Shown: one piece after another, positions 1-64,000 of the stretch | How the letters are laid out: each line of letters starts with the position of its first letter | Numbering within the stretch: position 1 is the stretch's first letter | Assembly: GCA_034003725.1 (NCBI GenBank) | Contig: JAVEYB010000010.1 | Coordinates: 44,654-108,653 of the forward strand | From: Candidatus Zixiibacteriota bacterium | Lineage (GTDB): Bacteria; Zixibacteria; MSB-5A5; GN15; FEB-12 | DNA: 64,000 bases | Direction of reading: 5' to 3' | Made by a program: the position numbers and the translations under genes | Notes under the pieces: model-generated | What the model saw: the letters and a program-made list of their open reading frames with translations, nothing else | Told to the model about the DNA's origin: nothing | Databases searched by the model: none

Positions 1-1688
1 CGTTCCGCAAGCTTACGAACTTCATCGGCTACGACCGCAAAGCCTCGGCCCTGCTCACCGGCCCGGGCGGCCTCAATCGCCGCGTTGAGGGCCAGCAGGT
101 TGGTCTGGTCGGCAATGTCGTCGATCACGCCGATGATCTCGCCGATCTGGTCGGCGGAGTGAGCGAGCTTCCCGATCGATTCGGCCGACCCGCGGACGAC
201 TTCCGCGATCTTCTGCATTCCCTGAATGGTGTCTCCGACAATGCGGCCTCCCTTGGTAGCGGTCTCCGCCGCACCGCGCGAGGCGTCGGTGGCGTCACCG
301 GCGTTGCGCGATGACTCCACGATCGTTGCCGTCATCTCTTCGACAGCAGTCGACACCTGGGCGACCTGTTGCGATTGATCCTGCGCCCCGCGTGCCATTT
401 GCTCCGAAGATGAGGAGATCTCTGTCGCGGCCGATACGAGCTGGGACGCGTTGTCCTTCAATTGCCGCAGAATGCCGGTGAGATTCCGGATCATGGTCTT
501 GAACGACAACCCGAGAACATCTTTGTCCGACTTCGGCTCGACCGTGGACGTGAGATCGTTCTCTGCGATCCGTTCAGCGACCACCGCAAGTCCCCGCATG
601 TACTCAATCAGGCGGCGGAACGAGTCCGCAAGCGTCCCGATCTCATCGCGAGCCGCATACCGGATTTCATGTTCGACATCGCCCGTCGCTATCTGCTCTG
701 CAATGCGCGCCATATCGGACACGGGTCGCGATATCCCGCGAGCTATGAAAAAGGCGATCCCCATCCCGAACAGGATCGCGCCGACGATGAAGATACCGGT
801 CATGGTGATGGCTGAGGACTGTGCATCCTGCATCGCCCGGCTCTGATCTTCGAAAATCTCCTCAAGCGCACTCACCAGCGATTTCGCGTCAGTGGTCAAC
901 TGATCATACTGAGCATTGGCTTGTTCACGCCGGTCGACGACTGTCCTCATCGATTCGCCTATTCCGCGCGTCGCCTTCATGATGCCGTCGATCTGTACGG
1001 CTGCCTCGGCGTCGGCAAGGGAAGCTTTCGCTTTCGTTCCGACCTCGACGATACCGTCGACGAATGCCCACATCTCCTCGGCGTAGCGGCGTTCATCGGT
1101 CAGGCGGTAGTTACGGTATGAGACGCGAAGTTCAACGTACTGACGAAGCATCTCATCGACCGCCATCTTCAGCTGCGCGGCCCGGCTCACGGATGATCCG
1201 CCGGTCGACAGGGCGCTTCCCCACTGTCGGTCCGCACGGCTCTTGAGCGCGTCGTATTGAAGTCTGGCCTCGTTGGCGTCGGCCGTGATGTCGTCCATGG
1301 CGCGCACCTGTTCGGCGGTAACCGATGCCCAGGCGGTCCACGTCTCCCGGTACTGCGTACCGAACTGGCGGGCTCTTTCCACCATGGCGATGCCGGCGTC
1401 ATCATTCAACAATGTCCGGATTTCATCAAACATGACAAACATTTCATCGGTCTTGGCCATCGCGGTCTCATAGTGTTCCTGATTCGTGTCCGTTCGGAAC
1501 GCCACGCGGTTGTTGCCCAGTTCTTTGGAGACAACAATAAGATCCGCCGCGCGGTTGGCGACCGCCACCTTCACGGCCACCGTGTTCAGCCCGTTCCATC
1601 CCGCGTAACCGACTGCCACAGCAAGCCCGAGCACGATGCCGAATCCGATATACAGCTTCCGTGCGACCTTCAAATTCTTCCAACTCAT
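1..1688 (-). CDS. Methyl-accepting chemotaxis protein (3' end runs off the window start)
   Basis: My own minus-strand translation from ATG at 1688 gives [26 protein letters not shown]... (N-terminal TM). A second TM and a HAMP-like segment follow ([40 protein letters not shown]). At the window edge is the conserved MCP signalling core [41 protein letters not shown]. It is absent from the ORF track because no stop lies inside the window. Confidence 0.9.
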
Positions 1689-2059
1689 AATACTACCTCT
1701 ATTCACAAATCATGCCGGTAATCAACCCGTTTACATCCGCCGTCCCAAAGCCGCCTTGTGTCCACCTGTTCCGTAGTTTGATTGATCGGAGCCGGCCTTC
1801 CAATCGGGCCGGCCCCGATCCGCTCTCCCTCGCACCATCCCCTCGGGATGGAGCAGCTGCCGGAGGTCCGGCAGCGCTCCGTCCATGTCAGTCATTCCGC
1901 TGTCAGGCCCAGGCTGTCAATGCTGCTGAACACTGGAATTGTCGGAAAAATGGCGGGATGGTTGACGGTACTTGAGCGAGGACAAATCGAGTACTGAGCG
2001 TACTTGGTATCGGGACAGGGCCGGGCCGCTGTGCTCCCCCCCCTCTGTACGGGGGCATA

Positions 2060-3025
2060 TCAGATCGTTCGGAGATAGGTGGCCAGATTGATGGGCTCGC
2101 TGTTGATGCCGAGTTTCCGACGGATACGCTGCCGTTGTTTGAGGACCGTATTCACCGAAACATTCAGGGTGGACGCAATGTCCTTGCAGGAAAGGCCGGC
2201 TTTGATATAGCTGCAGATTTCCACTTCCCGGGGTGAAAGGGAACTGTACGCCGATTCCAATCGATAGATGTACGGCGCCGTGATCTCCTTGAGCGTAACG
2301 CTCAACTGCTGCAGCAGGCGACGATCCGGCGTATCGAGCCGGGCAATCAACTGGTGCACGATGGGAAAGGCCAATCGCTCCAGGTTGGCGTGAATTTCGG
2401 CAGCCATCTGATCTCGCTCTTCCTGAAGCCGCTCGAGCAACTCGGACAGCGCCGCATTCTTGCGGTGCAGACGGCTCTGTTCCGCCAGCAGAGTGATATT
2501 GGTCGTGCGAAGCTGTTCTTCTATAGTGCGACGCTCAGTCAGGTCCCGAAATGCCGCGACCCGAACCCGTCTGCCGTCGACAGCTATCTCCGAGGCTACG
2601 ATCTCGACGGAGAGGCGTCGACCGTCGCGATGAAGTCCGATCGCCTCGTAGGGCCCTACGTCGTGTGCCTGGATTCGTGGATGTACGGACTCGTCCCATG
2701 AAGGACCAAGCACAAGTTTGAGATGGCGACCGACCAGCTCCTCAGGCTGGTAGCCGAACATATCGGCCAGGACCCGGTTGACTTCGAGCATGCGCTCACC
2801 GTCATGGAGCATGACACCCTCAAATGTCGGCTCGAGGCGTCGGAGGCGCTGGGTTTGCAGCGCACCTCGGGCGCCGTCACGGGGAGACCGTGCCGACGGA
2901 CGCCCGCTCACCTGCTGTCGGCTGTGCCCGCGGGCGATCACCAGTCTTTTGCTTTCACGAGGCGCCACCTTACCGGCGAGCCTCCCGGCGTCCGGCCGCC
3001 TCTGTCGACATCCCAATGATGGCAA
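2060..3025 (-). CDS. PAS-domain / LuxR-family (HTH) transcriptional regulator
   Basis: The ORF-track protein has a PAS-like block (MLEVNRVLADMFGYQPEELVGRHL...GLHRDGRRLSVEIVASEI), a coiled-coil linker, and a C-terminal LuxR/GerE HTH (LSPREVEICSYIKAGLSCKDIASTLNVSVNTVLKQRQRIRRKLGI). The start is uncertain: the longest ORF overlaps the upstream gene by 56 nt, and the internal Met at 2812 would cut into the PAS fold. Confidence 0.8.
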   Translation of the reverse strand: MPSLGCRQRRPDAGRLAGKVAPRESKRLVIARGHSRQQVSGRPSARSPRDGARGALQTQRLRRLEPTFEGVMLHDGERMLEVNRVLADMFGYQPEELVGRHLKLVLGPSWDESVHPRIQAHDVGPYEAIGLHRDGRRLSVEIVASEIAVDGRRVRVAAFRDLTERRTIEEQLRTTNITLLAEQSRLHRKNAALSELLERLQEERDQMAAEIHANLERLAFPIVHQLIARLDTPDRRLLQQLSVTLKEITAPYIYRLESAYSSLSPREVEICSYIKAGLSCKDIASTLNVSVNTVLKQRQRIRRKLGINSEPINLATYLRTI

Positions 3026-5057
3026 TCATCCCTTCGGCATAGTACGGACAGGACGTCGTCACCATTTTCTGCAGTTCCCGACCGACTTCGTCGTCGGTTG
3101 GCCAGTAATACATGACAAGCCGCCGGATGTCGAATCCATGCTTCCGCAATAGCGTCTTCAGCGTCGTCGGTGAATAGTAGTAATTATGGTCAGGGTGGAC
3201 GAGCTCTACACCGCTGCCCAGAAGGCGTATGGTGCGAAGCGAAAACGCATTGGGAGTACTCAGGAGGATGTCACCCGTGAACCCGCTGGCGCGGAGATTG
3301 TCGAGCGCATCGCCGACGTTATTCAGGTGCTCGATTACTTCCGGGATGACGATAACGTCGACTCGTCGTGCCAGATCGCGCAGCAATTCGTCATCGGATT
3401 CGAGATCAAGCCGATAGACTTCGTAGCCTTCCTCCTTTAATCGCTCCAGCCCTGCCGTCTCAATGTCTACGCCGATCAGCTGGTCGGCAACCTGGCTGAT
3501 GTGATAGTGAAGGAAGTTGTCGGATTTGATGCGGGATTCCATGATACCGGCGTCGACGCATCCAACGTGCAACACACGTTTGCCCCGGCAGAAGTCAACG
3601 GTGAACGACTTGCGATTGCTCGATACCTCTACGGTACGTGCCAGTGGCTGATGGAAGTCTATGGTACCGGAAGGTTCAGGCATCGTAGCCTCCGCAGCCG
3701 ACTGCATCGGCGCTCTGACTTCCGCAGAGCGGGCCCTGCTGACCTTGTGGGCAGGGCGACTGCGCCGGGATTCCACACGCTCGAGGAGATACCGGTCTAT
3801 TGCAGGGACGTTGATGTCGGCATTGAAATGCCGTTCTACGTGCTGCCGATAGGAGTCGGAATCGTATTCTTTCGGCGTCAGAAGTTTGACGAAGTCGCCG
3901 ACCGTATTGAAGACCAGTTCTTTCGGAAACAACGTGGCCGCGCCCTGCCAGTTATGAATGAGCGGCTTAATGCCGCATGCCATGGCTTCGATGATATTGA
4001 GCGGACAACCCTCCCACGGGCTGGTGGAGATGACATAGTTCATCGACTTCAGCCATAACGGCACATCTTTGACCCATCCGTGCATTACGACGTGGTCGGT
4101 CAACCCCATCTGCTCGATAAGATGGGTCATATAGACTTCAAACCGTGTTTCCTGGAACGTGCCGGCTACATGCAGGCGATATGACGGATCGAGGTCCACC
4201 GCCGCCTTGACGCATTGCAGCAACAGACCGACCCCCTTCTTGTGGTTGAGGTAGCCGACGTAGCCGATGTTATGGCCCGGATGACCGTCATACTTGGGAT
4301 ACTGCCGCAAATCCACCGAATTGTAGATCGTTGCCTGCGGCACGCCGTCGAGTTGGTTACTCCAGAGGCGGTTGGCATTGGCGCGCATGTGATCGGCAAC
4401 GAAGATTGCCCCGTCGATACGCTTCCAATTGACCCCCTGCATCAGTTGCGGCGTTAGGATCTCAAAGCTGTGGATGTGCGTGACCAGGGCGGCGTCCGTG
4501 GTCTGCCTCGACAGATATACCAGCGGTTCATTGCACCACTGCGACCAGATGATGTCGGCCCACGACAGAATGTCCTTGAGATCCGCTTCGGTCTGCGGTT
4601 TGACTCGGCGCACCTCGTTTGAACGTGCAAAATAGGCCGTGTAGAGGTCGGTGAACTTGTTGTCCCAGGGGTTGATGATCGCAAGGCGCGCGCCGCTCAG
4701 GCACGTCGCGGCGGTCCCCCGAGCCTCCGCCAGAAGGTCGGCGACCTCTTCGTTATCGGGATACTTCGCGGCGAGGGGCTCGAGAATCGGCAGCGCCTCG
4801 CGCAGGTGGCCTGAGGCTCGAAGCAGCGTGCAGAGATTGGCTACAGGGTCGGTAAAAGAAGAATCCGCCTGAATCGAACGCATGAAGTAATCGGCCGCGC
4901 CGCGTCCATCGCGCTGGTGATAGGCAATGACGCCGAGGTTATTCAGAACCCGGCAATTGGTCGGCTCACGATCGAGTAACCGGCGGAAACAGTCGGCCGC
5001 CTCCTCTACCCGGCCCTCGGCCAGCAAGGTTTCGCCTTTCGTCAGAACACTATCCAT
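2970..5057 (-). CDS. Three-domain fusion: N-terminal TPR, GT-B (group 1-like) glycosyltransferase, C-terminal class I SAM methyltransferase
   Basis: TPR-like N-terminus (LLAEGRVEEAADCFRRLLDREPTNCRVLNNLGVIAYHQ). GT1-type motif SPWEGCPLNIIEAMACGIKPLIH. C-terminal MTase motif I-like RVLHVGCVDAG and VIVIPEVIEHL. The ORF track extends to 5096. I prefer the ATG at 5057 (MDSVLTKGE...) with a GGGAG-like RBS upstream. Confidence 0.75.
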   Translation of the reverse strand: MDSVLTKGETLLAEGRVEEAADCFRRLLDREPTNCRVLNNLGVIAYHQRDGRGAADYFMRSIQADSSFTDPVANLCTLLRASGHLREALPILEPLAAKYPDNEEVADLLAEARGTAATCLSGARLAIINPWDNKFTDLYTAYFARSNEVRRVKPQTEADLKDILSWADIIWSQWCNEPLVYLSRQTTDAALVTHIHSFEILTPQLMQGVNWKRIDGAIFVADHMRANANRLWSNQLDGVPQATIYNSVDLRQYPKYDGHPGHNIGYVGYLNHKKGVGLLLQCVKAAVDLDPSYRLHVAGTFQETRFEVYMTHLIEQMGLTDHVVMHGWVKDVPLWLKSMNYVISTSPWEGCPLNIIEAMACGIKPLIHNWQGAATLFPKELVFNTVGDFVKLLTPKEYDSDSYRQHVERHFNADINVPAIDRYLLERVESRRSRPAHKVSRARSAEVRAPMQSAAEATMPEPSGTIDFHQPLARTVEVSSNRKSFTVDFCRGKRVLHVGCVDAGIMESRIKSDNFLHYHISQVADQLIGVDIETAGLERLKEEGYEVYRLDLESDDELLRDLARRVDVIVIPEVIEHLNNVGDALDNLRASGFTGDILLSTPNAFSLRTIRLLGSGVELVHPDHNYYYSPTTLKTLLRKHGFDIRRLVMYYWPTDDEVGRELQKMVTTSCPYYAEGMIAIIGMSTEAAGRREARR

Positions 5058-5510
5058 GTAAAACGCTCCCGTCTTCCGATGTGTGATTGGTCGCACGCGA
5101 CATTACGAGCGTGTGACCGGGCGTCTTCTACCGGTATCGGCGCCACACAGCGCTCCCTTAACGGGGCCGGCGAACAATGCGGCCACGGTCGCATAGGCGG
5201 TGACATACCGGCAGCGGTGCTGTCGCACGCCAAAATGCCCCGACAAGCTGGGACGGCGCAAACGGGACACTGGTGCCGTGCGAACCATCTTTCGCATTGT
5301 GCTGTATTGAGTTAGAAGGATTATCGAGATGCTCTGCAGAAAAACATCCGGGCGTAATCCACTTTGTTTGCACTCGCTCGCAACCCCGATCCGTCCGTGA
5401 TCGTATCTTGCTTAATGCACCGGACTGCTCGCAATTTCCCTTTGACGCGAGAGTGTCGCGCCAATTTCTTTAGTCTTTTCCAGCATCTATATTCATCGCT
5501 TGGAGGTAGC

Positions 5511-8500
5511 ATGTCCAGATTCCTGATTCCGATTGCCGTGCTCGTCATGTGTTCGTTTGCGGCGGCGGACGAAGCCCGCTTGCTGCGCTTCCCCGACGTC
5601 CATCAGGACCGTGTAACGTTCGTGTACGCCGGGGACTTATATACGGCCCCGCGGGCCGGCGGTCAGGCCGTACGCTTGACATCACACGAAGGCCTCGAGT
5701 TGTTTCCGAAATTCTCTCCCGATGGTTCCCGGATCGCTTTCACCGGTCAGTATGACGGAGAGTCTGCGGTGTATTGGATTGACATCGCCGGCGGAAACCC
5801 GGTTCGGCTGACCTGGCACCCCGGCCATCGCAACCTTGCCGAACGGCACGGACCCGAGAACATCGTGATGGGATGGTCGAACGACGGCTCCACGGTGTGG
5901 TACCGGTCGCGCAAGCACGCAATGGACGGCTGGGAAGGCCGCATCTACGGCGCAGTCCTGAGCGGCGGGCTTCCACAACCGCTGCCGATGCCGACTGCGG
6001 GCTTCACGTCATTGTCTCCCGATGAATCAAAAGCGGCCTACTGTCCGACTTTCCGCGACTTCCGCCAGTGGAAACGCTATAAAGGCGGCATGGCCCAGGA
6101 TGTCTGGATATATGATCTGAAAACCAATGAATCGGAAAAGATTACCGATTGGATTGGCACCGACAACATGCCGATGTGGTATCAGAATCGAATCTACTTC
6201 AACTCCGACCGCACCGGGCGTCTCAATCTGTATTGCTATGATCTCGACACCAAAGAAACCCGGGCCGTCACCAGCTACACTGACTATGACGTTCGCTGGC
6301 CGTCACTTGGTCCCGACGCCATCGTCTTCGAGAAGGGCGGCTATCTGTTCGTTATGGATCTGCCCACCGAGCAAATCCACCGCATCGAGATTCAGTTGAC
6401 CTCGGATCAAACCTGGATGCGCCCGGAATTCGTCACGGTCTCCGATGATATCAATGAATTTGATGTTTCGCCCGACGGGAACCGTGCGTTATTCCGAGCC
6501 CGCGGCGATCTGTTTACGGTCCCGGCCAAACACGGCAATACCCGGAATCTAACCAACTCCTCAAATGCCAACGAGCGAGAGATTCAGTGGTCACCCGACG
6601 GCAAGTGGGTAGTTGCCATCTCCGATGAGACCGGCGAGGACGAATTGTATCTGTACGCGCACGACGGCAGCGATAAGATTCGCCTCACCACAAACGGTTC
6701 CTGCTGGCGGTACTCTCCGACGTGGTCGCCGGACAGCAAGAAGATTGTCTTCTCCGATAAAAACCTGGCGGTGTATTCGCTTGACGTTGAATCGAAGGCG
6801 GTGACTGAGATCGACCGCGGCGAGCGAAACGAGATTCGCGGGTTTTCCTTCTCCCCCGACAGCCGTTTCATCGCCTACAGCAAGAACCTCGAGAACCAGA
6901 TCACCGCAATTTTCGTCTACTCGTACGAGGATCGGAAAGTCCATCAGGTTACGCCGGGATTGACGGATGACTTTTCGCCGGTGTTTGATCCCGACGGCAA
7001 GTACCTGTATTTCATGTCGCGCCGAGAGTTCAATCCGATCCTATCCAACTACGAGTTCCAGTTCGTCAACCAGGCGATGACCAACCTGTATCTCATTTTG
7101 CTGCAGGCCGACGGGAAATCGCCGTTTGCGCCGGAGAGCGATGAGGTCAGTATCGATACGGCGAAAGGCGACGGCGACGAGAAGGCCGACAAGGGCGACA
7201 AGAAGGGTGACACGGAGTCGAAGAAGGATGACGCGAAGCCGCCGGTGAAGATCGATTTCGACGGGATCTACGACCGCGAGGTGGCGTTCGATCTGCCGAC
7301 CGGCAACTACGGCGGGCTGGCGGCGGTGTCGGGTGCGGTCTTCTACTCCAGTTTCCCCCTGTTCGGACTTCAGGGCAAGGTCACTCAGGACGAGACGACG
7401 CTGCACAAGTACGACATGAAGGACAAGAAGGACAACGTGTTCGCCGAGGGTGTCGGCGGGTACGCGTTGTCGGCGAACGGCGAGAAGATGATCGTCCGCA
7501 AAGGCAACGGCTATTTCATCATCGGAACGTCGGGCCCGAAAGCGTCGTTCGAGGACGCGTCGGTCAACACGTCGCAGATGCAGGTCAAAGTGGACCGTCG
7601 CCAGGAATACCGCAACATGTTCGACCAGACATGGCGGATGATGCGAGACTTCTTCTACGACCCGGACATGCACGGAGTCGACTGGGCCGGCATGCGGGAG
7701 CTGTATTCGCCGCTGGTCGACCATTGCGCCAACCGGTTCGATTTGACCTACGTGCTCGCCGAGATGATCGGCGAGCTGTGCTGCTCGCACACGTACACGG
7801 GCGGCGGCGACATGCCGAGGACGGGGTCCAGCGATGTCGGCCTGTTCGGCTGCGATTTCGAAGTCGACCGGGGCAGCAACCGCATAAAGATATCGCGCCT
7901 CCTGACGGGCGAGAACTGGGACGACGAGCTTCGCTCGCCGCTTACCGAGCCGGGCATTGACGTCCGCGAGGGCGACTACCTGTTGGCGATCGACGGTCAA
8001 GAGGTGACGGCGGCGGTCAACCCGTACTCGCTGACCGAGGAAAAAGCCGGCAAGCTGGTCACGCTGACGGTGAACGCCCGTCCCACGATGGACGGGGCGC
8101 GCGAGGTGACGATCAAGGCGATCGGCTCCGAAACGCGGCTTCGGTACCATGACTGGGTCCAGGCCAACAAAGCGTATGTCGACGCGAAGTCGGACGGCGC
8201 GATCGGCTACATCCACATCCCGGACATGGGCGGTGACGGTCTGGTCCGGTTCACCAAGATGTTTTATCACCAGATGCGCAAGCCCGGCATCATTATCGAC
8301 GTTCGCTACAACGGCGGCGGGTTCGTTTCCGATCTCGTGCTCGAGCGGTTGCGCCGCACGGTAGTCGCGATGGGCAACTCGCGCAACATGGGCTTCGACC
8401 GGTCACCGGGTGCGGGCATACTGGCCCATATGGTGACGCTGCAGAATGAATTTTCGTGTTCCGACGGCGACATCTTCCCGTACATGTTCCGCGAGTACAA

Positions 8501-8798
8501 GCTCGGCCCGCTGATGGGCACGCGCACCTGGGGCGGCGTGGTCGGCATCCGCGGAGGCAAGGGTCTGATCGACGGCGGGTACACGACGATCCCCGAGTTC
8601 GGCATGTTCAATCTCGACGGCGAGTGGGTGGTCGAGAACGAGGGGGTCGTGCCCGATATCGAGGTGGTCAACACGCCGACTCGTCGGGCCGCTGGGCATG
8701 ACGATCAGCTCGATGCGGCGATCGCGAATATCATGCAGCGGCTCAAGGACCAGCCGCTTCGTCTGCCGGATCACCCCGGTCCGGCGGCGCCGCGATAA
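5511..8798 (+). CDS. Tricorn-protease-like S41 peptidase (beta-propellers, PDZ, C-terminal S41 domain), secreted
   Basis: N-terminus after the signal peptide is RLLRFPDVHQDRVTFVYAGDLYTAPRAGGQAVRLTSHEGLELFPKFSPDGSRIAFTGQYDG, typical of tricorn core homologues. Repeated SPDG propeller motifs, a PDZ-like block (GDYLLAIDGQEV), and an S41 tail (IIDVRYNGGGFV...GTRTWGGVVG). I prefer the ATG at 5511 (MSRFLIPIAVLVMCSFAAA signal peptide) preceded by GGAGG. The ORF track starts at 5364. Confidence 0.85.
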   Translation: MSRFLIPIAVLVMCSFAAADEARLLRFPDVHQDRVTFVYAGDLYTAPRAGGQAVRLTSHEGLELFPKFSPDGSRIAFTGQYDGESAVYWIDIAGGNPVRLTWHPGHRNLAERHGPENIVMGWSNDGSTVWYRSRKHAMDGWEGRIYGAVLSGGLPQPLPMPTAGFTSLSPDESKAAYCPTFRDFRQWKRYKGGMAQDVWIYDLKTNESEKITDWIGTDNMPMWYQNRIYFNSDRTGRLNLYCYDLDTKETRAVTSYTDYDVRWPSLGPDAIVFEKGGYLFVMDLPTEQIHRIEIQLTSDQTWMRPEFVTVSDDINEFDVSPDGNRALFRARGDLFTVPAKHGNTRNLTNSSNANEREIQWSPDGKWVVAISDETGEDELYLYAHDGSDKIRLTTNGSCWRYSPTWSPDSKKIVFSDKNLAVYSLDVESKAVTEIDRGERNEIRGFSFSPDSRFIAYSKNLENQITAIFVYSYEDRKVHQVTPGLTDDFSPVFDPDGKYLYFMSRREFNPILSNYEFQFVNQAMTNLYLILLQADGKSPFAPESDEVSIDTAKGDGDEKADKGDKKGDTESKKDDAKPPVKIDFDGIYDREVAFDLPTGNYGGLAAVSGAVFYSSFPLFGLQGKVTQDETTLHKYDMKDKKDNVFAEGVGGYALSANGEKMIVRKGNGYFIIGTSGPKASFEDASVNTSQMQVKVDRRQEYRNMFDQTWRMMRDFFYDPDMHGVDWAGMRELYSPLVDHCANRFDLTYVLAEMIGELCCSHTYTGGGDMPRTGSSDVGLFGCDFEVDRGSNRIKISRLLTGENWDDELRSPLTEPGIDVREGDYLLAIDGQEVTAAVNPYSLTEEKAGKLVTLTVNARPTMDGAREVTIKAIGSETRLRYHDWVQANKAYVDAKSDGAIGYIHIPDMGGDGLVRFTKMFYHQMRKPGIIIDVRYNGGGFVSDLVLERLRRTVVAMGNSRNMGFDRSPGAGILAHMVTLQNEFSCSDGDIFPYMFREYKLGPLMGTRTWGGVVGIRGGKGLIDGGYTTIPEFGMFNLDGEWVVENEGVVPDIEVVNTPTRRAAGHDDQLDAAIANIMQRLKDQPLRLPDHPGPAAPR

Positions 8799-8821
8799 GC
8801 CGGCAGGGATTTGGTATTTCA

Positions 8822-8853
8822 GGCGGGTCGGTTTTCCGGCCCGCCTTTTTTTT
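8822..8853 (+). terminator. Rho-independent terminator after the tricorn-like gene
   Basis: ggcgggtcgg-tttt-ccggcccgcc (10-bp stem, one mismatch) followed by an 8-T run at 8846..8853. Confidence 0.8.
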
Positions 8854-8898
8854 GGCAGCGGCAGTCGGCAGTGGCGGATTCCCCCGGCCACGGCTCGC

Positions 8899-9187
8899 GA
8901 GCCCGCCCCGACCCGCCACAGGCGGACCTATCGGCCCCGGTGGGCTGGCAAAAGGTGGGGCACCGGGTTCAGACATGTCTTTCCCACTCGAGACGGGTGG
9001 GCGACTCGTCTGCCGGCAGGTCCGAAGACGGACCTCCCCTGGTCGTGAGCCCGCCCCGACCCGCCACAGGCGGACCTATCGGCCCCGGAGGGCAGGCAAA
9101 GGGTGGGGTGCCGGGTTCAGACATGTCTTTCCCACCCGAGACGGGTGGGCGACTCGTCTGCCGGCAGGTCCGAAGACGGACCTCCCC
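8899..9187. repeat. Two tandem ~141-bp direct repeats (period 148 bp)
   Basis: Unit 1 is 8899..9039 and unit 2 is 9047..9187. They are near-identical (gagcccgccccgacccgccacaggcggacctatcggccccgg...ggttcagacatgtctttccca.cgagacgggtgggcgactcgtctgccggcaggtccgaagacggacctcccc), joined by a 7-nt linker, with only a handful of substitutions. Confidence 0.9.
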
Positions 9188-9267
9188 GACAAGTCCGTGA
9201 TATACAGAATAGTGCGGAATGGTACGGGAAACGCCGGGTGTGATGTACCCTCGAAACCGAAAAAAGT

Positions 9268-9345
9268 CGTCGTACAAGCCAGACACACAGTGCGTTACGG
9301 GGAAATGGGTTTGTTTTGTCATTTTTTATGGGACCCTCATTTTTG
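9268..9345 (+). repeat. Copy A of a dispersed ~60-80 bp element (GTACAAG ... GTTACGGGGAAATRGGTTYGTTTTGTCATTTT)
   Basis: gtcgtacaagccagacacacagtgcgttacggggaaatgggtttgttttgtcatttt. This matches 39850..39906 (same orientation) and 40297..40352 (reverse complement). Confidence 0.8.
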
Positions 9346-9466
9346 ATTTCCCCTTCCGGCGGGCGGCTCGGGCAACGGGCTTCGGGTCGATAACGGGGCC
9401 AGCCTACTAGAGGGGGCGGGGAATTTTTACCAACGGAAAGCTATCAAAAGTGTCGGGGGCCGGTGA

Positions 9467-11500
9467 TTGACAGGGTCGGGTGAAAGGCATATCCTTGAAC
9501 TTGTGGGGAAACAATCCTTCGTAATTGCAGCCGCAGCCACGGTCATACTGCTGGTGGCGCCGCTGGTGGTGGGGATACCCGGCGCGTGGGGAATCAATCA
9601 CCTCATGTTTCTCAGTCCTTTCGCGGTTGGGCTGGTACTGCTCAGCGCGCTGCTGGTCGGACTGGCGGTGGGGCGGGTCGAGAGGCAAAGCATATGGTCC
9701 GAGAGGGTATGTGAGTCGGCCGGAGCGCACGCATTGATTGCGCTGGGGGCCATGGTAGTATTCTGGCTCTGCCGGTCTGAAGTCCATTTCCTCGGTGATG
9801 GCTACACCAATATCGCCGTGTTCGGCCAGGGCGAGGGGGATTTGTATAAGTGGACCTCGTATGGCTCGATGCTGGTTGTGCGATCGGTCCAGCGGATGTT
9901 GGGATCGCTCGACAGACAGACCGCTGAACAGGCGTTTCAGATCGTATCGGTGATTTCAGGGGGTATCGCCGTTTTTGGCTCGCTGAGGGTATCAACGCTC
10001 ATCGGCGGCAGAGTGTCAGGCAAGGCGCTCTCTGCCGTCACACTCCTTCTTAGCGGATCTATGCTCTTGTCTTTTGGGTATGCCGAGTTTTATCCGCCAC
10101 TGTGGGCGTGCGGTGCGCTGTTCTTCTGGGTCGCTGTGCGGTTTGCGCGGTCGGGAATGGGTCTGCTCTGGTGCTGGATGGCACTGGCAGCAACCGTAGC
10201 GATGCACCTGCAGGCGGCGATGCTGATTCCGGCGCTTCTGTGGCTGACGTTCGCCGAGACAGACAAGTCAACCGGCGCAAAGCGGTTTACCCGGACACAT
10301 TGGATGATCGCGGGCGGTTTGGCGGTGCTGGGGCTGGCGGCATTCGTCTGGCTCTACACGCACAAACTGGCTTTTGAGGTGATGTTTCTGCCGCCGTTTA
10401 CGGGTCGTCCGCAGTCTCCGGATTATGCCTTGTTCAGCCTGAAGCATGCGATCGATCTCGCTAATCTCGTGCTGCTTATTTGGCCCGGACTACTCATGCT
10501 TCTGGCGCTCCGATGGTCCGCCGGAAAGGCGGAGACACAGGACAGCGTGAGTACGTTTCTGGCGATTTCGTCGGTTGGAGCGCTGGCGTTTCCGATTCTG
10601 GTCGATCCGGTGTTCGGCGCCGGGAGGGACTGGGACCTGCTTTCCTTTGCGTTGCTGCCGGGCGTGTTGTGGTTGCTGAGACGAGTTGCGGTATCAAGCG
10701 CCGCAGTCAACTCGCGGCAGCTTGCCGTATATACGACACTGACGCTGGTCAGCTCGGTGTCGTATGTGGCGGCCAACGTGGACGCCCGTCCGGCATCCGA
10801 GCGATTCGAATCACTCCTCGGTTTTTATGAACGCAAGGACAGGAGCGGATGGTCGATACTTGCGGACTACTACCGCGAGTCGGGTCGGTCACGGCAGGCT
10901 TCGGAAGCGATTGCGCAGATGAAGGAGCGCTTTCCCGAGTATGACGATCTCGAAGAAGCGTATCGGCTGGTCAATACCCATCGGTATCAGGAGGCGCTGC
11001 CGATGGCCCGGCGGCTGGCGGAAGCAAATCCGTATAATGCTGATTTCCTGCAGATACTTGGCAACATTGAGGGGAAGCTTGGAGATCTCGCGTCGGCAGA
11101 GCGCCTGTATGGGGATGCGGTGGCGCTCAAACCGTACAATGTGGGTATTCGAAACGAGTTCGGCCAGCTCTATATCACCTATGGCAAGCTGGAAGAGGGG
11201 CTGGCGGTATTGAAAGAACTTCGTGATTTCAACCCGCAGTTGTCCTATGTCGCTGAAGGTGTGGCGCTGGCGTACATCAGGATGGAAGATTACGACAGCG
11301 CACTGGCGCTGGCCGACACGCTGCTGATGATGTCCCCGCACTCACCCGGCGCGTATTTGATCAGGACGACGGTCGCAGTCAATCGGGGGGACATATCGAC
11401 CGCGCGTGCCAACTTCCGGCTGTTCGAGGAATATGGAAAAGGGCGGTCGGATTATGAGGCGATGGTGGAGTACTATTCGTTTCTGATTGACCGGAACTAG
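9467..11500 (+). CDS. Polytopic membrane protein with C-terminal TPR domain (paralogue 1)
   Basis: About 450 aa of hydrophobic TM segments, then TPR repeats (LAEANPYNADFLQILGNIEGKLGDLASAERLYGDAVALKPYN...). It shares blocks with the next gene: HFLGDGYT, FGYAEFYPPLWA, GRDWDLLSF, RSDYEAM. The exact start is uncertain. Confidence 0.7.
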   Translation: MTGSGERHILELVGKQSFVIAAAATVILLVAPLVVGIPGAWGINHLMFLSPFAVGLVLLSALLVGLAVGRVERQSIWSERVCESAGAHALIALGAMVVFWLCRSEVHFLGDGYTNIAVFGQGEGDLYKWTSYGSMLVVRSVQRMLGSLDRQTAEQAFQIVSVISGGIAVFGSLRVSTLIGGRVSGKALSAVTLLLSGSMLLSFGYAEFYPPLWACGALFFWVAVRFARSGMGLLWCWMALAATVAMHLQAAMLIPALLWLTFAETDKSTGAKRFTRTHWMIAGGLAVLGLAAFVWLYTHKLAFEVMFLPPFTGRPQSPDYALFSLKHAIDLANLVLLIWPGLLMLLALRWSAGKAETQDSVSTFLAISSVGALAFPILVDPVFGAGRDWDLLSFALLPGVLWLLRRVAVSSAAVNSRQLAVYTTLTLVSSVSYVAANVDARPASERFESLLGFYERKDRSGWSILADYYRESGRSRQASEAIAQMKERFPEYDDLEEAYRLVNTHRYQEALPMARRLAEANPYNADFLQILGNIEGKLGDLASAERLYGDAVALKPYNVGIRNEFGQLYITYGKLEEGLAVLKELRDFNPQLSYVAEGVALAYIRMEDYDSALALADTLLMMSPHSPGAYLIRTTVAVNRGDISTARANFRLFEEYGKGRSDYEAMVEYYSFLIDRN

Positions 11501-11530
11501 GTCTATTCGGAGAATCCGAGGGGAGATCCA

Positions 11531-13573
11531 ATGCCACTATCACGGCAGTCAGTCACCGCTGCACACGACCTCGCAACGTCCGCGATAATGCGTACGGCAG
11601 TCATCGTGACTTACACGGTATACGGTGTATTATCATTCGCCCATATCGGCCGCATGTGGGGTTTCAATCACCTGGGGTATCTCCCCCCATCGTGGATCGC
11701 ACTGTATGCACTTGGTGGGGGTGCGCTTGCCTTCCTGCTTTTTGGTGGCTTTTCTGCAAAACGATGTACAGTGGTCGCGGGCCTTGCGGACACCTGGATT
11801 TGGTCGGGTGGCGCCTGGCGCCGATTGATGATGGCGGTCGTTGCTCTAATCGTTTTTGCATCATGTCGTGTTCCTACCCATCTTTTGGGGGACGGCTATA
11901 CCTGTCTTGCCATTTTCGGGAGCGGCGAGGGGTACGTTCACAAGTGGGCTGAGCCCGGCTCGATCTGGCTCATACGTCAACTCCAGGCCTCGTTCGGTGG
12001 ATTCACGCGGGAAACGGCCCTTCTCGCATTCCAATCTCTCTCGATCACATCGGGCGGGGTGTTCGTGTTGGGTGTTCTGATCTTGCTTGGCGACCTGACT
12101 CGCGAAGCAACGCTTCGCTTGTTTGCGTTGACGACGGTTCTTTTCGGCGGCAGTGCATTGCTGTTTTTCGGCTATGTCGAGTTTTATGCGCCGGTGTGGG
12201 CGGCGACTGCGATGTTCCTGGCTACGGGTATCCGATACGTGCGAAACAAGGGGCGTCTCTGGGCGCCGTTATTGGCATTCTCCATAGCCGTGGCGATGCA
12301 TGTTGAGGCGGTCTATTTCACACCTGCATTGGTCTATTTATTGGTCGCGAAAGCAGAGTCTGCACATCTGAGACGGATATACACGGGGCTGGCCTTCGCG
12401 GTGACGGCTGCCGCCATTGCGACGTTTGTGTGGCTCTATCTGAATCGGGTGGAGTTTGAAGTGATGATTCTGCCTTTTTTCCACTCTCGGCCGGAGTATC
12501 CGGGCTACACTGTATTCTCAGCCGCGCACTTTCTGGATGTGGTGAACGAGATTCTGCTGATTGCTCCGGGAGCGTTTTTGGTGATGGCATTGTGGGTCCA
12601 CACCTCCGCGAGACGGCGATGGAACCGCGAAGGGTTCTTCCTGGCGGCGGCATCGACCGGAGCGCTATCGTTCTTCTTCCTGTTTGCCGGGGCGACCACG
12701 ATGGGTCGCGATTGGGATGTGATGTCATTGAGCCTCCTTAGCCCAGTTCTGCTCGGGTTCAATCGAATGAGCGTCCATCATATTCGTCCGGGAGCTCGCC
12801 TGGTACTGGCCAATCTTGTTTTACTTGTGTTGACTACCGGCGCGTTTCTCGGGATCGCATTTTGCACAGAATGTTCAGAGACGCGATTCAGGTCCCTGAT
12901 GACCGACCATAACTGGAATGGCTGGATAATCCTGTCGACTCACTACGAGCGGACGGGACGGCATGACATGTCGGTGGAGGTGTTGCGCGAGATGGAACGT
13001 CGTATCCCGGACCGCCGCGCGCTGCTCACGGCATACGACTATCTGGAGTCGGGGCGTATTGGTGATGCAGAACGACTGGCCGCCGACCTTCTATCAAAGA
13101 ATCCGTACAGTCCTCATTTCATGCAGCTGACCGCTAACGTATTTCGGAAGAAGCACCAGCCCGACAGTGCCGAATATTTTTACACGAAAGCGCTCCGGCT
13201 GATGCCGTATCACGCACCGCTCATGAATGAGCTCGCCCAGCTCTATATCGACGAGCGGCGATTTGACGAAGGCCTCGCGTGGGCAACTGAAGCACATTCT
13301 CTTGAACCGGAAAAGACCTTCATCACCGAGACGCTGGCTCTGGTGCATATCAGGAGGCAGGATTACGGCCCCGCGTCGGCGCTCGCGGACACGCTTTTGC
13401 AGAATGATCCGAATTCGGCCGGGGCACACTTGATCAAGATGACCGTGGCGTTAAACAATGGAGACTACGAGTCTGCAAGCGCGCACTACCGAGAGTTTCT
13501 GCGATATGGAGGAGAGCGGTCGGATTATGAGCGGATTCGTGACCATTACAAGGGGCTGAGTGACTGGCAGTAG
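11531..13573 (+). CDS. Polytopic membrane protein with C-terminal TPR domain (paralogue 2)
   Basis: Same architecture and length (680 vs 677 aa) as the upstream gene. Shared blocks: HLLGDGYT, FGYVEFYAPVWA, GRDWDVMSL, RSDYERI. Confidence 0.7.
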   Translation: MPLSRQSVTAAHDLATSAIMRTAVIVTYTVYGVLSFAHIGRMWGFNHLGYLPPSWIALYALGGGALAFLLFGGFSAKRCTVVAGLADTWIWSGGAWRRLMMAVVALIVFASCRVPTHLLGDGYTCLAIFGSGEGYVHKWAEPGSIWLIRQLQASFGGFTRETALLAFQSLSITSGGVFVLGVLILLGDLTREATLRLFALTTVLFGGSALLFFGYVEFYAPVWAATAMFLATGIRYVRNKGRLWAPLLAFSIAVAMHVEAVYFTPALVYLLVAKAESAHLRRIYTGLAFAVTAAAIATFVWLYLNRVEFEVMILPFFHSRPEYPGYTVFSAAHFLDVVNEILLIAPGAFLVMALWVHTSARRRWNREGFFLAAASTGALSFFFLFAGATTMGRDWDVMSLSLLSPVLLGFNRMSVHHIRPGARLVLANLVLLVLTTGAFLGIAFCTECSETRFRSLMTDHNWNGWIILSTHYERTGRHDMSVEVLREMERRIPDRRALLTAYDYLESGRIGDAERLAADLLSKNPYSPHFMQLTANVFRKKHQPDSAEYFYTKALRLMPYHAPLMNELAQLYIDERRFDEGLAWATEAHSLEPEKTFITETLALVHIRRQDYGPASALADTLLQNDPNSAGAHLIKMTVALNNGDYESASAHYREFLRYGGERSDYERIRDHYKGLSDWQ

Positions 13574-13612
13574 TCTGGCTCGGCATGACGGTGTGGGGCA
13601 CTCAGGTGCGTT

Positions 13613-13640
13613 GGCGGGTTCGAAGACGGACTCGCCCTAC
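13613..13640. repeat. REP-like module (ggcgggttcgaagacggactcgccctac)
   Basis: The same module recurs at 17408..17431, 18170..18195 and 26059..26076. Related versions occur at 9018..9039 and 9166..9187. Confidence 0.7.
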
Positions 13641-13685
13641 AAAGACTCCGGTTCGGGGTGATAGTGCCAGACATATCGGGCAACC

Positions 13686-13722
13686 AAAAGCCCGATCCGC
13701 GGGGTGCGGATCGGGCTTTTTT
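13686..13722. terminator. Bidirectional terminator between the convergent TPR-membrane gene and groEL
   Basis: The stem pair is gcccgatccgc / gcggatcgggc (11 bp; the 5'-half is at 13690..13700 and the 3'-half at 13706..13716). It is flanked by an A-run (13686..13689) and a T-run (13717..13722). Confidence 0.85.
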
Positions 13723-13768
13723 GCTGTCGTGCAATGATGCGTGTCTATGGTTCGCGCGAGCGGAACGA

Positions 13769-15744
<1,976 letters not shown>

Positions 15745-15810
15745 TTCCGTCCTCCTCAATGGACAAGTTATTGATTGTTATAGGGTTATCTTTTGTTTTA
15801 CAATCCCCTG

Positions 15811-15837
15811 TTAGCACTCATCACAATCGAGTGCTAA
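15811..15837 (-). promoter_or_regulatory. CIRCE operator (HrcA binding site)
   Basis: ttagcactc-atcacaatc-gagtgctaa is a perfect match to the TTAGCACTC-N9-GAGTGCTAA consensus. It lies between the promoter and groES. Confidence 0.95.
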
Positions 15838-15845
15838 CAACCGTT

Positions 15846-15874
15846 ATTGTAGTGTTTAACGTCGGAGCTGTCAA
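15846..15874 (-). promoter_or_regulatory. Sigma-70-type promoter of groESL
   Basis: The minus strand reads TTGACA (15874..15869), a 17-nt spacer, then TACAAT (15851..15846). It sits immediately upstream of CIRCE. Confidence 0.8.
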
Positions 15875-15991
15875 GAAGTTTCCGGAAAAAACGGGATACC
15901 AAAGCGGGCTTTGGGGGGCGTTGAGGAGAGGGCACCGTTCTCTCGCCTAACTGATTGAAATATAGCGGGCTATATGGATACTACGATTGAT

Positions 15992-16756
15992 TCAGTTCGA
16001 GTCGGCGATGATGCGCAGGCCCTCGAGGGTGAGGGTCGGTTCGATGCGGCTGATGTAGCGGGAGTGTTTCTCGATTCCGTTGGCAAGGCCGCCGGTGGCG
16101 ATCACGGTTGGATTCGTGAAGCCGGACTCTTCGATAATCTTCTCCAGAATAAAGTCAACCTGACCGAGGGTACCGTAGAAGAGGCCCGATTCGAGCGCCT
16201 GTTTAGTGGAGCGGCCGACGGCGCGTTCGGGTTCGACCATGCGGATATCAAACAGGCGGGCGGCCCGGCGGGCCAGTTCGGCCATCGAGGTTTCCGGTCC
16301 CGGAACGAGGACGCCGCCGATATAGACGCCGTCGACCGTGACGACATCGAAATTGATCGCCGTTCCGAAGTCCACGACAATCGCCGGCCCGCCGAACAGC
16401 ACGTACGCGGCGGAGGCGTTGGCGATCCGGTCGGCTCCGACCTGGCGGGGGTTGTCGATATCGATTGTCACGGGCAGCTTGATATCGACGGACACCCAGA
16501 GCGGATCGACTTTGAAAAACCGGGGGCACATGCGCGCGTAGACAGTCGACAGGCGAGGAACAACCGAGCTGATGACGATCCGATCGATTTCGTCAGGGTC
16601 GATTTTCATCCGGTCGAGCAAACCGGTGATAAACAGCCCGGCCTCGTCGGAAGTCAAATGGACCGATGACGCGACGCGGAAGTGGTCGCGCAGGCGGTCT
16701 TTGTCAAACACGCCCACAACCGTGTTGGTGTTGCCGATATCGATGGCGAGCAGCAT
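15992..16756 (-). CDS. coaX: Type III pantothenate kinase
   Basis: MLLAIDIGNTNTVVGVF...VVDFGTAINFDVV...IATGGLA, which are the ASKHA-fold CoaX motifs. Confidence 0.9.
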   Translation of the reverse strand: MLLAIDIGNTNTVVGVFDKDRLRDHFRVASSVHLTSDEAGLFITGLLDRMKIDPDEIDRIVISSVVPRLSTVYARMCPRFFKVDPLWVSVDIKLPVTIDIDNPRQVGADRIANASAAYVLFGGPAIVVDFGTAINFDVVTVDGVYIGGVLVPGPETSMAELARRAARLFDIRMVEPERAVGRSTKQALESGLFYGTLGQVDFILEKIIEESGFTNPTVIATGGLANGIEKHSRYISRIEPTLTLEGLRIIADSN

Positions 16757-16768
16757 ATGGTCAGGTGG

Positions 16769-17077
16769 TCAGTTGACCGGCGGACCGGGCTGGCCGCCAT
16801 AGGCGCCGGGGCCTCCGGCCTGACGGGCGAGTTCGATGTTGATTTTCTGCGCCGACGAGTACGCGTCGTATATGCCGTAGATAAACATGATCGGCGTGGT
16901 GATGAAGCCGATGATGACGAGCATGAGAATCCACGAAATGGCGTAGACGATGATGAACACGATGCCTTTGGCGATCTGGCCGTTGTAAATCTGGCCGAGC
17001 CCCATCCAGAAAAACGACAGGACGGCAGCAAGGCCCGGATTTTTATAGAAGATCGGCGGCGGTCCCTGGTAATGCAT
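16769..17077 (-). CDS. Small integral membrane protein (TM2-like), Gly/Pro-rich tail
   Basis: Two or three hydrophobic helices (LAAVLSFFWMGLGQIYNGQIAKGIVFIIVYAISWILMLVIIGFITTPIMFIYGIY). It lies 12 nt upstream of coaX on the same strand. Confidence 0.6.
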   Translation of the reverse strand: MHYQGPPPIFYKNPGLAAVLSFFWMGLGQIYNGQIAKGIVFIIVYAISWILMLVIIGFITTPIMFIYGIYDAYSSAQKINIELARQAGGPGAYGGQPGPPVN

Positions 17078-17201
17078 AATCCCTCCTGATTAGTCCCGAC
17101 GGTTCAGTACAGTATACTATGACGGGGCGCAGGAATTCAACCCGTTTCTTGGGAGGGTGAGACAGGCGGAGCCGGTCATGCCCCGAGTGCCGACATCCAG
17201 C

Positions 17202-17431
17202 AGGATCGGTCAGTGGCGTCTTTCGGGAGGGGCGATATTACGCGAGGGTGCGTGGTGCACGGGGACGTACACCACGCACATTTTTCACCCACCCAGCACG
17301 GGAAGCACACCACGCACATTATTCACCCATCCAGCACGGGAAGCACACCACGCACATTTTTCACCCATCCAGCACGGGGACGTACACCACGCACGGATAG
17401 AGAACTGCGGGTTCGAGGACGGACCCGCCCT
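17202..17431. repeat. Long direct repeat DR1 (230 bp) with an internal 38-39 bp minisatellite (17258..17394, ~3.6 units)
   Basis: aggatcggtcagtgg...gggtgcgtggtgcacggggacgtacaccacgcacatttttcacccacccag, followed by two extra units (cacgggaagcacaccacgcacatt[a/t]ttcacccatccag), then ...ggatagag..gcgggttcgaggacggacccgccct. It matches 18043..18195 apart from 77 extra bp, which equals two units. Confidence 0.9.
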
Positions 17432-17499
17432 GCGGGGACGGCTGATTTCAATTACCGTCGGATATTGCATCGTTGCGTTCTTCACGATACATTTTGTGC

Positions 17500-17928
17500 A
17501 TGGAGTTTCGAGTATTGACCGCCGATTCATACGAGTCCGTTATCGCGCTGTGGAAACGGGCCGGGTTGGGCTTTCGTCCGAACGGTCGCGACAAGCGCGA
17601 GCGGATTGTGGCTGAGATGGGCGATCCGAATTGCCGGTATTTCGGACTGTTCGACGGGGAACGGATGGTCGGGGTGGTGATCGCGAACTTCACGTATCGA
17701 CGGGCATGGATAGAACGGATGGCGGTTGATCCGGACTATCGCGGCCGGGGGCTGGCCGGAATGCTGATTGCCGAAGCGGAGCGCTTCTTGAACGACAAGG
17801 GGGCGCTGGTGATTTCGGCGTTGATCGAAGACACCAACGATCCATCGATTCGTGCGTTTTCAAAGGCAGGGTATGTGGTGATGGATGAGATCAAGTATTA
17901 TTCGAAGCGACCGCACCCGGAGGCGTGA
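17500..17928 (+). CDS. GNAT-family N-acetyltransferase
   Basis: MEFRVLTADSYESVIALWKRAGL...IERMAVDPDYRGRGLAGMLIAEAERFLNDKGA contains the acetyl-CoA motif A (R-G-R-G-L-A). The start is moved to the ATG at 17500, because the ORF-track start lies inside upstream repeat-flanking DNA. Confidence 0.85.
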   Translation: MEFRVLTADSYESVIALWKRAGLGFRPNGRDKRERIVAEMGDPNCRYFGLFDGERMVGVVIANFTYRRAWIERMAVDPDYRGRGLAGMLIAEAERFLNDKGALVISALIEDTNDPSIRAFSKAGYVVMDEIKYYSKRPHPEA

Positions 17929-17943
17929 GGGACCATCTCGGCA

Positions 17944-17972
17944 GTGTTGTCAGGCGACTCGCCTGACAACAC
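17944..17972. repeat. REP-like palindrome (gtgttgtcaggcga-c-tcgcctgacaacac)
   Basis: A 29-nt sequence identical to its reverse complement except at the central base. It is related to the tgtcaggcg....cgcctgaca hairpins at 40026..40051, 40570..40595 and 40622..40645. Confidence 0.85.
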
Positions 17973-18042
17973 GATGTGTCGGGCCGCAAGCTTGTCCTGA
18001 GCGCAGCCGAAGGGCAGTCTCGACCTGATGCCGGTAACCGGA

Positions 18043-18195
18043 AGGATCGGTCAGTGGGATCTTTCGGGTGGGGCGATGTTACGCGAGGGTGCGTGGTGCA
18101 CGGGGACGTACACCACGCACATTTTTCACCCACCCAGCAGGGGGACGTGCACCACGTACGGATAGAGATGGCGGGTTCGAGGACGGACCCGCCCT
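18043..18195. repeat. Long direct repeat DR2 (153 bp), short allele of DR1
   Basis: Collinear with 17202..17431 but with only ~1.6 minisatellite units (18099..18159). Confidence 0.9.
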
Positions 18196-18254
18196 ACAGA
18201 CTATCGGACATATTGGAGATTGATGCTTCCACCGCGATGGTTCGGAGGTCAACT

Positions 18255-19076
18255 ATGACTGTCCTACATGAGTTGGAGATTCATTTCCCATATTTGTTCC
18301 TGTCGGATTCATTTCATGTGACTGAATCGCAGTCAGGAGTTGACTCCGATGAGTTCGTAATAATACGAGGACGGCACGCGGCCTTTCGTTTCTCGTTTGA
18401 GGACGGCCAAGCATTCCTCGCTGTAGCTTCCGTGTACGGATCTCCATGGTTTGACATCCGAGACGTCCTGGCGGCGTTGTGCGAGGACTTTGATCCCTTG
18501 GGAATTGTGGACTTCCAAGATCTGTCAAATGTGCTACAGCCATCCATTGGACGAATTGAGAAAGCGTTCTCCATTGGGTCTCTCGGTAGTACGCAGAGGC
18601 TTCTGTCGAGCCGTAAGGAGCGCAGGCTATACCGTCGCCCGGAGATTGTTGCGACTGATACTCGTTGTGGGGCCTTGACTAGCGAAGACTTAGAGGAATT
18701 TGTCAGCGATCAATTTGGATTCTTGTTGTTGAATAATCGATACAAGGTCTCGCATGTCGGACACGACTTCACCCAACTCATTCTCAAGGGGTCAAATCTG
18801 AAGCTTTCATTCAGGATTGAGCGGGGTGAAGAGATGATCTTGGGGAGCCGCTTGCACTTCGGCACGTGGTTCGGTCTTGAGTGGATCCGTAGATTATATG
18901 AAAGTAATTTTGATAACCTTAGTCTTCAGACCTTCATGCAATGGAGACCAGTCTTGAGCCGGGAAATCGACCGGATTGAACTACTCTTCAGCAAGCAGAA
19001 TGTATCAAAGACCGTTAAGGCATTGAGGAGGATGCGGGACGAGTATGAGGTGAGTCTCACCATCAGGTCCGAATAA
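18255..19076 (+). CDS. Hypothetical protein with an internal two-fold domain duplication
   Basis: I prefer the ATG at 18255 with GGAGG at 18244..18248. The ORF-track N-terminus (17976-) is translated repeat DNA. The two halves resemble each other: FPYLFLSDSFHVTE..DEFVIIRGRHAAFRFSFEDGQAFLAV..GSPWFDIRDVL versus FGFLLLNNRYKVSH..FTQLILKGSNLKLSFRIERGEEMILG..GTWFGLEWIRRL. I recognise no family. Confidence 0.55.
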   Translation: MTVLHELEIHFPYLFLSDSFHVTESQSGVDSDEFVIIRGRHAAFRFSFEDGQAFLAVASVYGSPWFDIRDVLAALCEDFDPLGIVDFQDLSNVLQPSIGRIEKAFSIGSLGSTQRLLSSRKERRLYRRPEIVATDTRCGALTSEDLEEFVSDQFGFLLLNNRYKVSHVGHDFTQLILKGSNLKLSFRIERGEEMILGSRLHFGTWFGLEWIRRLYESNFDNLSLQTFMQWRPVLSREIDRIELLFSKQNVSKTVKALRRMRDEYEVSLTIRSE

Positions 19077-19248
19077 GGACGTCGCTGCTATGAGCTGCTT
19101 GCCATGGCGAGCGACTTCAACATGATTGTCGAGATTGGATGAACATGGGTACCATGCCGACGAGGGTAAGGGCCTGCTCCAGTTGCCCGGATGAGTCGCT
19201 GGGTAATGGCTTGATTGTGAAAGTGAGACTTGTCGTAGCAACACTTCT

Positions 19249-19839
19249 GTGGACGGTGTGGACCCCGGGCCAGGGTACATCTGGGTTGGCACTGAGCTGA
19301 TCGCTCCTTATACTGGGAAGGTCATCAACCCCGACGAACAACGCATTATCCCGAATGCGAGCGCGGAATTCGACGAGCTATATGACTACTGGTCCAGACA
19401 GTTCGACAAGTTTTTTGAAGCTGGCGGCTCGAGATTAATCAGCGTCACCTATGGAGATCCCGTGTATTTTAGGACAATGAGTCTCTCAAACAATCCGGAG
19501 TTGGGACTTGACTTCAAGGAAATGCCGAATCTCACAATCGGTCGCGGTGCTTACAAATACTCAATAGTCCATGGGACTATTGCAGAAAATCAATTCATCG
19601 GCAATGCTCTGTGGGCGAAGATAGGAAAGAAATTTGGTTGGTCGTTGTTCAGCCTGCGAAACGGTGCAGGATTCGCACAAATCATCCGAGGGACGTCAAG
19701 CCTTGATTATCTATCTTGGAAGACGTTCTTTCTACCAATGGGTTGGGATGATCCGGTTGATCAGTTTTTTATCAGGATGGGCTATCACGACAACTTTGCC
19801 AACCCATACTTCCCCTTCGGCACGATTGGAGGTAGGTAA
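19249..19839 (+). CDS. Hypothetical; C-terminal half resembles a polymorphic-toxin type-44-like domain (orphan module)
   Basis: FIGNALWAKIGKKFGWSLFSLRNGAGFAQIIRGTS...GWDDPVDQFFIRMGY follows the GNxxYGxxGxxxG...AGxAQ...GDDPxDQxxIxxG pattern. I recall that pattern from type-44 polymorphic toxin domains; this is from memory and unverified. GTG start with no clear RBS. See the findings for a possible frameshifted N-terminus. Confidence 0.45.
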   Translation: MDGVDPGPGYIWVGTELIAPYTGKVINPDEQRIIPNASAEFDELYDYWSRQFDKFFEAGGSRLISVTYGDPVYFRTMSLSNNPELGLDFKEMPNLTIGRGAYKYSIVHGTIAENQFIGNALWAKIGKKFGWSLFSLRNGAGFAQIIRGTSSLDYLSWKTFFLPMGWDDPVDQFFIRMGYHDNFANPYFPFGTIGGR

Positions 19840-20532
19840 GTGACTGACACGAGGTATTTGCTGCTTCTCTCTGTAGCTCTTGCCGTGATTATAGCTGCAT
19901 GCGCCGGTCGCGGCAAGCCCGTAGCAACAGTCTCCAATGACCGTTTTACCGTAACAGCTTTCGAACCGCGCAGCGTTGCAACCGTCCCGGATGTGCTCAA
20001 TGTGGAGGTAACCAGGCCGATGTCGAAAAGGGTGCTTCAACAAATAGGTACCCGGCCGGCATTTGTTCTGCGGCTTGACGAGGACGGGACACTGTTTATC
20101 AGAACGTACTATGAGATCGACAATCGCACACCGGAGTACTTTGTTGCCCATCTCCCCAGCTGGTCAGGGGAGACCTATGTTGCAAACTCAAACTATCCCT
20201 GTCCGAGGAAAGAGATGCTAGATTCGGTCGCCATCCCTGATGGCTACGCCACGCTGTGGTCGTTGAACTGCGACCCAGAAATAGTTTTTCTTCGCGCCTC
20301 GCGATTGCAGCGTGAGTCTGACTGGCGCGACTCACAATGGTATGGGATCAGGGCGCATTTCGTAGACGCGAGGGATGCGAGATTTGTCCGCCAAGACTCT
20401 ACGGGTCTGAGCATGCGAGTCGACTGGAACGGGGCGTCCAGTTCATCGATGTATAAGTTTGACTTAGATACATTAGACTTCCTACCCGAAGTCCTCGCGG
20501 GGAGCGGAACGGAGACGATGTATGGCCAGTGA
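19840..20532 (+). CDS. Putative lipoprotein (unknown function), translationally coupled to the upstream gene
   Basis: The GTG at 19840 directly abuts the TAA at 19837..19839. The N-terminus MTDTRYLLLLSVALAVIIAAC has a lipobox-like IAAC. Confidence 0.6.
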   Translation: MTDTRYLLLLSVALAVIIAACAGRGKPVATVSNDRFTVTAFEPRSVATVPDVLNVEVTRPMSKRVLQQIGTRPAFVLRLDEDGTLFIRTYYEIDNRTPEYFVAHLPSWSGETYVANSNYPCPRKEMLDSVAIPDGYATLWSLNCDPEIVFLRASRLQRESDWRDSQWYGIRAHFVDARDARFVRQDSTGLSMRVDWNGASSSSMYKFDLDTLDFLPEVLAGSGTETMYGQ

Positions 20533-21192
20533 ATCCAAACTTGCTTGCACCATCTTGCTTGTTGTTTTTGCCGCCTTGTCCAGTGCGACACATGCAAATG
20601 ACTGGCCAATGTACCAGTGTGATGCGCAGAACACCGGCTACAATCCGGGGTCAACCATCCAGCCCCCACTGGAGATGGCTTGGAGTAAGTAGCTGTACCA
20701 CTTGCAGCTTCATCCTGTTACCGTCTACGACGGATACGCAATGGTGACCAACGCCCTGAGTTGGAACGACTCCACGAATCTCGCCGTGTGTTTGAACGCG
20801 CGCACCGGTGCGCTGCTCTGGGCGGACACGATAACTGCGGAGGCCTACTCTCTCGGGCAAGCTGCGGCTGGATATGGTTTGTGGTACGTCCAGGTAGCCA
20901 ATCACGCCGGCTCCTGGGTCGCGGCATATGACATTGAGACCGGGAATCTGGCCTGGGTCGACCCTGTGCGGACGCAGGGAAGATGGCCAGTTGGACCGAC
21001 TCTGTACAAAGATCGATTGGTGTATTTAAGCGGCCTAACGGAGGCTGCGAAGCTACTGATGCTCTGACCGGAGAGTCACAGTGGTTTGTCTTTCTGACCG
21101 AAATCTGGAGCTGGGCCGGTTGGTTCACCCAACCGGCCTTGATCATATTCTATAGCTGCACTGTTACAGGATCGCTTCGAATGCTTTCTTGA
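20522..21192 (+). pseudogene. Decayed PQQ-like beta-propeller (BamB-like repeat) gene: in-frame TAG, frameshift, truncated
   Basis: The ATG at 20522 overlaps the upstream stop. It encodes MASESKLACTILLVVFAALSSATHANDWPMYQCDAQNTGYNPG...EMAWSK, then a TAG at 20690..20692. The same frame continues LYHLQLHPVTVYDGYAMV...CLNARTGALLWAD...AAYDIETGNLAWV to 21067. A further propeller-like piece (ATDALTGESQWFV) continues in another frame to 21192, overlapping the 3' end of the convergent thioredoxin-like gene. Confidence 0.6.
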
Positions 21193-21739
21193 ACTCCTCG
21201 TAGCTTCGCGGTCCGAGGAACTGGGCCACGACATTGCCGTTTTTGTCGAGGAAAAACGTGGTCGGGACGCCGGTGCCTTTGTAATTGGCGAAGGTATCGC
21301 GGTCGGCCATGAGCATCTGCCACTGCATATCGTTTTCGAGGGCGAACTTCCGCACGGTTTCGGGGTTGTCTTTCCAGTCCAGCGCCAGCCCGAGAATCTC
21401 GACGCCTTTGTCTCGATACTCGCTGTAGAGTTGTTTGAAGGCCGGGATCTCGTGGCGGCAGGGCGGACACCAGGTACCCCAGAAATTGAGGACCACCGGT
21501 TGTTTGCCGACCCATTCGGAGGACTGGCGGAGGGTGCCACGGAGATCGTAGGCGGCAAACGCCGGCACCGACTGCGAGGCGGATTGGCCGGCGGTCGCGG
21601 CGACCGCGCCGGACTGATTCGCGGCCTGTGATGAGTTCTGGTTATCGCCGCTGCACGAGTATACGGTTAATGCGGCCATTAGCAGTGCGACAGCGTGAAC
21701 GGACTTTCTGAGCATGAATCGGATCCTTGTCATTCCCAA
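21164..21739 (-). CDS. TlpA/ResA-like thiol:disulfide oxidoreductase (thioredoxin fold), exported
   Basis: Signal peptide or lipoprotein-like N-terminus. Active site FWGTWCPPCRHEIP. Confidence 0.85.
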   Translation of the reverse strand: MGMTRIRFMLRKSVHAVALLMAALTVYSCSGDNQNSSQAANQSGAVAATAGQSASQSVPAFAAYDLRGTLRQSSEWVGKQPVVLNFWGTWCPPCRHEIPAFKQLYSEYRDKGVEILGLALDWKDNPETVRKFALENDMQWQMLMADRDTFANYKGTGVPTTFFLDKNGNVVAQFLGPRSYEEFKKAFEAIL

Positions 21740-21757
21740 TGGCGTGCGACGACGGGC

Positions 21758-22285
21758 TTACTTGCCGTCGCCCTGTTTCTTTGCGTCAACTTCATACTGT
21801 CTCGTGGAGACATAGTCGAGAGCCTGAATAAACCGTTCGGCGGGCTGGTAACCCGGAAGCGGACCGATCCGCTGTCCTTCGGGCGAGATGAACCAGAACG
21901 CGGGGTAACCGCGGACGTTGAATTCCGAAACGGCGAGTTGTTTCTGCGAGATTTTGTAGCCCTCGATCTCCAGCATATCATCGGAGTCGCCCCAGACCTT
22001 CACCGGGACGAACTTCTCGTTTATCCTCGCCACGACGGCGGAGTCTTTGAAGGTCTCCTTATCCATTTTTTTGCACCAACTGCACCATGAGGCGGTGAAG
22101 TCGACCAGGACGTGTTTGGACTCCTGTTTGGCTTTGACGAGACCGTCGGGGAAGCTGAGCCAGACGATCGAGTCGGCTTTAGCCGAATCAGCTTTCTTAC
22201 TTTCCGCCTTGTCCTGGGCCACAGCGGGCAGGGCGAGCGCTGCAAGTATCAGGGCGCTGCCCAGAATGCGGGGCCATCTGTTCAT
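21758..22285 (-). CDS. Thioredoxin-fold protein (Thioredoxin_7/DUF255-like), exported
   Basis: Signal peptide MNRWPRILGSALILAALALPAVA. Motif VDFTASWCSWCKKMDKETF. The ATG at 22285 has GGTGGAG upstream; the ORF track starts at 22300. Confidence 0.8.
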   Translation of the reverse strand: MNRWPRILGSALILAALALPAVAQDKAESKKADSAKADSIVWLSFPDGLVKAKQESKHVLVDFTASWCSWCKKMDKETFKDSAVVARINEKFVPVKVWGDSDDMLEIEGYKISQKQLAVSEFNVRGYPAFWFISPEGQRIGPLPGYQPAERFIQALDYVSTRQYEVDAKKQGDGK

Positions 22286-22362
22286 ACGAAACTCCACCAT
22301 TGGTAGTCCTCTTCGTGCATTACCTATTAGACGGAATTACACAGAAATCGCTTCGCACAAAA

Positions 22363-25300
22363 TCACGATTCCCGGCCGGAGAGCGGCCGAAGGTAAGCCG
22401 CGGAATCACCTAACATCTCCTTGAGTCGGTTGACGAGCTCGAAATCCGCCCGAACGGAATATTTGTTCGATCGAATGTACACTTCAGAACCGTTTTCACG
22501 GGCGGCCAGAAGCACCGGGGAGTTGCCCCGGTAGTCTTCGAGCGAAGCTAACGCCTTATCTATCATAGATTCGGGACAATCCGGCTCGACCTTTATAACG
22601 AGTTGACAATTAAATCGTTCCGCGAGGTTCTGCAGCGGGAGGACCTCGCTGACAATGATCTTGGGGGCCTCTCCCTCACGGGTCGAAACTCGTCCGGTGG
22701 CCAGGATGATCTGATCTATTTCGATGTGCTCCTTCACGTTATCAAAGACTTTGGAGAACAGAAGCAGGCCCACTTGTCCGGTGAAATCCTGAATGGTGGC
22801 GAACGCCATCATATTGCCCTTCTTGTCGGGCATCTTTCTGACCTCGACAACAATGCCGCCGGCAGTCACCTCTCGTCCGTCGGCGACCGCCGCGAGCGAT
22901 TGATTGGTGGCGGTGGTGAAACAGGACAGTTCGTCGCGGAACTTGTCGAGGGGGTGACCGGAGACGTAGAACCCGAGCATATCGCGCTCGCGGTTGAGCA
23001 ATTCGGTGGTAGACCATTCGGCGATATCGGGGAGTTTGGGGGCGACGCGGGCAACCTCGCCGCCGGCGGCGGCGAAGAGATCGTGGGTGCTTTGCTGGGC
23101 GAAAACGCGGTGCCCGTACTCGAGCATGGTTTCGACAGCGGCCAGTTTCTGAGCCCGGCCGCCGCCCAGTGAATCACACGCGCCGGCCGCGATTAACGAC
23201 TCCAGCGTGCGGCGGTTCATCATCCGAGGCGGTATGCGGCCGATGAGCCCGTCGAGCCCGACAAACGGGCCGTTTTTCTCTCGTTCTTCGACAATCGCAC
23301 GGGCCGGACCCTCGCCGACATTTTTCACCGCCAGCAGGCCGAACCTGATGGTACCGTCGACTACGTTGAAATCTATCATGGATTCGTTTACATCGGGCGG
23401 CAGAACGGTGATGGCGAGCCGTCGGCATTCCTCGAGGAAGATATTGATGCGGTCCGAGTCGGTTATTTCGGAGGTCATCAGCGCGGCCATGAACTCTTTC
23501 GGGTAGTGCACCTTGAGCCACGCGGTCTGGTAGGCGACGTACGCATAGCAGGTGGAGTGCGCTTTGTTGAAGCCGTACCGGGCGAAGGTTTCGATCTGAT
23601 GGAAGATGTCCTCGGCGGTTTTCTGTTCGATGCCGTTTTTCGCCGAGCCTTCGATGAAGGTCTTCTTCTGTTCGGCCATGAGGGCGGCGATTTTCTTGCC
23701 CATCGCCTTGCGCAGGAGGTCGGCGCCGCCGAGCGAATAACCGGCCATCTTGTTGGCAATCTGGAGCACCTGTTCCTGGAAGACGATCACGCCGTAGGTG
23801 CTGCCGAGGATCTTCTCCAGAATCGGGTGCAGGAAATGGACTTTCTCTTCGCCTTTCTTGCAGCTGATATAGGTGTCAATCATGCCGGAATCCAGCGGAC
23901 CCGGCCGATACAGAGCGTTCATGACGGTGAGGTCGGTGAAGGTGGTCGGCTCGAGTTTGCGGAGGTATTCGCGCATGCCGGGGGATTCAAACTGGAAGAT
24001 GCCGATCGTCTCGCCGCGCGCGAAAAGTTTGTAGACTTTGGGATCGTCGAGCCCGATGGCATCGAGATCGATTTCCGTACCGGTGTTTTCGCGGATCATG
24101 CGCAGGGCGTCATCGATAACGGTGAGCGTGCGCAGTCCGAGGAAGTCCATTTTGAGCAGGCCGATTTCTTCGACCATCTTCATATCGTACTGGGTCGTGA
24201 TTTCGTCCTTGGACCCTTTGAAAAGCGGCACGTAGTTGGTGAGGGCCGACGGCGCGATCACCACGCCGGCGGCGTGGGTCGAGCAATGTCGCGCGAGACC
24301 TTCGAGCGTGCGGGAGTACCGCAGCAGCCGTTCGACACGCGGGTCGGCCTTGGCCAGATCGGACAACTCGGTTACCTGTGCGATGGCTTTTTCGAGATTC
24401 ATGTCGGGGGCCATGGGGATCATCTTGGCGATTTTGTCCACCTCGCCATAGGGGATGCCGAGCACCCGGCCGACATCGCGCACCACCGCCCGGGCCGCCA
24501 TGGTTCCGAAGGTGATAATCTGGCAGACGTTATCTTTGCCGTACTTGTCGATGACGTACTTGATGATTTTGTCGCGGCCGCGATCGGCGAAGTCGATATC
24601 GATATCCGGCATGGAAATACGTTCGGGATTCAAAAAGCGCTCGAACAGCAGTTCAAATGCGATTGGATCGACATTGGTGATGCCGAGGGCGTAGGAGACC
24701 AGCGATCCGGCGGCGGAGCCGCGCCCCGGGCCGACCGGTATTTTCTGGGAGCGGGCGTAGTCGCAAAAATCCTTTACGATCAGGAAGTAACCCGCATAGC
24801 CCATCTGTTTGATCACGCCAAGCTCGTATTCGAGGCGCTGGGTAATTTCGTCGGTAATCTCCGTGTATCGTTCGGTGAGGCCGCGTTCGCAGAGATGGCG
24901 AAGGTATGTGTCCGGGTCGACAAATGACGTCGGAATCGGGAAAACCGGGAGTTTCAGTTTTCCCATTTCGATTTCGACGTTGCATTCTTCGGCGATCCGA
25001 ATCGTATTTTCCATCGCGGGCTTGAAGTCGCCAAACACCTTCTCCATTTCCTCTTCGGATTTGAAATAAATCTGGTCGGTGTTGTAGCGCATGCGCTTCT
25101 CGTCATCGATCTGCTTGCCGGTCTGAATGCACAGCAGGGCGTCGTGCGCTTCGTAGTCCTCGCGGCGGAGATAATGACAGTCATTGGTGACGACCAGTGG
25201 AATGCCGGTCTCGCGGGAGATCAAATCCATTTTCGGGATGGCCTCCGTCTCCTGGGGCAGGCCGTGATTCTGGATTTCCAGGTAGAAGTTGCCGGGGCCG

Positions 25301-25809
25301 AAGATATCGGCAAGCTCGCGGGCGGAGGCGACCGCCATGTCGGCTTTTCCCTGCTGGAGGTACCAGTTGACCTCGCCCTTGAGGCAGGCCGAGGTGCCGA
25401 TAAGCCCTTCGGCGTGCTGGCGCAGGACGCTTTTGTCGATTCGCGGGCGATGGTAGAAACCGTCGAGATAGGCAGTCGAGCACAGCTTCATCAGGTTTTG
25501 ATAGCCGACGTTGTTTTTGGCGAGCAGGATCAGATGGAACCCGCCGTCGGGGAACTCGCTGGACGGTTTTTTGTCAAACCGGGTGGTGCCGGCGCAGTAG
25601 GCCTCGACTCCGATAATCGGTTTGATCCCGGCTTTGGTGGCTTTTTTGTAAAACTCGACCGCGCCGAACATGTTGCCGTGGTCGGTGATCGCGAGCGCGG
25701 GCATGTTGAGTTCTTTGGCGCGTTCGATGACTTCATCGAGCCGACAGGCGCCATCGAGCAGCGAATACTGGCTGTGAGTATGGAGGTGAACGAAGTTGGC
25801 GAATCTCAT
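22363..25809 (-). CDS. dnaE: DNA polymerase III alpha subunit
   Basis: PHP domain start MRFANFVHLHTHSQYSLLDGA. Polymerase core (GRGSAAGSLVSYALGITNVDP, FERFLNPERISMPDIDIDF). 1148 aa. Confidence 0.97.
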   Translation of the reverse strand: MRFANFVHLHTHSQYSLLDGACRLDEVIERAKELNMPALAITDHGNMFGAVEFYKKATKAGIKPIIGVEAYCAGTTRFDKKPSSEFPDGGFHLILLAKNNVGYQNLMKLCSTAYLDGFYHRPRIDKSVLRQHAEGLIGTSACLKGEVNWYLQQGKADMAVASARELADIFGPGNFYLEIQNHGLPQETEAIPKMDLISRETGIPLVVTNDCHYLRREDYEAHDALLCIQTGKQIDDEKRMRYNTDQIYFKSEEEMEKVFGDFKPAMENTIRIAEECNVEIEMGKLKLPVFPIPTSFVDPDTYLRHLCERGLTERYTEITDEITQRLEYELGVIKQMGYAGYFLIVKDFCDYARSQKIPVGPGRGSAAGSLVSYALGITNVDPIAFELLFERFLNPERISMPDIDIDFADRGRDKIIKYVIDKYGKDNVCQIITFGTMAARAVVRDVGRVLGIPYGEVDKIAKMIPMAPDMNLEKAIAQVTELSDLAKADPRVERLLRYSRTLEGLARHCSTHAAGVVIAPSALTNYVPLFKGSKDEITTQYDMKMVEEIGLLKMDFLGLRTLTVIDDALRMIRENTGTEIDLDAIGLDDPKVYKLFARGETIGIFQFESPGMREYLRKLEPTTFTDLTVMNALYRPGPLDSGMIDTYISCKKGEEKVHFLHPILEKILGSTYGVIVFQEQVLQIANKMAGYSLGGADLLRKAMGKKIAALMAEQKKTFIEGSAKNGIEQKTAEDIFHQIETFARYGFNKAHSTCYAYVAYQTAWLKVHYPKEFMAALMTSEITDSDRINIFLEECRRLAITVLPPDVNESMIDFNVVDGTIRFGLLAVKNVGEGPARAIVEEREKNGPFVGLDGLIGRIPPRMMNRRTLESLIAAGACDSLGGGRAQKLAAVETMLEYGHRVFAQQSTHDLFAAAGGEVARVAPKLPDIAEWSTTELLNRERDMLGFYVSGHPLDKFRDELSCFTTATNQSLAAVADGREVTAGGIVVEVRKMPDKKGNMMAFATIQDFTGQVGLLLFSKVFDNVKEHIEIDQIILATGRVSTREGEAPKIIVSEVLPLQNLAERFNCQLVIKVEPDCPESMIDKALASLEDYRGNSPVLLAARENGSEVYIRSNKYSVRADFELVNRLKEMLGDSAAYLRPLSGRES

Positions 25810-26017
25810 GGCTGTACAAGTGCGCGGTTACGGGTTCAATTCGAACTCTAGATATCAAGATTGGTGCGGATCAGCAATGACTTTTTCGTCGGCGCGATAA
25901 TATTGCTCCAGTGTATTGCGCAACAAGGCGTTGGTTGTGTGGATATGTGGGTGCCGCTTCAGTCTGTGTGGTTCGAACCGGCAGGAGCAGCTTAATCACG
26001 GCAGTGGCACCATTCGA

Positions 26018-26076
26018 TGCACGGGCTGCGTGGTGCACGGGGACGTACACCACGCACGGTAAGAAAACGGCGGGTT
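26018..26076. repeat. REP-like mosaic (hairpin gcgtggtgcacggggacgtacaccacgcac plus ggcgggttcgaagacgga)
   Basis: These are the same modules found in DR1/DR2 (17249..17279, 18090..18120). Confidence 0.8.
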
Positions 26077-26092
26077 CGAAGACGGAATTGCC

Positions 26093-26572
26093 TCAGAGCC
26101 ACATCTCAAACTCAACCTCGTCGCGTATGGGGATGCCGTACATGCCGATTGTCGGGATTTCCGGTTTGAGCTTCCGTGAATGTTCAAGCGCGTTGACATG
26201 GACGGCGGCGATTGTAAAGCCCCGCTTCTGGTAAAACCGGATAGCATCGACATTGTCATTGGTCGTAATCAGCCACAGGCGCCTGCAGCCGGCTTGTCGG
26301 GCGACTTCCGGCATCAGCGCCATCAGCCTCGTCCCTATCCCCGCCCACTGCATGCGGGCATCAAGCGTCACTACCTCGCACTGATCGCCGACTATCTCAT
26401 ACGTCACCAGCCCGACCAGTGCGCGCTCCGAGTCGAACGCAGCAAATCCTTCCAGCTCCCCCGGCCAGAGTTTGCGTCCGCGCGAGATGATATACGGCGC
26501 GGGCCAGGTGGCGATCCAGTCTTTGACGATTTGCCGGTTGCTTGAGTGGATTAGTTCTATCGTGATTTCCAT
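26093..26572 (-). CDS. GNAT-family N-acetyltransferase
   Basis: MEITIELIHSS...VVTLDARMQWAGIGTRLMALMPEVARQAGCRRLWLITTNDNVDAIRFYQKRGF. The start is moved to the ATG at 26572, because the ORF-track extension translates palindromic repeat DNA. Confidence 0.85.
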   Translation of the reverse strand: MEITIELIHSSNRQIVKDWIATWPAPYIISRGRKLWPGELEGFAAFDSERALVGLVTYEIVGDQCEVVTLDARMQWAGIGTRLMALMPEVARQAGCRRLWLITTNDNVDAIRFYQKRGFTIAAVHVNALEHSRKLKPEIPTIGMYGIPIRDEVEFEMWL

Positions 26573-26611
26573 ATTGGGTCCATTCGAACATTGATGTTCC
26601 GTCGGGTGCCA

Positions 26612-26740
26612 GTCGCCCCGCCACGGCGGGGCGGCGACACTCGACCGCCGCTGTCGGATGTACCCCGCCATGGCGGGGAAGCATCCGACAGAACATACCT
26701 CGCAAGCGCTGTGCGTGGTGTACGTACTCGTGCACCACGC
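26612..26740. repeat. Cluster of nested REP-like palindromes
   Basis: Three elements: cgccccgcc-acg-gcggggcg; ctgtcggatg[taccccgccatggcggggaag]catccgacag (26651..26691); and gtgcgtggtgtacgtactcgtgcaccacgc (26711..26740). The last is the reverse-complement form of the 26018 hairpin. Confidence 0.8.
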
Positions 26741-26826
26741 GATCTATCGATTGGAGCGTCATTGTGATTGACACCCGACAAGCTATCCGTACCTTCTAGT
26801 CAGAAAATACACAGGGGAGTTTGCCG

Positions 26827-27309
26827 ATGTCAATGACCGACCGCCGGTTCCTTCGCCATACAATCGCGACCCTCGCCTACCGGGCATCGAAAACCATGCG
26901 CGATGCGCCGGAGTCGTTTGCGCATTTCAAGGCCGACCCGGGATCAAACACGCCGCTGGTGATCGTGGCGCACATGGCGGATTTGTACGAGTGGGCGTAT
27001 ACCATGACACGGGGTGCTGCCAAGTGGCATGACACGCCGCCGACCGACTGGGAGACTGAGTGTGCGAGGTTTTTCACGGCGCTCGAAGCGGTTGACCGAG
27101 TGCTTGCATCGGATGATTCGATTGATTTTGAGTTGACCCGTATTTTCTCAGGTCCGGTGGCCGATGCGCTTACGCACACGGGGCAGCTTGCCATGATACG
27201 GCGTATGGCGGGCTGTCCGATGAAGGGTGAGAACTACAGCAAGGCATCGATTGAGATCGGGCGGGTGGGCGCGGACCAGATACCGCCGGATGCGAAGAAT
27301 GAGTTTTGA
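26827..27309 (+). CDS. DinB-superfamily (DinB_2-like) four-helix-bundle protein
   Basis: His-containing helices are spaced as in DinB/YfiT-like proteins: LVIVAHMADLYEW ... PVADALTHTGQLAMIRRMAG. The ATG at 26827 has GGGGAG 8 nt upstream. Confidence 0.6.
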   Translation: MSMTDRRFLRHTIATLAYRASKTMRDAPESFAHFKADPGSNTPLVIVAHMADLYEWAYTMTRGAAKWHDTPPTDWETECARFFTALEAVDRVLASDDSIDFELTRIFSGPVADALTHTGQLAMIRRMAGCPMKGENYSKASIEIGRVGADQIPPDAKNEF

Positions 27310-27374
27310 AGGAGTCTTTAGGACGCATAAATTATTGGTCTGGGTGTTCAGCAATTGATAATTGGAGGGGGCTG

Positions 27375-28361
27375 ATGCGGAGATCTACTTTCATCATTGG
27401 CGCAGGGTTCACTCGCTCGGTATTTCCTGACGCGCCACTAAACGACGGATTCGTTGAAGCACTCGCATCCTGCAACGCCAATAGTGTCATTGCCCAGCTT
27501 TCCGAGCACTACCAAGAGAAGAACATCGAAATCCTCATGACCAAGCACTTTTTGGACATAATCACTGGCAAGGCTAATCTTGAGAACAACAGGAGAGCCG
27601 AATATGAGATCGCGAACTTCTGTCAACGCTTTAGATTCACTTCGGACCTTTCAGAAAACACGGCGTGGTTGACGACATTCGCAAAATCTGCCTTTTCGCC
27701 GGAAGATGCGATAGTAACCTTGAACTACGACTGCTTTCTTGAAGGCCTCCTTGACCACCTCGGGGTGTGGGACCCCAAGAGTGGATACGGCGGAATTGTC
27801 AATCCCATTGTGGAGAAAGATGCCGAAGGCAGCTCGGATATTCAGATTCTAAAAGTACATGGTTCCGAAAACTTCACCTACAAACAGATGATGGACAAGC
27901 CAGAGTTCGGAGCGGTGACTCTGGAGTTTGACGGACGTGTTTTGCCGCGGTCAGCTTCAAATCAGCACTTCGGGTCGAGATCCCTTCTCCCAGGGTTGGG
28001 CTCTCACCCGGACGGGGCACGACCTTACATCATTCTACCCGGTTTCGTTAAGATCTCGGGGCCAGAGATAAACAACACTATGCTGCTTGCATTGGAGCGC
28101 GCGATGGGGTCCCGCTACCTTATCGTGCTTGGATGCGGACTTCGCCAGGAAGATACTTTTCTTTGGCTTCTCTTGACTGCCTTTCTCTACAGAAACCGCA
28201 TCGTGGATCGCCGCATCGTAATCCTCAGTCCTGACGCCAAAGAAATTGCAGAGAGAGTCCGGAGATACTTCGGTAGTTCGCTCGACGATTACCTAGTCCC
28301 GATACCTTCGACTCTCGAAGAAGGGTGGTCCAGATTGGTAGAACGGACCACCGACGACTGA
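27375..28361 (+). CDS. SIR2_2-like (DHS-like NAD-binding, NADase-type) protein, short stand-alone form
   Basis: Ordered motifs: TFIIGAGFTRS, DAIVTLNYDCFLEGLL (27718..27741), IQILKVHGSENF (27852..27866), YLIVLGCGLRQED. The ATG at 27375 is preceded by GGAGGGGG. The ORF-track TTG start at 27306 overlaps the DinB-like stop. Confidence 0.7.
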   Translation: MRRSTFIIGAGFTRSVFPDAPLNDGFVEALASCNANSVIAQLSEHYQEKNIEILMTKHFLDIITGKANLENNRRAEYEIANFCQRFRFTSDLSENTAWLTTFAKSAFSPEDAIVTLNYDCFLEGLLDHLGVWDPKSGYGGIVNPIVEKDAEGSSDIQILKVHGSENFTYKQMMDKPEFGAVTLEFDGRVLPRSASNQHFGSRSLLPGLGSHPDGARPYIILPGFVKISGPEINNTMLLALERAMGSRYLIVLGCGLRQEDTFLWLLLTAFLYRNRIVDRRIVILSPDAKEIAERVRRYFGSSLDDYLVPIPSTLEEGWSRLVERTTDD

Positions 28362-28413
28362 GTAATCCCCAACGGCCACCGAATGTCGGAACCACAGAAG
28401 TTTGGACCTACAA

Positions 28414-31400
28414 TTACAACCCCCCCGCCACCAGCCACGCCACCGAGAAACGGAAATCGGTCTCCTTCTCCCCCGGGGCCGGGTGGTTCAGGTAGATCGG
28501 GAAATCGATTCGCACGCGGTGCCGGCCGCCTTTCCAAAACGGCGGGAACGTGAATGACGGCCCGGCCGAAACATACCACTCCCGGCTTGTACCATACGCA
28601 CTCGTCTCGTTTGACGCGATCGGCTCCGGATATTGCGCTTCCTTGCCGTTCATCGTAACCGCGGCGGCGTCGAGAAACACCAAATTGTCTGTCCGGGCAA
28701 GCCACGATCCGATCCACGGAACCCGGTTGAACCAGCGAAACGGCAGAAGATCCGGCGGCGTGTACTCCAGCGAGCCTCCAACCGCCTCCGTAACAAAAAC
28801 GGTGCGATCCTGATAGCCGCGCACGCGCCGCTCTGCCAGGTAGAAGTCGTCTTCCCAGTCAGTCGGGAAGGTGCCGGGGGAACGAAAGACCGGCGCTTCA
28901 GTGAAACGATCCACCGCCGGGGCACGGCTTATGTGACGGAGGAACTGGGAGGGCGGCGCGCCGGAAACATTGAGCACTTCGGCGCGGAGCGACAACCAGG
29001 TTCGAGACCGCGAGGTGAAGTCGACGGTCATAACGAAAGCGTTTTCGAAAAACCCTCGTCGCTCATCGGAAAAAGCATACCGTCCCACCCGCGCGCGCTC
29101 TTCGAATGACAGCGACCCGTAACGGTGGGTTTTCAGCCATCCGGTTTCCAAATCCACGTAGATGGTCGATGTCTGGTCCCACGGCTGGCCTTCGAAATAC
29201 CGGCGCGTGTCATACTGAATGGGGTCGAACCGGTTTCCCTGCGCGCTGTCGGTGTCGTCAAAATCCAGGTAGTTCAACTCGACCCGAATCCAGCTTTGGT
29301 CGGGGCGCGAGTACTTCGGCTTACTGATGACATCGTACGACGTGGAACTGAATTGACGCTGGTCTGAAAACATCCATCGATGGGCGCCATAGCCGAAGCG
29401 GGACGGGAAGCTGACGGGTCCGGCAATGGAAAAGTCGAAAAACGGGTCACCGGAACGAGTGGCCCAGCGGAAGTCGACACTGTGTTGCCCGCGCGTTTCC
29501 AGAAACGACCCGTGCGAATGAACGCCGATCTGCAGACCGTTGATATCGTCGTACCAGAGGTCCGGGCGAATTCGCATCGCCTGCTTGTCGATCGGCGTCC
29601 GGTCGTACAACAGGTTGTCCAGCCGGACTTCGGTCGGCGGGATAAACCAGAAGGTCGGCGCCACGTTGTTGCGGCGGTCGATATCCATCAGCAGTTCGTG
29701 GGGATCGACGACGATTTTGTCGATGCGGCGTTTGGCTCGTATGGTGAATTTGTACTTGTCGTTGGGCATGCGGAACTGCTTCCACTCGGGCGCCATCCGG
29801 TAGCCGGGTTTCTGAAAGCCCATCCCTTCGGGCGCAACGGTGTAGAAGGTCGTGTCTCCCTGCTCCCAGATGACGGCAAGGTCGACGGGGGCGACAAATT
29901 CGCCGGGTCGCCGGAGCCGGATCTCGTGAACGTACTCCCCGCCGAATTGATCGACCGACATGCCGTCATACGCATAGTCCAGCCGCTCGTCGCCGTGGTA
30001 CCATTGGCGGAGATACTCGTCGAGTTCGAGCCCCGAGCTTTGCTCCATGCTGCGGAGGAAGTCTTCTTCGTAGGGGTGCTTGAAGAGCCAGTCGGCGCAG
30101 TACGAGCGCATGGCATCGAAATACGCCGAGTCGCCGAGTATGGACCGCAGCGAATAGTGCATGGCGGCCGACTTGTAGTAGGCGGACACGCGCCACGGCC
30201 AGTATTCCTCGCCGCGATCGTACGAGAAAACCATCGGTTGGTCGTAGCCCTGTTCCATCAGCAGCAACAGGGGACGAAACCCGCGCTGGTTGCGGTCGGT
30301 GATGGGCGGTTCGAACGCCTTCTGGTAGAAATTGCGCGGGTAGTTGAGATTTCGATCGCGGCCGAGGTATTTCTCCATGGCGATATGTTCGGCGTGCGTC
30401 GTGAAGCCCTCGTCGAGAAACGGGCGGTCGATCTGGTTTGAACCGATCTGCCCCATAAACCACTGGTGCCCGATCTCGTGATAGAGCAGGAGCGCGAAAT
30501 ACGGCGACGGCGAACCGCCCTCGCAGTTGGTGAGCATGGGGTACTCCATGCCGGAGTAGGCGTCGCAGATGCGGATGACCGGCCACTGGTACGGCAGGAA
30601 AAGGTCGGAGTACGTTTCGATGGACTGGACGCCCAACAGGGCGGCATCGCGCCACCGCTCGGCGTTGTGTCGGAGCGCGTACGCGACGACTTCGACGCCG
30701 TTGACCGTATCGCTGTCGATGCACCAGTTCGCTGAGGCGCTGAACACGAAGTCATTGACGTTTTCGGCGAGATAAAGCCAGGTTTTAGTGGCGCGCTGAT
30801 CGGTTTCTATGACCGGCCACTCGCTGCGAGGTTTGCGGAAATTTGCGATATCGAGGGCGGCGCGAAGGTCAGGCGGGAGCATCTCCTGTTCGTTGACGCA
30901 CACGCCGGTGGCCGCGACAATCATGGGCGACGGGGCGGTGATAGCTACGTCATACCAGCCGTAGTCGCCATAGTTCTCCCCCCATCCGAGATACTGCGCA
31001 TTGACCCAGCCAAGGACGCGGTCGTAGACGCAGGCCTGCGGGAACCAGTAAGCGGCCCGCACGACTCCGCGGACTGTGCCCATACGCATCCGGGAAGGAC
31101 TGGGGAGGGTCGTCTTGAAACCGAACACGAGATCACAGGCGTGGCCGGGCGGGAGAGGTTCCTGCAGGCGAACCGCGATGATACTGTTGTCAAATTCAAA
31201 GGAACGGTGTGCGCTCGGATCGACAACGAACGGATCGCCGTCCCTCAGCTCGAACAGCTCCAGCCGCCCTTCCTGTCCGGGCTTCAGCGAGGCGTACGAG
31301 TAATCGAGCTGGCGACGCTGCTTGCGATCGGCGTACGAGTCTTTTTGAATCGCATTCGGCCACGCTTTCAGATAGATGACGGAGAGCGTATCGGGTGAGT

Positions 31401-31599
31401 TGTTGTTGTAGTCGATCGCGATTTTTCCATCGATGGTACGCAGATCCGGTTGCAGGGTGATCTCCATCCGGTAATTGACTTCCTGCTGCCAGTAATCGCC
31501 GGGGACGGAGGACGCCGGGCAGATTGCGGACGTGAAGATGAGGGTGGCGACGAACAGAACGACAGGCAACACGGTGCGACGCGCGGCTGTAAGAACCAT
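28414..31599 (-). CDS. M1-family (gluzincin) metallopeptidase with a long C-terminal beta-barrel-like extension
   Basis: Signal peptide MVLTAARRTVLPVVLFVATLIFTSAICPA from the ATG at 31599 (GGGGAG upstream). Exopeptidase-type motif YSGMEYPMLTN. Zinc site HEIGHQWF-X18-E (LLYHEIGHQWFMGQIGSNQIDRPFLDEG). The last ~450 aa are rich in alternating beta-strand-like segments, with RRVRGYQDR and FLDAAAV reminiscent of Omp85-type barrels; that part is weak. Confidence 0.75.
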   Translation of the reverse strand: MVLTAARRTVLPVVLFVATLIFTSAICPASSVPGDYWQQEVNYRMEITLQPDLRTIDGKIAIDYNNNSPDTLSVIYLKAWPNAIQKDSYADRKQRRQLDYSYASLKPGQEGRLELFELRDGDPFVVDPSAHRSFEFDNSIIAVRLQEPLPPGHACDLVFGFKTTLPSPSRMRMGTVRGVVRAAYWFPQACVYDRVLGWVNAQYLGWGENYGDYGWYDVAITAPSPMIVAATGVCVNEQEMLPPDLRAALDIANFRKPRSEWPVIETDQRATKTWLYLAENVNDFVFSASANWCIDSDTVNGVEVVAYALRHNAERWRDAALLGVQSIETYSDLFLPYQWPVIRICDAYSGMEYPMLTNCEGGSPSPYFALLLYHEIGHQWFMGQIGSNQIDRPFLDEGFTTHAEHIAMEKYLGRDRNLNYPRNFYQKAFEPPITDRNQRGFRPLLLLMEQGYDQPMVFSYDRGEEYWPWRVSAYYKSAAMHYSLRSILGDSAYFDAMRSYCADWLFKHPYEEDFLRSMEQSSGLELDEYLRQWYHGDERLDYAYDGMSVDQFGGEYVHEIRLRRPGEFVAPVDLAVIWEQGDTTFYTVAPEGMGFQKPGYRMAPEWKQFRMPNDKYKFTIRAKRRIDKIVVDPHELLMDIDRRNNVAPTFWFIPPTEVRLDNLLYDRTPIDKQAMRIRPDLWYDDINGLQIGVHSHGSFLETRGQHSVDFRWATRSGDPFFDFSIAGPVSFPSRFGYGAHRWMFSDQRQFSSTSYDVISKPKYSRPDQSWIRVELNYLDFDDTDSAQGNRFDPIQYDTRRYFEGQPWDQTSTIYVDLETGWLKTHRYGSLSFEERARVGRYAFSDERRGFFENAFVMTVDFTSRSRTWLSLRAEVLNVSGAPPSQFLRHISRAPAVDRFTEAPVFRSPGTFPTDWEDDFYLAERRVRGYQDRTVFVTEAVGGSLEYTPPDLLPFRWFNRVPWIGSWLARTDNLVFLDAAAVTMNGKEAQYPEPIASNETSAYGTSREWYVSAGPSFTFPPFWKGGRHRVRIDFPIYLNHPAPGEKETDFRFSVAWLVAGGL

Positions 31600-31764
31600 A
31601 CTTCTCCCCAGAGAGGAATTTCGATGAATAATCACGCCAAGATAGCTGGTACGGGGTGGGCGGTACAAGGGAATTGTCCCGAGCAGTCTGCGTCGGGGCG
31701 CCGGATTCCCGACACAGGTGCCGTCAGACGTGTCGCCTGACGGCACGTAGGTCGGAATGCGGGA

Positions 31765-32550
31765 TCAATGTCCCGAGAATTTCGGCGGGCGCTTTTCGAG
31801 GAAAGCCTCGCAGCCTTCGTTTTTGTCGCCGGTCCCGCAGACGGCGCCGAAGTTGGCTTTCTCCAGGTCACAGCCGGCGGTGAGGTTGACATCGAGCCCA
31901 CGGTTGATACACTCTTTGGCCATCGCAATCGCCAGCGGACCACGCAAGCAAATGGTGTTGGCCATCGCCATCGCCTTTTCCATGAGCTGTTCGGGCGGGT
32001 AGACGGCTTCGACCAGCCCGATCCGGTATGCTTCCGCAGCATCGACCATATCGCCGGTCATGATCATCTGCATGGCCTTGCCCCGGCCGACCTGACGGGC
32101 GAGGCGCTGGGTACCGCCGAATCCGGGAATGACGCCCAGGTTTACCTCGGGCTGGCCGAGCTTGGCTTTTTCGGAGGCAAGCCGGATGTCGCAGGCGAGA
32201 GCGAGTTCACACCCGCCGCCAAGCGCAAATCCGTTGATGGCGGCGATAACGGGCCGCGGGAAATTCTGGATCGTCTTCATCAGGTAGAGCCCCTGGGCGG
32301 AGAAGTCCGTGCCGCTGCGGACGTCGAGATCGGCGATTTCGCTGATGTCGGCGCCGGCGACAAACGCCTTGTCACCCGATCCCGTGATCACGACGCAGCC
32401 GATCGTGTCGTCTTTCCAGTGATAGTGGAGCATCTGCTGGAGTTCGATGACCGTCTCCATGTTCAGCGCATTGAGCGCACGAGGGCGGTTTATGGTCACG
32501 ACCAGTACCTTGTCCTTGCGCTCGACCAGGATGTTTTTGTATTCCGTCAT
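31765..32550 (-). CDS. Enoyl-CoA hydratase (crotonase family)
   Basis: VVTINRPRALNALN...VVITGSGDKAFVAGADI...AAINGFALGGGCELALACDIRLA. Confidence 0.92.
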   Translation of the reverse strand: MTEYKNILVERKDKVLVVTINRPRALNALNMETVIELQQMLHYHWKDDTIGCVVITGSGDKAFVAGADISEIADLDVRSGTDFSAQGLYLMKTIQNFPRPVIAAINGFALGGGCELALACDIRLASEKAKLGQPEVNLGVIPGFGGTQRLARQVGRGKAMQMIMTGDMVDAAEAYRIGLVEAVYPPEQLMEKAMAMANTICLRGPLAIAMAKECINRGLDVNLTAGCDLEKANFGAVCGTGDKNEGCEAFLEKRPPKFSGH

Positions 32551-32584
32551 GCGTCTTGCCCTTCCGTCAGTCTATGCATTCACG

Positions 32585-33445
32585 TTATTTCTTGGCGTAA
32601 TCGTAGAAACCGCGGCCGGTCTTTTTGCCCATATAGCCGGCGTTGACCATGCGCCGAAGCAGCGGTGGAGCCGCGTAGTGGGAGTCTTTGAACTCCTCGA
32701 ACATGATGTCCGCGATGTACAGGATCGTGTCGAGACCGATGAAATCGGTCAGGGTCAGCGGTCCCATGGGATGCCCGCAGCCGAGCATCATGGCGTTGTC
32801 GATATCTTCCCGGCTGGCCAGACCGCGCTCGTACTGGCGGATACCATCGAGCAGGTACGGCACCAGCAGCACGTTGGCCACGAAGCCGGGCGAGTCCTTG
32901 GCGGTGACACAGGTCTTGCCGACCGACTCCGCAAACGCGAAGGCGGCCTCAAACGTGGCATCGGAAGTGTCGATCGTGCGTACGACCTCGCACAGCTTCA
33001 TGATCGGGACGGGATTGAAAAAGTGCAGCCCGACAAACCGGTCCCGGCGTGTCGTGACCGCGGCCATGTCGCTGATGGACAGCGAGGACGTGTTGGACGC
33101 AAAGATGGTATGATCGTGGCAGATGCCGTCGAGGGCGAGATAGACTTCTTTTTTCGCCTCCAGGCTCTCGACGACCGCCTCGCAGATCAGATCGCACTGC
33201 CTGAGGTCGGCGGGATCGGTGTGAAGGCTGATGTTTCCGAGGACTTTGCTTTTGAGAGCCTGATCGGCTTTCCCCTTTTCGATCGCTCTGTCCAGCGACC
33301 GGGTGATATACCCCAGCCCGCGTTGAACCGCCTCAGAGGAGATATCGCACGCCAGCACCGTGTAGCCGGCGGCCGCGGCGACCTGCCCGATGCCGGAGCC
33401 CATCTGGCCGAATCCGACAATACCGACTCTTGCGATCATACACAC
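32585..33445 (-). CDS. hbd: 3-hydroxyacyl-CoA (3-hydroxybutyryl-CoA) dehydrogenase
   Basis: VGIVGFGQMGSGIGQVAA Rossmann start; FASNTSSLSI; HFFNPVPIMKLCEVV; GFVANVLLVPY. Confidence 0.92.
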   Translation of the reverse strand: MCMIARVGIVGFGQMGSGIGQVAAAAGYTVLACDISSEAVQRGLGYITRSLDRAIEKGKADQALKSKVLGNISLHTDPADLRQCDLICEAVVESLEAKKEVYLALDGICHDHTIFASNTSSLSISDMAAVTTRRDRFVGLHFFNPVPIMKLCEVVRTIDTSDATFEAAFAFAESVGKTCVTAKDSPGFVANVLLVPYLLDGIRQYERGLASREDIDNAMMLGCGHPMGPLTLTDFIGLDTILYIADIMFEEFKDSHYAAPPLLRRMVNAGYMGKKTGRGFYDYAKK

Positions 33446-33466
33446 CTCCCATACACATCTATGCGC

Positions 33467-33952
33467 TTAGTCATGTCTTTCGACGATACGGGTGAGATAC
33501 AGACCGGGGCGATCGTGTGTCGTCCCGGCTACCGTGAACCCGGATTTCAGGTAGCAGCCCAGCGCGGAGCGGTTGTCCCAGTCGACCGTCAAAAAGACCT
33601 TAGCGATATCCTTGCGACGGCCGGCGATTTCACACAGCAGGGACAGCATCTTGCAGCCGTAGCCGTTCCGGCGGCGTTTCGGATCTACCAGCAGGCGCTT
33701 GATTTCCAGGCCCATCTCGATCGGATGCGACCACAATTCGGCATAGGCGACCGGCCCGTTCCCCGACAACAGCAGGTAGGACGTCATTTCTTCGGTCTGC
33801 CACTCGTCGACAATCTCCTCTGCGGGGGGGTACTCGGCGGCAATGTCAAGGTCGGCGGCCGTCTGCTCGGTTTCAATCCAGGAGCGGACGGTGCGGGCGT
33901 ATTCGGACGTGTACTTGATAATATCCGCTTTGACGCGGGTCGAGTCGCTCAC
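33467..33952 (-). CDS. GNAT-family N-acetyltransferase
   Basis: LLVDPKRRRNGYGCKMLSLLCEIAG...ALGCYLKSGF. It is co-directional with hbd and crotonase, 21 nt upstream of hbd. Confidence 0.8.
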   Translation of the reverse strand: MSDSTRVKADIIKYTSEYARTVRSWIETEQTAADLDIAAEYPPAEEIVDEWQTEEMTSYLLLSGNGPVAYAELWSHPIEMGLEIKRLLVDPKRRRNGYGCKMLSLLCEIAGRRKDIAKVFLTVDWDNRSALGCYLKSGFTVAGTTHDRPGLYLTRIVERHD

Positions 33953-34188
33953 CGGGGCATTCCTTCGGGTTTCATCAGGCAGGGAATATAATCAATCGGC
34001 CGGGGCACAGCAACCGGGACGCTTCGAATCAGAGCGGAATCGGCGCGACCTGCAACATTGGCGGTTCCCACGCTGTCTAACTTTCCACAGTGGCATACGG
34101 GGAATCGTCCGATAAACCGATCCGCCGCTATATGCCGCTGTGCGACAGATTCTTAATAACCTTTTGCAGAAGATGGCGGGGAATCCAT

Positions 34189-35508
34189 ATGGCCAAAAAG
34201 ACGTTCACGACCAGGCGGATCATCACCGGATTGGTCGTCATTGTCATCGTGATTGTCGTGATCGTAAATCTGCGCAGTTCAGAAAACGGTCGCACCATGG
34301 TTCAGGCCGATCTCGCGTATCGCGACAACATCTCCGAGATCGTCACGGCATCGGGACGGATTCAACCCCAGACCAGCGTTGATATTGTCGCCGAGGTGTC
34401 GGCCGAGATTCTTCGCGTCTGTGTCAACGACGGTGATCGAGTCTCCCGCGCCGACCTGCTGCTGCTCCTGGACACCGTCCAGGCGAAGTCGGATGTTGAG
34501 CAGTCGCGGTTTTCGCTCGATGAATTGTCGGCCCGGGCGGAGGCTGCGCGCACGCAGCGGGACAAAAACGAACTCGAATTCGAGCGCCAGCAGCGGCTTT
34601 TCGAGCAGAAGCTGACGTCGGAGACCGCTTACACCGACGCGCGGTTTGCATTTGAAAGCTCGGCCGCCGAGTACGATGCGATGCTGGCGCAGGTAAAAAC
34701 CGGCAAGGCCCGCCTCGAGAAAGCCGAGGATAACCTGGCGAAAACCAGGATCGTGGCGCCCATGGACGGTGTGATAACATTCGTGAACGCCGAGGCGGGT
34801 GAAATTGCGCAGGCCCAGACGTCTTTCACCCAGGGCAAGACCCTGATGACAATCGCGGACCTGTCGGTGTTCGAGGTGGAAGTCGATGTCGACGAGACGG
34901 AGATCGCCAGACTGCATCTCGACCAGCGGGCGGACATCCGGGTTGACGCATTCCGGGACACGGCGTTTGCCGGGCGGGTCGTCGAGATCGGCAACTCGGC
35001 GAAAATCTCCGGACAGGGCACCGACAATTACATGACCAGTTTCCGGGTGAAGGTGCGTTTCACGGATTCGGTGGCGTCGGTGCGCCCGGGCATGTCGGCG
35101 ACCGTTGATATCGAAGTGGCCTCGGAGAGAAACGCGCTGTTGATACCGTACGCGGCGGTCGTCACGCGCGAATTCGACCGGGACTCCAGCGGCACAGTCG
35201 ATGATTCGCTTGATGGTACGCTGGCCTCCGCCGGTATCGAAAGCGACGAAGCGCCGGAGGGAAGCGGCAGACCGAAGAGCGCGGGAAAGGTCAAGAAGTC
35301 CGGCGTCTTTCTGTGTGAAAACGGCAAAGCGCGATTCATCGAAGTCCGGACCGGGATCGCCGACGAGCGCAACATCGTCGCGCTTTCGGGGGTCTCCGAC
35401 GGGGATACGGTCATCTCCGGATCATTCAAGACGCTTCGGGAACTCACCGACAGCACCCTGGTTGTCATTGACGAACGATCCATAAATGTCATGGTGGAGC
35501 GCAAGTAA
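34189..35508 (+). CDS. Efflux periplasmic adaptor (HlyD/MacA family membrane-fusion protein)
   Basis: N-terminal TM (MAKKTFTTRRIITGLVVIVIVIVVIV), coiled-coil hairpin region, and lipoyl/beta-barrel motifs (TRIVAPMDGVITFVNAEAGE, GMSATVDIE). The start is moved to the ATG at 34189. Confidence 0.85.
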   Translation: MAKKTFTTRRIITGLVVIVIVIVVIVNLRSSENGRTMVQADLAYRDNISEIVTASGRIQPQTSVDIVAEVSAEILRVCVNDGDRVSRADLLLLLDTVQAKSDVEQSRFSLDELSARAEAARTQRDKNELEFERQQRLFEQKLTSETAYTDARFAFESSAAEYDAMLAQVKTGKARLEKAEDNLAKTRIVAPMDGVITFVNAEAGEIAQAQTSFTQGKTLMTIADLSVFEVEVDVDETEIARLHLDQRADIRVDAFRDTAFAGRVVEIGNSAKISGQGTDNYMTSFRVKVRFTDSVASVRPGMSATVDIEVASERNALLIPYAAVVTREFDRDSSGTVDDSLDGTLASAGIESDEAPEGSGRPKSAGKVKKSGVFLCENGKARFIEVRTGIADERNIVALSGVSDGDTVISGSFKTLRELTDSTLVVIDERSINVMVERK

Positions 35509-35529
35509 CCGCCGCGCGCAGGTCGATAC

Positions 35530-36759
35530 ATGGTATTTCTGTCCCTGCTCACAGAGTCGGTTGCGGCCCTCTGGGCGAACCGTCTTCGCTCGGGTCTCAC
35601 CATTTTGGGGATGGTGATGGGCGTCACCTCGGTGATCGCGATCGTCTCTACGGTCGAAGGCATGCAGAAGAGCATCGAAGACGTTTTCGCATCGATGGGC
35701 ACCAACGCCTTTATGGTGACCCGGTTCGGGTTCAACCTGACGATGGAGGAGTATCTCGAACGGCGACGCCGCAAGCCGCTCACCCGGGGACTGGTTGACG
35801 TCATCGAGGACGGATGTCCGGACTGCCGTCATATCGGTGCACAGGGGTTCGCGGGTGCGGACGTTAAATTCGGATCGCGACGCCTCACCGGAGTCGAGAT
35901 TCAGGGACAAACACCGGCCATCATGGATATCCAGAATATCGATGTGGCGATGGGGCGGTACCTGACCGAGGAGGACGACGTCCGTCGCCAGCGATTCGCT
36001 TTTATCGGCGCGGAGATCTACGAGAAGCTGTTCGACGAGACAGGCGACCCGGTGGGCGAGCGAATTCGTGTCAACGCGGAAGAGTTTACGGTGATCGGGG
36101 TGGCCGAGAAACTCGGCAACAGCGACATGATCGACGGGATCGACAACTTCGTCGCCATTCCGCTGTCGACGCACCAGAAGCTGTTTCGACAGCCGGGCGA
36201 CCCGGTGATGCTGTACATGGATGCGGCGTCGGCCGAGGAGCGGGAGCGGGCGATGGACCAGGTACGGGTCGTGCTTCGTTCGGCCCGGCGACTCACCTAC
36301 GACGACAAGGACGATTTCGAGGTCGTCACGCCGGAGGCGATCCTGACGTTTGTCAACGACGTCACCCGGGCATTCCGGGTGCTCTTAGTCTCTCTCCCGC
36401 TTCTGTCAATCGTCGTGGGAGGCATCGTCATCATGAACATCATGATGATCTCGGTAACCGAGCGCACGCGGGAAATCGGAATCCGCAAATCACTCGGCGC
36501 GACCCGTCGGCATATCATGACCCAGTTTCTCTACGAGTCATTGGCGTTGTCGCTGGTCGGCGGCCTGATGGGAATTGCGTTCGGGGTAAAACTCGGGCAG
36601 GTGATCCTCCGCGATCTCATGGGCATTCTCATGACGCCGACTACGCTGGGGATTATCCTCGGGTTCGGCATTTCAACGGGTGTCGGTCTCTTTTTCGGGA
36701 TTTACCCGGCGCTGAAGGCCGCCCGTCTCGATCCCATAAAGGCGCTCAGTTATGAGTAG
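35530..36759 (+). CDS. ABC-transporter permease, MacB/FtsX family
   Basis: MacB periplasmic-domain architecture and the C-terminal FtsX motif (ISVTERTREIGIRKSLGATRRHI ... GIYPALKAARLDPIKALSYE). Confidence 0.88.
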   Translation: MVFLSLLTESVAALWANRLRSGLTILGMVMGVTSVIAIVSTVEGMQKSIEDVFASMGTNAFMVTRFGFNLTMEEYLERRRRKPLTRGLVDVIEDGCPDCRHIGAQGFAGADVKFGSRRLTGVEIQGQTPAIMDIQNIDVAMGRYLTEEDDVRRQRFAFIGAEIYEKLFDETGDPVGERIRVNAEEFTVIGVAEKLGNSDMIDGIDNFVAIPLSTHQKLFRQPGDPVMLYMDAASAEERERAMDQVRVVLRSARRLTYDDKDDFEVVTPEAILTFVNDVTRAFRVLLVSLPLLSIVVGGIVIMNIMMISVTERTREIGIRKSLGATRRHIMTQFLYESLALSLVGGLMGIAFGVKLGQVILRDLMGILMTPTTLGIILGFGISTGVGLFFGIYPALKAARLDPIKALSYE

Positions 36760-38005
36760 GGTAAAACTGACGATCGCGCAGGTCCGCGAGGGCGTGCGGC
36801 TTGCCCTCATGGCGATTGCGGCAAACAAGTTTCTGTCGTCGATGACCATATTCGGCGTCACGATCGGTGTCGGGGCGGTCATTCTGGTGAACACCATAAT
36901 GGACGGGTTTCAGGCGTACCTGCTGTCGTCGATCGAAAAGATCGGCAGCAACGTGATGTACATCAGCAAGGGGGACGAAAACACCGATTTCGATGCGCTG
37001 ACCGAGGAGCAGCGTCGACGGAAAGATATTACGATGGACGAAGCGTACGCGATCCGGGAGATGTGCCCGCTGGTGAAGGCGGTCTCCCCCGAAAAGCAGG
37101 CGTACGACAATATCGCACGGTACGGGGACAGGACGGTGCGCAATCCCGACGATTTTCGCGGCTGCTGGCCGGAGCTGGCGGTTGTCACCAACCGCGACTG
37201 CGAATACGGACGCTTTATCGACGAAAACGATCTTCAGCGGGCCGCGCGCGTCTGCGTAATCGGTCCGGAGGTCGCGGACGCGTTGTTTGATTCGCGGGCC
37301 GATGCCGTCGACCGTACGATTCGGGTGAACGGGTTTGAGTTTCGGGTGGTCGGGGTGCAGGAACAGATCGACGATTTCTTCGAGATCAGTGAAAACGATT
37401 ACATCTACATACCGATGACCACGTTCGACCGGCTGTACCCGGATGTCAAAAGTACGATCCTGATGGTGAGCGCCGTTTCGCGCGATCAGTTCCCCGACGC
37501 GCTCGACCAGGTAGTCAATGCGCTTCGCCGGGTGCGCGGGCTTCGCTCCGAAGATGAGAACAACTTCAGTGTGGAGACACAGGTCAAATTCGAAGAGCAG
37601 GTAACCCGGATCACGGCCAATATCAAACTGGGCGCGGTGGCCGTGGCGATCGTGGGGCTTCTCGTGGGGGTGATCGGCGTGATGAATATCATGCTGGTGT
37701 CGGTGACACAACGAACTCGGGAGATTGGAGTGCGCAAGGCGGTGGGCGCACGCCGCGCGAATATCCTGTTCCAGTTTTTGGTAGAGGCGGCGACATTGAC
37801 GGGTGTCGGCGGCGCCGTCGGCATCGTGGTGGGCGCCCTCGTGGGCCTGATCGTGACCTCGTCGCTGGACTGGGCCTATTATCTTTCGCCGCTGTGGGCG
37901 GCGATCGGGCTGGCTATGTCCGCGGGGACGGGACTTGCGGCAGGAGTTTACCCGGCGTGGCGCGCCTCGCGGGTTGATCCGATTGTCGCACTTCGGTACG
38001 AGTGA
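36752..38005 (+). CDS. ABC-transporter permease, MacB/FtsX family (second copy)
   Basis: VSVTQRTREIGVRKAVGARRANI ... GVYPAWRASRVDPIVALRYE. It overlaps the previous gene by 8 nt. Confidence 0.88.
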   Translation: MSRVKLTIAQVREGVRLALMAIAANKFLSSMTIFGVTIGVGAVILVNTIMDGFQAYLLSSIEKIGSNVMYISKGDENTDFDALTEEQRRRKDITMDEAYAIREMCPLVKAVSPEKQAYDNIARYGDRTVRNPDDFRGCWPELAVVTNRDCEYGRFIDENDLQRAARVCVIGPEVADALFDSRADAVDRTIRVNGFEFRVVGVQEQIDDFFEISENDYIYIPMTTFDRLYPDVKSTILMVSAVSRDQFPDALDQVVNALRRVRGLRSEDENNFSVETQVKFEEQVTRITANIKLGAVAVAIVGLLVGVIGVMNIMLVSVTQRTREIGVRKAVGARRANILFQFLVEAATLTGVGGAVGIVVGALVGLIVTSSLDWAYYLSPLWAAIGLAMSAGTGLAAGVYPAWRASRVDPIVALRYE

Positions 38006-38407
38006 TACACGCTATCGTAGACCTATGCCCGCCATAAACGAACCCACGTCAAACAATCGACAGACGACCTGTCGGCAAAAGTGGGTCATCTCACTGACTG
38101 ATGGAACTATCATTCGACCAAGGAATTACAGGGCAAAAAAAGAGCCGCCAGATGAATCTGACGGCACTTTTGCTGGGAGGGTGTATGGTCAGGGCCTATT
38201 GTAGGAATCTTTTTCTATCTTGTCAAGATGTTTTTCATAGACCTTTGTAATACTCTTTTAATCACGTCCACCCTCTTAAACCCTATCGGCCGGTTTGGGG
38301 TTCCCAAACAGCGGAATTTTTCGCCCGTCGGAGGTCTCGACGCCTATCCCGATGGTGGACAACAGATTAATCATGGACCCGTGGGAACCGAGTTGGCCCC
38401 TCCCCCG

Positions 38408-38436
38408 TTGACAATATATCCGGGGCGCGGTATATA
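38408..38436 (+). promoter_or_regulatory. Sigma-70-type promoter upstream of the acyl-CoA dehydrogenase gene
   Basis: TTGACA (38408..38413), a 17-nt spacer, then TATATA (38431..38436). It lies 38 nt before the ATG at 38474. Confidence 0.65.
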
Positions 38437-38473
38437 CCGGATCAACGAGGAATTCATCTGCAGAAAGGCCGAC

Positions 38474-39676
38474 ATGATAGACTTCTCCCTTACCGACAAT
38501 CATCTCGCTGTCCGTGACATGGCCCGCAATGTGGCGTCGAAGGTGGTCCTTCCGAAAATCCGCGAGTACGACCGGGCGCACAAACCGAACCCTGAATTGC
38601 TCGACGCCATGGCCTCGGCTAACCTGCTTGGCTTCTGTATTCCCGAGCAGTACGGCGGTCTCGGCATGGACTACATCTCGCTCGGGTTGGCCTCGGAGGA
38701 AATGGAATACGCGGACACGGCGGCCCGGGTAGTGCTGTCGGTACATATCGGCCTGTATTGTCTGCCGGTGCTGACGTGGGCAAGTGAGGAGCAGAAGCAG
38801 AAGTTTCTTACGCCGGCGGCCCGGGGCGAAAAGATCGGCTGTTTTGGACTGACGGAGCCGGGGGCGGGTTCCGACGTCGTCGGCATACAGACGACGGCTG
38901 TTCGCGACGGTGATCATTACATCCTGAACGGCGAAAAAATGTGGATCTCACTGGCGACGGCGGCCGACTTTTTCCTGACCTTCGCATGGACGGACCTGGA
39001 GAAGAAACGCCGACGCGATCACAGCGGCATTTCGGCGTTCATCCTCGAAAAAGGCATGGACGGGCTGACCACCAGCAAGATCGAGGGAAAGCTGGGCGTG
39101 CGGTCGGGCGACACGGGGTCGTACGCGATGCAGGACGTCCGCGTGCCGTCGGCCAACCTCGTGCACAAGGAAGGGGCCGGGTTTAAGATTGCGATGTTCT
39201 GCCTCGATCAGGGGCGCTACACGGTGGCGGCGGGATCGTGCGGGCTTATTCGCGCGTGCCGGGACGCCTGCGTGGGCTACGCTCATCAGCGCAAGACCTT
39301 TGGCGTAGAGATCGCCGAACATCAGTTGGTCAAGCAGATGATCGCCAACATGGAAGCCGGGTACGAGTACAGCACCTACCTGTGGATGAAAGCAGGCTGG
39401 CTCAAAAACCAGGGCAAGCGCTCGACCAAAGCGACTTCGCTGGCCAAGTGGATCGCCTGCCGAGAGGCCGAAGAAGCCGCCGCCAACGCCGTCCAGGTGT
39501 TCGGGGCCTACGGCTTCTCCGATGAGTACCCGGTGGAGCGGTTCTATCGCAACGCCAAGGGCGCGTCGATTTACGAAGGCACTCGCGAGGTCCACACGCT
39601 GATGCAGGCCGACTACGCGCTCGGCTCACGGCAGGACACGGAGCTCGAGCGGGATCTGCCGAGGGTGGAGCAGTAG
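38474..39676 (+). CDS. Acyl-CoA dehydrogenase
   Basis: [21 protein letters not shown]...[14 protein letters not shown]...[34 protein letters not shown]. The ORF-track start (38228) extends across the promoter, so I use the ATG at 38474. Confidence 0.92.
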
Positions 39677-39849
39677 GTTTCAGATTCTATGGCGTGTGGC
39701 CGTGACTTCAGTCACGGTTCGCACGCCTGTCGCAATTGAGTGCCGATGACCGCGCCTGATTTCTCGACCACAAGCTCTATCATCCTCAATAACATCACAT
39801 AGCCCCCCACAGTACCGTATCAACACACACGGTAGAAACGAACTTTTTC

Positions 39850-39906
39850 GTTGTACAAGTCTGATCACGCGTGACTTACAGCGAAATAGGTTCGTTTTGT
39901 CGTTTT
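39850..39906 (+). repeat. Copy B of the dispersed GTACAAG...GTTTTGTC element (left arm of an inverted pair)
   Basis: gttgtacaagtctgatcacgcgtgacttacagcgaaataggttcgttttgtcgtttt. It matches copy A (9268-) and the reverse complement of 40297..40352. Confidence 0.8.
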
Positions 39907-39939
39907 CCGAGGAGTGCGATTCTTCCCCTCTCCCTCGAC

Positions 39940-39965
39940 GGGCGGTCGGAACCGCCCAGTTTTTT
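39940..39965 (+). terminator. Rho-independent terminator-like hairpin inside the gene-free region
   Basis: gggcggt-cgga-accgccc (7-bp stem) followed by agtttttt. It lies ~35 nt downstream of repeat copy B. Confidence 0.6.
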
Positions 39966-40025
39966 GATAAGGCGGGGGCAAGGGTCGCCCACAGCTTGGG
40001 GCTTGTTGAGAAAGCCAATATGAGT

Positions 40026-40085
40026 GCTGTCAGGCGACCCCGCCTGACAGCCCTCGTGCGTGGAGTACGTCCCAGTGCGCCACGC
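40026..40085. repeat. REP-like mosaic (gctgtcaggcgaccccgcctgacagc plus gtgcgtggagtacgtcccagtgcgccacgc)
   Basis: The palindromic modules are shared with 17944..17972, 26711..26740 and 40570..40645. Confidence 0.8.
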
Positions 40086-40296
40086 GAACCGCTGAGCTAA
40101 TTCCCCCTCACATTTTCACTACAGCCTCGATGGTAAAAACGGCGCGGCCCCTATAGTAGACGATGGAGCCAATGAGAATGCAATCGATGCGACCGAAAAT
40201 CGACCGACGATCATCCGGCTGCGACACTGGAGGAGTCTCTCAGTCAACGCAATACGACTGCATCGGAGAAGAACAGTCCAAAATGGGGGCCCCCAT

Positions 40297-40352
40297 AAAA
40301 TGACAAAACGAACCTATTTCCCCGTAACGCTCACGCAACCACGCTTGTACAA
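40297..40352 (-). repeat. Copy C of the dispersed element (right arm of the inverted pair)
   Basis: The reverse complement reads attgtacaagcgtggttgcgtgagcgttacggggaaataggttcgttttgtcatttt. It is adjacent to the perfect 14-bp palindrome atgggggcccccat (40283..40296). Confidence 0.8.
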
Positions 40353-40436
40353 TGATTTTTCTGTTCTCTCGCGTGTGCGGAGTGGATCACATGTCGCAGC
40401 GGTGCGTCATGTGGTGACGGTTTGGATGGCTGGGTT

Positions 40437-40645
40437 CCGCGGCGCACGGGGACGTACGCCACGCACGGATCAAAGATAGACTCCCGCCCACGCGGGAGTG
40501 ACACGCCTGCAGCGTGTCGTCAATGGCGAGGTCGAGGCACGAGGACGTACCCCACGCACGCCACTCAAAGGGCTGTCAGGCGGGGTCGCCTGACAGCACA
40601 CAATGCCCCTTGCTTCGATACGACTGTCGGGCGGGGTCGCCGGAC
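40437..40645. repeat. Cluster of REP-like palindromes
   Basis: Contains cgcacggggacgtacgccacgcac, ctcccgc-ccac-gcgggag, gacacgc-ctgca-gcgtgtc, gctgtcaggcggggtcgcctgacagc (40570..40595) and ctgtcgggcggggtcgccggacag (40622..40645). Confidence 0.8.
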
Positions 40646-40660
40646 AGCACGGCGTAGTCC

Positions 40661-41095
40661 CTACTTCGTGTTTACACCCAGCTTGCGGCCGATGAAAGCG
40701 TCGAGCGACAGTTTGCCCGGACCGGTCAGCAACAACAGGACGTAGGCGGACAGAAACAGCAGGGGAAGCTCCTGTTTCCCGAACGGGTCATCGGCATGGA
40801 CGATCAGCGCCGCGGTCGACATTGTCACGATCAGCGGGATAACGGCCGCCCGAGTCATAAGGCCGAGGATAACGGCCAACGAGCACACAAACTCGGCGAA
40901 AGCGGCCAGGACCAGCGACGTGCCCGGACCAAGCCCGAGCGGATCGCCAAATTGCATATTGCCGGCTAGGACCCGGCCGACCTTGCCGTATCCGTGGCCG
41001 ATAATCATGAGCAGTCCGACGCCAAGCCGAAGTAACAGCAGTCCCCAGTCGGCGGCGGGCGAGACAAGGCCGGTCCTGAACAAAAGATTCTTCAT
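40661..41095 (-). CDS. DoxX-family membrane protein
   Basis: 144 aa from the ATG at 41095: MKNLLFRTGLVSPAADWGLLLLRLGVGLLMIIGHGYGK... with four hydrophobic helices. The ORF-track 254-aa version extends over non-coding DNA. Confidence 0.8.
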   Translation of the reverse strand: MKNLLFRTGLVSPAADWGLLLLRLGVGLLMIIGHGYGKVGRVLAGNMQFGDPLGLGPGTSLVLAAFAEFVCSLAVILGLMTRAAVIPLIVTMSTAALIVHADDPFGKQELPLLFLSAYVLLLLTGPGKLSLDAFIGRKLGVNTK

Positions 41096-41285
41096 CGGTC
41101 GCTCCCTGTTGTGGTGTTGACGCCCGTCCGGGCGCCGTCGGTTCGAGGCTTCCTCAGTGAAACACCCGCAGGTCGGGCAGAGTTCATCGACAGTCTGAAG
41201 ACACGCTGGGCGAGGCCAGGTTAAATAAACGTAGTCGCCCTTCAAGGAGCTCAGGGTGAGGTGCGCTGAAGGTTGGGGTGACAGG

Positions 41286-41312
41286 AAAAACGGCTCAGAG
41301 AATTCTGAGCCG
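41286..41312 (-). terminator. Rho-independent terminator of glmS
   Basis: cggctcag-agaatt-ctgagccg. On the minus strand a T-run follows (plus-strand A-run at 41286..41290). Confidence 0.8.
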
Positions 41313-41373
41313 TTCGGCAGTTCTGTCTCCGTGCAACCGTCGGACGCCCGTCCGGTTGCGGCCATCGTGTCGG

Positions 41374-43200
<1,827 letters not shown>

Positions 43201-43215
43201 TCCGTACGCCCCTGA

Positions 43216-44574
43216 CTATCTAAAGAATGATTTGACCTTTGTACCCAGGCGGGCGGTCAAACGTTCGTCGTTCGTTTCGATGATGAGTCGATAAATCGGT
43301 TCAGTGTTCGAAGACCGGACCTGCACCCAACCGTCGGCGAAGTCGAAGCGGAGGCCGTCCTGTCGATCCACGGTCGTGTTGCCGAGGAGGGCCGGAACCT
43401 CCCGTTCGAGCCGGGCCAGGCGGGAATCAAAGTCATCCGGCATGGCCGCCTTCGTCTTCATAGTATAATAACGCCCAAACGATTCAACAAGGTCCGCGAG
43501 CGTTTTCTTTTCGGTCGCCAATTCGGACAGGGTCAAGGCGGCGGCGATCAGGCTGTCGCGCCCGGCGTGGAAACGCGGGTAAATGACGCCGCCGTTGCCT
43601 TCTCCCCCGATTACGGCCTTTTTCCGACGCATGAGTTCGACGACATTCGCTTCGCCCACTTTTGACAGGTACACTCGGGAGCCGGACTTTCGGGCGGCCT
43701 CGGCGGTGACATTCGATGTCGAGAGGTTGATGACGGTCGGCCCTTTTTCTTTCCTGAGGACGTGACGGACGGCGATGGCCAGCGTCAATTCTTCGCCGAT
43801 CGGGCACCCGGTGTGGTCTACGAGGGCGAGCCGATCCGCGTCCGGGTCGCATGCCATACCGAGGTCGGCCTTGTGTTTGCGGACGGCCGCGGCCAATGGC
43901 CCGAGGTTCTCGGGAATTGGCTCCGGTTCATGGACGAATTCGCCGTTGCCGTCGCAGTTCAGCCGGATGACTCTGGCACCGAGCCGGTGCAGCAGTTCGG
44001 GGAGGGCGTGCGAGCCGGCCCCGTTGATGGCATCAACCACGACCGTAAACCGCGCTTTTTTAATCGCTGGTCGATTGACTACTTTGAGCGCCAACACCTT
44101 CTGGATGTGAATATCGATAAACCGGTCGTTATACGAAAGCTTCCCGAGCGCCGTATGAGGTTTGAACGCAAACGAGTTGGCGTCTTTGGCGGCTTTGAGT
44201 TTGTCAAACTGGGCGGGAGTGACGAAGTCCCCACGGTCGCTGAAAAACTTGAGGGCGTTCCATTGGGCGGGATTGTGTGACGCCGTGATGCACATGCCGC
44301 CCCGGGCTTTGAGTTCTTTGACTGCAATCTCGACGGTCGGCGTCGGAACTACACCGATATCGACGACATCAATGCCCACCGCAAGCAGGGAGGAGACGAC
44401 CGCATCGCGCACCATCGGACCCGTCTTTCGGCTGTCGCGGCCGAGAACGACCGTTCCGGATTTCAGCATAGTGCCGAAGGCGGCGGCGTACCGGGCGACG
44501 AGGATGGGATCGAGGCCGTTGCCGATAACCCCTCGTACACCCGAGGTCGACTCTTTGAGTTCTTTTTTCTTCAT
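43216..44574 (-). CDS. Phosphohexomutase family; probable phosphoglucosamine mutase given glmS linkage
   Basis: GVRGVIG; active-site serine loop CITASHNPAQWNALKF; metal loop VVVDAINGAG...; GEGNGGVI. It lies 15 nt upstream of glmS. Phosphoglucosamine versus phosphomannose specificity cannot be decided from sequence by eye. Confidence 0.8.
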   Translation of the reverse strand: MKKKELKESTSGVRGVIGNGLDPILVARYAAAFGTMLKSGTVVLGRDSRKTGPMVRDAVVSSLLAVGIDVVDIGVVPTPTVEIAVKELKARGGMCITASHNPAQWNALKFFSDRGDFVTPAQFDKLKAAKDANSFAFKPHTALGKLSYNDRFIDIHIQKVLALKVVNRPAIKKARFTVVVDAINGAGSHALPELLHRLGARVIRLNCDGNGEFVHEPEPIPENLGPLAAAVRKHKADLGMACDPDADRLALVDHTGCPIGEELTLAIAVRHVLRKEKGPTVINLSTSNVTAEAARKSGSRVYLSKVGEANVVELMRRKKAVIGGEGNGGVIYPRFHAGRDSLIAAALTLSELATEKKTLADLVESFGRYYTMKTKAAMPDDFDSRLARLEREVPALLGNTTVDRQDGLRFDFADGWVQVRSSNTEPIYRLIIETNDERLTARLGTKVKSFFR

Positions 44575-44664
44575 AGAGATATGTCCAGTATCCTAGTAAT
44601 GTATCGATCAATTTGGCGGTTTGTTCACATCCTGCCGAGGCAGAGTGGAGTTTGGCCCTGCGGG

Positions 44665-45450
44665 CTACCCTGACAGAACGGCTGCCATTGCAGAGTGCAG
44701 GCGGCCATTGGAGGCCAGCAGGTCCTTGTCATAAATGGAGTACGGGCGGCCGTCGATTCGGCTGACCCGTCCCCCCGCCTCGGTGACGGCCAGCGCGGCC
44801 GCAGCAGTATCCCAGGGGTGTAGTTTCAGCTCCCAGAAGCCGTCGATCCGGCCCGCTGCCAGCCAGCAGAGATCCAGCGCGGCGGAGCCGGGACGCCGGA
44901 TTCCCTGGGCCTTTTTTGCCATTCGGGCAAAGAGACCGAGGTTATTCCGTTTCGCCGTGCCGATGTCGTAGGCGAAACCGGTAGCCAGCAGGGCGCGTTC
45001 CAGGCGGCGTTCCCGGGAGACCTGAAGTTTACGCTTATTAATGTGTGCTCCCTGCCCGAGGCCGGCGGAGAACATTTCATTGCGTTCGGGATCAAACACC
45101 GCTCCAGCCACGATGACGCCGTCGCGCTCGACGGCGATCGAGACGCAGTAGATAGGAAAGCCGTGCATGAAGTTAACGGTGCCGTCGAGGGGGTCGATCA
45201 CCCAGCGCCAACTGGACCGTTGTCCGGTCTGGGTACCTTCCTCGGCCAGCACCTCGTGGTCGGGGTAGCGTCGCTCGATCCGGGAGACGAGATAGCGTTC
45301 GGCTTTGCGGTCGAATTCGGTGACGGGATCGATTCGTCCTTTGTAATCGATGGTCTTAGACAGGGAGAATCCCCGTTTGAGGATGGCGCCGGCGCCGGCC
45401 GCGAGCTCGCGGCAATATCCGGTCAGTTCCCGCGTCTGTCTGTCGCTCAT
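44665..45450 (-). CDS. Inositol monophosphatase family protein (SuhB-like)
   Basis: DPVTEFD, WVIDPLDGTVNF, and HPWDTAAAALAVTEAGG motifs. Confidence 0.9.
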   Translation of the reverse strand: MSDRQTRELTGYCRELAAGAGAILKRGFSLSKTIDYKGRIDPVTEFDRKAERYLVSRIERRYPDHEVLAEEGTQTGQRSSWRWVIDPLDGTVNFMHGFPIYCVSIAVERDGVIVAGAVFDPERNEMFSAGLGQGAHINKRKLQVSRERRLERALLATGFAYDIGTAKRNNLGLFARMAKKAQGIRRPGSAALDLCWLAAGRIDGFWELKLHPWDTAAAALAVTEAGGRVSRIDGRPYSIYDKDLLASNGRLHSAMAAVLSG

Positions 45451-47276
45451 ACACTCTTGCTCGTGGGCTGCTCCGAGACGATGGAGGGCCCGGCCCCTCG
45501 TTCCTGCTTGAACTGCATCTGGTACAACTTATAGTAAATGCCCCGCTGCTTCAACAACTCGTCGTGGCGACCGGATTCGCGAAGCTGGCCGTGGTGGAAG
45601 ACGAGGATTTTATCGGCCCGCTCGATTGTCGAGAGTCGGTGAGCGATGATGATTGACGTCCGATCCTTGAGCAGTTCGTCGAGCGCACGCTGGATAAGCA
45701 GTTCGGTTTCGGTGTCCACCGAGCTGGTGGCCTCGTCGAGGATGAGGATTTCCGGATCGAAAGCGAGCGCGCGCGCGAACGAGAGCAACTGTTTCTGGCC
45801 GGTCGACAGAGTGGCGCCGCGTTCCCGGATCTCGGATTGGATACCGTTCGGCAGTCTTTCGAGGAAGCGATCGAAACCGACGCGTGAGAGCGCCGCCCGG
45901 ACCTCGTCGTCCGTGATCGACTGGTCGCGCAGGCGAACATTGCCGGCGTAGTCGCCGCTGAACAAAAAGACGTCCTGCAGCACGAGGGCCATGTGGCCCC
46001 GCAGTTTCGGGATCGACCACCGGCGTATATCGATCCCGTCGAAACTGATCGATCCTTTCTGGAAGTCATAGAAGCGGTACAGCAGGGAGATCAGCGAGGT
46101 CTTGCCTGCTCCGGTGGCCCCGACGATCGCGATTTTCTCTTTTGGTGCAACCGAGAAGGTGACGTCGCGCAACACCCAGTCTTCGTCGTTGTAGGCGAAC
46201 CACAGGTTCTCGACATCAATCCGCCCGGAGAGACCGTTGGTTTCGGCCGGAGTTGCGGGGGCTTCAATCTGGGGCGGGGTATCGAGGAGCTTGAAGATGC
46301 GCTCCGACGAGGCCATGGACGACTGCAGGACGTTGTACTTGTCGGAGAGGTCGCGTATCGGGCGATAGAACATTTCCACGAGCTGGATGAATGCGACCAG
46401 TTGTCCGAGGGTCATGATATCGGATTCGACCTGCAGCCCGCCGTAGTAGAGAATAAGGACCACCGACAGGACGCCGATCACTTCGACGGTCGGGAAAAAT
46501 GTCGCGTAGTAGATGATCGAGCGCTGGTGGGCGGAGCGGAGGTCCGTGTTGATTTCATCGAAGCGGTCGAACGTCCGCTTTTCCTGCACGAAGAGCTGGA
46601 CGATCGACATGCCGGTGATGTGTTCCTGCAGGAAGGCATTCAGGCGGGCGAGTCGCGTCCGGACCTCGCGATAGACCTGTCGGACTTTCACGCGGAATAT
46701 GGCGGTGGCGGCAACCAGCAGCGGCAGCACCACGAAACTCACCAGCGCGAGCCTCCAGTTTTCGAGCAGCATGTACGTTACGATCAGCACGACCATGACG
46801 AGGTCACCGATGATCGTCACCACGCCGGACGAGAACATTTCGTCGAGTACGTTAACGTCGTTGGTCACGCGGGTCAGGATGCGACCGACGGGGTTTTTGT
46901 CGAAGAAGCCGAGATGCAGCGATTGCAGATGGCGGTAGATCTGCATCCGGATGTCGTACTGGACTTTTTGCCCGAGCCACTGGGTGAGGTAGTACTGAAC
47001 GCCGGCGGCGATAAAGGAGACGATCATCAGGCCAAAAAACACGAGGGCGATGAGATCAAACCCCTCGAGCACTCCCGGCGTGATGTGCTCATCGATGCCG
47101 ACCTGGGTCAGCTTCACCATCGCCAACCGACCGACGGACCCCAGCAAGAGCAGCACCACCGCCAGCAGCGCCCATCCCCGGTACGGTTTCATGTACCGGA
47201 GAAGGCGTTTCATGAGCCGGGAGTCGTACGCTTTTCCCAGCGCTTCTTCTTCGTGGTATCCGTTGGCGGCCGACAT
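45447..47276 (-). CDS. ABC exporter, fused TMD-NBD half-transporter (MsbA/type I exporter-like)
   Basis: Six-helix TMD, Walker A GATGAGKTS, signature LSTGQKQLLSFARAL, Walker B ILILDEATSSVD. Confidence 0.92.
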   Translation of the reverse strand: MSAANGYHEEEALGKAYDSRLMKRLLRYMKPYRGWALLAVVLLLLGSVGRLAMVKLTQVGIDEHITPGVLEGFDLIALVFFGLMIVSFIAAGVQYYLTQWLGQKVQYDIRMQIYRHLQSLHLGFFDKNPVGRILTRVTNDVNVLDEMFSSGVVTIIGDLVMVVLIVTYMLLENWRLALVSFVVLPLLVAATAIFRVKVRQVYREVRTRLARLNAFLQEHITGMSIVQLFVQEKRTFDRFDEINTDLRSAHQRSIIYYATFFPTVEVIGVLSVVLILYYGGLQVESDIMTLGQLVAFIQLVEMFYRPIRDLSDKYNVLQSSMASSERIFKLLDTPPQIEAPATPAETNGLSGRIDVENLWFAYNDEDWVLRDVTFSVAPKEKIAIVGATGAGKTSLISLLYRFYDFQKGSISFDGIDIRRWSIPKLRGHMALVLQDVFLFSGDYAGNVRLRDQSITDDEVRAALSRVGFDRFLERLPNGIQSEIRERGATLSTGQKQLLSFARALAFDPEILILDEATSSVDTETELLIQRALDELLKDRTSIIIAHRLSTIERADKILVFHHGQLRESGRHDELLKQRGIYYKLYQMQFKQERGAGPSIVSEQPTSKSV

Positions 47277-49096
47277 CAGAGCGCCTCGATCTCCTGCTCG
47301 AGCAATTGCGAGCGATACAGCGTGGCATAGTGACCGTCGAGCGCCAGCAGTTCTTCGTGCGTGCCCTGTTCGGCAATCCGACCGTCATCGAGGTAAATGA
47401 TCATGTCGGCGTCCTTGACCGACGACACGCGGTGAGAGATGATGATGGTGGTCCGATCGGATTCGGCCCGGTGGACGCGCTGGTGAATCTGGTGTTCGGT
47501 TTCGGTATCGACCGACGAGGTGGCGTCGTCGAGCACGAGAATGCCGGGATCGACGGCGAGGGCGCGGGCGATGGCGGTCCGCTGTTTCTGGCCGCCCGAC
47601 AGCGTGATGCCGCGCTCACCGACGATGGTATCGAAATGATTCGGGAAAGTGTCTATGTCTTTCGCCAGGTCTGCAGCGACGGCGGCTTCGCGAACCAGTT
47701 CGGCAGAGGCACGGTCGTTTCCGAAGCGGATGTTGTCGGCCATCGTATCGGAGAACAAAAACGGCTCCTGCGTGGCGAACCCGATCTGGCGTCGCAGCGC
47801 GGACAGGTCCCATTCATTGATGTCGATATCATCGATAAACAGCCGTCCGTGCGGGACCGGATACAGGCGGGCGATGAGCGAAACAAGTGTGGTCTTGCCG
47901 GAGCCCGTCATGCCCATTACGCCGACCGTCTGACCGGGATTAATGGTCAGATTGATATCGGTGAGCACGGGCTGAGTGTCGTACCCGAATGTCAGGTTCC
48001 GAAATTCGATTTTGCCCCGCAGAGGGCCGCCGTATAACCCGGTAGGTCGGCTGTTTTTGACGTCGGGCTCAGTGAACAAAACGCGGTTGATGCGGTCGAG
48101 CGACGCGGTGCCGCGCTGATAGAGCGAGACGACCCAGCCCATCGCGAACAGCGGCCAGAACATCATCTGCGAGTATGCGAAAAATGCGACAACCGTACCC
48201 AGCGGGACGGCGTCGGCCATCACCAGCCGCCCGCCGTAATACAGGATAATGAGGTTGATGCCGCCGGCGAGAAAATGAATGAGCGGGAAAAACAGCCCCT
48301 GCAGTTTGGCCATGCCGAGGTTGAGGTCGACATACTCGCGGGAAATTCCCGCGAAGCGTTCGATTTCCGCTTCCTCCTGACCGTATGCCTTGACGACCCG
48401 GACGCCGGCGAGGTTCTCCTGTGCGGCGACGTTCATATCCGAGAACTTGGCCTGGATTTTCGTGTACTTGCGGTGGATCAGGTTGCCGAGCTTGTTGACC
48501 AGGTACGGGAATACCAGCATCGGTGCAAGGGCATACACGGTCAATTTCGGCGAGAGCGAAAGCATGAACCCGAGGGCGATAACCAGGCCCACAACGGTGT
48601 TGGCGATATGCATCACCCCCGGACCGACCATCATCCGGACAGCCTCGAGGTCGTTGGTGGCGCGGGCCATGATGTCACCGGTGCGGGTGCGATGATAGTA
48701 GGACTGCGACAGGGACATCAGATGCCGGGCCAGCCGACCGCGCAAGCGGTATTCGATGTGCCGCGAGGTCCAGATGATCGTGCGGCGGACCAGATATCGG
48801 AACACGCCCGCCACCAGCACGAGTACGATCATCAGCCCGACCAGGTGCATCACCATGCTCATCGCGCTCTGGGCGCCGAACCAGTTCAGGTACCGCGCGA
48901 GCCCGTCCGAGTGGACGCCCTCGCCTTCGAGGATCGTGAAAACAGAGTTGATGATATACGGGTTGACAAGACTGAGGGCGTTGGCCAGGACGATGAATAC
49001 GCCGCCCCAGACCAGCGATGACTTATATTCGCGGAGGTAACCCACGATAGTCGAGAAGCGGCTCGGGGAGTGGTCGGACATGTCATGAGGTGCCAT
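47276..49096 (-). CDS. ABC exporter, fused TMD-NBD half-transporter (partner of the downstream gene)
   Basis: Walker A GMTGSGKTT, signature LSGGQKQRTAIARAL, Walker B ILVLDDATSSVD. Its stop overlaps the next start (ATGA-type junction at 47276). Confidence 0.92.
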   Translation of the reverse strand: MAPHDMSDHSPSRFSTIVGYLREYKSSLVWGGVFIVLANALSLVNPYIINSVFTILEGEGVHSDGLARYLNWFGAQSAMSMVMHLVGLMIVLVLVAGVFRYLVRRTIIWTSRHIEYRLRGRLARHLMSLSQSYYHRTRTGDIMARATNDLEAVRMMVGPGVMHIANTVVGLVIALGFMLSLSPKLTVYALAPMLVFPYLVNKLGNLIHRKYTKIQAKFSDMNVAAQENLAGVRVVKAYGQEEAEIERFAGISREYVDLNLGMAKLQGLFFPLIHFLAGGINLIILYYGGRLVMADAVPLGTVVAFFAYSQMMFWPLFAMGWVVSLYQRGTASLDRINRVLFTEPDVKNSRPTGLYGGPLRGKIEFRNLTFGYDTQPVLTDINLTINPGQTVGVMGMTGSGKTTLVSLIARLYPVPHGRLFIDDIDINEWDLSALRRQIGFATQEPFLFSDTMADNIRFGNDRASAELVREAAVAADLAKDIDTFPNHFDTIVGERGITLSGGQKQRTAIARALAVDPGILVLDDATSSVDTETEHQIHQRVHRAESDRTTIIISHRVSSVKDADMIIYLDDGRIAEQGTHEELLALDGHYATLYRSQLLEQEIEAL

Positions 49097-49147
49097 CTGC
49101 GATCCAGCCTGCTTGATTCGTCGAAACTAGTATAACACGCCGACCGA

Positions 49148-51391
49148 CTAATAGTTCAGCAGATTGGCAAAAAGATGAATCGCTTCCAGGTTCAGTTGGG
49201 CGATACCCTCGAGTACCGGCAGACCGCAGTAGATGATCTGTCCGTCGCCCAGCCGCGACACCGACAGCAGGGTGGCCCCTGACGACGTCGTGAGGACGCG
49301 CTCGGCGGGGACCACGACAGCTGAGGAGACGGCGGTTGGACCGGACAGAAAACTCAGCAGTTCGCCCATGCTGATAGCGTACGGCCGGGAGAGCACATTG
49401 GCGGCCGGGATACGGTTGGTTATGTCGGCCGACCGGACAGACTCCGGCTCCGGCGTCAGCGAAACGGGCAAGGCGTTATCCGGCCAATCGTAGGGCTGTC
49501 CGAGAATGACGAGCGATCCCCCGTCGCGGACATACGTCTCCAACCGGCTTTTGGCGTCGCGCAGCGACGGGAAGAGCCGAGCCGCGCCGGAACCGACAAC
49601 GATGACGTCGTACGCATCAAGTTCCGCGGTCCATAGCGAGCGGTCGGTGAGGGCGTGAAAGCCGAGCGCGGCGATTCGAAGCGCATCTTCGAGCGCGCCG
49701 GAGGTATCCGCGAGAAAGGCGATTCGCCGGGTGTCATCGACCTCGCAGGCGGCGATGCGAATGTGTCCGGTGTCGGCGGCCACAACCCGGTCGTCGACCA
49801 CGAGCGCCAGCGTTTGTGCCTGAATTCCCATCTCAAAGAGGTTCGAGACGGAGAACGGGATCTCGATAATTTCGTTGTCGCGTCCCGGTTCCAGCTGAAT
49901 CTCCTGACGGTAGGCGCCGGCAAAAACGCCTCGGGGCGTCTCCAGCACGAGCCGGACCGGTCCGGCATAAGAGCGCGGTTTGTCGATACGGACTTTCCAG
50001 CGCATGGATGAGACAACCTTGTCTACCGTCAGGCGAGCGGACGGCGGAACGAAATGGTAGTCAGGCTGGAAGGAGACAGCCAGATTGGGTGTTTCGCGCA
50101 GGGGGACGCTCGACGTTACTGTCAGCGGAATACGGCTATAGACGATTTCCGCCGTGAACAGCAGCGACTCCGGACGGGTTGATTCGAGGTACTGCGGATC
50201 GACATCGACAAGGAATTCGCGCACATAGGTCTGGTGCGGCTGAATTTTGCGGGAGATCGAGTCGAGAACGACGGCGGCCGTGTCCCAGTACGGATTGAAC
50301 TTGAGATAGGACAACTCGATTTCTTTGGGACCATTGACGGAGACGTGCGCGGTGAACTTGACTTTGGGGCCCTGGGGTGACTGTCGAATCGCAATCCGAC
50401 CGTCCCACACCATTCCGATCTCGGCCAGAGTCGTGGTGCGAGCGCGGTCGACGAGCCTGTTCAGGTAGGCGATCAGGCCGGGGGTATCCGCCAGCGTGCG
50501 CTGGCTGCGACACTGATATTCGAGTTGTACGAGTTCCTTGTAGCCCTGCACCACGCTTTCGACGCGTTTTCCCCCGATGACGTTCTGCGCGAGCGTAAAC
50601 AGCGCGATAAAATTGCGGGCGCGATTGCCGAGGGCTTCGCGCAACTTGCCGTCGGTCAGAAGCGAGTCAAGGACACGATCCAGCCGGATCTGCGGCATGG
50701 CGCCGACTATATCGGGCTCGGTGCGGTCGATGTGCGGGGCCGCCGCTATCAGTGAATACCGCGTCATCTGAGGCGGTTCGTACGTATCCGACACGAACTC
50801 GTCGAACAGCACCGGGACCTCGAGAAACATGCGGTCACGGAACCGCTCGTACAGCCCGCGCGTGCCCAAAGTGACGGCCTCGGTACCGGCGGCCGAGTTG
50901 TCGGCAAGCTGGTAAATCTTCTGGATGTTGAACAGGCTTCGGGGATCGGGAGCGAGTTTGCTCAGATAGTCCCGTGCGCCCGCCAAGGCGCCGCGCGGAT
51001 TTACGCTGCCGATCAGCACGATATCCGGCGGTCGCTCACGAAATGCAAGGCGAAGCGTGGAGTCGACTGCGATATCGCGGTTGGCCGGCACGTGAATATC
51101 GGTCCGATAGATCTGCTTTGGGGCGAGCGAGCGTTCCGTCACATACAGGCCGCCGCCTGCGACAAAGCGGATCAAATCGATGCGGCAGCCATACGTGTCA
51201 TTGAGGTAGTACAGGGTCGGCCAGTCGATCTGGCCGGGGCTGTCGTACAGGTAAGCGACACGGAGATCCGTGACGGCGTACCGCGCCGGGTCTTCGGCGT
51301 TCGCCGGGGAAGCGGCGATCAGCGCCACCAGACACACGAGCCGGCGTGCGATCGCTCGATAACGAAGAGTAAGCGTTTCAGTCCAGTCCAT
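49148..51391 (-). CDS. Large secreted hypothetical protein; C-terminal segment resembles a class-I glutamine-amidotransferase-like (ThuA/DUF4159-type) fold
   Basis: N-terminal signal-like LVCLVALIAASPANA. C-terminal DAYDVIVVGSGAARLFPSL...YVRDGGSLVILGQPYDWP. The domain call is weak and based on pattern only. Confidence 0.45.
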   Translation of the reverse strand: MDWTETLTLRYRAIARRLVCLVALIAASPANAEDPARYAVTDLRVAYLYDSPGQIDWPTLYYLNDTYGCRIDLIRFVAGGGLYVTERSLAPKQIYRTDIHVPANRDIAVDSTLRLAFRERPPDIVLIGSVNPRGALAGARDYLSKLAPDPRSLFNIQKIYQLADNSAAGTEAVTLGTRGLYERFRDRMFLEVPVLFDEFVSDTYEPPQMTRYSLIAAAPHIDRTEPDIVGAMPQIRLDRVLDSLLTDGKLREALGNRARNFIALFTLAQNVIGGKRVESVVQGYKELVQLEYQCRSQRTLADTPGLIAYLNRLVDRARTTTLAEIGMVWDGRIAIRQSPQGPKVKFTAHVSVNGPKEIELSYLKFNPYWDTAAVVLDSISRKIQPHQTYVREFLVDVDPQYLESTRPESLLFTAEIVYSRIPLTVTSSVPLRETPNLAVSFQPDYHFVPPSARLTVDKVVSSMRWKVRIDKPRSYAGPVRLVLETPRGVFAGAYRQEIQLEPGRDNEIIEIPFSVSNLFEMGIQAQTLALVVDDRVVAADTGHIRIAACEVDDTRRIAFLADTSGALEDALRIAALGFHALTDRSLWTAELDAYDVIVVGSGAARLFPSLRDAKSRLETYVRDGGSLVILGQPYDWPDNALPVSLTPEPESVRSADITNRIPAANVLSRPYAISMGELLSFLSGPTAVSSAVVVPAERVLTTSSGATLLSVSRLGDGQIIYCGLPVLEGIAQLNLEAIHLFANLLNY

Positions 51392-51461
51392 TCGTTAATG
51401 ACCGCCATAGTGGTGTTGTTCGCTGAGAGTCAACATTGAGTGTGCGGTCGTCCAGCGCAAC

Positions 51462-51485
51462 AAAAAAGGCCGCCCGGGGGCGGCC
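51462..51485 (-). terminator. Rho-independent terminator after etfB
   Basis: ggccgcc-cggg-ggcggcc, with a minus-strand T6 run (plus-strand aaaaaa at 51462..51467). Confidence 0.85.
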
Positions 51486-51503
51486 TTTGTGAATTCGTGC
51501 GGA

Positions 51504-52289
51504 TCAGATGACCTGATTTTCGCGCAGCTTCCTGAACAGCTTATCGGCGACATCGTCGGGCGAGTCGCCGGTGATCATTTCGCCGCTCGGCCGTGGCGGA
51601 GGTGTAGCCACCTTGACCGTTTTCGTGCCGGACCCGGCGCCGACCGTGGCGCTGTCGATCCCGAGGTCGGCTGCGGTCCACTTCACGATTTCCTTCTTTT
51701 TGGCGGCCATTTTGCCCTTCAGCGACGGCAGGCGCGGTTCGTTGATCTCCTTGACGACTGAGACAACCGCGGGCAGCGGCAGTTCGATCAGGTCGACACC
51801 GTCTTCCGTGGAGCGCTGGACGACGGCTTTGCCGTTTTCGATGCTTTCGAATTTTTTGACGAACATCGCCTGCGGCAGGTCGAGGATCGCGGCGACCGCG
51901 CCGGGAACCTGGGCGGCATCGGAGTCGATGGCCTGTTTGCCGGCAAGAACAAGATCAAATTCGCCGAGTTTCTTGAGACCGGCGGCGATGATTCGTCCAA
52001 TCGCCTGTTGATCGGAACCTGCAAAGGCATCGTCGGTCAGAAGGTACGCTTCGTCCACGCCGAGGGCGAGGCAGTCGCGGAGGGCCGATTCGGCTCGCTG
52101 GGTCCCGACGCACATGACGGCACAGGTGCCGCCGCTTTTTTCTTTAATGCGCAGGCTTTCTTCAACTGCGTATTCGTCGAATGGATTGACCACTCCCGGT
52201 CCCTGCGGCAGAACCACCTGATTAGCGGCCTCGTCGACTTTGATAAGAGCGATCTCCGGCACCTGCTTTATCAGCACAACCGTCTTCAT
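51504..52289 (-). CDS. etfB: Electron transfer flavoprotein beta subunit
   Basis: MKTVVLIKQVPE...NPFDEYAVEESLRIKE...DLVLAGKQAIDSDAAQVPG...LPSLKGKMAAKKKEI. Confidence 0.93.
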   Translation of the reverse strand: MKTVVLIKQVPEIALIKVDEAANQVVLPQGPGVVNPFDEYAVEESLRIKEKSGGTCAVMCVGTQRAESALRDCLALGVDEAYLLTDDAFAGSDQQAIGRIIAAGLKKLGEFDLVLAGKQAIDSDAAQVPGAVAAILDLPQAMFVKKFESIENGKAVVQRSTEDGVDLIELPLPAVVSVVKEINEPRLPSLKGKMAAKKKEIVKWTAADLGIDSATVGAGSGTKTVKVATPPPRPSGEMITGDSPDDVADKLFRKLRENQVI

Positions 52290-52387
52290 GGCGAACCCTT
52301 CCGTTACGATAGACTATACAACTGAAGTCGAATATGGCGAACGAGCCGGGGCTTGTCAAGTCGAGGCGGTCGGGCGGGTTGACCGTG

Positions 52388-52414
52388 AAAAAAACCCGCC
52401 TGTGCGGGCGGGTT
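52388..52414 (-). terminator. Rho-independent terminator after the Lys/Ala-rich protein gene
   Basis: aacccgcc-tgtgcg-ggcgggtt, with a minus-strand T7 run (plus-strand aaaaaaa at 52388..52394). Confidence 0.8.
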
Positions 52415-52443
52415 TTCTTCTTGTCGAGTCGTACGTTCGGCGC

Positions 52444-52869
52444 TTAGCGCTTGCGCGTTGCTTTCTTGCGCGGGCGCCGGGCCTTCTTGGCTGCCTTTTT
52501 CGTCGCTTTCTTCTTCGCGACTTTTTTGGTAGCCTTCTTCGCCGTTTTTTTCTTCGCGGCTTTCTTAGTCGTTTTCTTCTTCGCGGCCTTTTTCGGGCGC
52601 GCCTTCCGGGCCATCTTCTTCGCGACCTTCTTCACTTTCTTCGCGGCTTTCCTGACGGCCTTCTTCAATCCCAGCGAGCGAGCCTTGGCCTGCACCGACG
52701 CCACCGTACGCTTGAGCTGCTTGGCCAGCTCTTTCGTCGGCGTCGTGCGATACATCTTGCGAAGCAGCGCAACGTCTTCCTTGCTCCAGTCGCTGACTTT
52801 GCGTCTGGACGCGCCTTTCCTCTTCGCGGTCGCCTTCTTGGTCGCTTTTTTCTTGGTTGCCTTGCGCAT
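52444..52869 (-). CDS. Histone-H1-like Lys/Ala-rich basic protein with a central helical (SANT/Myb-like?) core
   Basis: MRKATKKKATKKATAKRKG...DWSKEDVALLRKMYRTTPTKELAKQLKRTVASVQAKARSLGLKK...AKKKTTKKAAKKKTAKKATKKVAKKKATKKAAKK. The opposite-strand ORFs at 52240..52933 are low-complexity shadows. Confidence 0.7.
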   Translation of the reverse strand: MRKATKKKATKKATAKRKGASRRKVSDWSKEDVALLRKMYRTTPTKELAKQLKRTVASVQAKARSLGLKKAVRKAAKKVKKVAKKMARKARPKKAAKKKTTKKAAKKKTAKKATKKVAKKKATKKAAKKARRPRKKATRKR

Positions 52870-53232
52870 TGAATCACTCCTTGAATGGTGTTACAGGAAA
52901 CAAGTGATGTTGCTTATGGTCATTGCGTTTTGAGAACTCACGTCAGTCATCTCATGATTCCCTAACCACCGTATTGCCACCAATAACGACCATGAAAAAA
53001 TAAAGTCAATAAAAAAATGCGTCGGCATGATGTATGTTAGCGATCTGTCAATCGACTCACTCAACTCGCGCAGCAACATTCACGCTGACCGCGCGCGTGC
53101 GACGACCGCATCGCTGCCGTGCTATTCACGAGTGAGTGTGCTGCGCTGGCGAGTGGATGTGCGTGTGATAGTCACCGAGTGCGAATGAAACGGGAAGAGG
53201 GCACCGACGATCGTGCCGCGCACGATGCGGTG

Positions 53233-53991
53233 TCAGTCGTCGAGTTGGTGGGTCTGAAAGTATTCGAGCGCGACGGCAGCGGCCTTCTGCTCGGCCTCTT
53301 TCTTGGAGAATCCGACGCCTTCGCCGACAGTCTGCCCGCCGACCGTCACCCGCACCTGGAATTCCTTGGCGTGATCGGGGCCGCGCTCGGAAACGATGTC
53401 GTAGTGCGGCATGCCTTCGCCGCGGGCCTGAATCAACTCGAGGAGATCGCCTTTGAAATTGCGCTGCGAGGCATCGCGGGTGATGCGATCGCGACGAACG
53501 TAGATGAGCCGGAGCACGACATCGCGGGCAGCGTGGTAACCGCCGTCGAGATACACGGCGCCGATCACCGCTTCGAACGCATCGGCGATAATCGAATTGC
53601 GTTCGCGGCCGCCCGATCGGATTTCTTCGGGAGACATCAACACACACATGTTGAGCCCGACCTCGATCGCCACGGCGGCCAGGGTCGTTTCGTTGACCAG
53701 CATCGCCTTGGTCTTGGTCAGATCTCCCTCGCTCATGTCGGGATTGTCGTCGTAGAGGCGGTCGGCGATCACCAGGCCGAGGACGGAGTCGCCGAGGAAT
53801 TCGAGACGCTCGTTGGAGTGGGAACCGTTGGCGCCGTGATTGGCGGCGCTGCGATGCGTCAACGCCAGCGAGAGCAGATCGATGTTTCGGAAATAATAAC
53901 CGAGTATCTCCTGCACGTCGGCAAGATGCGCCTGAGAGATGCCCGGGGACGATGCGGAGAACAGCGAATACAGGCGACGCCAAAAACTCAT
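53233..53991 (-). CDS. rnc: Ribonuclease III
   Basis: Signature ERLEFLGDSVLGLVIADRLY, plus a C-terminal dsRBD (GPDHAKEFQVRVTVGGQTVGEGVGFSKKEAEQKAA). Confidence 0.95.
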   Translation of the reverse strand: MSFWRRLYSLFSASSPGISQAHLADVQEILGYYFRNIDLLSLALTHRSAANHGANGSHSNERLEFLGDSVLGLVIADRLYDDNPDMSEGDLTKTKAMLVNETTLAAVAIEVGLNMCVLMSPEEIRSGGRERNSIIADAFEAVIGAVYLDGGYHAARDVVLRLIYVRRDRITRDASQRNFKGDLLELIQARGEGMPHYDIVSERGPDHAKEFQVRVTVGGQTVGEGVGFSKKEAEQKAAAVALEYFQTHQLDD

Positions 53992-55239
53992 TTAGTCAGT
54001 GCCGTTGGCTTTCCCGACCACGAGTGTGACATTGTGACCGCCGAACCCGAAGGAGTTCGACATGGCGTACGTGATGTTCCAGTCCCGACCGACATGAGGA
54101 ACATAGTCGAGATCACATTCCGGGTCGGGTTCATCGAGATTGATCGTCGGATGGACCCGAGCGTGATTGATTGACAGAAGGGTGGTGATCAACTCAACCG
54201 CGCCGGCCGAACCGAGCAAGTGTCCGGTCATGGACTTGGTCGAGTTACACGGGATCTTGCGGGCGTGATCACCCAGGACGGCCTTGATGGCGCGGCTCTC
54301 GGCGATATCTCCCAGGTCGGTGGCGGTTCCGTGCGTGTTGATATAGTCGATCTGGTCGGGCCTCAGACCTGCGTCGCGAAGCGCGTTTTCCATGGCCTTG
54401 CGTGCGCCGAGCCCCTCGGGGTGAGGCGCTGTCATGTGGTAGGCGTCGGCGGTCATGCCGGCGCCGAGAATTTCGCCGTAGATAGCGGCCCCGCGCGCTT
54501 TGGCGTGCTCGAGCGATTCGAGTACGACGATGCCGGCGCCTTCGCCCATGACGAAGCCGTCACGCCCCTTGTCGAACGGTCGCGACGCGCGATGCGGCTC
54601 GTCATTGCGGGTCGACATCGCCTTGGCCTGGCAGAAGCCGGCCATCGATGTCGGCGTAATGGTCGCCTCGGCTCCGCCGCTGATCATCAGATCAGCTTCA
54701 CCACGCTGGATGATGCGAAAGGCGTCGATGATGGCGTGGGCGGATGAGGCGCAGGCCGACACCGTCCCGTAGTTGGGACCGCGAAAACCAAGCCGCATCG
54801 ACACCAGCCCGGCGCACATGTCGATAATCATCATCGGAATGAAAAACGGCGAGACGCGGCCGGGTCCGGCCGTCAGAAGATTCTCGTGCTGTTTTTCGAA
54901 CGTGGAGATGCCGCCGATACCTGACCCGATGACGACTCCGCACCGGTCCGGATCCACCGCCGTCGGGTCAAGACCGGCGTGCCGAATCGCCTTCTCCGTT
55001 GCACAGATAGCGTACTGCTCCGTGAGGTCGACTCGACGCAGTTCCTTTTTATCCATGAACTCGGTCGGATCGAAGTCTTTGACTTCGGCCGCGATCTTGG
55101 TCGGATAATCGGAAATGTCGAAGCGTGTCACGGTCGCCACGCCGGAATCCCCGCGATTCAACGCACTCCAGAATACATCCAGGTCGTGGCCGAGCGGGGT
55201 GATGATACCCATGCCGGTGATGACGGTTCGTATACTCAT
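53992..55239 (-). CDS. fabF: 3-oxoacyl-ACP synthase II
   Basis: VVITGMGIITPLG, active-site ACASSAHAI, and HGTATDLGD / SMTGHLLGSAGA (Cys-His-His triad context). Confidence 0.96.
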   Translation of the reverse strand: MSIRTVITGMGIITPLGHDLDVFWSALNRGDSGVATVTRFDISDYPTKIAAEVKDFDPTEFMDKKELRRVDLTEQYAICATEKAIRHAGLDPTAVDPDRCGVVIGSGIGGISTFEKQHENLLTAGPGRVSPFFIPMMIIDMCAGLVSMRLGFRGPNYGTVSACASSAHAIIDAFRIIQRGEADLMISGGAEATITPTSMAGFCQAKAMSTRNDEPHRASRPFDKGRDGFVMGEGAGIVVLESLEHAKARGAAIYGEILGAGMTADAYHMTAPHPEGLGARKAMENALRDAGLRPDQIDYINTHGTATDLGDIAESRAIKAVLGDHARKIPCNSTKSMTGHLLGSAGAVELITTLLSINHARVHPTINLDEPDPECDLDYVPHVGRDWNITYAMSNSFGFGGHNVTLVVGKANGTD

Positions 55240-55294
55240 AGGCTCACGCGACAGAAGGTCGGATACCTGCGACAGCCGAGCGGCCGGCGGTCGC

Positions 55295-55534
55295 TCAGTC
55301 GGCCTTTCCGTTCGCTTTAATATAGTCGATGGCTTCGCCGACGGAGGTTATCTTCTCGGCGTCTTCATCGGGGATCTCGAGCGAAAATTCCTCTTCGAGC
55401 GCCATGACCAGTTCCACGGTGTCAAGCGAGTCGGCGCCGAGATCGTCCACGAATTTTGCCCGTTCGGTAACCTGGGCTGCGTCGACGCCAAGCTGCTCGA
55501 CAATGATTTCCTTCACTCTCTCCTCAACAGACAT
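55295..55534 (-). CDS. acpP: Acyl carrier protein
   Basis: [20 protein letters not shown] (phosphopantetheine Ser motif). 79 aa. Confidence 0.97.
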
Positions 55535-55574
55535 GATCGTACTCCTTTTGTATGCGACAGGTGTTCAGTATTTG

Positions 55575-56306
55575 TTACATGGTAAGGCCGCCGTCGACGG
55601 CAAGGACCTGGCCGGTGATATAGGCGGCTTCGTCGGACGCAAAAAAGAGGACGGCCGATGCGACGTCATCGGGCGACCCCGGACGGTTGAGCGCGATATT
55701 GCGCATGAATTCCTCGCGCGCCGCTTCCGGCAAGTTTTTGGTCATGTCGGTTTCGATATACCCTGGCGCGACGGCGTTGACCGTGACGCCCCGGGACGCT
55801 AGTTCTTTTGCTGCCGACTTCGTCAGGCCGATCAGACCGGCTTTCGACGCCGAGTAGTTGGCCTGGCCGGCGTTTCCGATGATGCCGACAACCGAGCTTA
55901 TATTAATGATGCGTCCGCGGCGTTGTTTCATCATGATTCGCGACGCGGCTTTCGTGACAAGAAAGGCTCCCTTCAGATTGATGTCAAGCACCATATCCCA
56001 GTCCTTCTCGTCCATCCGGATCATGAGGGTATCGCGCGTTATTCCGGCGTTATTAACGACAACGTCGACCGATCCGCACCGGTCCCGGGTCGTATCCATC
56101 AGCCGCGTAACATCATCGGAATTGGTAACATTGGCGGCGATGCCGATCGCACCCCGGCCGATTTGCGACGCCACATCCTGAACCACGCCCTCGTCCAGAT
56201 CGCTGATAACGACGGTACCGCCAAGGGCGGCAAACCGCTCGGCGATCGTCCGGCCTATCCCCCGGCCGGAGCCGGTGACCACTACGGTTTTTCCGGTAAA
56301 GTCCAC
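55575..56306 (-). CDS. fabG: 3-oxoacyl-ACP reductase
   Basis: GKTVVVTGSGRGIGRTIA, NNAGITRD, and YSASKAGLIGLTKSAA (SDR catalytic YxxxK). I prefer the GTG at 56306 with GAGGA upstream. The ORF-track start at 56489 would overlap fabD by 175 nt. Confidence 0.93.
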   Translation of the reverse strand: MDFTGKTVVVTGSGRGIGRTIAERFAALGGTVVISDLDEGVVQDVASQIGRGAIGIAANVTNSDDVTRLMDTTRDRCGSVDVVVNNAGITRDTLMIRMDEKDWDMVLDINLKGAFLVTKAASRIMMKQRRGRIINISSVVGIIGNAGQANYSASKAGLIGLTKSAAKELASRGVTVNAVAPGYIETDMTKNLPEAAREEFMRNIALNRPGSPDDVASAVLFFASDEAAYITGQVLAVDGGLTM

Positions 56307-56314
56307 TGTAATCC

Positions 56315-57253
56315 TCAGTTTTCGACGTTCGCCGCGGCGAACACATGGATGTCTTCGAGCCGGTCGAGGTTGATCGACTGCTCGGGTTTCATCTCCCGAC
56401 GAGCGAGGCCGGTGAGCACCTTGCCGGGGCCGATCTCGATTATACGAGTCACGCCTCGGTCGCGCAAGAACGTCATGGTCTGTGCCCACCGGACCGGCGC
56501 GGTAATCTGCTGCACCAAAAGCCGGCGGATTTCGGCGCCGTCGCGAGCTTCGTCGGCCGTAACATTGGCGATAACGGGTCGCGCGGGGGCGTTGATGGCG
56601 ACATCGGCGAGGTACGACTCGAGGCCTTCCCTGGCCGGCTCCATAAGCGGAGAATGAAACGCGCCGCCCACCTCGAGCACAATCGCCCGTTTGGCGCCTG
56701 CCTGTCTGGCAAGTTCGGCGGCTTTTTCGACTCCTGCGACCGCTCCCGAAACAACAATCTGAGCGTCGGAGTTATAATTGGCCGGTACGACGATTCCGGC
56801 GCTCGACGCCTGCCTGCACACATCGGCGATCTGCTCCTCACTCAAACCCATGACGGCGGCCATAGTTCCCGGATTGGCGACGCAGGCGTCCTCCATTAAT
56901 GCGGCCCGTCGGACCACGGCGCGGACGGCATCTTCAAATGACAGGGCGCCGCAGACGGCCAGGGCGCCGTACTCGCCGAGGGAGTGTCCGGCCGCATAGT
57001 CGAACGCGACGCCGTCGGATTCCATGACCGACAGCACGGCAAGCGAGTGCAGCAGGATGGCCGGCTGCGTGAAACGTGTTCGTTTCAGTTCTTCGGCCGG
57101 GCCGTCGAACGAGAGCCGGGCGATATCCTCGCCTATCTCATCGGACGCCAGTTCGTACAGTCGGCGCACCTCGGCCGAGTGGTCGTACAGGTCCTTGCCC
57201 ATGCCGATATACTGCGATGCCTGCCCGGGGAAAAAGAGAGCAGTCTTGTTCAT
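56315..57253 (-). CDS. fabD: Malonyl-CoA:ACP transacylase
   Basis: FPGQASQYIGMG, and GHSLGEYGAL (active-site Ser). Confidence 0.95.
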   Translation of the reverse strand: MNKTALFFPGQASQYIGMGKDLYDHSAEVRRLYELASDEIGEDIARLSFDGPAEELKRTRFTQPAILLHSLAVLSVMESDGVAFDYAAGHSLGEYGALAVCGALSFEDAVRAVVRRAALMEDACVANPGTMAAVMGLSEEQIADVCRQASSAGIVVPANYNSDAQIVVSGAVAGVEKAAELARQAGAKRAIVLEVGGAFHSPLMEPAREGLESYLADVAINAPARPVIANVTADEARDGAEIRRLLVQQITAPVRWAQTMTFLRDRGVTRIIEIGPGKVLTGLARREMKPEQSINLDRLEDIHVFAAANVEN

Positions 57254-57262
57254 GCGTCATGT

Positions 57263-58252
57263 CTACCATTTTACCAGCGCCGAACCCCAGATGAGTCCGC
57301 CGCCGAATGCAACCATCAGGACATGGTCGCCCGCTTTGATGCGACCGGCCCGGTTGGCTTCGTCCAGCGCCAGCGGCACGGAGGCCGCTGACGTATTTCC
57401 ATAGCGATCTATATTCAGAAAGAATCGGTCGAGACCGATGTTGAGTCGTTTCGCGACGCCTTCGATGATACGGATATTCGCCTGATGCGGGACGACCAGC
57501 GCGACATCATCCGCGGTCAGCGAGCAGTCGTCGAGCACTTTCAGGCACGCCCTGGTCATCTCCCGAACGGCGACTTTGAAAATATCGGACCCGTTCATCA
57601 CGATCTTGTTCGAGTTGTCGAACGCGAAGTCGGGCGTAACCGGGCGGCAGGTGCCGCCGGATTCGATCCATAGCCACTTGCGCATGCTTCCGTCGGAGCG
57701 GAGGAAAGTGCCCAGGACGCCGGAGTCGCCGTGCGATTCTTCGAGGACGACCGCGCCGGCGCCGTCGCCGAAAAGCACACAGGTGCCGCGGTCTCCGTAA
57801 TTGGTGATCGAGGACAGCTTTTCGGACCCGGCGACGAGGATTTTTCGGGCGGCTCCGGTTTCGATCATGGCGCGGGCGATCGATACACCGTTGATGAAGC
57901 CCGCACAGGCGGCAACGACATCAAAAGCGACCGCATTCGGCATGGCCATTTTTTCCTGCACGACGCAGGCGGTCGACGGCAGGGGGTAATCGGGGGTGAC
58001 GGTTCCCACGATGAGCGCGTCCACTTCGTCCGCAGCGCAGCCGGCCATATCGAGCGCACGCCGACATGCCTCCAGCGCCATATCTGACGTCTGGATAGAG
58101 TCGCGAGCGATTCGTCGTTCTTTGATACCGGTGCGAGTGGTGATCCACTCGTCAGATGTGTCGACTATCTTCTCGAAATCAGCGTTGGTCATCCGGTGCG
58201 GAGGTATATATGACCCCGTTCCCGATATCCTCGCCTTTGCCTTTTGAGCCAT
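57263..58252 (-). CDS. fabH: 3-oxoacyl-ACP synthase III
   Basis: ARISGTGSYIPP..., AACAGF (active-site Cys), HQANIRI, GNTSAASVPLAL. I prefer the ATG at 58252; the TTG at 58264 in the ORF track is also possible. Confidence 0.94.
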   Translation of the reverse strand: MAQKAKARISGTGSYIPPHRMTNADFEKIVDTSDEWITTRTGIKERRIARDSIQTSDMALEACRRALDMAGCAADEVDALIVGTVTPDYPLPSTACVVQEKMAMPNAVAFDVVAACAGFINGVSIARAMIETGAARKILVAGSEKLSSITNYGDRGTCVLFGDGAGAVVLEESHGDSGVLGTFLRSDGSMRKWLWIESGGTCRPVTPDFAFDNSNKIVMNGSDIFKVAVREMTRACLKVLDDCSLTADDVALVVPHQANIRIIEGVAKRLNIGLDRFFLNIDRYGNTSAASVPLALDEANRAGRIKAGDHVLMVAFGGGLIWGSALVKW

Positions 58253-59291
58253 TCTCAATTCCAAAGTGGTTGGTGATCAGCTCATCCCTGAGCCGCACGG
58301 TGATGTCCTGCTGGGCCATGCGATGGGCGCCGGCGACGGCGTTGCGGATCGCTTTGGCGCTGGAGGAGCCGTGACAGATCACGATAACGCCGTTGACGCC
58401 GAGAAGCGGCGCGCCTCCCCACTGTGCGTAATCGAAGGTGTTTTTCATGCGCCGCATGAATGGCAGCATCATCATCACGCCGAATCTCGAGAAGATGTTG
58501 GTCTGAATCTGGCGCTTGATGGCAGTCGCCAGCATCGGCTGGATCGACTCCGCGAATTTCAAAAGGATATTCCCGGTGAAGCCGTCGGTGACGGCGACAT
58601 CAACCACGCCCGACAATATGTCGCGGCCCTCGATGTTGCCGACGAAATTGATTTGCGAGTCTTTCAGCAGCTCGCGTGCCGAGAAGATCAGTTCGTTGCC
58701 TTTGCTCCGCTCTTCACCGATCGAAATCAGCCCGACTCTCGGCGCCTGCACGCGGAAACTGACCTGCGCGTAGACCGAGCCCATCACCGCGAACTGGGAC
58801 AAGTGCTGCGGCTTGCAGTCGGCGTTGGCTCCGACGTCGAGAACTATACACGGTTTGCCGGTGCTGGTGGGAAAGGTGGACGTAATGGCGGGGCGACTGA
58901 CGCCGGGAATGCGGCCGAGGGTCAGCAGCGACGTGGCCATGACGGCGCCGGTGTTTCCCGGCGACACAAACGCGTGCGCTTTCCCCTGTTTCACCTGACG
59001 GATGCCCACGGCGATGGAACTCTGGCGCAGGCGTACGCCTTCGGTGGCGGCCATGTCCATCGGGACCTCCTGCTCGGCGTGGCGGACGCTGACGTTGGCG
59101 GGCACGGCGTCCTGCGTGTCGAGCACTTTCTGGATGGCGTCTTCGTCGCCGACCAATTCGACCACAAGGCTGTCGCCGATCATCCGCGCAGCCTCGAGCC
59201 CGCCCAGAATGATAGACTCAGGGCCGCGGTCGGCGCCCATGACATCGAGCACGATCGTGTAGGTTTGCGCAGCCGTCACCGTGGGGTGCAT
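58179..59291 (-). CDS. plsX: Phosphate:acyl-ACP acyltransferase
   Basis: IVLDVMGADRGP..., SPGNTGAVMA, LLGVNGVIVICHGSS. The C-terminal tail overlaps the fabH 5' end. Confidence 0.93.
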   Translation of the reverse strand: MHPTVTAAQTYTIVLDVMGADRGPESIILGGLEAARMIGDSLVVELVGDEDAIQKVLDTQDAVPANVSVRHAEQEVPMDMAATEGVRLRQSSIAVGIRQVKQGKAHAFVSPGNTGAVMATSLLTLGRIPGVSRPAITSTFPTSTGKPCIVLDVGANADCKPQHLSQFAVMGSVYAQVSFRVQAPRVGLISIGEERSKGNELIFSARELLKDSQINFVGNIEGRDILSGVVDVAVTDGFTGNILLKFAESIQPMLATAIKRQIQTNIFSRFGVMMMLPFMRRMKNTFDYAQWGGAPLLGVNGVIVICHGSSSAKAIRNAVAGAHRMAQQDITVRLRDELITNHFGIENGSKGKGEDIGNGVIYTSAPDDQR

Positions 59292-59312
59292 CCTTTGCTA
59301 TACCGGAAGGGG

Positions 59313-59492
59313 TTACGCTTCGGTCACGTGCAGCAGCTTGCGTCCTTTGTATTCGCCGCAGTGCGGGCACACGTGGTGCGACAGTTTCGCCTCTCCGCAG
59401 TTGCACGTGACAACCCGGGGCGCCGTTATCTTCCAGTGGGTGCGGCGCTTCCGGCCTCGGGTAACGGAGTGTCTCCGTTTAGGCAGTGGCAT
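59313..59492 (-). CDS. rpmF: 50S ribosomal protein L32
   Basis: My own translation gives MPLPKRRHSVTRGRKRRTHWKITAPRVVTCNCGEAKLSHHVCPHCGEYKGRKLLHVTEA (59 aa, below the ORF-track size cut-off). It has a CxxC...CxxC zinc ribbon and the canonical position between yceD and plsX. Confidence 0.93.
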   Translation of the reverse strand: MPLPKRRHSVTRGRKRRTHWKITAPRVVTCNCGEAKLSHHVCPHCGEYKGRKLLHVTEA

Positions 59493-60032
59493 CTATTCGT
59501 TTCCTTTCTCGGGCGCGCGTTTGAGCAGGACCTTCAGGCCCTCCCATCGCGGATCTATCGATTTCGTCTCGCATTCACACGGTTTCTCGTTCAGGTTGGC
59601 GCCGCATCGGCTGCACATTCCTTTACACTCGTCGCGGCACAGCGGTTTCATCGGCAATTCCAAAAGGAGCGCTTCACGCACAAGATCGGTTATGTCGACG
59701 CGCATTTCGCCGGCGATAAACGTGACGTACTCCTCGTCATCAACCGCTTCGGCACGATACTGTTCCCGGAGCTGTTCGGTGGTGGCGATAAAGCCGGCGT
59801 GTCCCTCGACGTCGTATTCGAACGCGACCAGGCAGCGGGCGCATTCTAACCGCAACGCAGCTGTCACCGTCCCCTGACAAAAAAACTCGTCACCCGACTT
59901 TTGTATCGTCAGCGACACCGTGACCGGGCCGACCGACTTCACATCCTCGCGAACCGGCGCAATTTCGCCGTCGCGGGACAGCAGGGTGACATGGGCAGGG
60001 AACTCGTCCAAATCCCGCAGTTCCAGTATCAC
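59493..60032 (-). CDS. yceD: YceD/DUF177-family protein (23S rRNA accumulation protein)
   Basis: C-terminal Cys cluster LCRDECKGMCSRCGANLNEKPCEC. It lies immediately upstream of rpmF, with its stop abutting the rpmF ATG. Confidence 0.85.
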   Translation of the reverse strand: MILELRDLDEFPAHVTLLSRDGEIAPVREDVKSVGPVTVSLTIQKSGDEFFCQGTVTAALRLECARCLVAFEYDVEGHAGFIATTEQLREQYRAEAVDDEEYVTFIAGEMRVDITDLVREALLLELPMKPLCRDECKGMCSRCGANLNEKPCECETKSIDPRWEGLKVLLKRAPEKGNE

Positions 60033-60190
60033 AGCCTCGAAAAGTAGGCATATGCGCCCGTGAAGTCAAGCGGAATCCTGAGCGTAATCACAATGAACCG
60101 CAAGGGGTTAGCGCAATTTCCCGATAGAACGGAGAGCTTTTCGGTCTATCCTCTTCAATTAGACCACGGACAGGCCGACGGAGCGCAAGC

Positions 60191-60214
60191 AAAAACGGCC
60201 GGTTTGCACCGGCC
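60191..60214 (-). terminator. Rho-independent terminator of the atp operon
   Basis: ggccggt-ttgc-accggcc, with a minus-strand T-run (plus-strand aaaaa at 60191..60195). It lies 30 nt after the atpC stop. Confidence 0.8.
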
Positions 60215-60243
60215 ATTTGCATACAGGCCCACGCCCCAAACAG

Positions 60244-60663
60244 TTAGGAGTGAGTATCGCGGTAGATTTTGAGGCGGTTGCGGGCCCGCTCGATCGCTTC
60301 GCGCGCTTCCTGCTCCCCCGCGCCGTTGGGTGACTCGCCGGCGTTGATCATCTCAAGCCGCTTTTTGGCGCGCTCGAAGGCCTGCTGGGCGCGGGTGACA
60401 TCGATCTCCTCGGACGCTTCGACGGTATCGGCGAGCAGTGTCGCCTTGTTATCGAACACCTCGAGGAATCCGCCGGACACGGCCAGGATGTGGACCGCGT
60501 TCTTCTCATCGCGAAACTCGATCCGCCCGTTGCGCAGCGACGTAATCAGTGGCGCGTGGTTCGAAAGGACGCCGAGATAACCCTCGGTGCCGGGAACGAC
60601 CAGCGACGACACCTTGCCGTCATAGTAAACCCGCTCGGGTGTGACAATCGATAGTGTAAACAT
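60244..60663 (-). CDS. atpC: F1 ATP synthase epsilon subunit
   Basis: MFTLSIVTPERVYYDGKVSSLVVPGTEGYLGVLSNHAPLIT... Confidence 0.94.
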   Translation of the reverse strand: MFTLSIVTPERVYYDGKVSSLVVPGTEGYLGVLSNHAPLITSLRNGRIEFRDEKNAVHILAVSGGFLEVFDNKATLLADTVEASEEIDVTRAQQAFERAKKRLEMINAGESPNGAGEQEAREAIERARNRLKIYRDTHS

Positions 60664-60669
60664 GGTCGT

Positions 60670-62112
<1,443 letters not shown>

Positions 62113-62115
62113 CTA

Positions 62116-62988
62116 TCAGCCCTTGAGCGCATCGGCGCCCGACACAACCTCGAGCAATTCCTTGGTGATCTGCGCCTGGCGGGCCTTGTTCATTTCCAAC
62201 GTCAGGGTATCAATCATGTCACCGGCCGCCTTCGTCGCGGCGTTCATGGCCAGCATGCGACTGGCCTGTTCCGACGCGAACGACTCGGTGAGCACGGTTA
62301 TCAGCTTGGTTGTTGCGTAATACGGCAGCAGCTGCGCGTAAATCTCCTGGGGTCCGGGTTCGAAAATGTAATCTCGTTCCCGTTCGTGCTCCTGGTGGGC
62401 GCCCACCGGGTGGCGCGGAATCGGCAGGAAGGTTTCGCGCGTGACGCGGAACGATCCCATTGATACGAAGGTCGTATAAATCAAATCGATGCGGTCGGTT
62501 TCGCCGTCTATGAAGCGCTGCGACAGGCGCGCGACCGCCTCGCGGGCGCGACCGTAATCCATCTCCCCTTCCCAGCCGAGCTGGTGATCGAGCACCGTCA
62601 CGCCGCGCCGCCGGTAGTAGTCCCAGCCTTTTTTGCCGAACAGCATAAACTCGAATGCGGTGTCGGCGTGTTCGTTGCGCCAGGTATCGGACTCGCGCAT
62701 CAGGTTGGCGTTGAACGAACCGCACAGACCGCGATCGGCCGTCACCAGGACCAGGGTGGAATGCTTGACGGGGCGCTGCTCGAAGAACGGATGCTGGATC
62801 TCGTCCGTGGAGGCGGACGCAAGGTGGCTGAGCATCTCGTCGAGCTTGGCGGCATACGGCTTGGCCTGCTCGACACGCTGCTGCGCCTTGCGCAGCTTGG
62901 CGGCCGCGACCATCTCCATCGCCCGCGTAATGCGGCGGGTCGACCTGACGCCCCTGATCCGATTGCGTACTTCGCGAGTTGTTGCCAT
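62116..62988 (-). CDS. atpG: F1 ATP synthase gamma subunit
   Basis: MATTREVRNRIRGVRSTRRITRAMEMVAAAKLRKAQ...ITKELLEVVSGADAL. Confidence 0.96.
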   Translation of the reverse strand: MATTREVRNRIRGVRSTRRITRAMEMVAAAKLRKAQQRVEQAKPYAAKLDEMLSHLASASTDEIQHPFFEQRPVKHSTLVLVTADRGLCGSFNANLMRESDTWRNEHADTAFEFMLFGKKGWDYYRRRGVTVLDHQLGWEGEMDYGRAREAVARLSQRFIDGETDRIDLIYTTFVSMGSFRVTRETFLPIPRHPVGAHQEHERERDYIFEPGPQEIYAQLLPYYATTKLITVLTESFASEQASRMLAMNAATKAAGDMIDTLTLEMNKARQAQITKELLEVVSGADALKG

Positions 62989-63102
62989 TGGTGACGGCTA
63001 ATCCTTCCTGCTTATCTTCGCCGCGTGCGGCCGGTCTAACGACCGCACGCGGTATCATTGTCAAATCTCAAACACACCGCATGTGAAGCGGCGTCGGTCA
63101 GC

Positions 63103-63762
63103 CTAGATGCCGAATCCTACCAGTACCACGATGCTGCCGTTCTTGACGTCGGGTGTGGAGCCATCGTCGTTTACCAGGTCGCCTTCACCCGGGTCGTCGA
63201 CATCGTCAAAGAGCTTGGTGAGACCAAGCGTGTACCGAACATCGATCGTCAGTTTGTTGGCTTCGCCGACCTTGAAAGCCGCACCGCCGCCGACCGTGAC
63301 GCCGAGATCCATCGACTTCGCGTTGTCAATGTCGATAGATTCGGATTCGCCCTCGTACTCACCCGTAACCTTGGCGGTCACGTTCATACCGATAGCGGGA
63401 CCCGCGAAGAACTCTGGCGTCACACTGCCGGTCTCGGTGGGGATCTTTACGACCAGTAGGAGAGGTACTTCGATATAGTCGAGTTTGAACGTCATGTCGA
63501 CGCCCGACAGGTCTTCCTTGGCGCCTTTCTGGATGTACATCGCTTCCGGACGGAAGGCGACGGTCGGCGCGATCGGGAACTCAAGGTAGCCTCCCAGTGC
63601 GAAGCCGGTGCGTGAGTCCAATCCATCCGCGTCGTCACCCGTGATCTTTGAAATAGCAAGACCGGCCTTGCCGCCGAAACCGATCTTACCGGCGGCGAAA
63701 GTCGGTGCGGCAAGTGGAAGCACTATCGCTGCCACAACGAAAAAGCACATTACACGTTTCAT
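63103..63762 (-). CDS. Outer-membrane beta-barrel protein (porin-family / PorT-like OMP_b-brl_2)
   Basis: Signal peptide MKRVMCFFVVAAIVLPLAAPTFA. Alternating beta-strand pattern with the PorT-like block FRPEAMYIQKGAK...FKLDYIEVPLLLVVK. Confidence 0.75.
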   Translation of the reverse strand: MKRVMCFFVVAAIVLPLAAPTFAAGKIGFGGKAGLAISKITGDDADGLDSRTGFALGGYLEFPIAPTVAFRPEAMYIQKGAKEDLSGVDMTFKLDYIEVPLLLVVKIPTETGSVTPEFFAGPAIGMNVTAKVTGEYEGESESIDIDNAKSMDLGVTVGGGAAFKVGEANKLTIDVRYTLGLTKLFDDVDDPGEGDLVNDDGSTPDVKNGSIVVLVGFGI

Positions 63763-63793
63763 TACATCCTCCCGATCCCGTCCTTGGGGATCT

Positions 63794-64000
63794 CTACTTG
63801 CCTGCGAACTGAGCCTTGAATTGCTCCACGGCCGTTTTCAGTTTCGCGTTCAACTCATCCGAAATCTTCTTTTCGCTCGCGAGCGAATGTTCGATATCCG
63901 GATACTTCTGGTCGCAGAATTTGAAGAACTCTTCCTGGAACGTGCCGATTTTCTCGGTGTCGATGTCGTCGAAATAGCCCTTGCCGCCGACCCAGATGAT
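63794..64000 (-). CDS. atpA: F1 ATP synthase alpha subunit (C-terminal 68 codons only; 5' part beyond the window end)
   Basis: My own translation gives IIWVGGKGYFDDIDTEKIGTFQEEFFKFCDQKYPDIEHSLASEKKISDELNAKLKTAVEQFKAQFAGK*. This is a typical alpha-subunit C-terminal helical domain. It sits upstream of atpG. Confidence 0.8.
   Translation of the reverse strand: MIWVGGKGYFDDIDTEKIGTFQEEFFKFCDQKYPDIEHSLASEKKISDELNAKLKTAVEQFKAQFAGK

Follow-up and report, generated by a model that had tools for sequence, protein, structure and literature searches.

An orphan Rhs-type Ntox44 toxin module and a candidate immunity lipoprotein in a strain-variable island of a Candidatus Zixiibacteriota genome

Genes and Features of the Locus

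The window analysed in this work is the whole 64-kb stretch (64,000 nucleotides) of a Candidatus Zixiibacteriota contig. The region of interest embeds a gene for a toxin-like protein of 196 residues and, immediately after it, a gene for a predicted lipoprotein of 230 residues. Its features are the following (positions are those of the window):

18194..21114, no strand: strain-variable low-GC island of 2.9 kb, which holds the toxin, lipoprotein, ORF-273, and PQQ fragment
18255..19076, forward strand: ORF-273, two tandem copies of a domain of about 130 aa, cytoplasmic, starting from ATG 18255
19139..19300, forward strand: 53-codon ORF in another frame, no Pfam match, judged spurious
19249..19839, forward strand: orphan Rhs-type C-terminal toxin module, 196 aa, GTG start
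19534..19788, forward strand: Ntox44 core (Pfam PF15607), residues 96–180
19828..19832, forward strand: Shine–Dalgarno GGAGG that serves the lipoprotein gene, lying within the toxin ORF at its 3' end
19840..20532, forward strand: 230-aa predicted lipoprotein, candidate immunity protein, GTG start, lipobox I-A-A-C
20522..21067, forward strand: short fragment of a PQQ/BamB-like beta-propeller; N-terminus signal-like, frame interrupted by a TAG at 20690..20692

The ORFs of 53, 196, and 230 codons had been reported in a first-pass annotation of this DNA; all three sit where it had placed them, and the peptide motifs that it quoted were found. The stop-to-stop frame of the 196-aa ORF opens at 19207, and the ORF itself comprises an N-terminal extension of about 95 residues followed by the Ntox44 core. 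The sequence also agrees with the reported coupling of the two genes, since the GTG of the lipoprotein gene lies directly 3' of the TAA of the toxin ORF, in the same frame and with only that stop codon between them. The spacer from GGAGG to GTG 19840 is 7 nt long.

The 196-Residue Protein and Its Relatives

The protein had previously been likened to the type 44 polymorphic toxins. The PF15607 profile matched it with an E-value of 1.4e-4 over profile positions 24–100 of 104, but with 22.7 bits, under the Pfam gathering cut-off of 24 bits for Ntox44, so that the profile similarity stands and the threshold is just missed. In a six-frame scan of the whole genome with the same profile, the module scored 23.6 bits, and 24 together with the neighbouring pieces of the frame. 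The Ntox44 entry in the table of the founding survey gives the motifs DxK, GNxxxG, and DxxxD (PMC3482391). The corresponding D-F-K, G118-N119, and D167-x-P169-x-D171 are all present in the 196-aa protein, the last G of GNxxxG being replaced by Ala, as it is in the Rhs protein P0003; moreover, all ten invariant columns of a nine-sequence alignment are kept.

An exhaustive phmmer (HMMER) search over 1.84 billion proteins retrieved 13 proteins at E <= 1e-3, the query included. Pfam assigned Ntox44 to 10 of the 12 non-self matches, nine of them above the cut-off and one at 19.2 bits, while the other two are repeat proteins matched over 6–7 short stretches. The resemblance pointed out in the first-pass annotation is thus confirmed by the homologues. 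A word-indexed protein search restricted to near lengths returned the query only. An all-alpha fold is expected of Ntox44; the AlphaFold2 model of the protein (pLDDT 66.6, pTM 0.67) consists of seven helices and a short hairpin (residues 103–113); Foldseek found nothing in the PDB at E <= 1e-3 (best E 1.5), and the wide VIA search found no chain at Z >= 5 (best Z 4.1).

The relatives place this module at the tip of Rhs proteins. Residues 4–180 align with residues 2082–2248 of P0003 (2251 aa; E 1.3e-30, 47% identity), which carries the ending of an Rhs core (YFGARYYD, then DPDG) ahead of the tip, and residues 10–181 align with residues 2750–2912 of P0008 (2917 aa). In Pfam, P0013 harbors RHS_repeat besides Ntox44, and in P0014 a peptidoglycan-binding domain is fused to Ntox44. 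Stand-alone Ntox44 proteins of 90–280 aa also occur among the matches, e.g., P0004 (200 aa); P0004 starts with V and may be a fragment. The homology with the Rhs tips sets in at codon 2–4 of the annotated ORF. The N-terminal extension, with a DPGxGY motif at its start, is common only to P0003, P0004, P0008, and the metagenomic locus L029. Compared to its Ntox44 relatives, the module has a five-residue insertion ahead of the DDP motif and a tail of 16 aa.

Judging from these sequences, the 196-aa ORF belongs to the Ntox44 kind of polymorphic-toxin C-terminal modules and lacks a delivery protein. It resembles the Ntox44 domain in its DxK, GN, and DxxxD residues, in the largely helical predicted fold, and in its relation to the tip of Rhs proteins; it differs from a typical Ntox44 in the score just under the cut-off, the extension of about 95 aa, and the lipoprotein gene in the immunity position. 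Within the phylum, Ntox44 is rare, being found in 3 of 285 genomes at E <= 1e-4, with the module studied here just outside this limit (1.5e-4). Weak matches to the toxin (E 0.017–0.09) came from 150-aa frames in three genomes (G026, G006, and G012); the frame in G026 represents a membrane protein beside a sigma-factor-like gene and was dismissed as a chance match.

The Lipoprotein Gene and the Genes After Related Toxin Tips

The consensus of the SPase II lipobox is [LVI][ASTVI][GAS]C. The product of 19840..20532 begins with M-T-D-T-R, continues with a hydrophobic stretch of 15 residues (KD 3.02), and then has I-A-A-C with Cys21; read by eye, it therefore possesses the charged n-region (with its Arg), the h-region, and the lipobox of a lipoprotein signal, and the IAAC lipobox of the earlier annotation stands. 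No Pfam or NCBIfam family was assigned to it, the word-indexed search over near lengths retrieved only the protein itself, and a comparison with 60 related genomes gave no significant relative (best non-self E 0.02, with stops within the match). The matches from Atlas look-ups were unnamed or below the naming bar. A model built from a three-row alignment (pLDDT 42.1) was too poor for a structure search, and when the toxin (alignment A1) and residues 22–230 of the lipoprotein, its mature part, were folded together, the score was 0.00 in both runs, which were made without controls and speak neither for nor against binding.

The genes downstream of related toxin tips were compared. In L029, the end of an Rhs core leads straight into a tip of the same type (35% identity over residues 2–180), followed by a 238-aa lipoprotein (lipobox ending LTGC) and then by a further Rhs orphan. 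In G011, a truncated tip precedes a 250-aa protein whose hydrophobic N-terminus has a terminal Cys, and in G031 an Rhs protein of 2828 aa with an Ntox44 tip precedes a lipoprotein-like protein of 152 aa. Hence, at four close loci out of four, our own included, the gene after the toxin tip encodes a hydrophobic N-terminus ending in Cys. Furthermore, the lipoprotein is weakly co-linear with the proteins encoded next to the tip, at E 0.028 for G011 and E 0.21 for L029, these values being single comparisons in which the signal peptide makes up part of each alignment. The latter two proteins match each other with E 3e-4, and hhalign of their joint profile against the lipoprotein gave a probability of 49% (E 1.7e-4, 85 columns). 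The co-linear similarity covers three loci (our own, G011, and L029); the G031 protein is shorter and falls outside this set.

At G250, the fourth Ntox44 locus of the phylum, Ntox44 is borne by a 486-aa non-Rhs protein and the next gene encodes a basic protein of 71 aa without a hydrophobic N-terminus. Among six distant Ntox44 loci, the downstream protein has a hydrophobic N-terminus in three; at another it is a 99-aa protein without such an N-terminus (with the start rule used), one runs off the contig end, and one showed no downstream ORF (<= 400 nt). A shared synteny through a PQQ-like gene after the G031 pair was considered and rejected, tblastn between the loci giving nothing beyond E 0.7.

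Regarding the synteny of the two genes elsewhere, a lipoprotein-type gene does follow the tip at all the close loci, but the similarity between the lipoproteins is weak. The gene abuts the toxin stop and its layout recurs at related loci, so that the immunity position attributed to it is borne out. As four close loci out of four encode a Cys-ended hydrophobic N-terminus there, and three of these proteins are co-linear, the lipoprotein is likely to be the immunity protein for the toxin module, for which we propose it as a candidate on the strength of this comparison.

According to a review, the Ntox44 effector TseR of Yersinia pseudotuberculosis is a cation-dependent RNase (PMC13577199), an activity that predicts a cytoplasmic immunity protein and not a lipoprotein. 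This agrees with a different scenario, in which the lipoprotein is an unrelated neighbour, the true immunity gene being either ORF-273, whose product is cytoplasmic, or no longer present, and so does the lack of a family or of significant relatives of the lipoprotein. ORF-273 is preceded by a GGAGG 6 nt ahead of its ATG, and its halves match each other with E 7e-10. It belongs to no Pfam or NCBIfam family and retrieved only itself in the word-indexed search over near lengths; in the Atlas, it hit unnamed clusters of 127–166 aa and, in a weak structural row below the naming bar, the immunity family TriTu. As a lead only, it could be an immunity-type gene that was left behind. Its position, however, upstream of the toxin gene and 172 nt apart, would be unusual for an immunity gene, whereas the lipoprotein gene follows the toxin stop with no spacer, has its Shine–Dalgarno inside the toxin ORF, and shares its place with the N-terminally anchored Cys proteins of the close loci. 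We therefore regard the unrelated neighbour as a doubtful explanation and retain the lipoprotein as the candidate immunity protein.

Orphan Status of the Module

In the 64-kb window, no match to Rhs_assc_core or RHS was found, nor does the sequence upstream of 19252 match the homologues. The RHS_repeat profile had no match at E <= 0.1 in the 35 assembled contigs of the genome (completeness 99.54%), the profile of TssC, the T6SS sheath, had none in the same contigs, and Rhs_assc_core had two, both on contig C19. A whole-genome tblastn with P0003, P0004, P0008, and P0013 as queries retrieved nothing beyond this module and, on C19, two Rhs core-tail orphans. No Shine–Dalgarno was found ahead of GTG 19249. 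The homology beginning at the ORF start, the missing Shine–Dalgarno, and a genome without RHS repeats and TssC all argue for an orphan toxin tip, in agreement with the earlier proposal of an orphan cassette not attached to any large delivery protein. A full-length Rhs toxin, for which the first-pass annotation had suggested a search of the rest of the genome, was not found in the 35 contigs; since Rhs genes are rich in repeats and short-read assemblies can miss them, its absence holds for these contigs only.

One might also suppose that the pair is functional on its own, the 196-aa protein being translated from its GTG and acting with the lipoprotein, either as a toxin–antitoxin (TA)-like or addiction module by which the island is stabilised or as a cargo effector that another machine would carry. 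The ORF is indeed intact with all the conserved residues, separate Ntox44 proteins of 90–280 aa such as P0004 exist, G250 bears the domain outside any Rhs protein, and orphan rhs modules acting in a TA-like fashion are mentioned in the literature (PMC7043789). Yet the GTG lacks a Shine–Dalgarno, unlike the neighbouring genes; the protein has neither a signal peptide nor a recognisable trafficking domain, and no TssC was found in the genome; an exported lipoprotein would be unable to neutralise a cytoplasmic toxin in the TA fashion; and P0004 is itself perhaps a fragment. This reading appears improbable to us, and a silent orphan tip fits the locus better.

The Upstream 53-Codon ORF

A signal sequence encoded by the 53-codon ORF and fused to the toxin through a slip in the CCCCGGG run at 19263..19269 had also been proposed. 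Both the ORF and the run exist, but the former is no more than expected by chance, with 75 ORFs of at least 40 aa within 8 kb, and its hydrophobic stretch is modest and short (KD 1.87), beginning only at residue 26. The contigs of four sequencing runs out of four (X1, possibly the source, at 29x; X3, X4, and X5, from other samples, at 4–5x) span the run with no differences and no gaps and so back the frame as given. Ten related loci, seven homologous proteins, and its own genome were compared with the 68-codon upstream frame, and none gave a match at E < 0.01.

Sites of programmed −1 frameshifting follow the pattern X_XXY_YYZ and have a stimulatory structure behind it, both being conserved among relatives. 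The run read in the upstream frame, C_CCG_GGC, formally fits this slippery heptamer; the RNA downstream of it, however, shows no structure beyond that of shuffled sequences (z +0.64; 144 of 200 shuffles were as stable or more so), and the upstream frame is not conserved. A stand-alone secreted toxin whose two frames, overlapping with an offset of −1, are joined by an assembly indel or by frameshifting is therefore very improbable and already largely refuted, all the more so as, judging from the homologues, the domain begins where the annotated ORF does, and L029 has the Rhs core directly ahead of it.

The Variable Island

The island at 18194..21114 has a GC content of 0.519, while that of the genome is 0.585. 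Among 3642 genome windows equal to it in length, it ranks within the lowest 2.3%, which bears out the AT-richness noted before. It is single-copy in the genome. The DNA of 17929..21113 had no match in two genomes of the same genus, G001 and G002, except for short dispersed repeats; between the same flanking genes, G001 harbors 3.1 kb of unrelated membrane/cytochrome-like genes. Moreover, one X4 contig runs from 18193 to 21115 with 23 other letters in place of the 2921 bases between them; its depth is 12.6, compared to about 4.8 inside the island. Dispersed repeats adjoin the island.

Within the PQQ-like gene, PQQ_2 matched 20702..21064 with E 4.3e-6 and scored 27.0 bits, the cut-off being 27.6. 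Both pieces of the gene are in one frame, and the TAG between them is covered by contigs of X1, X3, X4, and X5 without differences, so the gene is probably decaying. The Rfam search over 16800..21300 gave no family at E <= 0.1, and the promoter and terminator scans remained at the level of shuffled sequences (4 vs. 2.8 expected and 2 vs. 2.3, respectively). No RNA run was found to contain the stretch. The low GC content and strain variability of the island, the dispersed repeats, the duplicated-domain gene ORF-273, and the broken PQQ-like gene all fit the toxin pair of this 2.9-kb stretch being a decaying, horizontally acquired toxin locus.

Interpretation and Comparison with Known Systems

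On the whole, we consider it probable that the locus represents the orphan Ntox44-type C-terminal part of an Rhs toxin together with its cognate immunity lipoprotein, carried as a silent cassette in a decaying, horizontally acquired island. According to this scenario, the 196-aa ORF would be what is left of an Rhs polymorphic toxin that has lost its shell and its trafficking part. Such a tip could not be delivered, would be translated at most weakly, and may persist merely as a silent cassette. The lipoprotein gene, with its own strong GGAGG, would be the cognate immunity gene and probably the part under selection, giving protection from complete Rhs-Ntox44 toxins fired by neighbouring cells. 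As the proteins in the immunity position of this clade carry lipoprotein-type signals, its toxin tips probably meet their immunity protein, and perhaps their target too, outside the cytoplasm.

A bolder version of this idea is that the Ntox44 clade with the DPGxGY extension acts in the envelope and is not a cytoplasmic RNase, being neutralised by a new family of beta-rich lipoproteins of about 230–250 aa; we put it forward only tentatively, as it seems to us rather unlikely. The lipoprotein-type genes at the four close loci, the anchored proteins at three of the six distant ones, and the peptidoglycan-binding fusion of P0014 are in line with it. If it were true, immunity against the Rhs toxins of neighbours would be the main reason for the orphan to persist.

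Immunity proteins of the Tsi and Tli types, which belong to envelope-acting T6SS effectors, are periplasm-facing lipoproteins or periplasmic proteins. The lipoprotein studied here resembles them in having a signal peptide and a lipobox and a gene placed directly after that of the toxin; no relation to them in sequence or fold could be shown, the model being poor (pLDDT 42) and the Atlas rows below the naming bar.

The locus thus offers a clear detached Rhs toxin tip from a poorly studied, uncultured lineage and supplies candidate immunity partners for Ntox44, whose entry in the founding survey table lists no immunity family (PMC3482391). If the immunity role of the lipoprotein is true, the assumed site of action of the Ntox44 family would need rethinking; otherwise, this is a routine case of a decaying toxin/immunity cassette within a variable island.

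As a detached Rhs tip, the module is a commonplace remnant but for a single odd detail. It shares with the orphan rhs-CT/immunity modules of Enterobacteria (PMC3150448, PMC3967940) a C-terminal part homologous to Rhs tips without the delivery part, a small gene that follows directly in the place of the immunity gene, and the location in a variable, compositionally atypical stretch. It differs from those modules in having no full-length rhs gene upstream or in the assembly and no Rhs core fragment left for recombination. A classical orphan rhs-CT is found behind a complete rhs gene and retains part of the core, and the module at 19249 has neither, whereas the two orphans on C19 of the same genome are of the classical type, with the core piece kept.

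Locus organization

Judged on its sequence, the locus is an orphan Rhs-type Ntox44 toxin tip, the lipoprotein encoded directly downstream being its probable candidate immunity protein. Its interest, a mild one, lies in lipoprotein-type immunity candidates for Ntox44. The three ORFs named in the first-pass annotation (53-codon, toxin and lipoprotein ORFs) are present at the coordinates proposed there:

19139..19300, + strand: 53-codon ORF, in a frame other than that of the toxin ORF
19249..19839, + strand: toxin ORF, 196 aa, GTG start; its stop-to-stop frame opens 14 codons earlier, at 19207
19828..19832, + strand: GGAGG, within the end of the toxin ORF, 7 nt ahead of the lipoprotein GTG
19840..20532, + strand: lipoprotein ORF, 230 aa, GTG directly after the toxin TAA
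20522..21067, + strand: PQQ/BamB-like beta-propeller fragment with a signal-like N-terminus, ending after only ~180 codons

The toxin and lipoprotein ORFs lie in one reading frame with a single TAA between them, and the coupling described earlier, GTG after TAA into a lipoprotein with the lipobox IAAC, is seen in the sequence. The lipoprotein starts with a charged n-region, followed by a 15-residue hydrophobic stretch (KD 3.02) and I-A-A-C, which we take to agree with the lipobox consensus. No GGAGG-type element was found ahead of the toxin GTG at 19249; the upstream gene ORF-273 (18255..19076) has a GGAGG 6 nt ahead of the ATG at 18255, which was taken as its true start (273 aa).

Identity of the toxin domain

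The Pfam search proposed in the first-pass annotation retrieved Ntox44 (PF15607) with an E of 1.4e-4 and 22.7 bits, just below the 24-bit cut-off, over toxin residues 96-180 (profile positions 24-100 of 104); a six-frame genome scan gave 23.6 bits at the same ORF. A word-indexed search of 5.8 billion proteins returned the self match only, and an exhaustive HMMER search of 1.84 billion representatives returned 13 proteins at E<=1e-3, the query included. Pfam found Ntox44 in 10 of the 12 non-self matches (nine exceeding the cut-off), so that the likeness to type-44 toxins noted earlier holds. The other two, P0005 and P0006 (Ig-repeat and ankyrin proteins), align in 6-7 short segments and were discarded as spurious.

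The best match, P0003 (2251 aa), aligns its last 167 residues (2082-2248) with toxin residues 4-180 (E 1.3e-30, 47% identity) and carries a typical Rhs core end (…YFGARYYD…DPDG) ~250 residues ahead of its C-terminus. Residues 2750-2912 of P0008 (2917 aa) also align with the toxin protein, and P0004 (200 aa) does so over residues 2-180 (E 2.9e-15). Further domains are RHS_repeat in P0013, DUF6443 in P0008 and PG_binding_1 in P0014. An extra N-terminal part of ~95 aa, starting from a DPGxGY motif, is common to the toxin ORF, P0003, P0004, P0008 and the metagenome locus L029. According to these alignments, the toxin ORF is an Ntox44-type tip with this additional part.

All ten invariant columns of a nine-sequence alignment (G98, G118, N119, G130, Q144, D167, P169, D171, I175 and G178) are retained. 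The available text of the founding survey gives DxK, GNxxxG and DxxxD as family motifs, and no immunity family for Ntox44 (PMC3482391). D-x-K is also present in the toxin ORF, and the final G of GNxxxG is replaced by Ala both here and in P0003. The AlphaFold2 model is mostly helical (pLDDT 66.6, pTM 0.67), with no convincing solved counterpart in structure searches.

The upstream reading frame

The first-pass annotation had suggested that the 53-codon ORF is a signal sequence separated from the toxin ORF by an assembly indel or a programmed frameshift at the CCCCGGG run (19263..19269). Read in the upstream frame, this run is C_CCG_GGC, formally a slippery-type pattern. The folding of the 96 nt from 19255 is no better than that of shuffles (z +0.64; 144 of 200 at least as stable), and the assembled contigs of four sequencing runs agree on the run with 0 differences and 0 gaps, so that neither proposal is supported. 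These runs are X1, possibly the source run (depth 29), and X3, X4 and X5, which come from further samples in one other study (depth 4-5). Over 18214..21200, neither insertions nor deletions were listed in their contigs, a comparison that, using contigs rather than raw reads, could hide rare variants. Searching 10 related loci, seven homologous proteins and the genome itself with the upstream frame (68 codons stop to stop) likewise yielded nothing at E<0.01, which speaks against a signal sequence. ORFs this long are common in wrong frames of the region, and the 53-codon ORF is regarded as due to chance.

Orphan status and Rhs genes in the genome

Similarity to the giant proteins starts at toxin codon 2-4, the tblastn matches beginning at window positions 19252-19258 (positions on contig C10 minus 44653), and nothing resembling the homologues was found upstream in any frame. 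In the genome (35 contigs, 99.54% complete), RHS_repeat had 0 matches at E<=0.1 and the T6SS sheath family VipB/TssC had 0 matches; a full-length toxin sharing the upstream region, the search for which had been proposed, was found in none of the 35 contigs. Full Rhs genes can drop out of short-read assemblies. The module has no Rhs core remnant; this implies that no Rhs body encoded on the assembled contigs could deliver it and that homology for the usual tip-swapping recombination is missing. The description of the locus as an orphan cassette, detached from a large delivery protein, is thus upheld.

The only two Rhs_assc_core matches, both on contig C19, are classical orphans: 284-aa and 273-aa ORFs start inside the Rhs core tail and run into other tips, and behind each of them a small protein (131 and 148 aa) is encoded whose N-terminus is signal-like. 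They keep the core tail, whereas the window module does not; likewise, a textbook Rhs orphan has a core remnant and a parent rhs gene, and the module has neither in the assembled contigs (for orphan Rhs genes see, in the available texts, PMC3150448, PMC3967940, PMC7043789 and PMC10539506). The C19 array (locus L020, 6477-10018, minus strand), whose unassigned tips differ from the Ntox44 tip, has no full-length Rhs nearby. A 217-aa lipoprotein-like ORF comes after its second small protein, and upstream lies an 885-aa protein with a C-terminal tail presumably resembling a T9SS sorting domain.

The downstream lipoprotein

The window lipoprotein gave neither a family nor a significant relative in Pfam, NCBIfam, the word-indexed search, 60 related genomes and the Atlas. 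Nevertheless, comparable arrangements are present at other loci. On the 2465-bp metagenome contig L029, the end of an Rhs core (…DPMGL) is followed within ~20 residues by the same tip type (35% identity to the toxin ORF, residues 2-180), then by a 238-aa lipoprotein (…LTGC) and another Rhs core-tail orphan. In G011, from the same taxonomic family, the tip is truncated, corresponding to residues 92-178 (E 1.2e-8), and overlapped by a 250-aa ORF whose hydrophobic N-terminus ends in Cys; the sequence of L030 is the same. In G031, the Ntox44 tip (25.4 bits) belongs to an Rhs protein of 2828 aa, and the gene behind it codes for a lipoprotein-like protein of 152 aa.

With the window locus included, in all four close loci the tip precedes a protein with a lipoprotein-type N-terminus, and the immunity-position arrangement described earlier recurs there; it does not extend to G250 and some distant loci. 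G250 contains the phylum's fourth Ntox44 locus; there the domain is part of a non-Rhs protein of 486 aa, with a gene for a basic protein of 71 aa coming next. Among six distant loci of other phyla, the downstream protein has a hydrophobic N-terminus in three (L036, L037, L039); in L034 it is 99 aa long and lacks one under the start rule applied, L035 runs off its contig on that side, and L038 has no ORF within 400 nt after the tip.

When the first ~118 residues were compared pairwise by BLASTP, the alignments were co-linear in each case, with an E of 3e-4 for the G011 and L029 proteins, 0.028 for the window and G011 proteins, and 0.21 for the window and L029 proteins. With hhalign, the G011+L029 profile matched the window lipoprotein at 49% probability (E 1.7e-4, 85 columns). 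In the three-way alignment, the Cys and several aromatic positions are conserved, as is an A-T-x-P motif. The three proteins are likely homologous, part of the similarity being that of the signal peptide.

As for the other loci, the G011 tip (L003, G011:C3, 1175-1761) is preceded, at a distance of ~215 nt, by a tRNA-Ser(GGA) gene, tRNA genes being typical insertion points for mobile DNA. The G250 protein (L041, G250:C22, 1393-2853, minus strand) has Ntox44 at its end and H-E-x-x-H in its N-terminal part, which we take to resemble DUF4157, a domain seen on contractile injection system cargo. The proteins after the L034 tip (3335-3634) and the L037 tip (1229-1606), from one Bacillota and one candidate-phylum genome, have a common S-P-N-G-N…V-Y-L motif and may form another immunity family.

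Possible site of action

Protection against a nuclease toxin requires an immunity protein located in the cytoplasm. An exported lipoprotein as partner suggests that the toxin would act outside the cytoplasm, and the fusion of PG_binding_1 to Ntox44 in P0014 would likewise point there. The alternative is an RNase: the PAAR-Ntox44 effector TseR is a cation-dependent RNase in the available text of a review (PMC13577199), and a "predicted RNase" label for Ntox44 recurs in what is available of other papers.

The island and its surroundings

The AT-rich patch noticed earlier corresponds to an island at 18194..21114 (GC 0.519 vs. 0.585 in the genome; lowest 2.3% of 3642 genome windows of equal length), single-copy in the genome. 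This island appears to be decaying and strain-variable. Two genomes of the same genus, G001 and G002, align with the window at 14015..17153, 17498..17926 (GNAT gene) and 21114..25820, the intervening stretches giving no match apart from short dispersed repeats; in G001, the interval from the GNAT gene to the thioredoxin-like gene is taken up by unrelated membrane/cytochrome-like genes (3.1 kb). Moreover, one X4 contig joins 18193 to 21115, skipping 2921 bases and inserting 23 other letters, at a depth of 12.6 vs. ~4.8 inside the island; in X3-X5, depth is 18-28 directly right of the island vs. 4-5 inside. This hints at a related strain without the island, on the basis of one contig at 90% likeness.

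The PQQ/BamB-like fragment overlaps the end of the lipoprotein gene by 11 nt and has an in-frame TAG at 20690..20692, present in the contigs of all four runs. The two halves of ORF-273, also in the island, are tandem copies of one domain (~130 aa; E 7e-10 between halves). Neither Pfam nor NCBIfam assigns this protein to a family, and the word-indexed search gave no relatives; in the Atlas, each half falls near unnamed clusters of 127-166-aa proteins, and the leads to an immunity-like role are weak.

Two direct repeats of ~170-240 nt (17188-17431 and 18029-18195) flank the GNAT acetyltransferase gene (17473..17928). They match no Rfam family and are 91% identical over 115 nt. Both consist of tandem units of 38 nt and terminate in the same GC-rich 25-mer, of which the genome has seven exact copies; pieces of 30-40 nt occur dozens of times across G001. 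Metagenome contig depth over them is 136-396 vs. 29 nearby, and the end of the right-hand repeat coincides exactly with the island's left boundary.
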